Part shown: piece after piece, positions 1 through 64,000 of the stretch
Layout: each line of letters starts with the position of its first letter
Numbering within the stretch: position 1 is the first letter of the stretch
DNA from: an uncultured Chloroflexia bacterium
Lineage (GTDB): Bacteria > Chloroflexota > Limnocylindria > Limnocylindrales > CSP1-4
Length of the DNA: 64,000 nucleotides
Direction of reading: 5' to 3'
Assembly (NCBI GenBank): GCA_963712745.1
Contig: CAVQJC010000020.1
Location: forward strand, 480,001-544,000
The notes under the pieces: model-generated
What the model was told of the DNA's origin: nothing
Databases searched by the model: none
The model's input: the letters and a program-made list of their open reading frames with translations, nothing else
Position numbers and translations under genes: made by a program

Positions 1-222
1 TCGGTCTGGCCCATCTGTCGAGACGACCCCTTGTGCGGAGAGATTGGCCCGACTGTACACGCTCAGGCGCGGACGTGTCCAGCACGGCCGTTGGTACTGT
101 CGCAGGTCACGTGGATAGTCCGGGGTAGTGCGGTGCGGTCAGGTGCGGGCGCGCTCACGTACGCGGGAGCCCGCCACGCTGGGTCGCGCCCGGACATCGA
201 GGTCTGGCCCGAAACGGGCACA

Positions 223-1278
223 ATGGCGTCAACACCGCTGCAATCCCAGCACAGCCCAATCCACCAGGAGGATGACGACGTGGTCGGCATCGGCATCATC
301 GGCACCGGCAAGCAGGGCGCGGATCACGCTCGCCGCATCAGCTCGCTGGGTGAGAGGGCCCGGCTCGTAGCGGTCCACGACCTCGATCATGACCTCGCCG
401 TCCGCGTGGCCGGGGAATGCGGCTGCCGAGTCGCCTCCAGCGACCAGGCACTCATCGAAGATCCGGACGTCGAGGCCGTCGTGGTCGCCAGCGTTACCGA
501 GACGCACGTGCCACTGGTGCTGGCTTGCATCGCCGCCGGCAAACCGGTGCTCACCGAGAAGCCACTGGGTATCACCGTGCCCACCTGCGAGAGTGTGCTC
601 GACGCGGAGATCGCGGCCGGCCGCCGCTTGACCACGGTCGGCTTCATGCGTCGCTTCGATCCGGAGTACGGCCGCCTCAAGGCGACCGTGGAAGCCGGCT
701 CCATCGGCGAGCCCCTGGTGGTGCACTGCATCCACCGCAACCCGCAGGTGCCCGCTCGCCACGTCACCCGCCAGACGTTGACCGATACCGTGGTCCATGA
801 GATCGACATCGCCCGCTGGCTGCTGGGCGAGGAGATCGTGAGCGTGGCGCTGGAGAAGCCACGCCACCAGCCCAGCGTCAGCCATCAGCTTGCCGACCCC
901 CTGCTGGTACGCCTCGAAGCCCGCAACGGCGCGCGCGTGGACGTGGAGGTCTTTGCCAATGCCGGCTACGGGTACGACGTCCGCTGCGAGGTGCTCGGCG
1001 ACAAGGGCTACGTCGCCATGGGCAACGGCCCCTTCGACCTGGTCACGCCCGAGTCGGCACCGGAGCAGGGCTTCCCGGCCGACTGGCTGGCTCGCTTCCG
1101 ACCCGCCTACGACGCCGAGATCGGTCACTGGGTCGAGAGCATCCATGGGCCCGCCCCGTCACCTAGCGCCTGGGACGGTTATGCCGCCACGGTAGTGGCC
1201 GAGGCGCTCGTGCGCGCCCTGCAGACGGGCCACCGCGAAGCGGTCTCGGTGGGCCCTCGCCCCGACCTCTACCGCTAG
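223..1278 (+). CDS. Gfo/Idh/MocA-family oxidoreductase (inositol 2-dehydrogenase-like)
   Basis: GIIGTGKQG Rossmann motif, EKP motif, GFMRRFD and HEID motifs typical of IolG-like enzymes; start moved to the in-frame ATG at 223. Confidence 0.85.
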   Translation: MASTPLQSQHSPIHQEDDDVVGIGIIGTGKQGADHARRISSLGERARLVAVHDLDHDLAVRVAGECGCRVASSDQALIEDPDVEAVVVASVTETHVPLVLACIAAGKPVLTEKPLGITVPTCESVLDAEIAAGRRLTTVGFMRRFDPEYGRLKATVEAGSIGEPLVVHCIHRNPQVPARHVTRQTLTDTVVHEIDIARWLLGEEIVSVALEKPRHQPSVSHQLADPLLVRLEARNGARVDVEVFANAGYGYDVRCEVLGDKGYVAMGNGPFDLVTPESAPEQGFPADWLARFRPAYDAEIGHWVESIHGPAPSPSAWDGYAATVVAEALVRALQTGHREAVSVGPRPDLYR

Positions 1279-1350
1279 TCGTGAGGGACGCTCGGGAGCG
1301 CGCCATCACAGCCGGGATGCACCCGGTCGCGCCTCTGCTACGCTCGGGAC

Positions 1351-2799
1351 ATGTCTAGCACCGCAGGCGCGCCGCGCACACTCGTCCAGAAGATCTGGGA
1401 CGACCACGTCGTCCACCAGGAGCCGGGTGCTCCCACCGTCCTCGGCATCGACCTCCATCTCGTCCACGAGGTCACCAGCCCGCAGGCCTTCGAGGGTCTC
1501 CGGCGTCGCGACCTCAGGGTGCGCCATCCTGAACGCACCATCGCGACCGCGGACCATTCCACGCCCACTCATGACCGCTCGCTGCCCATCCTGGACCAGC
1601 AGGCCAGCTTCCAGCTGGCCAAGCTGCAGGCCAACTGCGATGAGTTCGGCGTCCCGCTCTATGCCCTGGGCTCCGACCGCCAGGGCATCGTCCACGTCAT
1701 CGGCCCTGAGCTCGGTCTGACCCAGCCGGGCATGACCATCGTGTGCGGTGACTCGCACACCGCCACTCATGGTGCGTTCGGTGCGCTGGCCTTCGGCATC
1801 GGTACTTCCGAGGTCGAGATGGTGCTGGCCACGCAGACCCTCTTGCAGCGCCCGCTCAAGACCTATGCGGTCAACGTCACGGGTGCCCTGGCCTCCGGGG
1901 TGACCTCGAAGGACATCATCCTCAACCTCATCTCGCGGATCGGCGTCGGTGGCGGAACCGGCCATGTCTTCGAGTACCGCGGCGAGGCCATCGAAGCGCT
2001 GACGATGGAGCAGCGCATGACCATCTGCAACATGTCCATCGAGGGTGGCGCCCGGGCCGGGCTCATCGCGCCCGACGACACGACCTTCGAGTACGTCGCC
2101 GGCCGGCCTCATGCCCCCGCGGGCGAGGCCTTCGACCGGGCCGTAGCCTACTGGCGCACGCTCCCGTCCGACCCCGGTGCGACGTATGACAAGTCGATCA
2201 CCATCGAGGCCGATGCACTCGAGCCGATGATCACCTACGGCACCAACCCCGGCATGGGCATCGGTATCAGCGACGCCGTCCCCCGACCCGATGACGCCGC
2301 CAGCGATGCGGAGCGGCGCAACCTCGAGAAGGCGCTCACCTACATGGACCTCGAGCCGGGTGTGTCGCTCAAGGGCCACAGGGTGGACACCGTCTTCATC
2401 GGCTCCTGCACCAACAGCCGCATCAGCGATCTGCGCCAAGCGGCCACGCTCATCAAGGGCCAACACTTCGCACCCGGGGTCCGCGTGATGGTGGTGCCCG
2501 GCTCACAGCAGGTGAAGGTCCAGGCCGAGCAGGAAGGCATCGCCGACATCTTCCGCGACGCCGGCGCCGACTGGCGGGAAGCGGGTTGCTCGATGTGCAT
2601 CGCCATGAACGGCGACCAGGGCGATCCCGGCGAGTACATCATCAGCACCAGCAACCGCAACTTCGAGGGCCGCCAGGGCAAGGGCGCCCGCACCTTCCTG
2701 GCTTCACCCCTGACCGCGGCCGCGACGGCCCTGACCGGCGTCATCACCGACCCGCGGCCCCTCGTCCAACGCACCTCCGCAGCGGTGGGAGAGAAGTAG
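1351..2799 (+). CDS. leuC: 3-isopropylmalate dehydratase large subunit
   Basis: [28 protein letters not shown] and [12 protein letters not shown] motifs. Confidence 0.97.
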
Positions 2800-2801
2800 C
2801 C

Positions 2802-3425
2802 ATGTCCGAACCGTTCACCAGCTTCAGCAGTGCCCTCATCCCGCTGCCCGCCGAGAACGTCGACACCGACCAGATCATCCCCGCGCGCTTCCTCAAGACG
2901 ACTGAGAAGTCCGGTCTTGCCGACGCGCTCTTCTACGACTGGCGCTATGACGAGAACGGCGATCCCCGGCCGGACTTCATCATCAACAAGCCGGAGATGC
3001 AGGGCCGCCAGGTGTTACTGGCCGGCGACAACTTCGGGGCCGGCTCCTCGCGCGAGCACGCGCCCTGGGCGTTGACCTCGTGGGGTATCCGGGCCATCCT
3101 CTCGACCAGCTTCGCGGACATCTTCCGCAACAACTCGCTCAAGAACGGCCTGCTCCCGATCATCGTCGACGAGGACACCCATCGCGCGCTCTTCGAGAGC
3201 TACGCCGACCGGCCAGACGACATCGTCACCGTCGATCTCGAAGCCCAGATGGTCCACCTCCCCGGCGACCAGGACATCGCCTTCGAGGTCGATCCGTTCG
3301 CCCGGCAGATGCTGCTCGAGGGCAAGGACGAGATCGGCTGGCTGCTGGACCGAGCCCACGCCATCGATACCTGGGAGGCGGCCAATCCCGCCCGCATCGA
3401 TACCCGACGGACCGACGCCGCCTGA
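2802..3425 (+). CDS. leuD: 3-isopropylmalate dehydratase small subunit
   Basis: [13 protein letters not shown] and [15 protein letters not shown]; ATG at 2802 immediately after the leuC stop. Confidence 0.97.
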
Positions 3426-3450
3426 GGCGGCACCACGCGGAGAGCCCGAC

Positions 3451-5166
3451 ATGCCCCTGCCCTACGACCAGGCGAGCAACCCTGCCAAGCGCCATTCCGC
3501 CAAGCTCACCGACGGGCCCGACCGTGCCGGTGCCCGCGCCATGCTCAAGGCGGTGGGCTTCACCGATGAGGACCTGGCCAAGCCCATCATCGGCGTGGCC
3601 ACGACCTGGATCGAGACCATGCCCTGCAACCTCAACCAGCGTCGCCTGGCGGAGTCCGTGAAGGAGGGCATCAGGGCCGCCGGCGGCACGCCCATGGAGT
3701 TCAACACCATCGCGGTCTCGGATGGCGTGGCCATGGGCACCGAGGGCATGAAGGCCTCGCTCGTCAGCCGGGAGGTCGTGGCCGACTCCATCGAGCTGGT
3801 CGCGCGTGGCCATCTCTTCGACGGCCTGGTCGCCCTCTCCGGCTGCGACAAGACCAATCCCGGCGCGGCCATGGCCGTCGCTCGCCTCGACATCCCCAGC
3901 GTGATCCTCTACAACGGCACTATCTACCCGGGCATCTACAAGGGCCAGCCCCAGGACGTCGTCAGCGTGTACGAGGCCATCGGCGCCTACAACGCCGGCA
4001 AGCTGACGGCGGAAGAGCTGTATGCCATCGAGGAGGTGGCCTGCCCGGGTGCCGGTGCCTGTGGCGGCCAGTTCACGGCCAACACCATGAGCATGTGCCT
4101 GGAGTTCATGGGCCTCTCGCCGGCCGGGCTCAACGGCATCCCGGCTGAAGACCCCAAGAAGGACGACGCGGCACGAGCCTGCGGCGAGCTGGCCATGGAC
4201 CTGGTGCGCCGCGACGTGCGGCCGAGCTCCTACGTGACGCGCGACTCCATCGACAACGCGGTCGCCGGCGTGGCCGCCACCGGCGGCTCCACCAACGCGG
4301 TCCTGCACATGCTGGCCATCGCGCGTGAGTTCGACATCGAGTTCAGCGTCGATGACTTCCACGTGATCGCCGAGCGGACACCGATGATCGGCGACCTGCG
4401 TCCCGGTGGCCGCTACTCGGCCGCCGACATCTACGACGCCGGAGGGGTCGGCATCGTCATCCGCGAGTTGCTCAAGCGGGATCTCATGCACGGCGACTCG
4501 GCCACGGTCGATGGCCAGACGCTGGCCCAGATCGCAGCGGGCGTGAAGGAAACGCCAGGGCAGGATGTCTTTCGCCCGATCGAGGACCCCATCAAGGCCA
4601 CCGGCGGCCTGGCCATCCTGCACGGCACGCTGGCACCCGAGGGCTGCGTCATCAAGCTGGCCGGTCACGAGACGCGCAGGTTCAGCGGCCCGGCACGCGT
4701 GTATGACTCGGAGAACGCCTGCTTCGCCGCGGTCAAGGCCGGCGACATCAAGCCCGGCGATGTGGTCGTGCTGCGCTACGAGGGCCCAGTCGGCGGCCCT
4801 GGCATGCAGGAGATGCTTGGCGTCACCGCGGCGCTCGTGGGCGAAGGCCTGGGCGCCGACGTGGCGCTGCTTACCGACGGCCGCTTCAGCGGCGGCACGC
4901 GCGGCCTGATGATCGGCCACGTGGCGCCCGAGGCCGCCTTGGGCGGGCCGATCGCGCTGGTCGAGGAGGGCGACACCGTCACCATCGACGTCGACCGTCG
5001 AGCGCTCGACCTCGAGGTCGATGAGGCCGTGCTGGCCCAGCGACGCGCGCGCTGGACAGCGCCGGAGCCGCGCTACCGGACCGGCGTGCTGGCCAAGTAC
5101 GCAGCGCTCGTAAGCTCGGCCAGCGAGGGCGCCATCACGCGGCCGACCCCTCGCGGCGAGGTCTGA
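3451..5166 (+). CDS. ilvD: Dihydroxy-acid dehydratase
   Basis: [25 protein letters not shown] and TDGRFSG motifs. Confidence 0.96.
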
Positions 5167-5230
5167 CCCGCCCTCCGACCAGACCCTCTGGGAGATCCAC
5201 GCCCGCGCCCGGGGGCGCCTGCGAGCAGGC

Positions 5231-6430
5231 CTAGGGCTGCTCGTATCGAGCGCGCAGCGTGTCGTTGGACCCCTTGGGCGCGTTGTTGTGCCAGGCCTCC
5301 ATCAGCTGCGACGACTTGTTGGCGCCTCGGAGGAGGGCACCGACGCGGGTGCCCTTGTGCCCGTAGGCCCGGCTGCCCCAGGTGGCGCCGCTATCGGTCG
5401 ACTGGACGCGCCGCGGCAGCAGCCGGCTGTCGTCCTTGGACCAGGCCCCGGCCTCGAGGACGATGCGCTTGCCCACCACGTCGAGGGAGTACGGCCGCGA
5501 GGGGTGTTTGGCATTGCCCGTGTTGATGAGGCTCTTGGCGTTGGAGAAGGTCGCCCCGAGGTCGTCGCTGATCTCGACCTTGACCTTGCCGGCGTCCGAG
5601 TAGGCCACCACCAGCCGTTGCCCGAGGGCGGCCATGACCGGGTCGCTGATACCGCTGAAAGCGATGGACTGGGTGGCTTGTCCGGTGACGTTGGGCGGGA
5701 TGCCTTTCCCGATGCCGAAGCGCTTGAGGCGGAGGTGCCCGCCCTGCACGTAGGCCACCGCGACCGAGTCGGAAGTGCCGGCCACGGCCAGCCCGCTGCC
5801 GAGCTCGGCCGGACCCAGGTTGAAGGTCCGCTTGAACTTGGGCGCCGTGCCCAACTTCTCGAGACTGCGCAACATCAGGCGCGCCCGCTCCTTGGAACCC
5901 TTCTTCTCGAGCCAGGCGATGGCGAGGAGGTCGTTGCCGGCGCACGCAACGGAGACGTCGCGGACCTGGCGGTCCTTGGAGGTGCTCGTCATCAGCGCCT
6001 GGGCCGCTTCGCCACCGAGTCGACGACTGGTAAGGAAGACATCGGAATCGCCGCGGCGGTCAGAGCTGCTCCGATAGGCGCTGCCGACCCATACGCGACC
6101 AGCGCAGATGTCAAGCGACATGCCCAGCGAGGGCACGCCCACCACGGGGAACCTGCGCATCTTGCCGCTGTTCTTGCTGTAGGTGGCGCCGCCATCCCGG
6201 CTGAAGGTCAGCCACAGCTGACCGGGCTTGGTGCCCTCGTGCCAGCCCACGGCCACGACCTTCTCGCTGCCGAGCTTGTCGGTGGCGACGTCCTTGACGC
6301 GCAACAGGCTCGAGGAGCGCAGCGGGCTGGGTTTGGCCTCCTTGGTGGCGCCCACCATCGGCGCGGCCGCGATCAGCATCAGCGTCAAGGCGGATGCGAC
6401 GGCCAGCAGGAGTCTTCGCTTGACGACCAT
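5231..6430 (-). CDS. Secreted Lys/Arg-rich protein with Asp-box (BNR) repeats, probable beta-propeller
   Basis: N-terminal signal peptide; SRDGGATY, SDDLGATF and STDSGATW Asp-box motifs; AGGAG RBS upstream. Confidence 0.7.
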   Translation of the reverse strand: MVVKRRLLLAVASALTLMLIAAAPMVGATKEAKPSPLRSSSLLRVKDVATDKLGSEKVVAVGWHEGTKPGQLWLTFSRDGGATYSKNSGKMRRFPVVGVPSLGMSLDICAGRVWVGSAYRSSSDRRGDSDVFLTSRRLGGEAAQALMTSTSKDRQVRDVSVACAGNDLLAIAWLEKKGSKERARLMLRSLEKLGTAPKFKRTFNLGPAELGSGLAVAGTSDSVAVAYVQGGHLRLKRFGIGKGIPPNVTGQATQSIAFSGISDPVMAALGQRLVVAYSDAGKVKVEISDDLGATFSNAKSLINTGNAKHPSRPYSLDVVGKRIVLEAGAWSKDDSRLLPRRVQSTDSGATWGSRAYGHKGTRVGALLRGANKSSQLMEAWHNNAPKGSNDTLRARYEQP

Positions 6431-6582
6431 GGCGTTTTCCTCCTACGCGGTCTCTCTATTCGCTTCCATCCCTCTCGGGCGCAGCCTACATCGCCTGTGC
6501 ACACTCCGCTGACGAGCGGATGCGCGCGGATGGTGAACGGCCCGTGAAGGGGCCGGACGACCTGGTTCCCCGCGCGCCGCGC

Positions 6583-7107
6583 CTAACGCCGGCGACTCGC
6601 CCGCCGCAGTCCGCCGCGCTCGGTGACGGCGTGGCTCGCGAGGGCCGCCACGCCCATGGCCACCAACGCCCGCTCTGCCATGGGCATGGGCCGCACGACC
6701 GCGAGGAACTGGTCCGCTCGCTCACGGTCCACGCCCCCCAGCAGGAGCTGCCCTGCGGGTGTGAGCGTGAGGACCCGCTGGCGGCGGTCAGCGACCTCCT
6801 CAGCGCGGTCGACATACCCGCGTTCTGCGAGCTGGCTCACCAGGCGGCTCGTGGCCGAGGGGGACCGGTCGAGCTGCTCAGCCAGATCGCCGATGGTCAA
6901 GGTCACCGGCCCACCGATGGCGTAGAGCGCGGCCAGGGCCGTGAAACCGATGTCAAGGGAGCCCAGCTGGTGGGCGAAGCCGATCACGAGCTCGCGCCAT
7001 AGAGCACGCCCCACCGCGATGCGATCCGATAGGATGCGCGGATTCTGAAGCTCGTCGCGAGCGGCCTGGACGACGGGTGAGAGCAGTGGATCATCCATCC
7101 TGTGCAT
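6583..7107 (-). CDS. MarR-family transcriptional regulator
   Basis: wHTH segment LTIGDLAEQLDRSPSATSRLVSQLAERGYV and DRRQRVLTLT wing motif; start set at ATG 7107. Confidence 0.88.
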   Translation of the reverse strand: MHRMDDPLLSPVVQAARDELQNPRILSDRIAVGRALWRELVIGFAHQLGSLDIGFTALAALYAIGGPVTLTIGDLAEQLDRSPSATSRLVSQLAERGYVDRAEEVADRRQRVLTLTPAGQLLLGGVDRERADQFLAVVRPMPMAERALVAMGVAALASHAVTERGGLRRASRRR

Positions 7108-7234
7108 GATTGCATATATTTCCGATGGTGGGTCCTCATCTCCTGCTACGGTTCGGACGGCGCCGGAGGTGTGCGCCCCGCCGTGCACGGAGACATCGCG
7201 GCGTACCTTGAGCGACAGAGGGGAGCATCGATCG

Positions 7235-8173
7235 GTGCCTGCCTACATCTACCCCGGACAGGGCTCACAGTCGGTCGGCATGGGCAGGGCGCTGGCCGCG
7301 GTGTCCCCAGAGGCTGCGGCCGTGTGGCAGGCGGCCGACGACGCCCTGGGAGAGCCCATCTCCAGGCTGGCCTGGGAGGGCCCGGCCGAGCAGCTCGACC
7401 TGACCGTCAATGCGCAGCCGGCGCTGCTGGCCGCATCGATCGCCGCCCAACGGGCGCTCGAAGCCAGCCTGATGGGTGGTCGCTCACCGTTGGGGCCGCC
7501 TGACTACTTGGCCGGGCATTCCATGGGTCAGTACAGCGCGATGGTGGCGGCCGGCGTGCTCGAACTCTCCGATGCCGTGCGCCTCGTCCGCGAGCGCGGC
7601 CGCCTGATGCAGGCGTCCTCCGGGGATGGCGCCATGGCGGCCATCATCGGCCTGCCCGACGAGCGCATCGATGAGCTCATAGCCGTGGGCGCACCACTGG
7701 GCATCATCACCGTGGCCAACAGGAATTCGCCGGGACAGATCGTCATCAGCGGCCAGCGCGTGGCGGTCGAGGCGGCGGCGGCGGGCGCCAAGGGCCTGGG
7801 CGCCCGGCGCGGCATGGTCCTGCCGGTGAGCGTGGCCGCCCACTCCTCGCTCATGGCCGAGGCCGCCGAGGGCATGCGCCGGGCCCTCGCCGACATCACG
7901 TTCCACGCGCCCGCGGCGCCGCTCCTGGCCAACGCCGACGCCGTCGAACTCGACGACGGCGAGGCCTGCCGCGACGAGCTCATCGACCACCTCACCCGCG
8001 GCGTGGACTGGGTCACCGCCGTGGAGACCATGGCCAGCGCCGGCACCGACACCTTCGTGGAAGTCGGACCTGGCAAGGTCCTGACCGGGCTGGTCCGCCG
8101 TATCGCGCCCGAGGCGACGACCGTCGCCATCGACGACATCACCACCGAGAGCGGCCTCGAGTTGCCCGCCTAA
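7235..8173 (+). CDS. fabD: Malonyl-CoA:ACP transacylase
   Basis: PGQGSQ, GHSMG catalytic Ser, EVGPGKVL; GTG at 7235 after a GAGGGGAG RBS. Confidence 0.93.
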   Translation: MPAYIYPGQGSQSVGMGRALAAVSPEAAAVWQAADDALGEPISRLAWEGPAEQLDLTVNAQPALLAASIAAQRALEASLMGGRSPLGPPDYLAGHSMGQYSAMVAAGVLELSDAVRLVRERGRLMQASSGDGAMAAIIGLPDERIDELIAVGAPLGIITVANRNSPGQIVISGQRVAVEAAAAGAKGLGARRGMVLPVSVAAHSSLMAEAAEGMRRALADITFHAPAAPLLANADAVELDDGEACRDELIDHLTRGVDWVTAVETMASAGTDTFVEVGPGKVLTGLVRRIAPEATTVAIDDITTESGLELPA

Positions 8174-8200
8174 CGCCCCACAGGAGTAGACCAAGCACCC

Positions 8201-9466
8201 ATGCGCCGTCCCGACTTCACCCGCCGCGTGGCCATCACTGGCCTCGGCATCATCAGCCCAGTGGGCACTGACATCACCTCTGCCTGGGACAACCTCGTGG
8301 CCGGTAACAGCGGCCTCCAGCGCATCACCCGCTGGGACCCCGAGATCACGCCCTGCCATGCCGCGGGCGAAGTCAACGACTTCGATCCCAAGGAGTGGAT
8401 GAACTTCAAAGCCGTTCGCCGCACGGACAAGAACGTCGTCTTCGGGGTCGCCGCGGCCAAGCAGGCCATGATCGACTCGGGTTTCGAGATCACCGACGAG
8501 AACGCCGACGAGTTCGGCGTCTACTTCGGCTCCGGGGTCGGGGGCCCCGGCCTCATGGCCGACGCCATGGAGACGCTCGAAACCAAGGGCGGCAAGAGCG
8601 TCAGCCCCTTCTTCATCGCCAACATGCTGCCGGATACGGCCTCGGGTCAGATCGCCATCGAGCTCGGAGCCAAGGGCCCGAACATGGCCATCGTCACGGC
8701 CTGCTCGACGGGCACACACAACATCGGCGAAGCGGCCGAGGGCATCCGCCGCGGCGACTTCATGGCGGCTGTCTGCGGATCTACCGAGACGCCCCTCTAC
8801 GAGGTCGGCTACGTCGGCTTCAGCAACATGCGCGGCATGGGCACGCCCCGTGAAGGCCGACCGCTGTCGGACATCTCGCGACCGTTCGACCGCACCCGTG
8901 ACGGCTTCGTGCTGGGCGAAGGCGCCGGCGCCCTGCTCGTGGAAGACCTGGAGCTGGCCAAGGCAAGGGGTGCACGCGTCTACGCCGAGGTCGTGGGCTA
9001 TGGCAACGCCGCCGATGCCTGGGACCTCATCCAGCCGGTGGAGAAGGGCGACGGCGTGCGCCGCGCCATGGAGTGGGCACTCGAGCGGCACGGCGTACCA
9101 CGCGACGAGATCGACATGATCAACCCGCATGGCACCTCCACGCCCCTGGGCGACTTGCGCGAGGCGGAGGCCATCAAGGCCGTCTTCCCCGACACCTACA
9201 AACGCGTGGGCATCAGCGGCACCAAGTCGATGACCGGCCACCTCATGGGCGCGGCCGGTGCCATCGAGGGCGTGTTCACCGCCCTCTCGGTGCACCACCA
9301 GGTCATCCCCGCCACCCAGAACTACCTCGAGCCGGACCCCGAGATCGACCTCGACATCGTGGCTGGCGATTCTCGCGAACAGGAGATCCGCTACGCCATG
9401 AGCGACAACATCGGCCTTGGCGGTCACAACGGCGCCATCATCTTCAAGCGCTACCTCGGCGACTGA
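8201..9466 (+). CDS. fabF: Beta-ketoacyl-ACP synthase II (copy 1)
   Basis: TACSTG catalytic Cys, HGTST and KSMTGH His pair. Confidence 0.92.
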   Translation: MRRPDFTRRVAITGLGIISPVGTDITSAWDNLVAGNSGLQRITRWDPEITPCHAAGEVNDFDPKEWMNFKAVRRTDKNVVFGVAAAKQAMIDSGFEITDENADEFGVYFGSGVGGPGLMADAMETLETKGGKSVSPFFIANMLPDTASGQIAIELGAKGPNMAIVTACSTGTHNIGEAAEGIRRGDFMAAVCGSTETPLYEVGYVGFSNMRGMGTPREGRPLSDISRPFDRTRDGFVLGEGAGALLVEDLELAKARGARVYAEVVGYGNAADAWDLIQPVEKGDGVRRAMEWALERHGVPRDEIDMINPHGTSTPLGDLREAEAIKAVFPDTYKRVGISGTKSMTGHLMGAAGAIEGVFTALSVHHQVIPATQNYLEPDPEIDLDIVAGDSREQEIRYAMSDNIGLGGHNGAIIFKRYLGD

Positions 9467-9592
9467 ACCTCTGGCTCGGGCGCGCCCCAGCGCCACGCGC
9501 CGGCACCGGGCTCCCGGGCGCTCGACAGGCGGCGCAGAATACGGAGGTCTCGAGACGATCGGGGCCTGGGCGAGACACGCGCGGAGGGCCTG

Positions 9593-10633
9593 ATGCGCAA
9601 AGCCGGACTGAGATTGCCCATCCTGGCGGTCGCGCTGGCGATGCTGGTCGTGGCGGCGGGTGGCGTCGCGCCGGCCGCCTCAGCGTCGGCCGCGGACTAT
9701 CGTGTCCGTCACTATGACCTGGCCAAGGTCTCCCGTGGTCAGTTGCCCTGGACCGCCGAGCCACGCCTCAAGCTGCCCGCACACAAGCCGCGTGACGCAC
9801 AGGGCGTGCCCATGTACCTCGTCGACGGTCGCCGCTACTACCGTCCCGGCGCCCTGGCCATCAGCGGCATGAAGCGGATCGACACCTGGATCGAGACCGG
9901 CAACAAGCGGCAGCTCAAGCAGGCGCTGCTGCAGGCCAGCAAGCTGCGGAGCCTGGCCGTCGACCAGCGCGACGCCTGGTGGCTGCCCTTCCGCTACGAC
10001 TACCCGCCCGCGGGCATGCGCGCCCCCTGGGTCAACGCCATGACCCAGGGACTGGCCATCTCATTCTTCGTGCGCCTCTACCGCGTCACCGACGATGTCA
10101 TCCACCTCAAGGCAGCCAGGCGCGTCTTTCGCAGCTTCCTGCGCCCCCAGCGCCAGGGCAGGCTGTGGGTCAGCCATGTCGACGCGCGGGGCTACCTGTG
10201 GCTCGAGCACTACCCGGGCCCAGGGCCGGACATGGTGCTCAATGCGCACATGCACGCCCTGTTCGGCATCTACGAGTACTGGCAGGTGACCGAGGACCCC
10301 AAGGCGCGACGGGTCCTCGAGGGTGCGATCACCACCATGCGCGACAACGCTACCCGCTTCCGCAGGCCCGGTGGCTACAGTCTCTACGACCTGGTCGCCC
10401 GTACCCGGCACGCGAAGTACCACAAGATCCACATCTGGCAGCTGCGCCTGCTCGCCAGCATCTCGAGCGATCCCTGGTTCTGGCGGCTGGCCGACAAGTT
10501 CGCACGCGACGCGCGGCCCACCGGCTATGTGCCGGGGCGACCAGCCAAACGCGGCACTGCGCCCACGGCACTCCCCGCGGACAACCTGTCCAAGGCGGTC
10601 GAACTGGTCGCGGGCCTAAGGCCGGTCGACTAG
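9593..10633 (+). CDS. Secreted D-glucuronyl C5-epimerase C-terminal domain family protein
   Basis: Signal peptide; W-x-NAMTQG, WLEHYP, VLNAHMHALFGIYEY, SLYDL and YHKIHIWQL motifs of the C5-epim_C family. Confidence 0.8.
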   Translation: MRKAGLRLPILAVALAMLVVAAGGVAPAASASAADYRVRHYDLAKVSRGQLPWTAEPRLKLPAHKPRDAQGVPMYLVDGRRYYRPGALAISGMKRIDTWIETGNKRQLKQALLQASKLRSLAVDQRDAWWLPFRYDYPPAGMRAPWVNAMTQGLAISFFVRLYRVTDDVIHLKAARRVFRSFLRPQRQGRLWVSHVDARGYLWLEHYPGPGPDMVLNAHMHALFGIYEYWQVTEDPKARRVLEGAITTMRDNATRFRRPGGYSLYDLVARTRHAKYHKIHIWQLRLLASISSDPWFWRLADKFARDARPTGYVPGRPAKRGTAPTALPADNLSKAVELVAGLRPVD

Positions 10634-10722
10634 GAACGCCGACCGGGGCATAGCTCGCGGCCGCGATCGTCAGCGCGGTCGGCTACGATCCACGCACATA
10701 CCTCAGAGGAGTCCGCGATACC

Positions 10723-11988
10723 GTGCCGTCCACCGATCTCGCCCGTCGTGCTGTCATCACCGGTCTCGGTGCGGTCACGCCCATCGGCAATGACCATCCC
10801 ACCTTCTGGGCCAATGCCAAGGCGGGCAAGAGCGGGGGCGGACCGATCACGCACTTCGACGCCTCCGACCTGGACGTGCGCATCGCGGCAGAAGTGAAGG
10901 ACTTCGACCCGTCCACGGGCATGGACCGCAAGATGGCCCGCCGCATGAGCCGCTTCATCCACTTCGCCATGGCCGCCGGCAAGGAGGCCGTGGCCGACGC
11001 CGGACTCGATTTCACTGACTGGACGCCAGAGCAGCGAGACCGAGTGGCGGTCATCGTCAACACCGGCGGCGGCGGCCTCGAACAGGTCATCGACGGCCAA
11101 GACACCCTCAGCCAGCGTGGGGCGCGCTTCGTCAGCCCTTTCGCCATCCCGGCGCTGTCCGGCTCGATGGCCGCCTGCCTGTTGTCGATGGAGTACGGGC
11201 TCACCGGCCCGGTGCAGACCCAGGTGGCGGCCTGCGCCTCGAGCGTCATCACCTTCCTCGACGCTCTGCGCATGATCGAGCGCGGCGAGGTCGACGTCAT
11301 CGTGGCTGGCGGCACTGAGGCGCCGCTGCTGAAGATGGGCTTCGCGGCCCTGTCCAACATGGGTGCGCTGTCCAAGCGCAACGACGATCCCGAAGCGGCC
11401 TCGCGACCCTTCGACAAGGAGCGGGACGGATTCCTCTTCGGCGAGGGCGGCGCCATCTTCATCATCGAGACGGCCGAGCACGCCCTCGCCCGGGGCGCCA
11501 CCATCCAGGCCGAGCTGCTGGGTGCTGCCCTGACCGCGGATGCGTTCCACATCTCGGCGCCGGAGCCGACGGGGCGCGGGGCAGCGATGGCCATGAAGAA
11601 GGCCATCATGGACGCAGACATCAGCACCGACGAAGTCGACTTCGTGGTGGCCCACGGTACGTCGACGCCGCTCAACGACGTGACCGAGACCAGGGCCATC
11701 AAGGCGGCGCTCGGCGACCACGCCTACAGGGTTGCCATCTCGTCACCCAAGTCGATGGTCGGCCACCTCCTGGGTGGTGCGGGCGCGGTGGCCGCAGCGG
11801 TCGCCATCGGCGCCATCCGCGAGGGCATCATCGCACCCACCATCAACTACCACACACCCGACCCGGAGTGCGATCTCGACTACGTGCCCAATGTGGCCCG
11901 CGAGGCCAAGGTCGACACGGCCATCGTCAACGGCTTCGGCTTCGGGGGGCAGAACGCGGTCGCCGTCTTCCGTCGGTTCCAGGAGTAG
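10723..11988 (+). CDS. fabF: Beta-ketoacyl-ACP synthase II (copy 2)
   Basis: AACASS, HGTSTPLND, KSMVGH, NGFGFGGQN. Confidence 0.93.
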   Translation: MPSTDLARRAVITGLGAVTPIGNDHPTFWANAKAGKSGGGPITHFDASDLDVRIAAEVKDFDPSTGMDRKMARRMSRFIHFAMAAGKEAVADAGLDFTDWTPEQRDRVAVIVNTGGGGLEQVIDGQDTLSQRGARFVSPFAIPALSGSMAACLLSMEYGLTGPVQTQVAACASSVITFLDALRMIERGEVDVIVAGGTEAPLLKMGFAALSNMGALSKRNDDPEAASRPFDKERDGFLFGEGGAIFIIETAEHALARGATIQAELLGAALTADAFHISAPEPTGRGAAMAMKKAIMDADISTDEVDFVVAHGTSTPLNDVTETRAIKAALGDHAYRVAISSPKSMVGHLLGGAGAVAAAVAIGAIREGIIAPTINYHTPDPECDLDYVPNVAREAKVDTAIVNGFGFGGQNAVAVFRRFQE

Positions 11989-12026
11989 GGCGAAGGATCG
12001 GAGGTCTGAGCCGGTCGCCGATGAGG

Positions 12027-12512
12027 CTACTCCCCGGCGGGGCGAGGCGGCAGCTCTCGGCCCTCGAAGGCGGTCAGGTCCTCCACGAGGCCGGCTGGTG
12101 TCCGCATGGGCCGACCCCGCACGAGGTCGTAGAACACCTGCACGCTGGACCCGTCGGCCACGACACGGGCCGCTCCGATCGGCGAGTCCCCCACCTCCAC
12201 CCGGTATTCGAGGCCGAATGCCGAACGACTCGCCCAGCCCACGCGCACGGCGCAGAAGAGCGGCTCGCCGTAGAAGGCCGGTTGGCGGTAGCTGATGTGA
12301 GCCTCGGCGATGACGAACGTGCGCTTGTCGGCGTCGGGCCCAGTGCCGAACGGGTGACCCACGACGGCGGTGTAGTAGCCACCTCGCGCCATCTCGAAGT
12401 ACGAGAAGTAGACCGCGTTGTTGACATGACCGAGCGCGTCGGTGTCGTTGTAGCGGATCTCGATGGGGTGGCGATAGCGGAAGTCGCCCTCGGGCGGTCG
12501 TGAACGGGTCAT
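12027..12512 (-). CDS. Acyl-CoA thioesterase (4HBT/YbgC hot-dog fold)
   Basis: DTDALGHVNNAVYFSYFEMAR motif. Confidence 0.88.
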   Translation of the reverse strand: MTRSRPPEGDFRYRHPIEIRYNDTDALGHVNNAVYFSYFEMARGGYYTAVVGHPFGTGPDADKRTFVIAEAHISYRQPAFYGEPLFCAVRVGWASRSAFGLEYRVEVGDSPIGAARVVADGSSVQVFYDLVRGRPMRTPAGLVEDLTAFEGRELPPRPAGE

Positions 12513-12585
12513 GCCCGGATGCTAGCGAGGCCAGGCGCTGCCTGCCGGTCGGCAGAGGTCGCGCAGGTGCCGTACCGTTGCCGCG

Positions 12586-13416
12586 ATGTCCAAGACGACC
12601 GCTGAGCCGAGCCTTCCCGCGCCCCCTGCCACCGGGCCGGTGCACCCCATGGAGCCGCCCGAGCGGGGACCCGAGCAGACCTCCTCGACCTCCATCGAGC
12701 GCGGCCGGCCGAGCTATTCCTGGCGCTACGGCCAGGACCGTCGCCTGGAGATGGTGCGCGAATTCGTCGATCTCACGGACGCCCGCATCCTCGACGTGGG
12801 CTGCGGCATCGGCACCTACGTCCGCCGCTTCCGGCAGTACTCCGACGATGTCCACGGCATCGAGGTCGAGGAGGAGCGCGTGGCTGAGGCCAGCGCGGAG
12901 CTGCCCAACATCGTGCACGCCTTCGGAGAGGACCTGCCCTACCCTGACGACCACTTCGACCTCGTCTTCTCGAACGAGGTCATCGAGCACGTCGAGGATG
13001 ACCGACGCACGGCTGCCGAGATGGTGAGGGTGACCAAGCCTGGCGGCGTCATCGTGGCCTTCGCGCCCAATCGTCTGTATCCCTTCGAAACGCATGGCGC
13101 CTACTTCGGCGATCGCTACGTCTTCGGCAACATCCCGCTCGTCAACTGGCTGCCTGACCCGCTGCGCGACCGCTTCGCCCCGCACGTCCGCGCCTACACC
13201 ATGCGCAGCATCGAGCGCCTCTTCGCAGGCCAGCCGGTGCGGCTGGTGCACCACCGCGTGGTCTATCCCGGGTTCGACAACATCAGCGCCCGCCACGCCC
13301 AGCTCGGCGGCGGACTGCGACGGGCGCTCTACCTCGCCGAACACACGCCCCTGCATCGCTTCGGGCTATCGCACCTCCTGGTGCTGCGCAAGAAGACCAG
13401 GCTGGCTGGGGACTGA
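12586..13416 (+). CDS. Class I SAM-dependent methyltransferase
   Basis: ILDVGCGIG motif I, FDLVFSNEVIEHV, KPGG. Confidence 0.88.
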   Translation: MSKTTAEPSLPAPPATGPVHPMEPPERGPEQTSSTSIERGRPSYSWRYGQDRRLEMVREFVDLTDARILDVGCGIGTYVRRFRQYSDDVHGIEVEEERVAEASAELPNIVHAFGEDLPYPDDHFDLVFSNEVIEHVEDDRRTAAEMVRVTKPGGVIVAFAPNRLYPFETHGAYFGDRYVFGNIPLVNWLPDPLRDRFAPHVRAYTMRSIERLFAGQPVRLVHHRVVYPGFDNISARHAQLGGGLRRALYLAEHTPLHRFGLSHLLVLRKKTRLAGD

Positions 13417-13470
13417 GGCCGGCCGGGTCAGGGCGTGGGCCGGACAGGCCGCCGTCGGGCCGGCACCGGA

Positions 13471-15150
13471 TCAGAGGTCGGCCGGGGTCTGCGTCGCGAC
13501 CGGGTCGATGACGTGCGCCTCGATGACGACCGGCGCCGACCAGTTGCCCGCGAGGTCACGCCACTGCACGTGGATCGATCGCGGCCCTTCAGCGGATGAG
13601 CCGCCGGTGCTCTCGTCGCCCAGTGGGAAGTCGACACGGTCCACCGCGGGGTAGGTGCGGCCGGTCACGAGCATGCCGTCTTCATCGAGAGCACCGTCGA
13701 GACCGATGCGCGTGAACAGCAGGCCCGTGCCCTCGGGATCATCGGCCGCGAACAGGCGGAGCTGGGCCGAGCCGGATACTACCGAACGCCCGTCGATGTC
13801 CCCCTGGACCGTGTCGGGATCGAGCGCTGGCGAGCCATTCGGCGGCGCTTCGTCGAGGCGCGGGCGGAGCTGGTTCTGCAGCGCCCAGCCCATCTCCTCG
13901 CGATCCCCGTCCATGCCCAGGGCCCAGACGCCGACACCGGCCAGGCCCGAATCGAGGGCCAGCTCCATCTTGGCCGTGAAGGTATCCGGATCCTCGTACC
14001 AGACCTGTCGCCAGGTCGGCGGGCATGACGAACACTGGCTGGTCGCGTAGACAGTCCAGGCCGCTGCCTGTGCCGGGTCGTACTGGCGGCCAGACGCGGC
14101 GGCGGCGGCCAGGGCCGCGGGGTAGTCCACGCTGGCCGGCCCGTCGATGCCCTTGCCGCCGCGGACCTCCGAGCCCGGGGCATCGGACTTGGTCGACCAG
14201 GCCAGGCCGTACCACGGCAGTGCCAGCAGCAGGTCCTCGCCGGCAGCCTGTTCGAGCGCCCCTGCGACGGTGCGGCTGAGATCGAGCGGCGCGTCTTCCA
14301 GCGGAGCGGCAGAGCCGGTCGACGCTGAGGCGGTGGTGTGATAGCCGTAGCCCATGATGACCGCGAGGTCGGCCGCGCCCTCCGCGGTCAGGCCAGCGAG
14401 GTCGTAGTTCTCCAGGCTGGGTACGACATCCACGCTCAGGTGCAGGTCCGGATCGACCTTGTCGAGCGCCGCCCGAACCTCGCGTACGAAGGTCACGTAC
14501 TGCTCGGCGACCTGCTTGGGCAGCGGTTCGAAGTCGAGGTTCACACCGTCCAGGCCGCGTCCCTCGACGAAGGCCGCGATGCGGTCGGCCAGCGCTCGGC
14601 GGTTCTTGCGGTTGGTCAGGAGCGTGATCATCCGTTCACGGGTGCCGTCGGTCCAGGCGGTGCGCTGGACGACCGGTACGACCTTCACGCCCGCGGCCTG
14701 CAAGCGGGTCCTGAGCTCGTCGAAGACCGGACTGCGTATCAGGCGCCAGCCCGGCGGTACCTCGCCGCCGGGCTTCTTCGCCACGAGCCTGCCGTCCTGC
14801 GAGGCCTCGATGCTGTGGAACGCGGCGATGGTCAGCGACCCGGTGTCGATCGAGTCGGCCGCGCTCTCGAGCAGCCAGTGTGGGATGAACCCCAGGACCT
14901 CCGCCTCGACCGGCTGGGGCGTGGGCGGGGGTGTGGGGGTCGGGGTCGGCGAGGCCAGCGGCGGCTCGGTAGGCGAGGCGTCAGCACCGGGCGACGATGC
15001 CGCGCTCGGCGGGGCCGGGGTCTCGAGCAGATCGCTCTCGACGGTGATGCAGGCGCTCGCCACGAGCGGCAGCATCAGCAGCAGGAGCCAGGCCACGGCG
15101 AGATGACGGCTCGGCTTCGTCCGTCGGCGGTCGATCAGCACAGCGAGCAC
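13471..15150 (-). CDS. GH18-family glycoside hydrolase, probable lipoprotein with Pro/Thr linker
   Basis: DGVNLDFE catalytic motif, MGY, LPWYG and GVGVWALG; hydrophobic signal ending in VASA-C; PTPT linker. Confidence 0.8.
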   Translation of the reverse strand: MLAVLIDRRRTKPSRHLAVAWLLLLMLPLVASACITVESDLLETPAPPSAASSPGADASPTEPPLASPTPTPTPPPTPQPVEAEVLGFIPHWLLESAADSIDTGSLTIAAFHSIEASQDGRLVAKKPGGEVPPGWRLIRSPVFDELRTRLQAAGVKVVPVVQRTAWTDGTRERMITLLTNRKNRRALADRIAAFVEGRGLDGVNLDFEPLPKQVAEQYVTFVREVRAALDKVDPDLHLSVDVVPSLENYDLAGLTAEGAADLAVIMGYGYHTTASASTGSAAPLEDAPLDLSRTVAGALEQAAGEDLLLALPWYGLAWSTKSDAPGSEVRGGKGIDGPASVDYPAALAAAAASGRQYDPAQAAAWTVYATSQCSSCPPTWRQVWYEDPDTFTAKMELALDSGLAGVGVWALGMDGDREEMGWALQNQLRPRLDEAPPNGSPALDPDTVQGDIDGRSVVSGSAQLRLFAADDPEGTGLLFTRIGLDGALDEDGMLVTGRTYPAVDRVDFPLGDESTGGSSAEGPRSIHVQWRDLAGNWSAPVVIEAHVIDPVATQTPADL

Positions 15151-15151
15151 C

Positions 15152-17431
15152 CTACCAAGGATCGGCGCGGCCGGGTTGCACCGTGGTACGCCGGAGCCGA
15201 AGGGAGTTGAGGACGACGCTCACGGAGCTGAAGGCCATGGCCGCGGCGGCGAGGATGGGGTCCAGCCGCAGGCCGAAGAACGGATAGAGCAGACCCATGG
15301 CCACGGGGATGAGCACCACGTTGTAGCCGAAGGCCCAGACGAGGTTCTGGCGGATGACCCGCAGCGTGGCGCGTGAGACACGGATGGCCGAGCCGACCAG
15401 GCGTGGATCGCCACCCACGAGGGTGATATCGCTGGCTTCGATGGCCACGTCCGTGCCGGTGCCGATGGCGATGCCGACATCCGCCTGCGCCAGAGCGGGT
15501 GCGTCGTTGATGCCATCGCCGACCATGGCCACCGTGCGGCCGGCAGCCTGCAGCGCAGCCACGCGGGCGGCCTTGTCGGCAGGCAGCACCTCTGCGCTGA
15601 CCTGATCGATCCCGACCGCTTCGGCCACGGCGGCTACCGCAGCAGCGCTGTCTCCGCTCAGAAGGTGGACCTCGATACCGGCCTCGCGCAGCTCGCGGAC
15701 CGCCGGCGCGGCGGAAGGCTTGATGGCGTCGGCCAGATCGATGGCCCCGGCCAGCTCGGGGCCATCCGCCACATAGACCGTGGTGTGGGGCGTGTCGGCT
15801 GCAGCCCGCAGCCCGTCGAGGGCAGCCGCGGTGAACCCCTCCTCCAGCAGAAAAGCCCGGCTACCGACGAGCAGGGAACGGCCGTCGATGCGGGCGCGTA
15901 CCCCCCGGCCCGGAACGGCGCCGAAGTCGGCGACGGGCGTGACGGCCACTCCCCGGCGGTCGGCCTCGGCCACGATGGCGGCAGACAGCGGGTGCTCGGA
16001 GGGCCGTTCGGCAGAGGCCGCCAGGCCCAGGACCTGGGCCGCCTCGAGGCCGCTGCGCGCCCGCACGGCACTGACCTGCGGCCGGCCCTCGGTGAGCGTA
16101 CCGGTCTTGTCGAAGACGACCGTGTCGATGCCGCCGGCGAGCTCGAGCGCTGCCCCGCCGCGGATGAGCACGCCGGCTTCCGCGGCACGCCCGGTGCCGA
16201 CCATCACCGCCGTGGGCGTGGCCAGGCCCATGGCGCAGGGGCAGGCGATGATGAGCACGCTGATGGCCGACACCAGCGCGAGCGTCAGCGCCGGCTCCGG
16301 GCCCAGGAGCCACCAGGAGATGAACGTGAGCGCGGCCAGCACGATGACGAGCGGCACGAACCACTCGGTCACGCGGTCCGCCACGCGCTGGATCGGTGCC
16401 TTCGAGCCCTGGGCCTCACGCACCATGCGCACGATCTGGCCGAGCACCGCATCGCGGCCGACGTGGGTCGCCCGCAGCACGATGGTGCCGTCGCTGTTGA
16501 GGGTGGCCCCGATCACCGGGTCGCCCTCTTCACGCAGCACGGGCAACGGCTCACCGGTGAGCATCGATTCATCGACGCTGGAACTGCCGGCCACCACGAT
16601 GCCGTCGACCGGCACCTTCTCACCGGGTCGGACGCGCACGAGATCGCCAGGGTGGATGTCCTCGATGGGCACGTCGGTCTCGGACTCCCCGTCCACGCGG
16701 CGGGCCGTGCGGGCGCCCAGGCCGACCAGGGCGCCGACTGCGCTACTGGCCTGGGCCTTCGCTCGCGCCTCCATCCAGCGACCCACCAGGATGAGGCCGA
16801 TGATCATGGCCGAGGAGTCGAAGTAGGTGACCGGCTCGATGCCGGCCTCGATGACGAGGGCCGGAGCGAGGGTGACCACGACGCTGTAGCCCCAGGCCGC
16901 GAGTGTGCCCAGGGCCACCAGCGTGTCCATCGAGACCGTTCGGTGTCGCGCCTGCCGCCGGGCGTTTCGCAGGAAGACCCCGCCGGCCCAGAACTGCACG
17001 AATGTGGCCGGGATGAGAAGCAGCCAGTTGAGTTCGGCCATGGTCATGCCCAGGGCATCGGGCCACAGCATCAGGGCCATGATGCCGAGGGCCACAGCCA
17101 GCGAGACCAGCGCGCGCACGCCCAGGTCGCGCATCTCACGGGCACGTGCCCCGGCGTCGGGATCGGCCTCGTCCAGGGTCAGCTCGGCACTCTCACCTGC
17201 GCCGCGCTCGGGGCGCACGTCATAGCCGGCCGCCTCGATAGCAGCGACCACCTCCGCCCGGCCAGCCAGGGCAGGGTCAACGGCCACGGTGGCGCGCTCG
17301 GTGGCCAGGTTGACGTTGGCCTCGCGTATGCCGTCGGCGTCGCGGAGGAAGCGCTCGATGCGGTTGACGCATGAGGCGCAGGTCATGCCCTCGACTCCGA
17401 CCGAGAACTCGATGGGCTCGGGTGCCGTCAT
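15152..17431 (-). CDS. copA: Cu(I)-translocating P1B-type ATPase
   Basis: GMTCASC HMA domain, [25 protein letters not shown] and MAFSS motifs. Confidence 0.93.
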
Positions 17432-17448
17432 GGGAAACGGCGCTGGGC

Positions 17449-17769
17449 CTAGCGGCCGACCGGTCTGATGGCGTAGACGCCGATGACCATGTCCACGCAG
17501 GGGTCATGGCACAGCTCGAGACCGACCTCGCCCTTGTCCACGAGTTCGGCCAGGAAGCCGCACTCGCGCTGCGGCAGACCCGCCCAGTAGCGTCCTTCGC
17601 GCGTGTCCACGGCGAGCACATCATCAGCCTCGCCGTTGATGGCGAAGCGCCGCCGCAGTTCGTGCATGGGGACGTAGGCCCGTGACTTGATGAAGCGCCG
17701 CAATTGCGCCTGCGTGCAGCCCTGACTGGGGGTCGAACCGTCGTAGCGGCTGCCGTTGTTGTCAGCCAT
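17449..17769 (-). CDS. Small hypothetical protein with Cys/His residues, upstream of copA
   Basis: 106-aa ORF with protein-like composition, 17 bp from the copA start on the same strand. Confidence 0.7.
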
Positions 17770-17948
17770 GTATCCGTCTTTCTCGCGAGCGCCGCCTTGC
17801 CGGCCTCACGGTCGGCGCCAGCGGCGCCGGTCACTCGTCATCGTCCTGAAGGGCTCGTCAAATCGTGCGACGTCCCGGTCGGCGGATGATACACCCGGTC
17901 CCGGGGCGAGCCCCTTGTGCCACCATGGCGGGCGGTGCGTCTGTGCCG

Positions 17949-19094
17949 TCAGCGCCCGGACACGACGAGCAGCTCGCGCGGCAGCCGGTTGAGCGTCTCA
18001 GCCCCGCGTGGTGTGCACAACACGGCGTCCTCGATGCGCACGCCGAAGCGACCCTCGAGGTAGATGCCGGGCTCACAGCTGAACGTGTTCCCCACCACCA
18101 CAGCCTCGGTATTGCCGGCCACCAGGTACGGCTCCTCGTGCACCTCCAGGCCCAGCCCGTGCCCGAGCCGGTGGATGAAGTGGTCGCCGTAGCCGCCGGC
18201 GACGATGAGGTCGCGAGCGACGGCGTCGAGAGCCTCGAAGGTGATGCCGGGGCGAACGGCGGCGCGTGCCGCCGCCTGGGCGTCCGCGGTGAGCTGGTAG
18301 ATGGTCGCGAAGGCCTCCTCGGGAGCGGAGCCATCGTCGGCCGCGACCCAGACGGTGCGCGTGATATCCGAGTGGTAGCCTGCGCGGCGTCCACCGACAT
18401 CGAGCAGCAGGGGCTCGCCGGCGCCGATGACCCGTTGACCGGGCTCGTGATGAGGGGAGGCGCTGTTGGGCCCAGAAGCCACGATCGCGAACTCGGCCGT
18501 ATCGTGACCTTCCGCCACGAGCGCGTCACGCACGTCGCGGGCGACCTCGGCCTCGGTACGCCCCACCAGTGGTCCCGCGATGACACGTTCGACGGCGCGG
18601 TCGGCAGCCGCCGCGGCGGCACGCAGGAGTGCCACCTCGTCGGCGTCCTTGACCCTCCTCAACGGCGCCAACACCGACGAGGCCAGGCCCCAGGATGCCC
18701 CGGGCAGGGCGTCCTGCAGCGCGAGCACGAAGGCCGCTCGCAGGCCATCGGAGACCAGGAACCGGCGCTCGCCGCCAGTCGGCACCAGCGGTGGCAGGAG
18801 CGCGAACGGATCGTCCGTCTCATCCCAGACCCGCAGGTCGACGCCGTCCCGCCCGAGCCCGGGGCTGGCCAGTGCGGCCGGCGCCTCCAGTCGGGGGCTG
18901 AGGTACGAGATCGGACCGCGCGCAGGGAGGACCAGCAGGTTCAGACGTTCGCCGCCGTGGGCGGCGTAGCCGGTGAGCCATTCCAGCTCGGGCCCGACGC
19001 CCACGAGCAGGGCCGTGGCCGATGACGAAGCCAGCGACTCCTGTGACGTCTTCAGGCGGGCGGGATAGCGCTCGGCGCTGATGGCCCCGCTCAC
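17949..19094 (-). CDS. Xaa-Pro aminopeptidase/dipeptidase (M24)
   Basis: SGPNSASPHH, DVGG..YHSDITRT, HRLGHGLGLEVHE, EPGIY, RIED. Confidence 0.92.
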   Translation of the reverse strand: MSGAISAERYPARLKTSQESLASSSATALLVGVGPELEWLTGYAAHGGERLNLLVLPARGPISYLSPRLEAPAALASPGLGRDGVDLRVWDETDDPFALLPPLVPTGGERRFLVSDGLRAAFVLALQDALPGASWGLASSVLAPLRRVKDADEVALLRAAAAAADRAVERVIAGPLVGRTEAEVARDVRDALVAEGHDTAEFAIVASGPNSASPHHEPGQRVIGAGEPLLLDVGGRRAGYHSDITRTVWVAADDGSAPEEAFATIYQLTADAQAAARAAVRPGITFEALDAVARDLIVAGGYGDHFIHRLGHGLGLEVHEEPYLVAGNTEAVVVGNTFSCEPGIYLEGRFGVRIEDAVLCTPRGAETLNRLPRELLVVSGR

Positions 19095-19095
19095 G

Positions 19096-19473
19096 TCAGC
19101 GCTCGACGGCGTTGGCGGCCAGCCAGCCCTCTACCAGACGGGTGCCGTCCTCGAAGAACTTGCGGTACGAGAAGACGCGCGTGGCGCCGGCCTTGAGCGC
19201 GCGCTTGCGCGTCAGCTGGTCGTCGTGCTCGGCCAACGCGATGACCGGCAGGCGCGCCGCAGCCACGCGTTCGATGGCGACCACGCCGTCGAGTCGACGG
19301 GCAGCCAGGTCGACGATGGCCCCAGTGATGGTGCGCTCATCGCCGAGCTGGTAGGCCTCCAGGGCTACGTCCAGCTCCGCGTCCGAGGCCAGCGAGACGG
19401 CAGAGCCGCCCGCGCGACGGACGGCCTCGTTGATGCGCGTGGACCACATCAGGTCGTCGGCGATGACGACCAC
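19096..19473 (-). CDS. Stand-alone atypical receiver (CheY-like) domain protein
   Basis: VIADD at beta1, IVDL at beta3, ALKAGATRV; lies between korB and the peptidase in one operon; start uncertain. Confidence 0.65.
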   Translation of the reverse strand: MVVIADDLMWSTRINEAVRRAGGSAVSLASDAELDVALEAYQLGDERTITGAIVDLAARRLDGVVAIERVAAARLPVIALAEHDDQLTRKRALKAGATRVFSYRKFFEDGTRLVEGWLAANAVER

Positions 19474-19481
19474 GGCAGCGG

Positions 19482-20522
19482 TCAGGAGGCCTCCCAGGTG
19501 TCGGAGGTGAAGAGCAGGTCGCGCAGCACACCCTCGCCCTTGTCGGCACGGACGAGCTCGATCTGTCCGGCCACGAGCTGGTGATGGGTGGGCCGCTTGA
19601 CGCGGCGGAAGATGCCGATGGGCACCGGGTAGTCGGGCCAGAACATGCGGCTGAGGATGAACGCGAGCGTGTCGTCGGTCTCGTCGTGGACGAGCAGGTC
19701 CGACTCGGTGATGCCATCGCCCAGCTGCACGACCTCCGGCCGGGTTCCGTCGAGCCGGATGCCGCGGTCACGGTCCTTGCCGAAGATCATCGGCTCGCCG
19801 TGGCGGAGCCTGAGCGTACGGTCCTCGCGCACATCGCGGTCGGTGAAGTCGCGCCAGGCGCCGTCGTTGAAGATGTTGCAGTTCTGGAGGACCTCGAGGA
19901 ATGCGCTGCCCTTGTGCCGGCCGGTCGCCTCGAGCATCTCGCCGATGTGCTCGCCGTAGGTGTCGATGGTGCGAGCCACGAAGGTAGCCTCGGCCGCCAG
20001 CGCCAGGGTCGGCGGCACGACTGGCTGGTCGATGGTGCCCTCGGGCGTGGACTTGGTGCGCTTTCCGAACTCGCTGGTGGGGCTGGCCTGGCCCTTGGTC
20101 AGGCCGTAGATGCGGTTGTTGTACATCACGACCTTGACGTCCGTGTTGCGCCGCATCGTATGCACGATGTGGTTGCCCCCGATGGAGAGCGCATCGCCGT
20201 CACCGGTGATGACCCACACCATCAGGTCCGGTCGGGCGATCTTGAGCCCGGTGGCCAGGGTCGGGGCCCGGCCGTGGATGGAGTGGAAGCCGTAGGTGTT
20301 CATGTAGTAGGGCGTGCGGCCGGAACAGCCGATGCCGCTGATGAAGACGATGTTCTCGCGCGGGTAGCCGAACTCGGGCATGACGCGCTGGGTCTGGGCC
20401 AGGATGGAGTAGTCGCCGCAGCCGGGGCACCAGCGCACCTCCTGGTCGGAGGCGAAGTCCTTCTTGGTGAGCTTGAGCGGCGCGGTGGTGGTGGCAGGGC
20501 CGGTGGGGTCGGTCATGGTCAT
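19482..20522 (-). CDS. korB: 2-oxoacid:ferredoxin oxidoreductase beta subunit
   Basis: WCPGCGD, SGIGCS, TGDGDALSIGGNH TPP motif, YGLTKGQASPT. Confidence 0.93.
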   Translation of the reverse strand: MTMTDPTGPATTTAPLKLTKKDFASDQEVRWCPGCGDYSILAQTQRVMPEFGYPRENIVFISGIGCSGRTPYYMNTYGFHSIHGRAPTLATGLKIARPDLMVWVITGDGDALSIGGNHIVHTMRRNTDVKVVMYNNRIYGLTKGQASPTSEFGKRTKSTPEGTIDQPVVPPTLALAAEATFVARTIDTYGEHIGEMLEATGRHKGSAFLEVLQNCNIFNDGAWRDFTDRDVREDRTLRLRHGEPMIFGKDRDRGIRLDGTRPEVVQLGDGITESDLLVHDETDDTLAFILSRMFWPDYPVPIGIFRRVKRPTHHQLVAGQIELVRADKGEGVLRDLLFTSDTWEAS

Positions 20523-22381
20523 CGGTCCTCGTCGAGCAACAGTTGCGCGGCCTTCATGACATCTGGCACGGGGAAAGGTTTACCGCGCACGCGGTTGAGG
20601 CCCACCGCATCGACGAGGTAGCGCCCGCGGATGAGCAGCCGCAGTTGGCCATTGTTCATCTCAGGGATGAGCACGCGCTTGTAGCTCGAGAGCACGTCGC
20701 CGGTGTTGCGCGGGAAGGGGTTGAGATGGCGCAGGTGGGCGTGGGCCACCGCGTGGCCGGCGCGCTGCAGTCGCTCGGCCGCGGTCCGCAGCGAGCCATA
20801 GGTGCTGCCCCAGCCGAGGATGAGCAGGTCTCCGCTGTCGGGCCCGTAGACCTCCAGGTCGGGGATGTCGTCGGCGATGCCCGCGACCTTGCGCGCGCGC
20901 AGGTCGGTCATGCGCTGGTGATTGTCGGGGTCGTAGCTGACCTGACCGGTGACGTCGGCGCCCTCAAGACCACCGATGCGGTGCTCCAGGCCGGGCGTTC
21001 CGGGGATGGCCCACGGGCGCGCGAGCGTGTCCGGGTCGCGCTCGTACGGCCGGAACGTGGCTGGATCCTGGTGGTTGGCCACACTGATATCAGGCAAGTC
21101 CGCAGGCTCGGGGATGCGCCACGGCTCCGACCCCGTGGCCAGGAAGGCATCGGACAGGTAGACGACCGGGGTCATGTACTTGAGTGCGATGCGGCAGGCC
21201 TCGATGGCCAGGTCGAAGCACTCGGCCGGCGTGGCCGGTGCCACTACCGGCAGGGGCGCATCGCCGTTGCGGCCCCACAGCGCCTGCATCAGGTCGGACT
21301 GCTCGGTCTTGGTGGGCATGCCCGTGGACGGGCCGGCGCGCTGGACGTTGACCACCACCAGCGGCAGCTCGACCATGACAGCAAGGCCCATGGCCTCGCC
21401 CTTGAGCGCGATGCCGGGACCGGACGAGGCGGTCAACGCGAGCGCACCGCCGAACGCCGCGCCGATGGCCGAGCCGATGGCGGCGATCTCGTCCTCGGCC
21501 TGGAAGGTGCGCACGCCGAAGTGCTTGTAGGTGGACAGCTGGTGCAGGATCTCGCTGGCGGGGGTGATGGGATAGGAGCCATAGAAGAGCTCCCGCTTGG
21601 CCAGCTTGGTGGCGGCCACGAAGCCGAGCGCCGCAGCCTCGTTGCCGGTGACGTTACGGTAGGTGCCCGGCGGCAGCTTGGCCGGCTTGACGCGGTAGCT
21701 GGTGTGGAAGATCTCCGTCGTCTCGCCGAAGGCGTAGCCAGCCTTCAGCGCCCGCAGGTTCCCCTCGGCGATGATGGGGCGCGCGGCGAACTTCTTCTCG
21801 ATCCACTTGACGGTCGGGTCCATGGAGCGCTCGAAGAGCCAGAACATGATGCCGAGGGCGAAGAAGTTCTTGGTCAGGTCCACCTGCTTGGTGGACATAT
21901 CCAGCCCCTCGAGCGCCAGCGCATTGAGCTTGCTGATGGGGATCTCGATGAGGTTGAAGTCGCTGAGCGACCCATCACTCAACGGATCGACCTCGTATCC
22001 GGCCTTGGCCAGGTTCTGCTTGGTGAAGGCATCCTCATTGACCACGATGGCCCCACCCGCGGGGACATCGCCGACGTTGGCTCGCAGGGCGGCGGGGTTC
22101 ATGGCCACGAGCACGTCCGGCTGGTCGCCGGGCGTGTAGATCTCGGAGGAGCTGAAGCTGATCTGGAAGCCGGAGACGCCGGGCAGCGAACCGGCGGGGG
22201 CACGAATCTCCGCGGGAAAGTCCGGCAACGTGGCGATGTCGTTGCCATACACGGCTGCGGCACGGGTGAACTGGGAGCCCGTGAGCTGCATCCCGTCGCC
22301 CGAGTCGCCCGCGAAGCGGATGGTTACGCGCTCCAGCTCCTGGATCTCTGGGGCTGGATGGCGGTCTGTCTCTGTGGTCAC
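20519..22381 (-). CDS. korA: 2-oxoacid:ferredoxin oxidoreductase alpha subunit (gamma-alpha fusion)
   Basis: FAGDSGDGMQLTG, YPITPAS, QAEDEIAA, QRAGPSTGMPTK; GTG at 22381 after an AAGGAG RBS. Confidence 0.93.
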   Translation of the reverse strand: MTTETDRHPAPEIQELERVTIRFAGDSGDGMQLTGSQFTRAAAVYGNDIATLPDFPAEIRAPAGSLPGVSGFQISFSSSEIYTPGDQPDVLVAMNPAALRANVGDVPAGGAIVVNEDAFTKQNLAKAGYEVDPLSDGSLSDFNLIEIPISKLNALALEGLDMSTKQVDLTKNFFALGIMFWLFERSMDPTVKWIEKKFAARPIIAEGNLRALKAGYAFGETTEIFHTSYRVKPAKLPPGTYRNVTGNEAAALGFVAATKLAKRELFYGSYPITPASEILHQLSTYKHFGVRTFQAEDEIAAIGSAIGAAFGGALALTASSGPGIALKGEAMGLAVMVELPLVVVNVQRAGPSTGMPTKTEQSDLMQALWGRNGDAPLPVVAPATPAECFDLAIEACRIALKYMTPVVYLSDAFLATGSEPWRIPEPADLPDISVANHQDPATFRPYERDPDTLARPWAIPGTPGLEHRIGGLEGADVTGQVSYDPDNHQRMTDLRARKVAGIADDIPDLEVYGPDSGDLLILGWGSTYGSLRTAAERLQRAGHAVAHAHLRHLNPFPRNTGDVLSSYKRVLIPEMNNGQLRLLIRGRYLVDAVGLNRVRGKPFPVPDVMKAAQLLLDEDR

Positions 22382-22532
22382 GCGGGGGCGGGCTCCTTCT
22401 TCACGACGCCGGCCGACGATGCCGCTGGTCGTGGCTGCAGCCAGTGTAACGCGGAGTGACGTTCGGCCCTTGACGGCGACGGCAGGGGGACTGGATCTGC
22501 CGGCGCGCCCGGGCACCCAGTAGCATCGGGTC

Positions 22533-23579
22533 GTGATCGGCGATCCGCCGCCCGGCCGGCGCGTGCCCTTCTCGGGACAGGCCCTGGGCATCATCCTCGT
22601 TCTGGTCTCGGCTGCCGGCTTCGGCTCCGGGGCGTTATTCGTGCAGCCGCTCTACGACGCGGAGATGGAGCCGCTGGCGGTGCTCTTCTGGCGCTTCACC
22701 ACGGCCGCGCTCTTCGGCTGGGGCTTCCTCCTGCTCTCGGGGCGCCGACGCACATCACTCCGGTCCCTGCCACGCCGACGCGTGGTGGTGCTGCTGCTCC
22801 TGGGCCTCCTCTACGTCGGCAACAGCTATGCCTTCATCGCCTCGCTGCAGGTGGTGTCGATCTCGCTGGCCTCGATCATCGCCTACCTCTACCCGGCCAT
22901 GGTGGCCGTGATGGCCACCCGCTTCGTGCGACGGCTGGAGGGTCGCCGGGCATGGATCGCGCTCGGTATCAGCCTCGCCGGCATCGCCCTCACCGTGGGC
23001 GGCATCCCCGAGGGCGAAGTGCCGCCACTCTGGGGCCTCGCGCTGGCCTTCGCCAACCCTCTGATCTACGCCACCTGGATCGTGCTGCAGGCACGGCTGG
23101 CCGGGGAGCGGCCGGGACCCGCGGGTGAACGGCGAGCGGTATCGATCCCGCCGGGCGACGCCGAGACGGCCATCGACAGCGGGCCCCCGGATGCGCCCGA
23201 CCCCTCCCCCGCTGCGGCCCTGATGACGACGGCCACGGCGGTCGCGTATGCCCTCCTGCTGACCGCCAGCGGCGGGTCGATCTCACCACTGGCGGTGCCC
23301 GCCGGGGTGTGGCTGCCGCTGCTGGGCCTGGGCCTGGTGGCCACCGCCATCGCCATCCAGACCTTCTACGCCGGGGTCAAGCGGGTCGGCGGTGCTCGCG
23401 CCTCGCTCATCAGCACGGTCGAGCCCGTGTACACCGTGGCCCTTGCGGTCATCCTTTTCGGCGAGCAGCTCACGCCGATGCAGCTGGCTGGTGGTGCCCT
23501 GGTCATCTTCGCTGTGGTGCTCGCGGAGACCGGCCGGCCCGATACAGTGAGCACCACACCCGCCCCGGACCGCGCCTGA
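22533..23579 (+). CDS. DMT/EamA-family transporter
   Basis: About 10 hydrophobic segments in two EamA repeats; GARASLISTVEPV motif. Confidence 0.88.
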   Translation: MIGDPPPGRRVPFSGQALGIILVLVSAAGFGSGALFVQPLYDAEMEPLAVLFWRFTTAALFGWGFLLLSGRRRTSLRSLPRRRVVVLLLLGLLYVGNSYAFIASLQVVSISLASIIAYLYPAMVAVMATRFVRRLEGRRAWIALGISLAGIALTVGGIPEGEVPPLWGLALAFANPLIYATWIVLQARLAGERPGPAGERRAVSIPPGDAETAIDSGPPDAPDPSPAAALMTTATAVAYALLLTASGGSISPLAVPAGVWLPLLGLGLVATAIAIQTFYAGVKRVGGARASLISTVEPVYTVALAVILFGEQLTPMQLAGGALVIFAVVLAETGRPDTVSTTPAPDRA

Positions 23580-23618
23580 AGCGGCACCCCATCAAACAGC
23601 CGACCGAGGAACCCACCG

Positions 23619-24498
23619 ATGCGTCTCGTCTCATATCTCGATGAAGCCGGCGACCGTCTCGGCGTCGAACCCACACCGGGCCAGTATCTGGTCGAGCCCC
23701 GCGCTCGGAACCGGCCTGCCCGGCTCGATGTCCGAGCTGCTGGCCGGCGGCGAGGCAGCCCTCGAGGCCCTGCGTGCCGCTGCCCGCGACGCATCCGAGG
23801 CCGGGCGTCCCGCCGACGTGGACCCGAAGCGCCGCATCGCGCCGGTGCCGCGACCGGGCAAGATCGTGGCGATCGGGCTCAACTACCGCGATCATGCCGC
23901 TGAGCTGGGCCTGGACATCCCCGCCGTCCCGCTGATGTTCGCCAAGTTCCCGAGCGCGGTCATCGGTGACGGCGCCACCGTCGAGTGGGACCCGCGCCTG
24001 ACCGACGAGGTCGACCTTGAAGTCGAGCTGGCCGTCGTCATCGGCCGCACGGCCCGCCGCGTCAGCGCCGAGCAGGCTCCGGGCCACATCCTGGGCTACA
24101 CCTGTCTCAACGACGTCACCGCCCGCGACCTGCAATTCTCCGACGGCCAGTATGTCCGCTCCAAGTCACTCGACACGTTCAGCCCGGTCGGCCCCGCCGT
24201 GGTCACCGTCGATGAGTTGCCCGATCCGGGCAGTCTCGCGGTTCGCAGCTACCGCAACGGCGAGGTCATGCAGGACTCGTCGACCGCCAACCTCATCTTC
24301 GACGTGCCCTTCCTGGTCTCGTTCTGCTCACAGGCGTTCACGCTCGAGCCGGGTGACATCATCGCCACCGGCACGCCGGGCGGCATCGGCTACTTCCGCG
24401 AGCCCAGGGTCTCCATGCGTGACGGCGATGTGATGGCCATCGAGATCGAAGGCATCGGCCGGCTCACCAACCCCTGTCGCGAGGTGCGCGCCGGCTGA
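23619..24498 (+). pseudogene. Fumarylacetoacetate-hydrolase family gene split by a +1 frameshift (possible sequencing indel)
   Basis: MRLVSY..RLGV N-terminus with GAGGAA RBS at 23619 is in a different frame from the FAH domain (KIVAIGLNY, DLEVELAVVIG, NDVTARD, TGTPGG); the frames join near GAGCCCC at about 23694-23700. Confidence 0.75.
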
Positions 24499-24620
24499 GC
24501 CGCCACCCGGCGCGGTCGTGCTTGCCGGGGCGGGTTGGCCCTCGTGGGCGAACCTGCATCGGTGCGATCGACCGCACGAGACCGCGCTCGCCTGTTTCGA
24601 GCTGGCCGGTCCGATGGCAA

Positions 24621-24830
24621 TGCGCGGTGCGGACCCCGGTGCGCGGTGCGGACCCCGGTGCGCGGTGCGGACCCCGGTGCGCGGTGCGATCTCCGTTGAG
24701 CGGTGCGATCCCCGTTGAGCAGGCGAGCGTGGCGATCCCCGGTGCGCAGGCGAGCGTGGCGATCCCCGGTGCGCAGGCGAGCGTGACGTGGTGCGATCCT
24801 CGTTGAGCGGGCGAACGTGACGTGCATGGC
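24621..24830. repeat. Tandem repeats: 19-bp unit TGCGCGGTGCGGACCCCGG (3 exact, 2 degenerate) then 27-bp unit TGCGCAGGCGAGCGTGGCGATCCCCGG (2 plus partial)
   Basis: Read directly from the sequence. Confidence 0.9.
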
Positions 24831-24986
24831 CGAGGCTCGGCCGAATCCTCTCGTTCAGCGGGAGCCCGTGGCAGCTTGCGCAGGCGATTCCCGTTCAGCG
24901 GGAGATCCAAGCGCCCCAGTAGCGCTGGGGACGCAGTCTGACGCATTTCGGCACCCGAGCTGGTCGCGTTGTCCCACTCAACGGGA

Positions 24987-25086
24987 ACGGCCGTGGATGC
25001 CGGTCCCTGGGGCACGGCCGTGGATGCCGGTCCCTGGGGCACGGCCGTGGATGCCGGTCCTGGGGCACGGCCGTGGATGCCGGTCC
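24987..25086. repeat. Tandem repeat of 27-bp unit ACGGCCGTGGATGCCGGTCCCTGGGGC (about 3.7 copies, third copy lacks one C)
   Basis: Read directly from the sequence. Confidence 0.92.
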
Positions 25087-25227
25087 GGCTGGTCTCGTCG
25101 GCTGCTCGACGGGAGACGGCACGTCCGTCGCGCGACCTCGCCACCCGGATGACGTGACCGGCGTCACGCGGATCGCATCACTGACACCGCCGAGGACTCC
25201 CGGAGCTGACGACCCAACCCGGCGGTC

Positions 25228-26514
25228 CTACCGTGTCGCGAGCAGGGCCTCCTGGAAGACGCCCAATGCCTCCTCGATCTCCTCACGCTGGACGTTGAGC
25301 GGTGCGATCCAGCGGACGACATTGCCGGCGCCACAGGTCAGCACCAGGAGGCCCCGTTCGGCACAGGCCGCGCTGAGCGCGCTGCCGAGGGCGACGTCGG
25401 GGGCATCGGGGTCCTTGATCATCTCCGTGCCGATCATCAGCCCCGGCCCGCGGACGTCGCCGATGCGCGCATCCTCCGCTGCCAGCGCCTGCAGGCCGGC
25501 GGTCAGCTCCGCCCCGCGTGCCGCGGCGTTGGCCACCAGGCCCTCTTCGCGCATGACCTCCAGCACGGCGATACCCGCCGCACAGGAGACGGGATTGCCA
25601 CCGTAGGTGGAGCCGTGGGCGCCAAGGCCCCAACGCTCCTGCAGCTCGCGCGGCGAGACCAGCGCTGCGAGCGGCAGGCCGTTGGCGATGGCCTTGGCCA
25701 CCAGTACCACGTCGGGAACGATGTCGCTGTGCTCGAAGGCCCACATCCGACCAGTCCGACCGTAGCCGGACTGCACCTCGTCCACGATGAGCAGGATGCC
25801 GTGGCGGGTGGCCAGCTCGCGCAGGCCCTGCATGAACGCGACCGGTGCCGGGATGTAGCCACCCTCGCCCTGGACCGGCTCGATGATGAAGGCCGCCGTG
25901 CGGGCGGGCTGCAGCCGTTCGAGGAAGAGCCGCTCGAGGTAGGCCAGGCTGGCAGCGGAGGCCGCCTCCTCATCGCCGTCGAAGTCACGGTAGGCGTTGG
26001 GAAAGGGCGCGATGTGCACGTCCGGCAGGAGCGGGTCGTAGCCCGAGCGGTAGTTCAGGCTGGAGCTGGTGATGCTGGTGGCCCCGTACGTGCGGCCGTG
26101 GAAACCACCGGAGAACGCGATGATGTGCGTGCGGCCGGTAGCTCTCCGCGCCATCTTCATGGCACCGTCGACGACCTCCGCCCCAGAGTTGCCGAAGTAG
26201 ACCGTGTCCAGGCCTTCGGGTAGCTCCGCGACGAGCATCTCCGCCAGCCGTGTGACCGGGTCCAGGTGGCCCAGGCCATTGCACACGTGGATGAGCTCGT
26301 CCACCTGCGCGTGGATGGCCGCGTTGACCTTTGGATGGGCGTGCCCCAGCGAAGTCACGGCGATGCCGTTGGCGAAGTCGAGATAGGCCCGGCCGTCGCT
26401 GTCGATGAGACGGTGGCCCTCGCCCTTGACCCAGGCCTGCTGGTAGTAACGGCCGAGGATCGGCGAGAGGGTCGCGGTCGAGCGTTCCTGGATGGTGCGG
26501 GCAGTGTCGGTCAT
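25228..26514 (-). CDS. Class III PLP aminotransferase (GabT/ArgD-like)
   Basis: NSGAE, FHGRT, EPVQGEGG, DEVQSGYGRTG, AKAIANG and STYGGNP motifs. Confidence 0.9.
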   Translation of the reverse strand: MTDTARTIQERSTATLSPILGRYYQQAWVKGEGHRLIDSDGRAYLDFANGIAVTSLGHAHPKVNAAIHAQVDELIHVCNGLGHLDPVTRLAEMLVAELPEGLDTVYFGNSGAEVVDGAMKMARRATGRTHIIAFSGGFHGRTYGATSITSSSLNYRSGYDPLLPDVHIAPFPNAYRDFDGDEEAASAASLAYLERLFLERLQPARTAAFIIEPVQGEGGYIPAPVAFMQGLRELATRHGILLIVDEVQSGYGRTGRMWAFEHSDIVPDVVLVAKAIANGLPLAALVSPRELQERWGLGAHGSTYGGNPVSCAAGIAVLEVMREEGLVANAAARGAELTAGLQALAAEDARIGDVRGPGLMIGTEMIKDPDAPDVALGSALSAACAERGLLVLTCGAGNVVRWIAPLNVQREEIEEALGVFQEALLATR

Positions 26515-26579
26515 GGGCTCAAGCATACGGGCAGCGTGCGCAGCTGCGCCACGGGCTCGATGACGCTGGCAGTCGAGGC

Positions 26580-27308
26580 CTAGTAGCGGCGGCCGCGCAG
26601 CTTGTCGAGGTCGAAGCGGGCGGTATCAGCGATGGCCATCACGGCCATCGTGCCCGCTTGCACCGGATCGCTGACCACCAGGTCGGCCTCCGTCGAGACC
26701 GAGCCGGCCATGGAGAGGGCGACCACCGGGATGCCACGCTCGCGCAACTCCCGCACGGCCTTGGTGATCTCGCCGCCCATGAGCGAGCCGGCCAGCACCA
26801 GGATGTGTGCACGCGGCAGGTCGGCCACGGCGCGGACGGCCGCGGCGATCTCGTCTTCGCCAACGAGCGCCATGGTATCGACCGAGATGCGCTCGCCGCG
26901 CAGATTGTGGCGATCGCTCTCGGACACCGCACCCAGGGCCACCTGCGCCACCTGGGCGCCGCCGCCGATGACGATGACGCGCTTGCCGAAGATCTGGCCG
27001 AGGGTCGGTCGTGCGTCGGCGGCCGCCACCCCGGGCACGGTGCGAGCGATCTCGGTGGCCTCCAGCGGGCCAAGGTCGCGCAGCTCGAGGTCGAAGACGC
27101 GCGTGATCTCGTCGTCTTCCCCCTTCTTCGTGGCCGGGAACGAGTTGATGGTCACGACCTCCGCGCCGGCCTCGCGCAGGCGCACGAGGATCTCGGTGAG
27201 GTCCGCATCGTCGGTCGTGCGCACCTCGATAGCGGAGAGCACGTGGCCACGGCTGGGGATGGCGAGATCGGGGATGTCGCTATCGTGCGATTCGTCGTGT
27301 TTGCTCAT
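26580..27308 (-). CDS. ACT-like plus DUF5612-type domain protein (family best known from archaea)
   Basis: [21 protein letters not shown]..[16 protein letters not shown]..[28 protein letters not shown] recalled from archaeal ACT-domain proteins. Confidence 0.8.
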
Positions 27309-27373
27309 CAGTCTTGGACGCAACTATGGCATAGCTACAGGACAGGGCACGCCTCCTGTATCGTCTGGCGACC

Positions 27374-28471
27374 ATGACCGAGACCAGCACCCTCGCGACC
27401 GCCATCCCTGCCGTCGGCGGCCGCGCTCTCATCCGCGTCGGCATCATCGGCGCTGCCGGCATCGCCGGTGGCGAGCTCGTGCGACTGCTCGAGCGTCACC
27501 CCAACGTTCGTATCGCCGGCCTCCAGGGCCGCGACCGCGATCACGAGCCGCTGGGCACGAGCCAGCCTCAGCTCGGCCGCACCGGGCACTTCATCGAGAC
27601 CGACCTGCCCCAGGTCGACGCGGTCTTCATGGCCCTCCCGCACGGCGCCTCGGCGGCGTTGGCACCCGACTTCGTGGAGCGGGGCATGGCGGTCATCGAC
27701 CTCGGCTCCGACTATCGCCTCAAGGATCCGGCCGAGTACGAGCGCTGGTATGCCTACACCCATCCCTTTCCGGAGTTGCTGGCGAAGGCGGTCTACGGCC
27801 TGCCCGAGCAGCACCGGGACGAGCTGCGGGCGCTCGAAGGCGCCGGCACCCGACTGGTGGCCTCGCCCGGCTGCTACCCCACCACCTCCATGCTGGGGCT
27901 GTATCCGCTGGCGCGTGCCGGGCTCATCGAGGACGTCGTGGTCGACGCCAAGAGCGGCGTCTCGGGTGCCGGACGCTCGGTCAAGGCCGATCTCATGTAC
28001 TCGGAGGTCAACGACTCGGTCAAGGCCTACGGGCTCGATGGCCACCGCCACACCGCCGAGCTGGTGCAGGAGATCCGAGACGCGGGACCCACGCCGGAGG
28101 CCAATCCCGGCGCCGCCACGGTCGATTTCCTGCCCCACCTGGTGCCCATGAACAGGGGCATCCTCGCGGCCGGGCACGTCCGCCCGACCCGAACGGTGAC
28201 GGAGGCCGAGCTGCGAGAGCTGTACCAGGAGGCCTACGCGAACGAGTACTTCGTCGAGGTCGTCGACTCGCCGCCGGCCACCGGTCACGTACGCGGCAGC
28301 AACTTCGCGCGGGTATACGCGCGCTACGACGAGCGCACCGGGCGCATCACCACGATCTCGGTCGAGGACAACCTGGTGAAGGGCGCCGCCGGCCAGGCGG
28401 TGCAGGCCTTCAACATCGTCTTCGGCCTGCCCGAGCCGGCCGGGCTCGAGCAGCTCCCCATCGTTCCGTGA
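27374..28471 (+). CDS. argC: N-acetyl-gamma-glutamyl-phosphate reductase
   Basis: PGCYPT catalytic Cys, SGVSGAG, DNLVKGAAGQAVQ. Confidence 0.96.
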   Translation: MTETSTLATAIPAVGGRALIRVGIIGAAGIAGGELVRLLERHPNVRIAGLQGRDRDHEPLGTSQPQLGRTGHFIETDLPQVDAVFMALPHGASAALAPDFVERGMAVIDLGSDYRLKDPAEYERWYAYTHPFPELLAKAVYGLPEQHRDELRALEGAGTRLVASPGCYPTTSMLGLYPLARAGLIEDVVVDAKSGVSGAGRSVKADLMYSEVNDSVKAYGLDGHRHTAELVQEIRDAGPTPEANPGAATVDFLPHLVPMNRGILAAGHVRPTRTVTEAELRELYQEAYANEYFVEVVDSPPATGHVRGSNFARVYARYDERTGRITTISVEDNLVKGAAGQAVQAFNIVFGLPEPAGLEQLPIVP

Positions 28472-29820
28472 GAGCGCTGGCCGACCTGCCATCCGAGTTG
28501 CCTCAGGCCGATCTCGTCGCGCGGCTACCGGGAGGCTTCCGCGCTTGTGGCACCAGCGCGGGCATCAAGGGCTCGGGCGCTCCCGATCTCGCGGTAGTGC
28601 TCGTGGAGAGCGGACCGGCCGCCGTGGCCGCGACCTTCACCACCAACAGTCTGCCGGCCGCAGCCGTGCGCATGAACAAGGAGCATCTCGCAGCGGGGGA
28701 GCCGGCCGGCGGCGGCCGCTACGGCTGGGTCGACGCGATGATGTCCACCAGCGGCTGCGCCAACGCCGCGACCGGCGAAGCCGGCCTGGCCGACCAGCGC
28801 AGCCTGGCCGCCAGCCTGGCCAGGGTCGCGGGCACGGTACCCCAACGCGTACTGGCCATGTCCACCGGGCTCATCGGCACGCGCCTGCCGGTCGAGCGCG
28901 TCGCTCGCGCCCTGGAGGACGTGCCGGCGGCCATGCGCTCGGACGACGCAGCCTATGCCGCAGTGGCCGAAGCACTGCGCACGACCGATTCGCGGGCCAA
29001 GTCCGCCTCGATCAGGGTCGAACTCCCGGGTCCCGCGGGTGAGCCGGTAACGGTGACCGTCAGCGGCGTGGCCAAGGGCGTGGGCATGATCCACCCCAAC
29101 ATGGCCACCATGCTCAGCTTCGTGCTCACTGACGCCGCCGCCGCGCCCGACACCCTGAGCCGGCTGTTGCGGCCGATCGTGGCCCGGACCTGGAACCAGA
29201 CCAGCATCGATGGCGACCAGTCCACCAACGACACCGTCCTGCTCGTGGCCTCCGGCGCTTCCGGCGCCGCCCCGGTCGAGGATGAGCCCCTCGCCCTGGC
29301 CGCCTTCGGCCGCGCCGTCGAAGCGGTGGCCCGATCGCTCGCTCGCCAGCAGGCGGCTGACGGCGAAGGTGCCGCCACGCTCATCACCTGCGCCGTCAGC
29401 GGCGGCCGTGATGATGCCGCTGCGCGCGCTGCGGCGCGCGCGGTCGTGTCCAGCAACCTGGTCAAGGCGGCCGTGCACGGAGCCGATCCCAACTGGGGCC
29501 GCATCGCCATGGCCGTGGGCAACGCCACCATCGCCTCGGCCGCCGTGCTCGATGCCGCCGGGCTCGATGCCGCCTCGGCCCGGGCACGCGCCGGTCAGCC
29601 AGTGGAGCTCGAGGCCGATCGATTGCGCATCGACATCGAGGGCACCCCTGTCTTCGACGGCGTCCCCCTCGAGTTCGACGAAACCGCGCTCTCGGCACGC
29701 ATGCGCGGCGCCGAGGTAGCGATCCGCGTGGACCTGGGGGTGGGTGAGGGAACCGGCGAAGCGTTCGGCTGCGACCTGACCGAGGAGTACGTCATCGAGA
29801 ACAGCGAGTACTCCACGTGA
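28468..29820 (+). CDS. argJ: Ornithine acetyltransferase
   Basis: AKGVGMIHPNMATML autoproteolysis motif, DGEGA, DPNWGRI, GCDLTEEYV; GTG overlaps the argC stop. Confidence 0.95.
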   Translation: MRALADLPSELPQADLVARLPGGFRACGTSAGIKGSGAPDLAVVLVESGPAAVAATFTTNSLPAAAVRMNKEHLAAGEPAGGGRYGWVDAMMSTSGCANAATGEAGLADQRSLAASLARVAGTVPQRVLAMSTGLIGTRLPVERVARALEDVPAAMRSDDAAYAAVAEALRTTDSRAKSASIRVELPGPAGEPVTVTVSGVAKGVGMIHPNMATMLSFVLTDAAAAPDTLSRLLRPIVARTWNQTSIDGDQSTNDTVLLVASGASGAAPVEDEPLALAAFGRAVEAVARSLARQQAADGEGAATLITCAVSGGRDDAAARAAARAVVSSNLVKAAVHGADPNWGRIAMAVGNATIASAAVLDAAGLDAASARARAGQPVELEADRLRIDIEGTPVFDGVPLEFDETALSARMRGAEVAIRVDLGVGEGTGEAFGCDLTEEYVIENSEYST

Positions 29821-30584
29821 GCGGTTCGCCCGTGGTGGTCAAGCTCGGCGGAACCACCATCATGGAGCAGCAGGACGTGCTGCGCGAGATCGTCCAAGAA
29901 CGGCGGGCGCGCCCGCTCGTGGTGGTCCACGGCGGAGGCAAGCGCCTGACCGATTGGCTCGAGCGGCTCGGCGTGGAGAGCCGCTGGGAACAGGGCCGGC
30001 GGGTCACCGACCAGGCCACGCTGGAGGTCTTCCTCGCGGTCATCAGCGGCGTCATCAACGCCGAGCTGACCGAGGCGCTGCTGGCGCTGGGAGCGCGCGC
30101 AGTGGGCGTTCGCGGCATCGACTCGGGCATGATCAGCGGGCCACGCGCCCAAGGCCTGGAGCGCGTCATCAGCGAGCCCGTGGCCGACCCTGCGCTGCTG
30201 CAGACGCTGCTCGAGGGCGGCTACCTGCCGGTGCTCACGCCCATGGGCCTGGACCCCGGCGGTCACATCTGCAACGTCAACGCCGACGATGCTGCGGCGG
30301 CGGTCAGCGCCGCCCTCGGCGGTGAGCTGGTGCTCATGACCGACACCGACGGCGTGCGCGGCGCTGACGGCGAGCGCATCACCGAGCTCACCCCGGGCGC
30401 GGCGGCCCGCCTCATCGAGGAGGGAGTGATCGCGGGAGGCATGGTGCCCAAGGTGCACTCGGCGTTGCGGGCCATCGGCCCGGGGTCGCACGCGCAGCGC
30501 TCGGTCATCGCCGACGGCCGCACGCAGCGGGCGCTGCAGCGGGCGCTGCACGAGGGTGCCGGCACCGGCTTCCGACTCGCCTAG
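29817..30584 (+). CDS. argB: Acetylglutamate kinase
   Basis: VVKLGG, VHGGG, NVNADD, GGMVPKV. Confidence 0.95.
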   Translation: MSGSPVVVKLGGTTIMEQQDVLREIVQERRARPLVVVHGGGKRLTDWLERLGVESRWEQGRRVTDQATLEVFLAVISGVINAELTEALLALGARAVGVRGIDSGMISGPRAQGLERVISEPVADPALLQTLLEGGYLPVLTPMGLDPGGHICNVNADDAAAAVSAALGGELVLMTDTDGVRGADGERITELTPGAAARLIEEGVIAGGMVPKVHSALRAIGPGSHAQRSVIADGRTQRALQRALHEGAGTGFRLA

Positions 30585-30602
30585 GAGCCCTGGCTCGTTC
30601 TG

Positions 30603-33083
30603 CTAGGCGACGCCCGCGCCGGGCTCGAAGGACCGGCCTGCCGGCGGCAGGAAGATGGCCTGACGCTCCTCCGGGATGGATTCGAGGTCTTCATCAGACA
30701 CCCGGCCCGCGGGCCACAGCGGTGTGGCGGGCGCGTCCATCTGGGGCAGGACAAGCCCGCTCTCGAGCCCGTGTACATCGACGTAGGTGGCTTCGACGGA
30801 GGCGTTGGGCCGGCCGAGCAGGAAGCCCTGGGCTGCGCCGATGTCGAGCTGGCGGATGACCTGCAACTGCCGAGGCGTCTCCACTCCCTCCGCGACGACG
30901 CGGGCGCGCTGGCTCAGGGCCAGGTCGCGCAGTGACTCAAGCACCGTGCGTGCACCTACCCGGCGGACGCCGTCCTGGACCAGCGCCAGATCGATCTTGA
31001 CGATGTCGAACTGGACCTGGCTGAGCAGGCGCAGGCCGGAATTGCCGGCGCCAACGTCGTCAGCCGCGAGCCGCAGGCCGTACTGCTGCAAGTTGGCGAA
31101 CGTCTTGCGCAGGCGGTTGAGATCGGCGATCTCGTCGCGCTCGGTGAGCTCGACGATGACGCGGCTGGGCGAGATTCCCGCCTTCATCAGCCCCGAGAGC
31201 AGCCAGGCCGGATCGAAGTCCTTGACCTCCAGTGTGCGCGGCGAGAGATTGAGCGTGAGCAGGCGGTCGGGTCCGATCGCCCGAGCGCCTTCGATCACCG
31301 CTTCGATACAGGCGAGGTCGAGCTCGACGGTGCGGCCGGAGGCTGCAGCCGCGGCGAAGAGCCTGGTGGTGTCCGGAAGCGGGCCGTTGGGGTCGGGCCG
31401 GATGAGGCCTTCGAAGCCGAGGATGCGACCAGTACGCAGGTCCACGATGGGCTGGAAGACGGGGCGCAACAGCTTGCCGGTCACGGCCTCGGCCACGGCG
31501 TTGCCGGTGACGTCGTTGAAGTCATCCGGTAGCTGGTCCCGCTCGGGATCGAAGACCTCGACCGCACCGCGACCGTGACGCTTGGCCCAGTAGAGTGCCG
31601 CGTCCGCCTGGCGGTAGACCATGTCGCGCTGGCTCGTGAACGCGGGTACTCCGGACACGCCGCTGGAGAAGAGGCAGGGCCGGGCTCCGCCGTTCGGCCG
31701 CGTGCTGAAGTGGAGCATGCGTTCGGCCACGCAGACCGCTTCATCGATGTCGGTTTCGCGCAGGATGATGGCGAACTCGTCGCCGCCGATGCGGTAGAGC
31801 CCGTCGCCCTCCCTGGCCTGCTCCCGCATCGTCTGGGCCATCGTCTCGAGCATCTCGTCTCCCGCGGCATGACCATCGCGGTCGTTCACGAGCTTGAGAT
31901 CATCGAGATCCATGAGCACGAGACTGAAGGGCGAGCCCCGCTTCTCGAACTCCTCGATGCGCCTGCGCAGTTCCTCCTGGAAGGCACGGTGATTGCCCAG
32001 GCTGGTGAGACCGTCCGCCAGCGCATGCTCGCGCGCCTCCTTGTAGAGCTCCTCCAGCTCGGCCCGGGAGTCGGCCATCTCCTCGAACGGGTGCAGGAAG
32101 TAGCGCACCAGCACGATGGCCGCGAGGATGGCCCCGGCCAGCATCGCCACCAGCGCCAGGCGGACCTCCAGCGGCATCTCCGCGGGCGGCTCCGACCAGA
32201 CCTGGACGAGGCCGGTGGGCGAGCCGTTGCCGTTGCCCCACAGCGGCACGACCGTGGCCGCCAGGCCCATGGCCGCGAGCTCGTCGTGGGCCGCAGGGTC
32301 CCTGGCCAGGAGGCCTTCGACGTGAGGCGCGATGCTGGTCAGGTCTGGCGGGAGCGCACCGTTGACCGGAGCCGCGTCGGCCGGGGTGGCCGCGATGACC
32401 TCCGACGACCCCATGTCCACGAGCATCGAAGACACCGCGTCACCGCCTGTCGTGCGGTTCCGGTCGAACAGTGCTGCGACGTCCAGCTCGAGCGAGAGGA
32501 CGCCGTGGTGGCGCTCGCCAGCCGAACGCAGGGGGGTGGCGAGGATGAGGCGTGCCAGATCACCGTCTCCGGCCGGGCCCCGAACGACGACGTCGGATGG
32601 GGCGGCGAGCGCACGACGGCGCACGCTCCCGCCAACGCAAGCGCTGGTGGGGTCCTCGGCAGGTCCGACCAGCGGGATACGTCGGCCATCGGACGAGCGC
32701 ACGACGCAGGCAGCGGTCACGGCACCGCCGTTCCCGCCACGGAGGCGGTTGACGACCTGGTCGGCGAACTGCTTGTCGGTGGCACCGCTGATGCCGTTGG
32801 CCAGTCGGGCCATGTCGGGATCGGCCGCGGCCACCAGCAGCCGCGCCTCGATCGACTGTTCGTGAGCGACCAGGTTGGCGGCGGTCTCCGACGTCTGGCT
32901 GGCGCGCTCGGACGCGGCGGGGGTCTCGCCCGCGTCGAGCAAGTAGGTCGTCAGGTAGATGCCGGACGCCGTCGGCACCAGCGCCAGCGCCAGCATGGCG
33001 GCCCAAAGGCGCCAGCGGACCGACCGGGGTGCGTCGGCCGGTCGCGCCTTGTGGCGATCATGCACGGGGCGGAGCGTGGACAA
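30603..33083 (-). CDS. Membrane-anchored diguanylate cyclase/phosphodiesterase (sensor-GGDEF-EAL)
   Basis: Two TM segments around an extracytoplasmic domain; RxxD I-site (REGD) and GGDEF; EGL, DDVGAG, KID, AEGVE and QGF EAL motifs. Confidence 0.92.
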   Translation of the reverse strand: MSTLRPVHDRHKARPADAPRSVRWRLWAAMLALALVPTASGIYLTTYLLDAGETPAASERASQTSETAANLVAHEQSIEARLLVAAADPDMARLANGISGATDKQFADQVVNRLRGGNGGAVTAACVVRSSDGRRIPLVGPAEDPTSACVGGSVRRRALAAPSDVVVRGPAGDGDLARLILATPLRSAGERHHGVLSLELDVAALFDRNRTTGGDAVSSMLVDMGSSEVIAATPADAAPVNGALPPDLTSIAPHVEGLLARDPAAHDELAAMGLAATVVPLWGNGNGSPTGLVQVWSEPPAEMPLEVRLALVAMLAGAILAAIVLVRYFLHPFEEMADSRAELEELYKEAREHALADGLTSLGNHRAFQEELRRRIEEFEKRGSPFSLVLMDLDDLKLVNDRDGHAAGDEMLETMAQTMREQAREGDGLYRIGGDEFAIILRETDIDEAVCVAERMLHFSTRPNGGARPCLFSSGVSGVPAFTSQRDMVYRQADAALYWAKRHGRGAVEVFDPERDQLPDDFNDVTGNAVAEAVTGKLLRPVFQPIVDLRTGRILGFEGLIRPDPNGPLPDTTRLFAAAAASGRTVELDLACIEAVIEGARAIGPDRLLTLNLSPRTLEVKDFDPAWLLSGLMKAGISPSRVIVELTERDEIADLNRLRKTFANLQQYGLRLAADDVGAGNSGLRLLSQVQFDIVKIDLALVQDGVRRVGARTVLESLRDLALSQRARVVAEGVETPRQLQVIRQLDIGAAQGFLLGRPNASVEATYVDVHGLESGLVLPQMDAPATPLWPAGRVSDEDLESIPEERQAIFLPPAGRSFEPGAGVA

Positions 33084-33284
33084 TGGGGTTCTCCCTTTCC
33101 GGGCGTGGGGCCAGTCAAGCTCTCACATCGCGACACGGGTAGTGACGCAAGAGCGCCATCGGGAGGCAGGACTGTGCCCGCGCGCACCGGGCCCCAGGCC
33201 CCATCCACAACGACCATGGCCACTTCCGACCTCACCCCAGTTCACCCGGATTCGGCTACGTATACCACTCCTCGCGAACGGAAG

Positions 33285-33328
33285 TGCATGACTATGCAAT
33301 AATGTCCCTGCACGCGCATGTTAATGCA
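33285..33328. promoter_or_regulatory. Two ARG boxes upstream of argG
   Basis: TGCATGACTATGCA at 33285-33298 and CGCATGTTAATGCA at 33315-33328 fit the TGCAT-n4-ATGCA ArgR palindrome and form an AT-rich island. Confidence 0.8.
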
Positions 33329-33467
33329 GGACTGTGAGCCGCCACTGCGCCGTGTGCCACGCACATCCAGGGGCGTCCGGCGTGCGTCGGGCACCCCTCG
33401 TGCTCTCGTCACGAATCCGCGGGTCCCCGGGCCCGCTCGAGCAACCGCAGGGTTTCGGAGGTAGACA

Positions 33468-34733
33468 GTGAAGAAGGTCGTGCTCGCCTATTCAGGCGGG
33501 TTGGATACGTCGGTCGCAGTAGCCTGGCTCAAGGAACAGTACGAGACCGAGGTGGTGACGCTGACGGTCGACCTTGGGGGTGAGTCCCTGCGCGAGGGCG
33601 TTGCCGATCGCGCCCTCAAGAGCGGGGCCAGCCGCGCCTATGTCATCGACGGCCGGGACCGCTTCATCCGCCAGTTCGTCTGGCCCAGCCTGCAGGCCAA
33701 TGCGCTCTACCAGGGCGTGTATCCGCTGGCCACCGCACTGGCCCGTCCGCTCATCGCCCAGCTGCTCGTGGAGGTCGCCGACCGCGAACGCTGCGACGCA
33801 GTGGCCCACGGCTGTACGGGCAAGGGCAACGACCAGGTCCGCTTCGACGTGGCCGTGCACGCGCTCGATCCTAGGCTCGAGGTCGTGGCCCCCATGCGTG
33901 TCGGGATGGGCCTCAGCCGTGACCAGGAGATCGACTACGCCATCGAGCGGGGGATCGACATCCCCATCACCAAGGAGTCGCCCTACTCCATCGATGTCAA
34001 CCTCTGGGGCCGTTCCTGCGAGACCGGCGTGCTCGAGGACCCCTGGGCCACGCCTCCGGCCGACGCCTACGAGTGGACCGTAGCCCCGACTGACGCCCCC
34101 GACATCCCCACCGAGCTGACCATCGGCTTCGAGGGTGGCATCCCCGTCTCGCTCGATGGCGAGTCGCTCGGTCCCGTCGAGCTCGTGCAGCGTGTGCACG
34201 ACATCGGCGGTGTGCACGGCATCGGCCGCATCGACCACGTCGAGGATCGCCTCGTGGGTATCAAGAGCCGCGAGATCTACGAGACGCCGGCGGCCACCAT
34301 CCTGCATACGGCCCACGCAGCCCTGGAAGGGCTCACCCTCTCCAAGGAGCAGCTGCGCTTCAACCGGCTCGTCGCCGACGAGACCGCCCAGGCCACGTAC
34401 GACGGCATCTGGTTCAGCGCTCTGCACCGGGACCTGCGCGAGTACATCCGCTCGAGCCAGCGGGTGGTGAACGGCCAGGTGCGCATGCGCCTCGACCACG
34501 GCAACGCCTACGTGGTCGGCCGCCGCAGTGACGATTTACTGTACGACCGCACCCTGGCGACCTACGATGCCGACGATGCCTACGACCACGCCGCCTCGGT
34601 CGGCTTCATCAAGATCTTCGGACTGCCCCTGCGCACCGAGGCAGCACGACATGGCTCGGCCTGGACCTGGACCGAGCCGATGCTGGGCGAGTTGCCGGTG
34701 GAAGTCGCCGACGCCGCGAGCACCAAGGCCTAG
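33468..34733 (+). CDS. argG: Argininosuccinate synthase
   Basis: LAYSGGLDTS, HGCTGKGNDQVRF, IKSREIYETP. Confidence 0.97.
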   Translation: MKKVVLAYSGGLDTSVAVAWLKEQYETEVVTLTVDLGGESLREGVADRALKSGASRAYVIDGRDRFIRQFVWPSLQANALYQGVYPLATALARPLIAQLLVEVADRERCDAVAHGCTGKGNDQVRFDVAVHALDPRLEVVAPMRVGMGLSRDQEIDYAIERGIDIPITKESPYSIDVNLWGRSCETGVLEDPWATPPADAYEWTVAPTDAPDIPTELTIGFEGGIPVSLDGESLGPVELVQRVHDIGGVHGIGRIDHVEDRLVGIKSREIYETPAATILHTAHAALEGLTLSKEQLRFNRLVADETAQATYDGIWFSALHRDLREYIRSSQRVVNGQVRMRLDHGNAYVVGRRSDDLLYDRTLATYDADDAYDHAASVGFIKIFGLPLRTEAARHGSAWTWTEPMLGELPVEVADAASTKA

Positions 34734-34736
34734 CTC

Positions 34737-36158
34737 ATGAAAGCCTGGGGTGGCCGATTCGCGGCAGAGCCGGACGCGAACGCAGCCGACTTCGGGCGAT
34801 CGATCGAGGTCGATTCCGAGCTGGCCATCGAGGACATCGCCGGTTCGCTCGCGCACGTCGGTGGCCTGGCTCGAGCCGGGCTCCTGAGCGAGGAGGAGGC
34901 CGTCGCCATCAGCGACGGCCTGCGCTCTATCGAGTCCGACGTGCGTGCCGGTTCGCTCGAGTGGGACCCGGCCCACGAGGACATCCACATGAGCGTGGAG
35001 ATGGAGTTGACCGCCCGCATCGGTCCGCTCGCGGGCAAGCTGCACACCGGGCGCTCACGCAACGACCAGGTGGCCACCGATCTGCGCTTGTACCTGCGCC
35101 GACGGGTGGCCGATATGGACGCTGCCATCGTGGCTCTCGAGCGCTCGCTGGTGGGCCTGGGCCTGGCCCACCGCGAGGCGGTCATGCCGGGGCACACGCA
35201 TGCGCAACCGGCGCAACCAGTGCTCTTCGCGCACCATCTGCTGGCCTACGTGGAGATGCTCGAGCGCGACCGTGGCCGCTTCGCCGATGCGCTCGCGCGG
35301 GCCTCGCTCTCCCCGCTGGGCTCGGGCGCCCTGGCCGGCGCGGGGTTCCCGCTCGACCGCGAGGCCACGGCCGAGGCGCTCGGCTTCAGCGGGGTCACGC
35401 GTAATTCGATCGACGCGGTCGGCGATCGCGACCCGGTGGTCGAGACGGTGAGCGCGGTCGCGCTCACGATGACCCACCTCTCCCGGCTGGCCGAAGAGAT
35501 CGTCTGGTGGACGAACCCCAACTTCGGCTTCGTCCGCCCGGCCGACGCCTGGTCGACCGGCTCGTCGATGATGCCCAACAAGCGCAACCCCGACCCGGCC
35601 GAGCTCATCCGCGGCCGGACAGCACGGGTGACCGGTCACCTCGTGGCGGCAGTGACCATGCTCAAGGGCCTGCCCGGGGGCTACCAGCGCGACCTGCAGG
35701 AGGACAAGCCGCCGCTGCTCGATGCGCTCTCCACCCTCGAGTCGTCGCTCAAGGTCATGGCCGGAATGGTCGCTACCCTGCAGGTCGACGAGGCGCGGAT
35801 GCTGGCCGCGGCGACGTCCGGCTACACCACCGCCACGGCCGTGGCCGACGCGCTGGTGGAGCTGGGCGTGCCCTTCCGCGAGGGTCACCGCATCGTGGGT
35901 TCGCTGGTCGCGAGGGCGGAGGCCGCGGGTGTCGAGCTGACGGAGCTTTCTGACGAGGACGTGGCGGAGGTGCTTGCCGACTCGACCGACCTGCTGGCCC
36001 AGGGTTGGGCGGCTGATGGGACCATCGCGGCCCGCCTGCGGGCTGCGGCCGAGCTGGGCAACGCGCTCGCGCGCCCGGACGTCATCGGTGGCACCGCGCC
36101 GGCGCGTGTGCACGTCGAGCTTTCGGCCAACGCCAAGCGCCTGGGTATCGCCGACTGA
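34737..36158 (+). CDS. argH: Argininosuccinate lyase
   Basis: WGGRF, HTGRSRNDQVATD, GSSMMPNKRNPD. Confidence 0.97.
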   Translation: MKAWGGRFAAEPDANAADFGRSIEVDSELAIEDIAGSLAHVGGLARAGLLSEEEAVAISDGLRSIESDVRAGSLEWDPAHEDIHMSVEMELTARIGPLAGKLHTGRSRNDQVATDLRLYLRRRVADMDAAIVALERSLVGLGLAHREAVMPGHTHAQPAQPVLFAHHLLAYVEMLERDRGRFADALARASLSPLGSGALAGAGFPLDREATAEALGFSGVTRNSIDAVGDRDPVVETVSAVALTMTHLSRLAEEIVWWTNPNFGFVRPADAWSTGSSMMPNKRNPDPAELIRGRTARVTGHLVAAVTMLKGLPGGYQRDLQEDKPPLLDALSTLESSLKVMAGMVATLQVDEARMLAAATSGYTTATAVADALVELGVPFREGHRIVGSLVARAEAAGVELTELSDEDVAEVLADSTDLLAQGWAADGTIAARLRAAAELGNALARPDVIGGTAPARVHVELSANAKRLGIAD

Positions 36159-36189
36159 CGCTCCGGCGCGCCAACCTCTCCTCCTTCGA

Positions 36190-37470
36190 TCAACCCGGTT
36201 CGCGGCGCGAACGGGAGACGCGCACCGACCCGCGGTCGACGACGATCTCGGCCGGCATGGGATGCGAGAGGAAGAGTGGCATGGACTCGCTGTAGCCGTA
36301 GGCGCCGGCGTCGAGCACCGCGAAGAGGTCGCCGGCCCGCGGTGCGGGTGCGCGCAGGTCGGAGGCGAGGATGTCGATACCGGTGCACAGCGGGCCGACC
36401 AGATCGACCCGGGCATCCGAAGAGCGCTCAGCTGCCGAACCCACCGGCAGCACGCGGTGATCCTGGCCCACCAGGCGCGGGCGCAACAGATGGTGGATAC
36501 CGCCGTCACTGACGGCCACCGAGCGGCCTCCCCGCACCTTGGTCCGAACGACACGGCAGAGATAGACCCCGGCCGGCGCGGCCAACCAACGGCCCGGCTC
36601 CAGCAGCAGCCGCGCCCCGCGAAGCGCCGGCCGCGTGGACCACGTATCCAACTCCCGGCCGATCCCCTCCCCCAGCGCAGCGAGGTCGAGGTCTGCCTCC
36701 CCGGCGGCATACGGAACGCCCAGCCCGCCCCCCGCGTCGAGCAGGGTCAGCTCCAGCCCGTGCCGCTCGGCGATGCGCTCGGTCCGCCGGGCCAGGTCGG
36801 CTACGCCCTCCACGAGCACGGCCGCCTCAAGCACGTTGGAGGCACCGAAGGCATGGAAGCCGCGCAGCACGAACGGCCCCTCGGGGGCGAGCGCGCCGGC
36901 TGCACGGAGCCGAGTGACCGCGGCGTCGGCCTCGTCGTCGGTAAGCCCGAACTTGACGTTGCCCGGGGCGCTGATGATGGGAAGTCCCTCGGCCTCGCCC
37001 TCGGTCGCCAGGCGCAGAGCCAGCCCCTGCCCAGGCTGCGCGCGGCCGGACATGGCCACGACCACGTCGAGCTCGTCGAGCGACTCGATCGTCAGCGCAC
37101 CCACGCCCGCGGTCAGCGCCTCCTCGATCTCCGCGTCGGTCTTGCCCGGGCCGGTGAAGACGACCCGGGCCGGGTCGAAGCCAGCGCGCAGGACCGCGCG
37201 CAGTTCGCCCCCGGAGGCGACGTCGGCACCGAGCCCGGCTGCGGCCAGCGTGCCCAGCACGTCGGGCGAGGAGTTGGCCTTGGTGGCGTAGGCCACCTCG
37301 ACCTCGCCCGGCAAGGCCCTGCGCAAGGCGGCCGCGCGGGAGCGCAACACTTCGGCGTCGTAGACGTACAAGGGGCTGCCGTAGGTGTGGGTGAGCTCGG
37401 CCGGGTCCAGGCCGGCGATGGTGCGCCCGACCTCGATGACGGGCGCAGCTGCCGTCGTCGCCCGACTCAC
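36190..37470 (-). CDS. lysA: Diaminopimelate decarboxylase family (fold-type III PLP)
   Basis: YATKAN PLP Lys, FTGPGK, DAGGG, EPGR, GPLCTGID, GAYG; GTG overlaps the dapD stop; dap operon context. Confidence 0.85.
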   Translation of the reverse strand: MSRATTAAAPVIEVGRTIAGLDPAELTHTYGSPLYVYDAEVLRSRAAALRRALPGEVEVAYATKANSSPDVLGTLAAAGLGADVASGGELRAVLRAGFDPARVVFTGPGKTDAEIEEALTAGVGALTIESLDELDVVVAMSGRAQPGQGLALRLATEGEAEGLPIISAPGNVKFGLTDDEADAAVTRLRAAGALAPEGPFVLRGFHAFGASNVLEAAVLVEGVADLARRTERIAERHGLELTLLDAGGGLGVPYAAGEADLDLAALGEGIGRELDTWSTRPALRGARLLLEPGRWLAAPAGVYLCRVVRTKVRGGRSVAVSDGGIHHLLRPRLVGQDHRVLPVGSAAERSSDARVDLVGPLCTGIDILASDLRAPAPRAGDLFAVLDAGAYGYSESMPLFLSHPMPAEIVVDRGSVRVSRSRREPG

Positions 37471-38399
37471 CGCAGAGCATCCTCCAGGGCCACCCGTGCG
37501 TCCGTGTTCGCGTCGCGGTACTTCACGATGAGCGGCACGGTCACCGAGATGCCCCTCTCCTGCGCCCACGCCGTGGTGGCCGGTCGCGTGCCCGGTATGA
37601 CCACCGCGCCGGACGGCACGACCAGCGGCGCGTCGGGCGTGCCGCGCAGCTCTCGCTCCTCGACCAGGTCGAACAGGCGGCTCTGGCCGGTGAGGATGGT
37701 GCCGGCACCGATGACGGCGCCGCGGCTGACGGTGACGCCCTCGTAGAGGCCTGCCCCACCACCTACGAAAGCGCCGTCCTCGACGATGACCGGCCGGGCG
37801 CCCGCCGGCTCCAGGACGCCGCCGATCTGGACCGCAGCACTGAGGTGGACAGCCTCGCCGACCTGGGCGCAGGAACCGACCAGCACGTGCGAGTCGATCA
37901 TCGTTCCCCGTCCCACCCAAGCGCCGATGTTGGCGTAGGCCGGCGGCATGATGGTCACGCCCGGTTCGAGATGAACGCCGCTGCGCACGGCGGTCCCGCC
38001 GGGGACGACGCGCCAGGGCGCTCCGGCGTCGGTGGCCGACCGAGCCGACGGACTCTCGAGCAGGTCCAGCAGGCCATAGGCCACCTTGTCCCGGGCAGCC
38101 ATGATCGGGCCATCCCGATACTCGCGCATGCCCGGCAGGCGAAAGCCCAGCAGGATGCCGGTCTTGACCCAGGCATCGACGCGCCAGCCTCCGTCGACCG
38201 ACGCGTCGGGAGCAGCCGCGCGCACCTCGCCGGCCTCGAGTGCCGTCACCAGCTCGGCCACCAGCGCGGCCACTTCCTCGAGCAAGGGCACGGCCGGCGC
38301 GCCCCCGGCCTCGGCCCAGGCCGCGTCGGCGGCAAGGACGCGTGCGGCCAGGGACGTCGCGCCGGGGACGGCGGCCTCGGCGGCCAGCTCGGTCGTCAT
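37467..38399 (-). CDS. dapD: Tetrahydrodipicolinate N-succinyltransferase
   Basis: WVKTGILLGFR, hexapeptide repeats, GSCAQVG, IGGVLEP. Confidence 0.93.
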   Translation of the reverse strand: MTTELAAEAAVPGATSLAARVLAADAAWAEAGGAPAVPLLEEVAALVAELVTALEAGEVRAAAPDASVDGGWRVDAWVKTGILLGFRLPGMREYRDGPIMAARDKVAYGLLDLLESPSARSATDAGAPWRVVPGGTAVRSGVHLEPGVTIMPPAYANIGAWVGRGTMIDSHVLVGSCAQVGEAVHLSAAVQIGGVLEPAGARPVIVEDGAFVGGGAGLYEGVTVSRGAVIGAGTILTGQSRLFDLVEERELRGTPDAPLVVPSGAVVIPGTRPATTAWAQERGISVTVPLIVKYRDANTDARVALEDALR

Positions 38400-39322
38400 G
38401 CCGCGGCCACAGCAGCGGTCTCGAGCAGCCCCAGCTCATCGAGCACGCTGCGCAGCCGGGCGCGATTGGCGTCGTCCAGCGGCAGCATCGGCATGCGCAG
38501 GGCGTCGGTGATGAGGCCCATCTCGGCCATGGCCGCCTTCACTGGCGCGGGGCTGGTGGTGATGAAGTTGGCGCGGAAGAGGCCGAGGTAGCGGTAGTGG
38601 ATCGCGCGGGCGGTGTCCATGTCACCGGCGCTGGCCGCCGCGCACAGCTCGACCATCACCTGCGGCACCTCGTTGGAGGCCACCGAGATGACGCCATCGC
38701 CGCCCACGCCCATGATCGGCAGCGTCCAGCTGTCGTCGCCAGACAGCACCGCGAAGCCCTCCGGCCGGTCACGCACGATGGTCATGATCTGCTCCATGTT
38801 GGCCGAGGCCTCCTTCACGGCCACGATGCGCTCGTGCTCGGCCAGGTGCATGAGCGTGTCGGCGCCCACGTTGCCGCCGGTGCGGCCGGGCACGTTGTAG
38901 ACCACCACCGGCAGGCCGCCCTCGTCGGCCACGGCGCGGTAGTGGGCCTCGAGCATGCGCTGGTCTGGCTTGTTGTAGTAGGGCGAGACCACGAGCGCCG
39001 CGTCGGCTCCCACCTCCGCGGCCTGACGGGTGTAGTCGATGGCGTGCTGGGTCACGTTGGACCCGGTGCCGGCGATGACGGGAATGGTGCCGGTCATGCC
39101 ACGGCGCCGCACCGTCTCGACGGTGAGCTCGATGACGCGGCGATCTTCCTCCGTGCTCAAGGTCGGTGATTCGCCGGTCGTGCCCACCGGCACCAGGCCG
39201 TTGATGCCGGCGTCGATCTGGCGTTCGACCATGCGCACGAGGGTGGGCTCGTCGAGCGATCCGTCGGCGTTCATGGGAGTGACGAGGGCGGTGATGGCAC
39301 CGCTGAGGGTCGGAGTCGTCAT
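38396..39322 (-). CDS. dapA: 4-hydroxy-tetrahydrodipicolinate synthase
   Basis: GTTGES, PYYNKP, YNVPGRTG, KEAS, SGDD. Confidence 0.96.
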   Translation of the reverse strand: MTTPTLSGAITALVTPMNADGSLDEPTLVRMVERQIDAGINGLVPVGTTGESPTLSTEEDRRVIELTVETVRRRGMTGTIPVIAGTGSNVTQHAIDYTRQAAEVGADAALVVSPYYNKPDQRMLEAHYRAVADEGGLPVVVYNVPGRTGGNVGADTLMHLAEHERIVAVKEASANMEQIMTIVRDRPEGFAVLSGDDSWTLPIMGVGGDGVISVASNEVPQVMVELCAAASAGDMDTARAIHYRYLGLFRANFITTSPAPVKAAMAEMGLITDALRMPMLPLDDANRARLRSVLDELGLLETAAVAAA

Positions 39323-39343
39323 GTCTGTCGTTCCTTTCGGTCT

Positions 39344-40096
39344 TCAGGCGGTCCGCTCGCGGACCAGGGTCGTGAACTGGGTGATGCCTTGTCGGTCTGG
39401 CTGCTCGAGCAGGGTGTCGGCTGCGAGCAGGGCTCCGGCCACGTAGGCGGAGCGGTCACGTGCCTCGATGCGGACCTGGAGCGCCTCACCCGGGCCATCG
39501 AAGCCCACGGTGTGCATGCCCGGATGGCTGCCGGCGCGCAGGGCCACTACCTCCAGCACGTCTGGATCCGGCGCGCCGCTGCCCGTGGCCAGGCGCGCCT
39601 CGCGCTTCGAGCGGAGGTGAGGTACGAGTCGATCGGCCACCGCCAGGGCGGTGCCCGACGGTCGGTCGGCCTTGGCTGCGCGATGCTGCTCGAAGAGGTA
39701 GGGGTCGTAGTCACTGAAGTTGCCGAACAGTCGGGCGGCGTACTCGGCGATGTCACCGAAGAGGACGGCGCCAAGGCTGAAGGTCGGCGCCACCACGGCC
39801 CGCGCGCCGTTCCCGTCAAGCCGGGCCGCGAGCGCGGCGCCGGTGTCATCAGCGAGGCTCCAGCCGGTGGTACCGATGATGAACGCGCGGCAGCCGGCTG
39901 CCAGGCCAAGATCGATGTGCTCGAGCAAGGTCGAGTGGTGGCTGAACTCGAAGGTGACATCGACCGCTGCCAGGTCGTCGGCGGCCGGGTAGCCGGTCTC
40001 GCGCCCGGCGATCGCGGCGACCTGGTCCCCTCGTTTCTCGAGCGCGCCCGCGATGGCGCTGCCCATGTTGCCAGAGCCGGTGATGAGTGCTCGCAT
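39344..40096 (-). CDS. dapB: 4-hydroxy-tetrahydrodipicolinate reductase
   Basis: GNMG, GTTGW, EQHRAAKADRPSGTA; ATG at 40096 after a GAGGAA RBS. Confidence 0.9.
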   Translation of the reverse strand: MRALITGSGNMGSAIAGALEKRGDQVAAIAGRETGYPAADDLAAVDVTFEFSHHSTLLEHIDLGLAAGCRAFIIGTTGWSLADDTGAALAARLDGNGARAVVAPTFSLGAVLFGDIAEYAARLFGNFSDYDPYLFEQHRAAKADRPSGTALAVADRLVPHLRSKREARLATGSGAPDPDVLEVVALRAGSHPGMHTVGFDGPGEALQVRIEARDRSAYVAGALLAADTLLEQPDRQGITQFTTLVRERTA

Positions 40097-40159
40097 CGTG
40101 CGTATTCCTCGTCGTGGTGTGGTGGTCGTCCGTGACGAGGCCGCCGGGGGCTCCGAGCC

Positions 40160-40200
40160 AAACAAAAAGACCGCAGTCACCCTCGTCGGTGTCTGCGGCC
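40160..40200 (-). terminator. Intrinsic terminator in the dapB 5' leader (attenuator)
   Basis: Minus strand GGCCGCAG-ACACC..GGTGA-CTGCGGTC hairpin followed by TTTTTGTTT. Confidence 0.85.
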
Positions 40201-40251
40201 CTCGGAGCCTTGCCTAGCGGCCCCGAGTCGGTCGTTCCCGAACGAAGCCGT

Positions 40252-40314
40252 CTAGGCCCGTGCCTCCAGGCAGGGCCGCGTGGGCTTCGGCTTGAGAACG
40301 TACTGGTACTGCAT
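40252..40314 (-). CDS. Putative Lys-sensing leader peptide MQYQYVLKPKPTRPCLEARA
   Basis: 20-codon uORF between the promoter and the terminator; AAG codons at positions 8 and 10. Confidence 0.7.
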   Translation of the reverse strand: MQYQYVLKPKPTRPCLEARA

Positions 40315-40324
40315 CCGATGGCGG

Positions 40325-40353
40325 AGTCTGCCGGGTCGGGGCGGCCACGTCAA
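40325..40353 (-). promoter_or_regulatory. Sigma70-type promoter of the dap operon
   Basis: TTGACG-17 nt-CAGACT on the minus strand, 10 nt before the leader ATG. Confidence 0.65.
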
Positions 40354-40397
40354 GTCGGCACCGTGATCCGGTGTTGCGCGGCCGCCCATGGCCGGTC

Positions 40398-41762
40398 TCA
40401 TGCCGCGACCTCGCCCTCCGTGCGCCCCCACCACGCCTCGAACGCATCGAAGCTCGGCGCGATGGGCTCGGGCAGGGTGGCGCTGTCGTCGCCGGCCAGC
40501 ACGTCGAGCGTCTTGAGGCCGTTACCGGTGATGACCAGCACGGTCTCCTCGTGGCGGCGCAGACGACCCTCGTCGATGGCCCGGCGCAACGCGGCCAGGG
40601 TCACACCGCCGGCGGTCTCGGTGAGGATGCCCTCGGTCTCGGCCAGCAGGCGGATGCTGTCGATGGTGGCCTCGTCGGGCACGCCGATGATGGCCGCGTC
40701 GCTCTCGCGTGCCTGGCGGATGGCGTAGCCCCCGTCAGCGGGTGAGCCGATCGACAAGGAGCGCACGATGGTATCGGGCTTCTCCACCGGCCGGACCAGG
40801 TCGGTCCCAGCGGCAAAGGCGTCGGCGATGGGCGCGCAGCCGTTGGCCTGGCCGCCAAAGAAGCGGACCGAAGCTTCGTCCAGCAGGCCCACGTCGACGA
40901 GCTCGCCGAAACCGCGCTGGAGCTTGGTGTACATGGAGCCGGAGGCCAGTGGCGCGAACAATGCATCAGGGGCTCGCCATCCGAGCTGCTGTGCGATCTC
41001 GTACGAGATCGTCTTGGAGCCCTCGGCGTAGTAGGGGCGCAGGTTGACATTGAGCACGGCCCAGCCTTCGAGCTCGTCGGTCAGCTCCAGGCACAGGCGG
41101 TTGACGTCGTCATAGGGGCCGTCGACCCGAACCACGGTGGCGCCCAGGGCGCGCGCCTGGGAGATCTTGGCGGCCTCGAGGTCGGCCGGGATGAACACGA
41201 CCGCGCGCAGGCCGTTGGCGGCAGCCGCGGCAGCGACGGCAGCGGAGAGGTTGCCAGTCGAGGCGCAGGCAAGCGTGTGGTAGCCCCATTGCCTGGCGCG
41301 GGCGGCAGCCACGGCCACCGGTCGGTCCTTGAAGGAGAGCGTGGGGTTGCGCGAATCGTCCTTCACCCACAGCTTGTCCAGCCCCACTCGCGCGGCCAGG
41401 CGGGGGGCATCGGTCAGCGGTGACTGGCCCACGCGCAGCCCGGACGTCGGCAGCTCGGTGACAGGCAGCAGCTCGGCATAGCGCCAGAGGGTCGCCTCAC
41501 GAGCATCGAGCGTCTCGCGGCTGATACGTGCCCGGATGCCCTCCAGGTCGTACACCGGCTCCAGCGGGCCAAAGCAGCGGGTGCACACGAAGACGGGCGC
41601 GTCCGCGGCTTCCCCGCCGCAGGCGCGGCAGCGCAGGCCGGTGAAACCGGGAACGAAGCCTCGCTCGGCCGAGGTCGTGGGCGGGCTCGATGCGGTACCC
41701 GCGGCGGGGGCGTCTTGTATGTCGGCGGTGTCGGACTGCGGGCGGATGGCGATCTGCGTCAT
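40398..41762 (-). CDS. thrC: Threonine synthase family PLP enzyme with N-terminal Zn ribbon
   Basis: CRAC..CTRC, NPTLSFKDR PLP Lys, ASTGN, EGSKT, TGNGLKT; ATG at 41762 after a GAGAGGA RBS. Confidence 0.85.
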   Translation of the reverse strand: MTQIAIRPQSDTADIQDAPAAGTASSPPTTSAERGFVPGFTGLRCRACGGEAADAPVFVCTRCFGPLEPVYDLEGIRARISRETLDAREATLWRYAELLPVTELPTSGLRVGQSPLTDAPRLAARVGLDKLWVKDDSRNPTLSFKDRPVAVAAARARQWGYHTLACASTGNLSAAVAAAAAANGLRAVVFIPADLEAAKISQARALGATVVRVDGPYDDVNRLCLELTDELEGWAVLNVNLRPYYAEGSKTISYEIAQQLGWRAPDALFAPLASGSMYTKLQRGFGELVDVGLLDEASVRFFGGQANGCAPIADAFAAGTDLVRPVEKPDTIVRSLSIGSPADGGYAIRQARESDAAIIGVPDEATIDSIRLLAETEGILTETAGGVTLAALRRAIDEGRLRRHEETVLVITGNGLKTLDVLAGDDSATLPEPIAPSFDAFEAWWGRTEGEVAA

Positions 41763-41811
41763 CAGGGGGATCCTCTCGGGTCGGAGCGGCCTGGCCGGCC
41801 GCAAGTGCTCG

Positions 41812-41855
41812 TGAATCACGAAGGCCGCGACCTTCGCTTCGTTGGTCGCGGCCCC
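41812..41855 (-). terminator. Terminator-like hairpin in the thrC-like 5' leader
   Basis: Perfect 10-bp stem GGCCGCGACC/GGTCGCGGCC followed by a weak U tract TTCGTGATT. Confidence 0.65.
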
Positions 41856-41901
41856 TGGGATCCGGCCTGATGTCGAGCGCTGCGTTCGGGCGCGCCCGGC
41901 C

Positions 41902-41964
41902 TCAGACCCCGACCGATCCCGGCGGGGCCTCGGGCATCGCCATGCGAGTACCGTGCAGCTTCAT
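41902..41964 (-). CDS. Putative Met-sensing leaderless leader peptide MKLHGTRMAMPEAPPGSVGV
   Basis: 20-codon uORF starting 7 nt after a TACCAT -10 box; ATG codons at positions 8 and 10. Confidence 0.65.
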   Translation of the reverse strand: MKLHGTRMAMPEAPPGSVGV

Positions 41965-41971
41965 CGGCCGG

Positions 41972-42001
41972 ATGGTAGACGGGAGACCCGGTAATTGGCA
42001 A
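41972..42001 (-). promoter_or_regulatory. Sigma70-type promoter of the thrC-like gene
   Basis: TTGCCA-18 nt-TACCAT on the minus strand. Confidence 0.7.
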
Positions 42002-42060
42002 CCCCTTCAGTACACATATGCACGATACGGCGGACTACTCACTAGTCCCGTGCTCGTGAC

Positions 42061-42095
42061 TGCATAGTGATGCGCCCCTGCTGTATAGTCACGAG
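42061..42095. promoter_or_regulatory. Tandem ARG boxes over the argR promoter (autoregulation)
   Basis: TGCATAGTGATGCG at 42061 and TGTATAGTCACGAG at 42082, 21 bp apart; the second overlaps a TATAGT -10 box 6 nt before the GTG. Confidence 0.7.
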
Positions 42096-42614
42096 GTGAG
42101 CCCATCGAGTCGACCCGGTTCTTCGCGCGCCCTCAAGCGGGAGCGCCAGCTTCTCATCCGCGAGCTCGTCGCGACCGGCGCGGTGGCCAACCAGCACGAG
42201 CTGGTGGAGCTGCTGGCAGCGCGCGGCTACGAGGTGACCCAGGCGACCGTCAGTCGTGACGTCACCGAGCTGGGCCTGGTCAAGACGACTGCCGACGGCC
42301 GGCACGTCTATTCGGCCCCTGGCGACCTCGGGGGTGCGCCACCGCCCAGCGACGAACGGTTGTGGCGGATCCTGGCCGACTACCCCGTCCGCATCGGGCG
42401 CTCGGGGCTGACGTTGCTGCTAGTGTCGGAGGCCGGCGTGGCCAACGCCATCGGCCAGGCCATCGACGAGTCGACGTTCCACGAACAGGAAGGCACGCTT
42501 GCGGGTGACAACACCATCCTCGTCCTCTTCGCCGACGAAGGCCGCCTCGAGGCGTGGCTGGAGCGCTTCGAGGCGCTTCGCGCTGCCGTGTCGATGAGGG
42601 GATACGCAGGATGA
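42096..42614 (+). CDS. argR: Arginine repressor
   Basis: Q.EL..LL..GYEVTQATVSRD wHTH and GTLAGDNT C-terminal motif. Confidence 0.93.
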   Translation: MSPSSRPGSSRALKRERQLLIRELVATGAVANQHELVELLAARGYEVTQATVSRDVTELGLVKTTADGRHVYSAPGDLGGAPPPSDERLWRILADYPVRIGRSGLTLLLVSEAGVANAIGQAIDESTFHEQEGTLAGDNTILVLFADEGRLEAWLERFEALRAAVSMRGYAG

Positions 42615-43330
42615 CGATGCTCGGCGACGAGCCGGAAGAGCAGGGGCCGGCCACCAAGCCGTTGAAGATCCTGGTGGTCGACGACGAGCCGGCCATGGTC
42701 GGCGCGATGGGTGCGCTGCTGGGCCAGGCCGGCCATCGCATCATCGCGGCCTACGACGGCGAAGAGGCCCTACGCCGCTTCCGTGATGAGGAACCCGACC
42801 TGGTGCTGCTCGACCTGGCCATGCCGGGCATGGACGGGGCCACGGTCTGCCGGCGCATCCGGGACGTCAGCGACACGCCCATCATCGTGGTCTCGGGAGA
42901 ACGCGACGACACCGCCACCGTGGAGCTGCTCGATATCGGGGCCGACGACTACGTGCGCAAGCCGTTCCGTGCTGACGAGCTGCTGGCGCGGGTGCGTGCC
43001 GTCTCGCGGCGATCGGCCGGCAGCCGCGGCGACCGGGCCAAGGGTGACCCGTCCGGCTATGAGCTCGACCGGCGCCGCCACGAGATCCGCTGGCAGGGCA
43101 CGCCGTTGCCCACGACGGTGACAGAGTTCCGCTTGCTGCAGGCCATGGTCGAGCGGCTGGGCGAGGTCGTTCCGCACGAGGAGCTGTTGGCAGCGGGCTG
43201 GCCGGATGTGCCCGACCCCGACCCGCTGTGGCTGAAGCCACACCTCGCGCGCCTGCGCGAGAAGCTGGTCACCGCGGGAGCGCCGGTGCCGGTGGCCGTG
43301 CGCGGTGTGGGCTACCGACTCGACGCCTAG
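42611..43330 (+). CDS. OmpR/PhoB-family response regulator
   Basis: ILVVDDE, LLDLAMP, GADDYVRKPF, VRGVGYRL; ATGA overlap with argR. Confidence 0.92.
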   Translation: MTMLGDEPEEQGPATKPLKILVVDDEPAMVGAMGALLGQAGHRIIAAYDGEEALRRFRDEEPDLVLLDLAMPGMDGATVCRRIRDVSDTPIIVVSGERDDTATVELLDIGADDYVRKPFRADELLARVRAVSRRSAGSRGDRAKGDPSGYELDRRRHEIRWQGTPLPTTVTEFRLLQAMVERLGEVVPHEELLAAGWPDVPDPDPLWLKPHLARLREKLVTAGAPVPVAVRGVGYRLDA

Positions 43331-43550
43331 CCGGAACCGCCCCGGCAACCAGCTGGGGCGGCCACCGGGCCGAACGCGTCCGGTCGTCACCGTGCCGTTA
43401 CCGAACGTGCACCACGCAGCGACCACTTCCCGACCGCCCTGTCGCTGACATCCTCCTGCGCGCTCCGTAGGGTCGGCATCCAACAGTGCCGGGTCCTGTC
43501 TGCCCGGCGGACCGAGTGGGGCAAGACCCATCGCAGGAGGGACAATCGGA

Positions 43551-44855
43551 ATGATCAACGCTGGCGATACCGCCTGGATGCTGATATCGACAGCATTGGT
43601 GATGCTGATGCTGCCGGGTCTGGCACTGTTCTACGGCGGCCTGGTACGGGCCAAGAACGTGCTCTCGACCATCATGCACAGCTTCTTCGGCCTGGCCATC
43701 GTGACTGTGGTGTGGGTCATCGTCGGCTTCAGCCTGGCCTTCGGCGACTCGCTCGGTGGTGCGGGCATCGTCGGCGACCCGCTGCAGTACCTCTTCTTCA
43801 GCGGCGTAGGCATGGAGCCGGCCGAGGGCAGCACCATCCCGTTCGTCCTCTTCGCCACCTTCCAGATGATGTTCGCAGCCATCACGCCGGCACTCATCAG
43901 CGGCGCCTTCGCCGAGCGCAAGCGCTTTGCCGCGTTCGTCGTCTTCACCATCGCCTGGTCGCTCCTGGTCTACTCGCCCATGGCCCACATGGTCTGGGGC
44001 GGCGGCCTGCTTTCCACGCTCGGTGAGAACGGTGCGCTCGATTTCGCCGGCGGCACCGTGGTCCATATCGCCTCAGGTGTCTCCGCTCTGATCGTCGCCC
44101 TGGTCATGGGTCGCCGCGTCGCCGGCCACCACGTGGAGCCGCACGACGTGCCCATGACCGTGCTCGGCGCTGGCCTGCTCTGGTTCGGCTGGTTCGGCTT
44201 CAACGCCGGCTCGGCGCTGGCTGCTGACGGCCTGGCCGCTCAGGCGCTCATGGTGACCACCGTCTCCGCTGCCGCCGGTACGCTCACCTGGGTCGGTGCC
44301 TCGTACATCAAGGGCCGCAAGGTCAGCGTGGTCGGTGCTGCCGCCGGTGCGGTGGCCGGTCTTGTGGCCATCACCCCGGCCGCCGGCTTCGTCACCGTCG
44401 GCGGTGCGTTGGCCCTGGGCCTGGCCGCTGGTGCCCTCTGCTTCGCGGTCACGCTGCTGCGCGAGCGCCTGGCCATCGACGACTCCCTCGACGTCTTCGC
44501 TGTCCACGGCGTGGGCGGCATCTGGGGCGCCGTCGGCACGGGCATCTTCGCGGTCGCGGCCATCGGTGGGGTCTCCGGCCTCATCGAGGGCAACGTCGAG
44601 CAGTTGATCGTCCAGATCGCCGCCGTCGCCTTCACGGTCGTCTTCGCCTCGGTCATGACCTTCATCATCATCAAGGTCATCGACGTGCTCATCGGCCTGC
44701 GCGTCCCCGCGGAGGAGGAAGAGGCCGGCCTGGACGTGGCTGTCCACGGCGAGACCGCCTACGTGCCCTGGGCCGGCACCACCAGCGGCGCGGTCATGGC
44801 CTCGCCGACCGCGCAGCCGGCACCACCACCCGTTACGGAGGCTGAACCCGCCTAG
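43551..44855 (+). CDS. amtB: Ammonium transporter
   Basis: PGLALFYGG, FQMMFA, DFAGGTVVH, WFGWFGFNAGS, DDSLDVFAVHG. Confidence 0.96.
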   Translation: MINAGDTAWMLISTALVMLMLPGLALFYGGLVRAKNVLSTIMHSFFGLAIVTVVWVIVGFSLAFGDSLGGAGIVGDPLQYLFFSGVGMEPAEGSTIPFVLFATFQMMFAAITPALISGAFAERKRFAAFVVFTIAWSLLVYSPMAHMVWGGGLLSTLGENGALDFAGGTVVHIASGVSALIVALVMGRRVAGHHVEPHDVPMTVLGAGLLWFGWFGFNAGSALAADGLAAQALMVTTVSAAAGTLTWVGASYIKGRKVSVVGAAAGAVAGLVAITPAAGFVTVGGALALGLAAGALCFAVTLLRERLAIDDSLDVFAVHGVGGIWGAVGTGIFAVAAIGGVSGLIEGNVEQLIVQIAAVAFTVVFASVMTFIIIKVIDVLIGLRVPAEEEEAGLDVAVHGETAYVPWAGTTSGAVMASPTAQPAPPPVTEAEPA

Positions 44856-44895
44856 TCGACGCCGACCGCTCCTGCCGACCCTACTCGACCATACG

Positions 44896-44931
44896 CGAAG
44901 GCCCGCGAGGCTCCCGACTCGCGGGCCTTCG
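44896..44931. terminator. Hairpin between convergent amtB and the sensor kinase gene
   Basis: Perfect 14-bp inverted repeat CGAAGGCCCGCGAG/CTCGCGGGCCTTCG. Confidence 0.75.
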
Positions 44932-44980
44932 GCTTGGCTGCAGCGCTGGGCTGCGCATCGCGCGCCGGGGGTGTACCCGG

Positions 44981-46228
44981 CTAGCGGGCCGAGCCGACGA
45001 ACCGCAGGCGCAGGACGAACTGCGAGCCCTGGGGCTGGCGTGGCTCCACGGTCAGCTCCCCGTCCATCGAGTGAGCCAGGCGCCTGGCTGCGAAGAGGCC
45101 GATGCCAGAGCCGCGGGGGGAGTCGTCGAGTCGCACGAACGGTTCGAAGATGCGCTCGTGCCATTCCCTGGGGATGCCGGGCCCGTCATCGGTCACCGCC
45201 AGGCAGGCAGAGTCGCCTGCACGCCAGCCGTAGATATCGATGCTGCCGCCCGCGGGCGCGTACTTCGACGCGTTCTCCAGAAGGTAGCCGAGCAGGCGCT
45301 GGAGCTGCGCCGGCGACGCCAGCGCCACCAGCGGCTCGTCACGGAAACTCGTCTCCAGGGAGCGGCCCCGCAGCATCGGCCGCAACTCCTCGGTCACCAT
45401 CACGACCTCGGCGGCCAGGTCGATGGGCACCAGATCCTGGGGCGGTGACGACATCACCCGCATCGACTCCAGGATGCTGTCGACGGTCTCGTCGAGGCGG
45501 TCGACCTGGGTGAGTGCTTCCCGTTCCCATGTCTCGGCCGACTGTGGGTCGCTGGCACGGGCGGTGCTTCCGAGCAGCTCCACATAGGCACGCACCACCG
45601 CGAGCGGTGTCCGCAGCGCGTGGGTGACCACGGTCACCAGGTGGGCCCTGGCCTCGTCGATGGCCCGGAGCTGTTCCAGCTGCGCCTCCGCCTCGGCGTG
45701 AAGCCGACTCTTCTCGACCAGGCCGGCCAGCAGCCCCGCGAGCGCCTCCAGGAAGCCGGTGTCGGCCGGGCGGAAGTCGCGCGCATCGATGGTCTGGACG
45801 TTGAGGACGCCCACCACCTCCTCCTCCCACACCAGTGGCACCGAGCACATCGAGGTGAACCGGGCCTGGTCGACGCCGCGGATCCAGGCGAAGCGCTCGT
45901 CCTCGTGAACGTCGGGGCTGACGATGGTGACCTGCGACTGTGCGGCCAGGCCGGTTATGCCCTGGCCCATCTCGAGACGCGCGACACCGACCGCGTCCTT
46001 GTCGAGCCCGTTGGTGGCCGCGAGCGTCAGACCACTGCCATCACGATCAGTGACGTAGAGCGAGCAGACGTCCGCGCGGGAGGCGGCCCGGGCGCGATCG
46101 ATGACGGTCTCCGTGAGGTCCTGCCACGTCCTCGCCGACGCGGCCAGGTGCGCGACGTCGGCGAGGAAGCTGATCTCGTCGAGCCGTGGCTCGGGGGGCG
46201 TTGCGTCGCGCGGGGGCGTCTCGGTCAT
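44981..46228 (-). CDS. Cytoplasmic GAF-domain sensor histidine kinase
   Basis: GAF domain, HALRTPL H-box, ENASKY, DDGPG, GSGIGL; ATG at 46228 lies 6 nt after a TACCAT -10 box. Confidence 0.9.
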   Translation of the reverse strand: MTETPPRDATPPEPRLDEISFLADVAHLAASARTWQDLTETVIDRARAASRADVCSLYVTDRDGSGLTLAATNGLDKDAVGVARLEMGQGITGLAAQSQVTIVSPDVHEDERFAWIRGVDQARFTSMCSVPLVWEEEVVGVLNVQTIDARDFRPADTGFLEALAGLLAGLVEKSRLHAEAEAQLEQLRAIDEARAHLVTVVTHALRTPLAVVRAYVELLGSTARASDPQSAETWEREALTQVDRLDETVDSILESMRVMSSPPQDLVPIDLAAEVVMVTEELRPMLRGRSLETSFRDEPLVALASPAQLQRLLGYLLENASKYAPAGGSIDIYGWRAGDSACLAVTDDGPGIPREWHERIFEPFVRLDDSPRGSGIGLFAARRLAHSMDGELTVEPRQPQGSQFVLRLRFVGSAR

Positions 46229-46254
46229 GACCTGATGGTACGGAACGTGCCAAC

Positions 46255-46363
46255 GTCGAGTGCTCGCGCGCGACAGGCCGGCCCGGGCGGCGACATATCG
46301 TTGCCGCCAGCCGCGGCGGAGGCGGACCGCGCGCAAGGCAGCACCTACGCTGAGGTCATCCAT
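46255..46363 (-). pseudogene. Truncated XRE-type HTH gene remnant
   Basis: MDDLSVGAALRAVRLRRGWRQRYVAARAGLSRAS matches the first helices of an XRE HTH and then breaks off. Confidence 0.55.
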
Positions 46364-46472
46364 GCCGAACAGCATGGGCAAAGGCCCTTACTGGCCACTT
46401 CGCTGCCACTTCACTTCGCTGATGATGTGGTCATGACCCGCATCACCACCGTCGGCCCGCCACCATAGGCGC

Positions 46473-47624
46473 ATGACTCGCTTCGATACCCGGCTGGCGC
46501 ACCTCGGCCGCTCGTCCGCGTACGCGGCCCGGACCGTCAATCCACCCCTGGCGCGCGCCAGCACGATCCTCTTCGAATCGCTCGACGATCTGCGCCACGC
46601 CCGGGCGGGGACCCCCTACGAGGAACCGCGCTACGGCATCTACGGCACGAGCACGACCTTCGAGCTGCAAACGGCGATGGCCGAGCTGTGCCAGACCGAG
46701 TCCTGTATCGCCACCGGCAGCGGCCTCACTGCCATCGCCGCCACGCTCTCGGCCCATGCCGCCCCCGGCTCGCGCATGCTCATCCAGGGTGAGGTATACG
46801 AGCCGACCCGGGACTTCGCCGAGAGCGAGATCAGCCCCATCTGCGAGGTGGTCTACTTCGACACGGTCGAAGAGCTGGAGGCCGCCATCGACGAGCGCAC
46901 CAGCCTCGTCTTCATCGAGGTCCCGACATCGCTGACGATGCGACTCATCGACGTTCGGGCGGTCTCCGCCCTCACCCACCGCGCGGCGGTTCCCCTGGCC
47001 TGCGACTCGACCTGGGGCACACCCCGCTTCTTCGACGCGCATGGGCTGGGCATCGACATCTCTATCCACGCGGGCACCAAGTACATCGGTGGCCACAGTG
47101 ACCTCATGCTCGGGCTCACCACCGGCACCTACGACGCGCTCCGGAGCACCCGCCAGTGGTGCGCCCACTACGGCTCCACGGCCGCGCCGGACGTCTGCTG
47201 GCTGGGCCTGAGGGGCCTGCGAACACTGAGCGTCCGGCTCGACCGGCACCAGGCCAGCGCCCTCACCGTAGCCAGCTGGCTGTCCGAGCAGCCCCAGGTC
47301 GCGCGGGTCTTCTACCCGGCCCTCCCCTCTGACCCGGACCACGAGCTATGGCAGAGGCAGTTCAGTGGCGCGCCGGGCCTGCTGAGCATCGAGCTTCGAG
47401 CGTGCGACGAGGCCGCCCATGCGCGCGTCATCGAATCCCTGGCGCTCTTCGGCCTGGGCGCCAGCTGGGGCGGCTTCGAGAGCCTGGTGCTGCCGGCCAC
47501 GCCCTACGCCGGCCGGACCCTCGACGCCCAGCCCGACGAGGGCCGCCTGGTCCGGCTGCATGTCGGGCTGGAGGATCCCGACGATCTCATCGCCGACCTG
47601 GCGCAGGCACTGGCTCGACTGTGA
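46473..47624 (+). CDS. metC: Cystathionine beta-lyase (Cys/Met metabolism PLP enzyme)
   Basis: VNPPLARASTILF, DSTW, AGTKYIGGHSD, GASWGGFESL, RLHVGLED. Confidence 0.85.
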   Translation: MTRFDTRLAHLGRSSAYAARTVNPPLARASTILFESLDDLRHARAGTPYEEPRYGIYGTSTTFELQTAMAELCQTESCIATGSGLTAIAATLSAHAAPGSRMLIQGEVYEPTRDFAESEISPICEVVYFDTVEELEAAIDERTSLVFIEVPTSLTMRLIDVRAVSALTHRAAVPLACDSTWGTPRFFDAHGLGIDISIHAGTKYIGGHSDLMLGLTTGTYDALRSTRQWCAHYGSTAAPDVCWLGLRGLRTLSVRLDRHQASALTVASWLSEQPQVARVFYPALPSDPDHELWQRQFSGAPGLLSIELRACDEAAHARVIESLALFGLGASWGGFESLVLPATPYAGRTLDAQPDEGRLVRLHVGLEDPDDLIADLAQALARL

Positions 47625-48525
47625 CCGGGCAGGCGGGCACGGCCGCGACCGGGCGCGACCGCGAGTACGACCGTTTCGGCCCGTGGGTCCTGGAGATCAC
47701 CGAGGAAGACCCGCTGCCCCGCCTGTTCCTGCCGCACGTGGATCGCAGCGACCAGCCGCTGCTGGCCATCAAGGTCCCCCGTCCGATCGCCCGCCGAGAC
47801 GCCCATCCGGGCATGGACCTCTACGACTACGTGGTCGCCCTCTACGAGGCCGACCTGCTCATCCTCGAACGCGCAGGGTCGGAGGTGCGCTCCCGGACGG
47901 TGGGCTACCGCGACGTGCGTCACTTGAGCCTGCACGAAGAGCTCCTCCGCGGCTCCCTCGAGCTGGGTATCGCCGGCCGCCCATATGCCCTGCCCTATAA
48001 CACCGTCTCCAAGGACATCATGCGGCGCGTGGCCGAGCTGGTCCGAGCTCGCTACCTGGATAGGACCGCGACGACGGCCGACCTGCCGGTGAGTGCCGAC
48101 GAGGACGGTCTCAGCTTCTACTTCGAGCGCCTGCTGCAGCAGGAGACCGCTGCGGGCTCGTCCATGCGGCTGCTCGCGGCGCAACCCGACGCTACGCTCG
48201 GGGACATCGAGCAGGGGGTGGTGCGCCGCCTGTTGTTCGGCATCCTCGACAAGCGGCTGCTTGAGTCCATCCACCTGACCGACGGACGCGAGCTGCGGGT
48301 CATCGACCGCGGCCGGCCCTTCGTCTACCGCTGGCAGTCCGTCTACGGCCGGCGCGAGACCGTCATCCCGCTGGCCAACGTCAGAGACACCGAGTGGGAT
48401 GAGAGCGGTGATGCCAACACGACCACGCTCACGGTGCGCACGGACGGCGGGGACTGCCGCTGGGTGTTCACGCGCGACCGGCCGGGAACCGCCGGGTACC
48501 GTGAGTGGCTGGCGGCGCTGCGCGT

Positions 48526-48529
<4 letters not shown>
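47621..48529 (+). CDS. Hypothetical protein translationally coupled to metC
   Basis: GTGA overlap with the metC stop; protein-like sequence from [12 protein letters not shown] onward. Confidence 0.75.
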
Positions 48530-52266
<3,737 letters not shown>

Positions 52267-52464
52267 CGTGCTCTCGTACCTCTCGAATCCGCCCACCGGC
52301 CCGCACCACCGCAGCGTGGTTGCATCATACGGCAGCAGGGCCTTGGGCCAAGACCGCAGCAGGGCCATCGGCCTGCCCACCCGCTCGAAGCCCGACGGAC
52401 ACCTGGCCGGCCCGTTGCCGTCGACACCCCCGGTGACCGGCGGCTCCGAACCTGCGGGGATGCG

Positions 52465-52490
52465 AAAGGTACCTACCAATCCGACCAATC
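52465..52490. promoter_or_regulatory. Candidate HutC/DasR-type GntR operator
   Basis: AAAGGTACCTACCAAT resembles the GGT-n4-ACCA palindrome, with a second ACCAAT half-site, directly upstream of a TAGACT -10 box. Confidence 0.5.
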
Positions 52491-52520
52491 TGCTAGACTC
52501 GGCACGATGGAGTCGAGCTC

Positions 52521-53288
52521 GTGACCGGAGAGCCCCTGTACTCGATCGTGGCCAGCCGGGCGGAGGCCCTGATCGCGTCGGGGGAATGGCAGGAAGGCGA
52601 ACGCCTGCCGCCCGAACGTCAACTGTGCCGCGATTTCGACGTCTCCCGCTCGACGCTGCGCCAGGCGCTCGGTGAGCTGGAGGAGCGCGGCCTTATCAGC
52701 CGCCACCAGGGCCGCGGGACGTACGTCACCCGGCCGCGCCTCCAGCTGCCCATCGTCGGCGTCTTCTCCATCAGGGACGCCATGGGAGCACTGGGCATGG
52801 CCATGACCACGCGGGTGCTCGATGTCCAGACGGTCGAGGCTAGCCGCCAGCTCGCGGCCGACCTGGGCTGCCTGCCCGGCGATGACGTCGTCTTCATCGA
52901 GCGGCTCCGCCTTGGTGACGGGGAGCCGATGGTGCTCGACACGGCCCACCTGCCGGCCGCCCTGTTCCCCGGCCTGGCCAAGGTCGACTTCTCACGACGC
53001 TCCCTCTACGAGGTGCTCGCGACCGACTACGGGCGCACCGTGGCCGAGGCCCAGGAGACACTCGAGCCGGTGATCCTGACGCCGCGCGAGTGCGAGCTGC
53101 TGGGCGTCCCGACCCACACGACCGCGTTGCTCACCCGCCGCGTGACCTTCGACGCACATGGCGTCGTGGTCGCGCTCGGTCATGTGCTCCTGCGCGGCGA
53201 TCGTTCTCGCTACATCTACAAGCGCACTGTGGAGACGGCGCCAGCCGCCCCGACCAGCACCATCCCCCTCACGAGGAGATCCCCTTGA
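52521..53288 (+). CDS. GntR-family regulator (HutC/UTRA subfamily)
   Basis: [27 protein letters not shown] followed by a UTRA domain. Confidence 0.93.
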
Positions 53289-54103
53289 CCGCTTCCGATC
53301 GCTGGCTGGCCGCCGCCCGAGATGTGCTCGAGCAGGTGACCACTACCCAGACCCAGGCCATCGAGGAGGCCAGCACGATCTTCGCCGACACCATCGCGGG
53401 CGACAGGCTCGTCCACGTCTTCGGCAGCGGCCACTCGCGTATGAACACCGAGGAGATGTTCCCGCGCATCGGCTCCTATCCGGGCTTCCATCCGGTGGCC
53501 GAGCTGGCGCTCTCCAACCACGTTGGCGTGGTCGGGCCCAACGGCCTGCGACAGGCCATGTATCTCGAGAAGGTGCCCGGCTTCGCCCGCATCATCCTGC
53601 AGCAGTTCAAGATCCACCCAGGCGACTCGTTCCTCATCTTCAGTTCGACCGGCATCAACGGCACCGTCATCGAGCTGGCCCTGCTGGTCAAGGCCATGGG
53701 CCTGGCGGTGGTGGCCGTGACATCACTGCAGCACACCAACGCCACGCCCTCGCGGCATCCCTCGGGCAAGAAGCTGGCCCAGATCGCCGACATCACCATC
53801 GACAACTGCAGCCCGCCCGGCGATGCCGTGGCTGAGATCGAGGGGGTTCCCTTCAAGGTGGGCCCGGTCAGCTCCATCGGCGCCATCGCCGTGGTCAATG
53901 CGCTCAAGTCACGCACCGCGGAGCTGATGGTCGAACGCGGCGTCGTGCCGACCGTCCTCACCAGCCCGCACTTCGAGGGCAGTGCCGTCGGTCCGGAGCA
54001 GCTGGAGAAGGTCTACGAGGAGTACTTCCGCCGGGTCAAGCAGGCCTACGACTCCGAGGGCGCCATCCCCGTGCCCGAGTCGTGGGACGGGACCCCGGCG
54101 TGA
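53285..54103 (+). CDS. SIS-domain sugar isomerase-like protein
   Basis: VFGSGHS, SSTGING, IDNCSPPGDA, GPVSS; TTG overlaps the gntR stop. Confidence 0.85.
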   Translation: MTASDRWLAAARDVLEQVTTTQTQAIEEASTIFADTIAGDRLVHVFGSGHSRMNTEEMFPRIGSYPGFHPVAELALSNHVGVVGPNGLRQAMYLEKVPGFARIILQQFKIHPGDSFLIFSSTGINGTVIELALLVKAMGLAVVAVTSLQHTNATPSRHPSGKKLAQIADITIDNCSPPGDAVAEIEGVPFKVGPVSSIGAIAVVNALKSRTAELMVERGVVPTVLTSPHFEGSAVGPEQLEKVYEEYFRRVKQAYDSEGAIPVPESWDGTPA

Positions 54104-55449
54104 CGACCGCGGGACTCCGGATCGACCCGCCGCTGGCGGCCGAGGCCGAGGTGGTGGTGGTCGGCTCCGGCAGCGCCGGCTCCGCCGCTGCCATCGCCGC
54201 CGCGCGCACAGGCGCCAGCGTCCTGCTCATCGAGAAGCAGGGCTTCATGGGCGGCACCAGCACCGCGGTCCTGGACACGTTCTACGGCTTCTACACGCCC
54301 GGCAGCGGCTCGCTCAAGGTCGCCGGTGGCGTCTCCGATGAGGTGGTGGCCGGACTGCGCGCGCTGGGCCCGGTCGTGGTCCGGCCCAACACCTACGGTG
54401 CCGGCACCGGAGTCACCTACAACAGCGAGCACCTCAAGCTGGTGTGGGAGCGCCTCGCCACCGAAGCCGGGGTACGTGTGCTGCTGCACGGCTTCCTGCA
54501 GGACGCCATCACCCGCGACGGCCGGGTCACCGAGCTGCTGGTGGCCACCAAGGCCGGGCTCGTGCGCATCGGCGGTCGCGTGTTCGTGGATGCCAGTGGC
54601 GACGCCGACCTGGCCCACCATGCCGGCTTCGGCTATGAACTGGCGGGTACCCAGGAGCCGGCCCAAACGCTGACGACGACCTTCAAGATGGTCAACGTCG
54701 ACATCGCGGCGCGCAAGCTCATCAGTACTGCCGAGATGCACGACCTGATGGGCGAGGCTGCTGATTCGGGCGAGTACGACCTGCCCCGCCGTGAGGGCTC
54801 GGACCACGTCACGCCCATCGAGGGCGTGGTGGCCACGATCATGACGCGCCTGCCCTCGTACCGCGAGGGGGACGGTGGAGTGGTCAACGCCACCGATCCC
54901 GAACTGCTGGCCGAGGCCGAGATCCGCGGCCGCCGCCAGGCGCTCGAGTACGCCCGCTTCCTGCAGCACAAGGTGCCCGGCTACCAGGACGCGTCACTGG
55001 TGGCGCTCTCGACGCAGATCGGCGTGCGCGAGACCCGCCGCGTCTACGGGGACTACCGACTGACCCGTGAGGATGTCCTCGGCGCACGCCGCTTCGACGA
55101 CGAGGTCGGCCTCTGCGGAGCGCCCATCGAGGACCACCACTCCGGCGCCGACACGAAGTGGCAGTACCTGCCCGATGGCGAGGTCGTGGGCATCCCCTAC
55201 CGCACGCTGATCGTTCGCGACTCGGCCAACACCCTCGTCGCCGGCCGCTGCTTCAGCGCCACCCACGACGCCCACGCCTCGGTACGCTCGATGGCCCAGA
55301 CGATGGCCATGGGCCAGGCTGCCGGCACGGCGGCTGCGCAGGCGGTGGCGGCCGGACTCGATCCGCGGGATGTCGACGTGACCGTGCTGCGCGAGCGGCT
55401 GCGGTCCGATGGTGCCGTCCTCGACGTGTCCGCCCAGGCCGGTGTCTGA
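54100..55449 (+). CDS. FAD-dependent oxidoreductase (FAD_oxidored family)
   Basis: VVGSGSAG, DASGDAD, GVRETRR, IPYRTL, AGRCFS, MAMGQAAG. Confidence 0.88.
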   Translation: MTTAGLRIDPPLAAEAEVVVVGSGSAGSAAAIAAARTGASVLLIEKQGFMGGTSTAVLDTFYGFYTPGSGSLKVAGGVSDEVVAGLRALGPVVVRPNTYGAGTGVTYNSEHLKLVWERLATEAGVRVLLHGFLQDAITRDGRVTELLVATKAGLVRIGGRVFVDASGDADLAHHAGFGYELAGTQEPAQTLTTTFKMVNVDIAARKLISTAEMHDLMGEAADSGEYDLPRREGSDHVTPIEGVVATIMTRLPSYREGDGGVVNATDPELLAEAEIRGRRQALEYARFLQHKVPGYQDASLVALSTQIGVRETRRVYGDYRLTREDVLGARRFDDEVGLCGAPIEDHHSGADTKWQYLPDGEVVGIPYRTLIVRDSANTLVAGRCFSATHDAHASVRSMAQTMAMGQAAGTAAAQAVAAGLDPRDVDVTVLRERLRSDGAVLDVSAQAGV

Positions 55450-55465
55450 GGGGTATCGTCGGACC

Positions 55466-56464
55466 ATGGATGAGCGCACCCGGGCGAGCGGCCGCTGGTG
55501 GCTTGGTTTCGACATCGGCGGCACCCGCACCAAGGCCGGCATCGTCAACGACGCGGGCAGGGTGACCGACGCCCACCTCGAGGAGACCGGGCATCGCCAC
55601 TTCGACTACGTCTGGGAGCGCATGCTGGCCTACGCCGACAAGGCCATCGAGTCGGAGGGGCCGAACCTGGCCGGTGTGGGCATCGCCGCCCCCGGCCTGG
55701 TGGAGCCCTCCTTCGGGGTGCGCAACCTGCCGGGCAAGGTCCCGGGCATCGAGGACTTCCCCATGCGCGAGCGGCTCGCAGCGCACCTCGACGTCCCCGT
55801 GCGCTGCGTCAACGACGGCGCTGCGGCCACCCTCGCGGAGTGGGCCTTCGGCGTGGCCCAGGGCTACGACGACGTGGTGGGCCTGACCATCGGCACCGGC
55901 ATCGGCGTGGGTGTCATCATCGGCGGCCGGCCATTGGCCACCAAGAACCTCGCCGGTGGTGTCTCGTTCGGCCACGCCACCATCACCACCGGCGGCCGTA
56001 CCTGCCTCTGCGGCAATATCGGCTGTGCCGAGACGCTGGTCTCGGCCAACGCCGTGGTCGGTCGCATGCGCGACTACGTCGCGCGCAAGGTGCCCTCCAC
56101 CATCACCGAGGCCTACGAGCACGACCCCGGCGCCATCACCTTCCGCACCCTGGTGGAGGGTGTCGATGCCGGCGACCGCGTGGCCAAGGAGATCATGCAG
56201 CAGTACACGCGTGATCTGGGCGCCACCATCGTCACCGCTATCCATGCCTACGACCCCGAGGTCGTCGTCCTCGCTGGCGGGCCCATGGGCCAGGCCGACC
56301 ACTTCGTGCCCCAGGTCCAGGCCTATGTCGACCGCTATGCCTTCCGTTACCCCAAGGAACGCGTCATCCCCATCCTTCGCGCCGAGCGCTCCGACCATGC
56401 CGGGGTCCTCGGTGCCGTCGCCCGTGTCATGCAGTCGGTCGCCGACCACGCCCCCGCGAGGTGA
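55466..56464 (+). CDS. ROK-family sugar kinase
   Basis: DIGGT, ND, GTGIG, GH..CLCGNIGCAE Zn motif; no HTH. Confidence 0.9.
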   Translation: MDERTRASGRWWLGFDIGGTRTKAGIVNDAGRVTDAHLEETGHRHFDYVWERMLAYADKAIESEGPNLAGVGIAAPGLVEPSFGVRNLPGKVPGIEDFPMRERLAAHLDVPVRCVNDGAAATLAEWAFGVAQGYDDVVGLTIGTGIGVGVIIGGRPLATKNLAGGVSFGHATITTGGRTCLCGNIGCAETLVSANAVVGRMRDYVARKVPSTITEAYEHDPGAITFRTLVEGVDAGDRVAKEIMQQYTRDLGATIVTAIHAYDPEVVVLAGGPMGQADHFVPQVQAYVDRYAFRYPKERVIPILRAERSDHAGVLGAVARVMQSVADHAPAR

Positions 56465-56498
56465 CCGCCGTCCTCACCCCTAGCCGATAGGAGGCACC

Positions 56499-57458
56499 AT
56501 GCCCTTTGCCCGCACCGTCCTCGGCGACATCGCACCCGAGGAACTCGGCATCGTCTACGCCCATGAGCACCTCGTCATCCACGGGGGGCGCCCTGTCCAG
56601 TTGTTCCCGGACTTCGAGCTGGCCGACGTGGGCAAGGCCGTGGCCGAGCTTGCTCCCGCGCAGGACCTGGGCTTGCGCACGGTCGTCGACGCCATGCCCG
56701 CCGACTGCGGTCGCGACGTGCTCATGCTGGCCCAGATCGCCCGACAAAGCGGGGTCAACGTCATCGCGCCGTCCGGCCTCCATCACGAGCGCTACTACCA
56801 CGACCGCCACTGGTCGGTGCGCCTGGGCGCCGAGGAGATCGCCGACCTCTTCGTGGCCGACATCGAGGACGGCATCGACGAGCTCGACTACAACGGACCC
56901 ATCGTCAAGCGCACCGAGCACAGGGCCGGCGTGATGAAGGTCGCCGGCTCCACCGACGGCCCGTCGGCACGCGACGAGAAGGTCTTCGCCGCTGCCGCCA
57001 TGGCCCAGCGCCGCACGGGTTGCCCCATCCTGACCCACTGCGAGGGCGGCACCGGTGCGCTCGAGCAGGTGGAGCTGCTGGTCAGGCACGGCAGCGACCC
57101 GGCGCACATCGTCCTCTCCCACGTCGACAAGGTGGTCGACCGTGGATACATGCGCGAGATCGCCGCCACCGGTGCCCGCGTCGAATACGACCAGGGCTTC
57201 CGCTGGGGGGAGGCCGAGAACGGCACCCTGCAGTTGCTCGAGTGGGCGGCTGAAGACGGCCTGCTCGGCCACATCACGCTGGGGCTCGATGCGGCCCGAC
57301 AGGGGTATTGGATCCAGTTCGGGGGCGCGCCCGGCTGGACCTACCTGCTGGGGGAGTTCGCCGGTCTCATGCGTGAGCGCGGGCTCGGCGACGCCGAGCT
57401 GCATAGCCTGTTCGTCGAGGCACCGGGAGGTGCCTACACCTTCGGAGAGCCAGCATGA
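56499..57458 (+). CDS. Phosphotriesterase-like lactonase/amidohydrolase
   Basis: HEH, MKV, TH, SH and GLD metal ligands of the PTE family. Confidence 0.88.
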   Translation: MPFARTVLGDIAPEELGIVYAHEHLVIHGGRPVQLFPDFELADVGKAVAELAPAQDLGLRTVVDAMPADCGRDVLMLAQIARQSGVNVIAPSGLHHERYYHDRHWSVRLGAEEIADLFVADIEDGIDELDYNGPIVKRTEHRAGVMKVAGSTDGPSARDEKVFAAAAMAQRRTGCPILTHCEGGTGALEQVELLVRHGSDPAHIVLSHVDKVVDRGYMREIAATGARVEYDQGFRWGEAENGTLQLLEWAAEDGLLGHITLGLDAARQGYWIQFGGAPGWTYLLGEFAGLMRERGLGDAELHSLFVEAPGGAYTFGEPA

Positions 57459-58615
57459 CACCGCGTGAACGGATCCTGGCCGCGCTCGACCACCGCGAGT
57501 CCGACCGCATCCCCATCGACATGGGCAGCTCCATCGTGACCTCCATCACCCGGGCTGCCTATGAACCTCTGCGCGAGTACCTGGGCTTGCCGGCCGAGGA
57601 GGTCGTCGTCTACGACGAGGTGCAGCAGCTGCCCTACGTGGGTGAGGATGTGCTCACCCGTTTCGGCGTCGACACGCGCATGGTCCAGCTGCCGCCCACG
57701 CACGTGAAGGGCGTGGAGATCGTGGACGAGGGCGACTACTGGGCGATGTGGGATCGCTGGGGCGCGAAGATGCGCATGCCCAAGGACAAGCCCCTCTACT
57801 ACGACTGGGTCGAGTTCCCCATCAACGACATGGAGCTCTCCACGCTGGAGTCCTACCGGTGGCCCGAGCCCGACCCGCCCGAGCTCATCGCCGACCTTGG
57901 CACCAGGGCCCAGGAGCTGCGCGCGACGACCGACTACGCCCTGATCGGCTCGGGCGTCATCGGGGGCGGCATCTTCGAGCAGTCCTGCCGGGTCATGGGC
58001 ATGGAGCCGTTCATGATGTCGATGCTCATGGAGCCGCCATTCGCGAACAAGCTGGCCGATCGCATCACCGATATCTACATCGAGTCGGTCGACCGCTATC
58101 TCGGCCAGGTGGGCGAGCTCATCGACGTCTTCACCTTCTGGGACGACGTGGCCACGCAGCAGGGCTGGATGATCAATCCCGACTCCTACGTCGAGGTCAT
58201 CAAGCCGCGTCAGAAGCGCCTCTTCGCTGCTATCAAGGAGCGCACCGAGGCCAAGATCTTCTATCACGGCTGCGGCGCGGTCTACGAGCTCATCCCGCAC
58301 CTCATCGAGATCGGGGTGGACATCATCAACCCGGTGCAGGTCAGCGCCGAGGGCATGGACTCCGCCCGCTTGAAGAAGGCCTACGGGGACGACATCGTCT
58401 TCTGGGGCGGCGGCGTGGACACGCAGAAGGTGCTGCCCTTCGGCACGCCGCAGGAAGTGCGTGACGAGGTCAAGCGCCGCATCGACGACTTCGCCCCCGG
58501 TGGCGGTTTCGTCTTCGCCACCGTGCACAACATCCAGGCCTACGTGCCGCCGCAGAACATCGAGGCTGCCTTCGACACGGCCCTGACCTACGGTGCCAGT
58601 CCCGCCGCGGTCTAG
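57455..58615 (+). CDS. UroD/MtaA-CmuA superfamily protein
   Basis: MTPRER..DRIP, DDVATQ, HGCG, NPVQ, GGFVFATVHNIQ. Confidence 0.88.
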   Translation: MTPRERILAALDHRESDRIPIDMGSSIVTSITRAAYEPLREYLGLPAEEVVVYDEVQQLPYVGEDVLTRFGVDTRMVQLPPTHVKGVEIVDEGDYWAMWDRWGAKMRMPKDKPLYYDWVEFPINDMELSTLESYRWPEPDPPELIADLGTRAQELRATTDYALIGSGVIGGGIFEQSCRVMGMEPFMMSMLMEPPFANKLADRITDIYIESVDRYLGQVGELIDVFTFWDDVATQQGWMINPDSYVEVIKPRQKRLFAAIKERTEAKIFYHGCGAVYELIPHLIEIGVDIINPVQVSAEGMDSARLKKAYGDDIVFWGGGVDTQKVLPFGTPQEVRDEVKRRIDDFAPGGGFVFATVHNIQAYVPPQNIEAAFDTALTYGASPAAV

Positions 58616-59910
58616 ATCCCGAAGACAGACCTCGTCAGCTCCACCCAGCGGGCGAGCCGGGTGCGGTCACCGGCTACGTCGTAGACGTCGCGGAACAGCA
58701 GCTCGACGTTGCAGTCGTGCGCCTTGGCCGCCTCGTACGTCCGACGCAGGTCCGCCTCCGCGCGATCCCAGTGCGCAGATGGTCCGCTGATGGGCACCGG
58801 GTCGGGCTTGCGGCTGAAGACGTAGCGGTCACCCAGCCTCTCCGCCATGACGTCGAAGTCGGCCCAGGGCGTGACCGACACCGAGCGCAAGTTGGGCATG
58901 GCCTCGATGATCAGCTCGAGGCGGTCGGTGTTGGGCTCGCAGCAGCCGTAGTAGACGAGGCCGAAGCGGTCGGTCACGCGCTTCAGATAGGGCAGCACGA
59001 ACTCGGCGAACATGGCCGGGCTGATGGGCGCGGATTCCTGCGATTCAGCCCAGCACCAGAGGTCGCCGAGCGTTCCCGGCGCCTCATCGGGCGAGGGCAG
59101 GTCGGAGCAGTAGCCGTAGGCCCGCGGTCCCGCCAGCATGTTGTCGGTGTTGGGCACGATCAGTCCCTCCGCCTCGAGCAGACCGAACTGACGCTCGCGG
59201 TCGGCGACCATGTACTCCATCAGCGCATGGATGGTCTCGGGCGACTCGTAGACCCATGACAGCAGTCCGTCGTTGCCGATGAAGCGGTAGATCTGCCAGG
59301 TCAGTCCGATGAAGTAGTTGCCGGCCCAGGACTCGGCCCCTTCGTCGGTCATGAAGTGGTCATAGTTGCCGACCTTCACCGCCAGGATGTCGCCGAATGT
59401 ATCCTCCAGCAGCTGCTGCTTGCCCAGCGTGCCCTCCCGGTCCAGGCTGAACTGCCGTGGCCGAAGGCGTTCCACGTCCGCCGGCGTCTTGATGGGGAAG
59501 TTGAAGGTGTAGCCGATGGCCGAGCCGTCGGCCGCCGCGGGTCCCGGGATCTGGATGACATCCACGCCCCAGCCTGTGGCGCGGACTTCCCAGCCGAGGC
59601 GGTAGTAGGGCTCGAAGACGATGTCGTCGCCGACCTCATCGAAATGGTGGATGTGCTCGAGCATCGTGGCCTCGACCGCGCGCAGCACCGGGTGCTCGCA
59701 GCGCAGCTCGTCGCCGCGCACGTACCGGTCCACCGTGCCCACCTCGAAGAGCACCATCGGCCGCTCAGGCCGCAGATCGTGCAGCGCCCGCCACTGCCGC
59801 TTGCGCTCCTCCATGACCGGCAGCGCTGCGATCTCCGCCCAGCGGCTGGCCAATGCGCGGATGGTCTCGCGGTCGGCCGCCGTCGGAACCGACTCGGTCG
59901 TGGATAGCAT
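58612..59910 (-). CDS. UroD-like TIM-barrel protein of unknown function
   Basis: ESQE..ISPAMFAEFVLPY, YGCCEP, SVTPW, SRKP motifs. Confidence 0.75.
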   Translation of the reverse strand: MLSTTESVPTAADRETIRALASRWAEIAALPVMEERKRQWRALHDLRPERPMVLFEVGTVDRYVRGDELRCEHPVLRAVEATMLEHIHHFDEVGDDIVFEPYYRLGWEVRATGWGVDVIQIPGPAAADGSAIGYTFNFPIKTPADVERLRPRQFSLDREGTLGKQQLLEDTFGDILAVKVGNYDHFMTDEGAESWAGNYFIGLTWQIYRFIGNDGLLSWVYESPETIHALMEYMVADRERQFGLLEAEGLIVPNTDNMLAGPRAYGYCSDLPSPDEAPGTLGDLWCWAESQESAPISPAMFAEFVLPYLKRVTDRFGLVYYGCCEPNTDRLELIIEAMPNLRSVSVTPWADFDVMAERLGDRYVFSRKPDPVPISGPSAHWDRAEADLRRTYEAAKAHDCNVELLFRDVYDVAGDRTRLARWVELTRSVFGI

Positions 59911-60172
59911 GCGTTCCCTTCCCAGGTGATCTCGGGCCGTTGGCCGACCGATGACGCCAGGGTCGGTCGGGGCTGCCGGCAGGAAACACGGTACATCGTA
60001 GGCGTACCCGACCGTCGATCGTGAGATCGTACCCGCGCACCCGATCGCATCGGCTCGCCAGACGAGGCCGGCACAGTCTGAGCAAGCCTCGGCCTGAGCG
60101 GGCGCGGTCTGAGTCTCAGCGGCCCAGCGTGGGCGGCTACTCTCGAAGGGTGATCGCGACGCGAGGCCGAAC

Positions 60173-61156
60173 TTGACCCGCGCCTACCTGCTGCTCATCG
60201 GCCTGGTGGTCGTCTGGGGCAGCCACTGGGTCGTGGTCAAGGTCGGGTTGGAGACGATCCCACCCTTCACCTACGGCGTGCTGCGCCTCGTGGGCGGCAT
60301 GGTCGTGCTGGCGGCGCTCATGGCCGCGACCGGCCGACTCAGGCGGCCCGAGCGGCTCGACTGGCCCATCATCGTCTCCTACGGCTTGCTGGCGGTGGCG
60401 CTAGGGATCGCCATGATGAACCTGGCCCTGCCGCACATCCCGGCCGGCCGCTCCTCGATCCTGGCCTACACCATCCCGCTGTGGGTGGTTCCGGTCATGC
60501 TGGTCGTGGCTCGCGTGCTGCCCACCCGCGCGGAGCTGCTCGGCCTCGGGCTGGGCCTTCTCGGACTCGTGCTCTTGCTCAACCCCGTGGCCATCGACTG
60601 GGGCGGAGAGGGGGCACTGTTGGGCAGCCTGCTCTTGGTGGTCGGCGCGATGGGTGCGGCGGTGGCCCTCGTCCACGTGCGCATGCACCCCTGGAAGGGC
60701 ACGCCCTTCGACACGCAGATCTGGCAGCTGCTGGTGGCGCTGGTGCCCATGATCGTCCTCTGGCTTGTCCTGGAACGCGACAGAATCGGCCAGATCAGCT
60801 GGGATCTGCCTACCGCCCTGGCGGTCCTCTACTCGGGTCCGCTGGCGACGGCATTCGCCTTCTGGGCCTCGCAGATGATCGTCCGGGCACTGGGGCCGCT
60901 GACCACCGGCATCGGCTACCTGGGGGCGCCGGTGGTGGGCGTCATCGCCGGCATCATCGTGCTCGGTGAGGTCATCAGCCCCCTCGACATCGCCGGCGTG
61001 CTCGCAACCGGCGCCGGCATCGTCGTGGTGCTCCTGGCTCAGCGTGCCGCGGCGGCGTCACGCGGGGCGGACGACGACGATGCTGGCGGCCCGGCGGTGG
61101 AGGTCATGCTGCCCGACGGTGCCGAGCTGCCCGAGTTGCCCCGGCGAGGCTCGTGA
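60173..61156 (+). CDS. DMT/EamA-family transporter
   Basis: VWGSHW, two EamA repeats, about 10 TM segments. Confidence 0.88.
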   Translation: MTRAYLLLIGLVVVWGSHWVVVKVGLETIPPFTYGVLRLVGGMVVLAALMAATGRLRRPERLDWPIIVSYGLLAVALGIAMMNLALPHIPAGRSSILAYTIPLWVVPVMLVVARVLPTRAELLGLGLGLLGLVLLLNPVAIDWGGEGALLGSLLLVVGAMGAAVALVHVRMHPWKGTPFDTQIWQLLVALVPMIVLWLVLERDRIGQISWDLPTALAVLYSGPLATAFAFWASQMIVRALGPLTTGIGYLGAPVVGVIAGIIVLGEVISPLDIAGVLATGAGIVVVLLAQRAAAASRGADDDDAGGPAVEVMLPDGAELPELPRRGS

Positions 61157-61166
61157 GTGGTCGCAA

Positions 61167-61874
61167 CTAGTACAGCAGCTCGAGGCGGGCCGCGCCCCAG
61201 AGGACGTGCCAGAGCAGGTAGTAGCACACGCGGAGCCAGAGCATGGGCAGGTAGCCGTAGCGTCGTAGCAGAAGCAGCTGCACGATGCCGAAGAGGTACA
61301 CGTGCGGCATGACGAAGGCCGGCAAGGACGAGCCCAGGGCCAGCTGGGCTAGCGGCTCGACCGCCGCCGTGGAAAGGACGAGCGCCCATACCCGGCGGTC
61401 AAGAGCGCGGCCCCTGAAGCGTGCGCCAGAGACCCAGGTGAGGCCGGCCAGCGGCAGCAGGTGGAAGGCGGCCTCGGCGACGAGCGCTATGGTCGGGTAG
61501 AACAGCCAGGCATCGGGCCAGGCCACATTGACGTCTGGCGGGAAGCCGACGGCAACGTCAACAGCCATCGCGACCGCGGCGAACGGCAGCGTGGCCAGCG
61601 TCGCGATGGCCAGGCCACGAACGGTTCGCGAGCGGCACGCTGCCCGCCAGAAACCGCGCCCTTCGAGCAGCCACAGCGCGCCGGCTCCGAGGGCACCGGC
61701 AGCGACGACGGTGAGCGTCGGCGGCAGCGGCCCGATGAACCGCTCGAAGTCAGCGGGAGCCCGGGCCTGCAGTGCCGCGGCGGCGACGGTGGCCGCCCCT
61801 GTCGCGGCCATCCAGGGAACGTAGGCCCGAAGCCTGTCCAGTCGGCGCAGCTCTGCGATCGATTTCCGCGGCAT
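61167..61874 (-). CDS. Hypothetical integral membrane protein (loosely CPBP/Abi-like)
   Basis: Several hydrophobic segments; AEAAFH, EP, HVYLFG and YYLLWH motifs; AGGGGA RBS before ATG 61874. Confidence 0.65.
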   Translation of the reverse strand: MPRKSIAELRRLDRLRAYVPWMAATGAATVAAAALQARAPADFERFIGPLPPTLTVVAAGALGAGALWLLEGRGFWRAACRSRTVRGLAIATLATLPFAAVAMAVDVAVGFPPDVNVAWPDAWLFYPTIALVAEAAFHLLPLAGLTWVSGARFRGRALDRRVWALVLSTAAVEPLAQLALGSSLPAFVMPHVYLFGIVQLLLLRRYGYLPMLWLRVCYYLLWHVLWGAARLELLY

Positions 61875-61935
61875 GGATCCCCTGACCCAGATGCTAGCAG
61901 CGGCTGGACGGGCGCTCCGGGGCCTCGAGACCGTG

Positions 61936-62010
61936 GCGGCCCAGCGGCCCGGCGGCCCAGCGGCCCAGCGGCCACCGGCGGCCCAGCGGCCCGGCGGCCC
62001 GGCGGCCACC
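61936..62010. repeat. Short tandem repeat (GGCCC[A/G]GC)n, about 9 units
   Basis: Read directly from the intergenic sequence. Confidence 0.85.
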
Positions 62011-62092
62011 CCCGGGCGGCCCCCGTCCGGCAGTCCTTCGGCACTGGTGCCACGCGGCCCTGTTGCCCGAGCCTTGGAACACGGGAGGGGCC

Positions 62093-63259
62093 ATGCCGAC
62101 AGGGAATCAGATCGTTCCGGACCAGGCTCGTACAGCCGACGTGCTGGCACGCATCGGGGCCGCCTACCGGCACGAGGATGTGCCGGGACCGGCGGTCCTC
62201 ATCGGCGACGCCAACTACTGGATCACCGGCGAGGATCCGGCCCTCATCCCAAGCGACTACTTCGACGACGGCGCCTTTGACACGATGCTGGCCTTCCAGG
62301 AGGCCAAGATCGCGGCGCACCTCGCGAACATCCCCGATGACGTGTACATCCCCTACCTCTTTCCCTGGTATGGCACCGGCGTAGTGCCCTCGGCCATGGG
62401 CTGCCGCATCCTCTTCCAGCGCGGCGAAGAGCCGGCCGTCGAGGGTCCCTTCATCGACGACCCCGCAGACGTCGCCCGGCTCGAGCTCCCCCATCCGCAG
62501 CGAGATGGGCTGATGCCCCGGGTGCTCGCCTGCATCGACCACTTCCGGGCCCACTCCGCCCTGCCCATCAGCTTCACCGACAGCCAGGGCCCCCTCAATA
62601 TCGCCCTCAACCTGGTGAGCCTCGAACGCCTGTGCATCTGGATGTTCGAGCGCCCCACTGTCGTCCACGACCTGATGGACCTCTGCACCACCGCGCTCAT
62701 CGAGTGGATCCGAGTGCAGAAGGAGCGCGCGCGGACGCCGCTCGACAGAGGCGCGTTTCCGCACATGATCGCCATACCGCCCGGGTTCGGCGGGGTTTGG
62801 CTCTCCGACGACGACAGCACCGTGCTCTCACCCGAGCTCTATCGCGAGTTCGTGGTGCCCTACAACGGTCGCGTCTTCGAGGTCTTCGGTGGGGGCACGC
62901 TGCACTACTGCGGCAACGCCCGTCACCAGCTGCAGAACTACCTGGCTACGCCCGGGCTGGTGGGGCTCAACGCCTGGTGCATGGGTGAGTTCGGGCAGAT
63001 CTTCGAGGCCCAGCGGATCATCGGTGACCGGGCGGTGATCATGGTCTGCGACTACACGCCCACCGATGTGGAGGCCTACTTCCGCGACCTCTTCGCGGGC
63101 CTGCGCACGCGTGGAACGATCGTTGCCACCTACCCGTCGGCAGCCACCGCGCTCAACTACGGCACCGCGCAGGTGGTACCCGTCCGGCGTGACTCGGTCG
63201 CGACCGCGCGACGCGCGTGGGAGACCATCGCCCGCGTCAGTGAAGGGAGCAGTCGATGA
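62093..63259 (+). CDS. UroD/MtaA-CmuA superfamily protein
   Basis: TDSQGPLNIA, SDDDSTVLSPELYREFVVPY, LHYCG; GGGAGG RBS before ATG 62093. Confidence 0.82.
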   Translation: MPTGNQIVPDQARTADVLARIGAAYRHEDVPGPAVLIGDANYWITGEDPALIPSDYFDDGAFDTMLAFQEAKIAAHLANIPDDVYIPYLFPWYGTGVVPSAMGCRILFQRGEEPAVEGPFIDDPADVARLELPHPQRDGLMPRVLACIDHFRAHSALPISFTDSQGPLNIALNLVSLERLCIWMFERPTVVHDLMDLCTTALIEWIRVQKERARTPLDRGAFPHMIAIPPGFGGVWLSDDDSTVLSPELYREFVVPYNGRVFEVFGGGTLHYCGNARHQLQNYLATPGLVGLNAWCMGEFGQIFEAQRIIGDRAVIMVCDYTPTDVEAYFRDLFAGLRTRGTIVATYPSAATALNYGTAQVVPVRRDSVATARRAWETIARVSEGSSR

Positions 63260-64000
63260 GCCAGCAGCACGGGTCGATGACCGGCCGCCAGCGCTTCGAG
63301 GCGGTGTTCCGGGGCGAGCTGCCCGACCGCGTCCCGGTAACGCTCTTCATCCAAGACCAGGGCCACTTCATCAGCCAGCTCCACCCCCATATCGACCCCT
63401 GGGACTCACTGTCGCTTCAGCTCAAGACGGTCGGATTCCAGCGTGAGCTGGGCGCGGACATCATGGCCCGGCTGCTCTTCGGCACACTCGCCGAGTTCCA
63501 GTGGATGCTCCTTGGCGGCCTCGACGTGAGCCGCTCCACCGACGACTGGCAGGTGGAGACGTCGGAGCGGCGAGAGGGGCGGACGACCGTTCGGAGCTCG
63601 GTCATCCATACGCCCGAGGGCGACCTCGAACAGGAGTACTCGATCGACGAGATCCGTCCGGGCACGCTCATGTATGCCTGCACCAAGAAGCCCGTCCACA
63701 GCCGCGAGGACCTCGAGCTGGTCGCCGCCTACGAGCCGGGCATGCGGCCGGACTACCCCGATCGCGTGGCTCGCATGGTCGCCCCCATCCGAGAGGCGGT
63801 CGGTGACGACGGCTGGGTCGGCGTGTGGGCCCCGCACGGCCCCTTCAACATGGCTTCACTGCTGGTCACCGAGGACGTCCTCTACTCGCTCTTCTACGAG
63901 GATCCCGACGTACTACCGACGGCTGATGGAGGTGTCGTTGGCACGAGTGCACGACTACACTCGGGCGCTCGACGCGCCGGGCGTGGACATCCTCTTCGTC
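63256..64000 (+). CDS. UroD-superfamily protein, partial at window end, apparent frameshift near 63910
   Basis: ATGA overlap; MTGRQRFEAVFRGELPDRVPV, TPEGDL, GPFNMAS; protein-like sequence (YYRRLMEV..GVDILFV) continues in the +1 frame. Confidence 0.78.
   Translation, partial: MSQQHGSMTGRQRFEAVFRGELPDRVPVTLFIQDQGHFISQLHPHIDPWDSLSLQLKTVGFQRELGADIMARLLFGTLAEFQWMLLGGLDVSRSTDDWQVETSERREGRTTVRSSVIHTPEGDLEQEYSIDEIRPGTLMYACTKKPVHSREDLELVAAYEPGMRPDYPDRVARMVAPIREAVGDDGWVGVWAPHGPFNMASLLVTEDVLYSLFYEDPDVLPTADGGVVGTSARLHSGARRAGRGHPLR

Follow-up and report, generated by a model that had tools for sequence, protein, structure and literature searches.

Lysine- and methionine-codon leaders in an uncultured Chloroflexota-labelled lineage are probable members of one family of leader-peptide attenuators

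Leader-peptide attenuation is a textbook mechanism, and the pathways of lysine and methionine are thought of as riboswitch territory. The attenuators of Escherichia coli and Salmonella (trpL, hisL, thrL, leuL, and pheL) combine a short open reading frame (ORF) containing codons for the regulated amino acid with alternative hairpins and a terminator. T-box RNAs read a tRNA directly via one specifier codon and have a Stem I and a T-box bulge. The L-box (RF00168) and SAM riboswitches serve the same pathways as the leaders described below (dap/lys genes, and methionine and sulfur genes) and have the same output, premature termination. For the Actinobacteria, Seliverstov et al. (2005, PMC1262725) describe attenuators of trp, ilvB, and leuS with conserved GGCC triples common to antiterminator and terminator, as well as leader peptides with Cys codons that precede cys operons and lack terminators. 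In the species examined, they found no conserved RNA element ahead of lysine or methionine operons. Those attenuators are likewise high-GC; the genome analyzed here is labelled Chloroflexota instead. In mycobacteria, leaderless poly-Cys short ORFs are reported to be the first cistron and amino-acid-responsive attenuator of the operon behind them (bioRxiv 10.1101/834739). They carry runs of Cys codons and, by description, resemble the present upstream ORFs (uORFs) as leaderless first cistrons.

We analyzed two leaders in a 64,000-nt stretch of DNA (the window), one upstream of dapB and the other upstream of a thrC-like gene; both probably belong to a single homologous family of ribosome-mediated leader-peptide transcription attenuators. 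Shared with the classical attenuators are the uORF codons, the predicted alternative hairpins, and a terminator before the first biosynthetic gene; the three hairpins of the his type (A:B, C:D, and E:F) resemble the leader hairpin, middle hairpin, and terminator found here. The family differs from the classical attenuators in having only two or three sensing codons, located 5′ of the switching strand; in a predicted antiterminator that draws on the first hairpin's 5′ arm (1:2 / 1:3 / 3:4) rather than on 2:3; in a uORF without a Shine–Dalgarno sequence, placed by its promoter at the predicted 5′ end of the RNA; and in sensing, by its codons, Lys, Met, or Cys, with no match to an Rfam leader family. 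The initial annotation had placed two 20-codon uORFs with promoters, hairpins, and terminators in this region, and all were recovered there, on the minus strand. The lysine leader and its operon comprise the following features.

40348..40353, minus strand: −35 box TTGACG, read from the sequence
40325..40330, minus strand: −10 box CAGACT, 17 nt after the −35 box and followed by 10 nt and then the ATG
40252..40314, minus strand: uORF of 20 codons plus TAG, encoding MQYQYVLKPKPTRPCLEARA
40285..40293, minus strand: sensing triplet AAG CCG AAG, codons 8–10 (AAG at 40293-40291 and 40287-40285)
40283..40289, minus strand: 5′ strand of helix P0, CGAAGCC, overlapping the sensing codons; partner 40243-40249
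40243..40249, minus strand: 3′ strand of P0, GGCTTCG, immediately 3′ of the stop codon
40255..40277, minus strand: hairpin hp1, the predicted anti-antiterminator, GGCCCTGCC / GGCACGGGCC, abutting the TAG stop
40272..40279, minus strand: predicted antiterminator 5′ strand GCGGCCCT, sharing bases with the 5′ arm of hp1
40195..40202, minus strand: predicted antiterminator 3′ strand AGGGCCGC, which overlaps the terminator 5′ arm at its base
40158..40200, minus strand: intrinsic terminator, stem 40200-40188 / 40181-40169, then TTTTTGTTTGG
39344-40096, minus strand: dapB, ATG at 40096, NCBIfam match (97.6 bits, under the curated cut-off of 122 bits)
38396-39322, minus strand: dapA, NCBIfam match above the curated cut-off
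37467-38399, minus strand: dapD, NCBIfam match above the curated cut-off
36190 to ~37470, minus strand: lysA, NCBIfam match

This uORF precedes dapB at all 13 loci of the genus, with 20 codons in 12 of them and 23 in one. The promoter pattern TTGAC(G/A), 17–18 nt, CAnnnT recurs at 12 of the 13 loci, as does a distance of 9–10 nt from the −10 box to the ATG (12/13); transcription would thus begin so close to the start codon as to leave a 5′ untranslated region of only ~3–5 nt, without a Shine–Dalgarno sequence. The first and third positions of the sensing triplet encode Lys at every locus (KPK in 10, KKK in 2, and KRK in 1). Two ORFs of 77 and 60 aa overlap the leader and were taken as chance frames; the former has no family match. 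The methionine leader is laid out in the same way.

41996..42001, minus strand: −35 box TTGCCA, from a promoter scan
41972..41977, minus strand: −10 box TACCAT, 18 nt after the −35 box and followed by 7 nt and then the ATG
41902..41964, minus strand: uORF of 20 codons plus TGA, encoding MKLHGTRMAMPEAPPGSVGV
41935..41943, minus strand: sensing triplet ATG GCG ATG, codons 8–10 (ATG at 41943-41941 and 41937-41935)
41905..41929, minus strand: hp1, GGCCCCGCC / GGTCGGGGTC, 98% paired in the genus
41915..41929, minus strand: predicted antiterminator 5′ strand GGCCCCGCCGGGATC, the hp1 5′ arm plus loop; partner 41850-41862
41900..41908, minus strand: 5′ strand of helix P2, comprising the end of hp1, the TGA stop, and the next bases; partner 41864-41872
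41864-41872, minus strand: 3′ strand of P2
41850-41862, minus strand: predicted antiterminator 3′ strand, sharing bases 1–4 of the terminator 5′ arm
41811..41853, minus strand: terminator, GGCCGCGACC, 11-nt loop, GGTCGCGGCC, and tail TTCGTGATTCAC, with the stem at 41853-41823
40398..41762, minus strand: thrC-like gene, 454 aa, ATG at 41762

The promoter of the methionine leader agrees with the consensus at 9 of 12 positions and is the sole promoter-like match of the scan (shuffle mean 0.2). At 16 of 21 methionine loci of the genus, TTGnnn and nAnnnT are separated by 17–19 nt and lie 6–9 nt ahead of the start codon, from which the uORF appears to be leaderless. The uORF precedes the thrC-like gene at all 22 genus loci with upstream sequence, being exactly 20 codons long at 20 of them, and codons 8 and 10 specify Met at 21 of the 22. 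In one relative, the peptide reads MAPHVDHMAMR, with a premature stop right behind the sensing codons. Codons 8 and 10 had been singled out as the sensing pair beforehand, a choice that the relatives bear out for both leaders. Two other elements proposed as shared, Pro codons and a GAACG motif near the apex of the middle hairpin, did not hold up, with codon 11 encoding Leu or Arg in other genera and the motif varying among relatives.

To assess the relationship between the two leaders, we aligned them and searched for further members. The joint alignment of lysine and methionine leaders is full-length, with a mean column identity of 66%; a methionine-leader profile matches the lysine leader at E 0.018 (nhmmer), and a single covariance model, R1, finds both leaders in their own genome at E 1e-28 and 1e-23, the next match being at E 0.1. 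Two pairs of the terminator stem are swapped between the lysine and methionine families. R1 has matches in 79 of the 121 genomes of the family to which the lineage belongs, covering 37 of its 49 genera; in a second family of the same class, 7 genomes out of 50 contain matches. Weak matches in the own genome (nhmmer, R1, and a second model, R2) all fell inside coding frames and were rejected, and three matches without a uORF (L098, L125, and L126, the last being the sole match in family f3) were dropped; R2, which comprises 95 aligned matches, yielded no new strong member in 5 genomes. A pattern scan of named genomes proved over-permissive, giving at least 119 stretches, and R1 accepted only 4 of 80 loci taken from it; these serve to place the lineage and not to chart the distribution of the family.

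Among the 116 distinct leaders, 57 of the 58 of the Lys type precede dapB, the remaining locus being too short, and the 51 of the Met type stand before metY (22), the thrC-like gene (24), an OsmC-like gene (3), or an unknown gene (2). Cys-rich variants precede sulfur-assimilation genes, and there is not a single cross-over between codon type and downstream pathway. The search for members turned up Lys, Met, and Cys specificities and no other, a range wider than the Lys and Met originally described. Within the sensing triplet, only the middle codon varies (P, K, S, A, Q, and R in the Lys type; A, C, Q, S, F, R, and V in the Met type). Of 115 leaders, 113 have an open ATG or GTG in frame with the sensing codons, compared with 21 and 8 for the other two frames, in line with the uORF conservation expected at the outset, and 113 of the 116 have an in-frame stop 39–60 nt past the codon preceding the sensing triplet. 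In the genus, the −10 box lies 6–10 nt ahead of the start codon. UGG occurs behind the sensing codons in most genera.

Taken together, the full-length alignment, the cross-finding profile, the common model, the match of codons to pathways, and the one-base difference between AUG and AAG support the earlier proposal of a modular scaffold retargeted by changing two codons. The Lys and Met uORFs are sister copies of one conserved RNA switch, in which the ribosome probably reports a shortage of the amino acid.

No catalogued RNA family was found in these leaders. A search with Rfam 15 gave no match at the gathering score across the window, only chance-level matches at E ≤ 10 within 40000-42150, and none at E ≤ 0.1 in 14 related loci. 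The lysine riboswitch RF00168 has no match in the window, in agreement with the initial annotation of these leaders, or elsewhere in the genome (84.6% complete); the parallel statement on SAM riboswitches also holds for these leaders, and the genome carries three copies of SAM-I (RF00162), all outside the window. An ECF sigma factor is encoded ~350 nt downstream of one of these. In one RNA-library run, identical contigs cover 41759-42065 and 39954-40207; they are uninformative because they show no strand, start, or end and the library possibly contained DNA.

An alternative is that the leaders are metabolite riboswitches (for lysine or SAM/methionine) or protein-binding leaders (bound by a repressor) in which the open frame is incidental. 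Conservation is far stronger in the RNA past the sensing codons than in the N-terminal codons, and within the genus the terminator stems hardly vary, which is more than a plain attenuator would appear to need. Nevertheless, the lysine and methionine leaders have a common scaffold, with two codons as their chief difference, a ligand pocket is hard to reconcile with three specificities on one fold, Rfam yields no match, and the middle sensing codon is free while its neighbors are fixed in codon register. We regard this explanation as highly improbable.

A T-box-like RNA that binds uncharged tRNA, with AAG, AUG, or UGY as specifier codons read by the anticodon and no ribosome involved, would explain the match of codons to pathways equally well, and the UGG behind the codons resembles the UGGN of the T-box bulge. 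The present leaders are also like T-boxes in that one scaffold is retargeted by codon change and the output is a terminator versus an antiterminator. They differ in that their codons lie in a conserved frame that is probably translated, and no T-box model matches, either in the region at E ≤ 10 or in the 14 related loci at E ≤ 0.1. The conserved in-frame start and stop, the use of two or three identical codons rather than one, a promoter that would put the start codon at the 5′ end of the RNA, a leader of only ~150 nt between the beginning of the uORF and the terminator, and alignments in which no domain like Stem I is seen all stand against direct tRNA binding, which we consider very unlikely.

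The helices that covary, as the initial annotation had anticipated for the leader structure, are the terminator and P2. Both leaders fold better than their shuffled versions (z −4.2 and −3.3). The lysine terminator is 98% paired in the genus, with 2 pairs changed on both sides and a good U-tract; its methionine counterpart is 100% paired in the genus and has a U-poor tail. In 28 methionine leaders of other genera, 96% of the terminator is paired, and 4 of its pairs are changed on both sides. An automated scan detected neither terminator, owing to an internal mismatch in one and the U-poor tail in the other. P2 of the methionine leader is 98% and 69% paired in the genus and 85% and 78% paired in the 28 leaders of other genera, where 7 pairs are changed on both sides; counted with the antiterminator, the structure has 26 cells changed on both sides, a figure matched by none of 500 shuffles.

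In both leaders, the segment 3′ of the sensing codons has the complementarity to the terminator 5′ arm that had been claimed, with 94–99% of cells paired in the genus. This antiterminator complementarity extends over 8–13 bp, overlaps the terminator 5′ arm, and is near-invariant: the lysine pairing 40272-40279 / 40195-40202 is paired in 99% of cells and invariant in the genus, the methionine pairing in 94% with 2 pairs changed on both sides, and in the 28 methionine leaders of other genera 99.2% is paired. When the lysine transcript is cut before the 3′ arm of the terminator, 40195-40202 is the minimum-free-energy partner of 40272-40279. The lysine hp1 is 97% paired in the genus and present in the minimum-free-energy fold, and hp1 is 93% paired in the 28 methionine leaders of other genera. 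Being nearly invariant, hp1 and the antiterminator provide no covariation support. P0 is the weakest helix: in the 13 lysine sequences of the genus, 89% of cells are paired without covariation, 63% are paired in methionine leaders of other genera, and its duplex energies are no better than those of shuffles (z −0.6). Duplex z-scores against shuffles are unimpressive for every helix in this GC-rich RNA. In lysine leaders of the KKK type, RNAalifold lengthens hp1 by a P0-like helix.

These elements suggest the following course of events. Transcription would start at the start codon of the uORF or a few bases before it, so that the uORF would be leaderless or nearly so. In the default state, the operon would be off, with a long leader hairpin, a middle hairpin, and the intrinsic terminator; the leader hairpin would consist of P0, with the sensing codons in its 5′ strand, and hp1, and would end at the stop codon of the uORF. 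In the on state, the 5′ arm of hp1 (GCGGCCCY) would pair, as the antiterminator, with RGGGCCGC at the foot of the terminator 5′ arm, braced by P2, in which the stop-codon region pairs with the segment just 5′ of the terminator. When charged Lys-tRNA or Met-tRNA is plentiful, the ribosome would reach the stop codon and depart, the leader hairpin would close, and the terminator would form. With charged tRNA scarce, the ribosome would be held once the first sensing codon had entered its A site, covering P0 and leaving the antiterminator strand free; the weakened leader hairpin would be outcompeted by P2 and the antiterminator, and polymerase would enter dapB-dapA-dapD-lysA or the thrC-like gene. 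That the sensing codons number only two counts against this scheme, as do the premature stop in one relative and the U-poor tail of the methionine terminator.

To examine the energetics, we folded the 116 leaders at equilibrium with ribosome masks, using transcripts cut before the 3′ arm of the terminator. The gain from sequestering the terminator 5′ arm is −9.5 kcal/mol, and placing a ribosome over the first sensing codon plus 12 nt raises it to −12.8 kcal/mol; 77% of the leaders shift toward the antiterminator under this mask. The shift is partly sequence-specific, since shuffling the masked 15 nt gives −11.1 kcal/mol. In 5 methionine leaders, the full-length minimum-free-energy fold retains 7–10 of 10 terminator pairs under each mask, and in the truncated transcript the antiterminator is favored whatever the state of the ribosome; control would consequently have to be kinetic.

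The masks also bear on an inverse logic, in which stalling favors termination, or in which the ribosome at the stop codon is decisive, so that the rate of translation or release is measured. When the ribosome is placed at the second or third sensing codon, the antiterminator strand is partly or wholly covered, and at the third the predicted advantage of the antiterminator falls (−7.1 versus −9.5 kcal/mol). A ribosome at the stop codon, which always lies at the 3′ base of hp1 or 9–12 nt past it, leaves the antiterminator strand uncovered and masks its hairpin partner. Shutting dap, metY, or sulfite-reductase-like genes upon a shortage of their own product would, however, be physiologically senseless, the shift under the first-codon mask has the expected direction in most leaders, and the perfect match of codons to pathways argues for sensing of a specific amino acid. 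We judge the inverse logic to be very unlikely and retain antitermination upon stalling as the preferred reading.

The geometry of the switch weighs against this reading. The sensing codons lie 8–16 nt 5′ of the predicted antiterminator strand, outside "region 1," and that strand belongs to the 5′ arm of hp1, at odds with a classical 1:2 / 2:3 / 3:4 topology with codons in region 1. A 2:3 antiterminator, pairing the 3′ arm of hp1 with the terminator 5′ arm, was weak (z −0.7, with 2% of leaders below −2) and was rejected. It is conceivable, at somewhat less than even chances, that the switch is built like the expression platform of a riboswitch and not like a trp attenuator, with the waiting ribosome in the role of the ligand melting only the base of a hairpin, and with the scaffold retargeted among Lys, Met, and Cys by point changes in two codons. 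The platform would then consist of an anti-antiterminator hairpin with the sensing codons at its base, an antiterminator from its 5′ arm, and a terminator.

The gene behind the methionine leader may have a role other than the one its name suggests. MetM-type homocysteine synthases make homocysteine from O-phosphohomoserine with the MetO sulfur carrier. MetM is a ThrC homolog according to two reports (PMC12172450, PMC13759103). The thrC-like protein scores as thrC by NCBIfam (TIGR00260, 253.6 bits, above the cut-off), and the genome encodes two further thrC paralogs with 35–38% identity to it. It is by genomic context a candidate MetM-type homocysteine synthase: the Met-codon leader in front of it is found ahead of metY in other genera. 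The leader provides a regulatory hint of a role in methionine synthesis.

The present leaders would extend leader-peptide attenuation to lysine and methionine biosynthesis, for which our literature search found no earlier report of this mechanism, nor any description of a Lys/Met/Cys attenuator family. They would represent a natural swap of specificity, the same scaffold carrying Lys, Met, or Cys codons before the matching pathway, and an exchange of two codons between the two leaders of the window should exchange their specificity. Their unusual geometry, with a near-leaderless uORF, two upstream codons, and an antiterminator from the 5′ arm, probes the true requirements of the classical model. 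If the platform-like reading were true, the family would be a ribosomal counterpart of specifier swapping in T-boxes and a programmable sensor of amino-acid supply. For the uncultured and widespread Chloroflexota-labelled lineage itself, the family marks the lysine and sulfur amino-acid regulons.

The genes of interest all lie on the minus strand of the window, where the thrC-like gene is separated by a gap of 300 nt from dapB, which dapA, dapD and lysA follow. Two leaders containing short upstream open reading frames (uORFs), referred to below as the Met and Lys leaders, precede the thrC-like gene and dapB.

Genes and uORFs of the two leaders
from 42096, opposite direction to the thrC-like and dap genes: argR
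41964..41902, minus strand: Met uORF, Met codons at positions 8 and 10
40398-41762, minus strand: thrC-like gene, threonine synthase by NCBIfam score
40314..40252, minus strand: Lys uORF, Lys codons at positions 8 and 10
39344-40096, minus strand: dapB
38396-39322, minus strand: dapA
37467-38399, minus strand: dapD
36190 to about 37470, minus strand: lysA

The initial annotation had described two uORFs of 20 codons, each preceded by a promoter and followed by a GC-rich terminator, and the uORFs read exactly so in the sequence; a promoter-like hexamer pair precedes both, with 10 nt (Lys leader) and 7 nt (Met leader) between the end of the -10 box and the ATG, and a strong stem-loop terminator lies downstream of each. 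No Shine-Dalgarno sequence is present before either uORF. A consensus promoter scan of positions 39900-42300 returned the Met promoter as its single match (mean of 0.2 in shuffles). Inside each uORF, a GC-rich hairpin (hp1) terminates at the stop codon, and both leaders fold more stably than shuffled sequence (z of -4.2 and -3.3).

Upstream of the Met-leader -35 box, in the region reaching to argR (42005-42100), lie an imperfect inverted repeat, GTGACTATACAG ... CTATGCAGTCAC, and a TGCATA motif, with TGCATA-like motifs at the same place in relatives. These elements, which we take to resemble ARG boxes, may represent ArgR operator half-sites serving the divergent argR. One metatranscriptome-library run yielded identical contigs over positions 39954-40207, from the Lys terminator into dapB, and 41759-42065, covering the whole Met leader into the start of the thrC-like gene; the latter extends beyond the predicted start by about 100 nt in the upstream direction. 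Such contigs display neither strand nor ends, and DNA may be present in a library of this kind.

The genus was sampled at the thrC-like locus in 22 additional genomes; all 22 loci having upstream sequence contain the Met uORF, with Met at positions 8 and 10 in 21 and exactly 20 codons in 20. The exceptions comprise one Ile-Ser-Met peptide, one GTG start with 19 codons, and one premature stop (L011:2877-3045), in which a TAG directly follows codon 11 (MAPHVDHMAMR) where the nearest relatives have TGG, the remaining leader being intact; this locus offers a natural test of the model, unless the stop is a recent defect. The Lys uORF was found in all 13 genus loci that include dapB (KPK in 10, KKK in 2, and KRK in 1), once with an in-frame 9-nt insertion ahead of the Lys codons. 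Across the genus, the N-terminal codons vary, whereas the RNA from the sensing codons (the two Lys or Met codons) to the terminator is nearly invariant. Promoter elements and their spacing to the start codon are also preserved, at 9-10 nt in 12 of 13 Lys leaders and 6-9 nt in 16 of 21 Met leaders, the remaining five having a TACACT box 7-9 nt upstream.

On sequence grounds, the Lys and Met leaders are sister copies. A Met-leader profile matches the Lys leader over nearly its full length (E = 0.018), and a joint alignment of 21 Met and 13 Lys leaders, from sensing codons to terminator tail, has 66% mean column identity and near-equal lengths; two terminator pairs are swapped between the families (G-C/A-T versus A-T/G-C). 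When the 4.2-Mb genome was scanned for further copies, as the initial annotation had suggested, with a covariance model of this joint alignment (R1), only the two leaders scored (E = 1e-28 and 1e-23), the next best match having an E-value of 0.1; the weaker matches that we inspected sit inside coding frames and were rejected.

Within the same taxonomic family, R1 matched 79 of 121 genomes, spanning 37 of 49 genera, and often gave two to four matches in a single genome. At the class level, matches were obtained in 31/44 genomes of family f1 and 7/50 of f4, and in none of the 6 small (1.1 Mb) genomes of f2 or the single genome of f5; the sole match among 49 f3 genomes had no uORF and was dropped. 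The unpublished genomes G120 and G218 are counted only in these tallies; locus L046 of G120 was read, but was left out of the alignments, covariance model R2 and all later counts. Among 80 named loci retrieved by a degenerate pattern (from at least 119 stretches), R1 accepts four, all metagenome-assembled and labelled "uncultured Chloroflexia bacterium" or "Chloroflexi bacterium". At every fetched site, the uORF was read together with the first gene behind it, and 116 distinct leaders were counted after removal of duplicates, three matches without a uORF and L046.

Sensing codons and first downstream genes of 116 leaders
Lys-codon leaders, 58: dapB 57; one contig too short
Met-x-Met leaders, 51: metY (O-acetylhomoserine sulfhydrylase) 22; thrC-like 24; OsmC-like 3; unknown gene 2
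Cys-rich or alignment-shifted leaders, 7: sulfite/nitrite-reductase-like 2; cystine-like binding protein 1; rhodanese/3-mercaptopyruvate sulfurtransferase 1; beta-carbonic-anhydrase-like ORF 1 (putative, read from sequence); metY 1; thrC-like 1 (the last two being M-R-M and I-S-M leaders shifted in the alignment)

No cross-overs occur among the 116 leaders: no Lys leader precedes a sulfur or methionine gene, and no Met leader precedes dapB. The family comprises three specificities, Lys, Met and Cys-rich, on one element. In a tree built without the sensing-codon columns, most branches of which are unresolved, the Lys label needs one change (support 73) and the Cys-rich forms of the same scaffold fall among the Met forms.

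The Cys-rich scaffold variants (L071, L075, L081, L083 and L084; e.g., MCRC, MCPC and CVCMC) stand before sulfur-related genes, including that of the cystine-like ABC binding protein and the ORF resembling beta-carbonic anhydrase. Because the Met-type peptides of other genera have a conserved N-terminal half, (M/V)(N/T/S)HT(C/T)VSW, followed by Met-Cys-Met, their uORFs contain one or two codons for Cys in addition to those for Met, and may respond to both of these sulfur amino acids.

Several patterns are consistent with decoding of the uORF frame by a ribosome. In the sensing-codon frame, 113 of 115 leaders have an open ATG or GTG no more than 48 nt upstream (21 and 8 in the other two frames), and 113 of 116 have a stop 39-60 nt past the codon preceding the sensing triplet. 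The middle sensing codon varies freely, in codon register, between a first and a third codon that are fixed; in Met-Cys-Met, Cys is retained through TGT/TGC changes. Recognition through a single specifier codon or a ligand pocket is at odds with the conserved frame, stop and codon-register patterns, and we consider both very improbable.

Structure statistics were derived from alignment A4, which comprises 28 Met leaders from other genera. Here the terminator reaches 96% pairing, and four of its pairs are altered on both sides. P2 joins a stretch made up of the hp1 end, the stop codon and the bases after it to the segment immediately preceding the terminator; it is paired at 85% and 78%, seven of its pairs are altered on both sides, and 0 of 500 shuffles reached this covariation. 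The antiterminator, formed between the 5' arm of hp1 and the base of the 5' terminator arm, is invariant (99.2% of cells paired); hp1 is 93% paired, the middle hairpin 95% and 69%, and P0, the helix of the sensing codons with bases after the stop, just 63%. For the 25 KKK-type Lys leaders, RNAalifold lengthens hp1 downwards by a P0 helix, including the last Lys codon and ending at the stop codon. Within the genus, all helices are 69-100% paired in sequences almost without variation.

Two further elements flank the terminators. In the window (40149-40209), the Lys terminator is immediately preceded by GGCTCCGAG, which can pair with CTCGGAGCC directly behind the terminator U-tract. Most relatives in the genus keep this pairing, and two of its pairs are altered on both sides; the helix can form solely in transcripts that read through the terminator. 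In Met-type leaders of other genera (A4; e.g., L118:1493-1670 and L100:124-306), a conserved UUUCCUCCG resembling an anti-Shine-Dalgarno sequence directly follows the U-tract, and hp1 has a conserved GGAGGA; together, these may constitute a second, translational control layer. No Rfam family was found in the 90-190 nt from terminator to metY in these leaders.

In the proposed layout, a leader hairpin (P0 plus hp1), a middle hairpin and the terminator would alternate with a fold composed of P2 and the antiterminator. Two features set this apart from the trp scheme: the first hairpin supplies its 5' arm as the antiterminator strand, and the sensing codons are located 8-16 nt upstream of that strand. 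Full-length RNA mostly or wholly keeps the terminator (7-10 of 10 pairs) under every ribosome mask, and RNA cut before the terminator 3' arm favors the antiterminator in every state; in these models equilibrium folding cannot decide the switch, so that control would have to be kinetic, with the local leader hairpin folding first and trapping the off state. A mask at the first sensing codon shifts the terminator-arm sequestration advantage from -9.5 to -12.8 kcal/mol, a shift seen in 77% of the 116 leaders (a gain of about 5 kcal/mol for Lys leaders); shuffling the 15 nt in place of masking them removes roughly half of the shift. At the third sensing codon, a ribosome would instead cover part of the antiterminator strand (-7.1 kcal/mol); at the stop codon, it leaves that strand free. 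The masking picture is consistent if the ribosome waits at the first of the sensing codons; a switch with the inverse logic, or one centered on the stop codon, is retained as a rival, though we consider it very improbable. We therefore hold the general mechanism of ribosome-mediated attenuation with high confidence, and the detailed order of events with moderate confidence.

No known riboswitch matched either leader, in agreement with the initial annotation, which had recognized neither an L-box nor a SAM riboswitch: Rfam 15 gave no match at gathering score in the window, none meaningful at E ≤ 10 around the leaders, and none at E ≤ 0.1 in 14 related loci. Full-text literature searches returned no description of leader-peptide attenuators of this type for Lys or Met. 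According to Seliverstov et al. (2005, PMC1262725), no conserved RNA structure was seen upstream of the lysine and methionine operons of Actinobacteria, and GGCC triples are present in trp attenuators. A mycobacterial study (10.1101/834739) describes leaderless Cys uORFs, and PMC4833913 refers to Chloroflexi solely as having too few genomes. The lysine riboswitch has no match in the genome (84.6% complete). Three SAM-I riboswitches exceed the Rfam cut-off (C8:15064-15181, C4:291119-291216 and C1:137493-137593), all away from the Met leader, which therefore operates beside SAM sensing rather than as a substitute for it.

The genome also encodes two further thrC paralogs and, elsewhere, a metY-like gene without a leader of this family (C6:136173-137391), 53% identical to metY of locus L053 and split into two pieces in different frames, which may reflect a frameshift or an assembly error. 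Two reports (PMC13759103, PMC12172450) describe MetM of Streptomyces, a ThrC homolog, as forming homocysteine from O-phosphohomoserine. The occurrence of the Met-type leader before both the thrC-like gene and the metY of other genera suggests a possible MetM-like role for the thrC-like gene.
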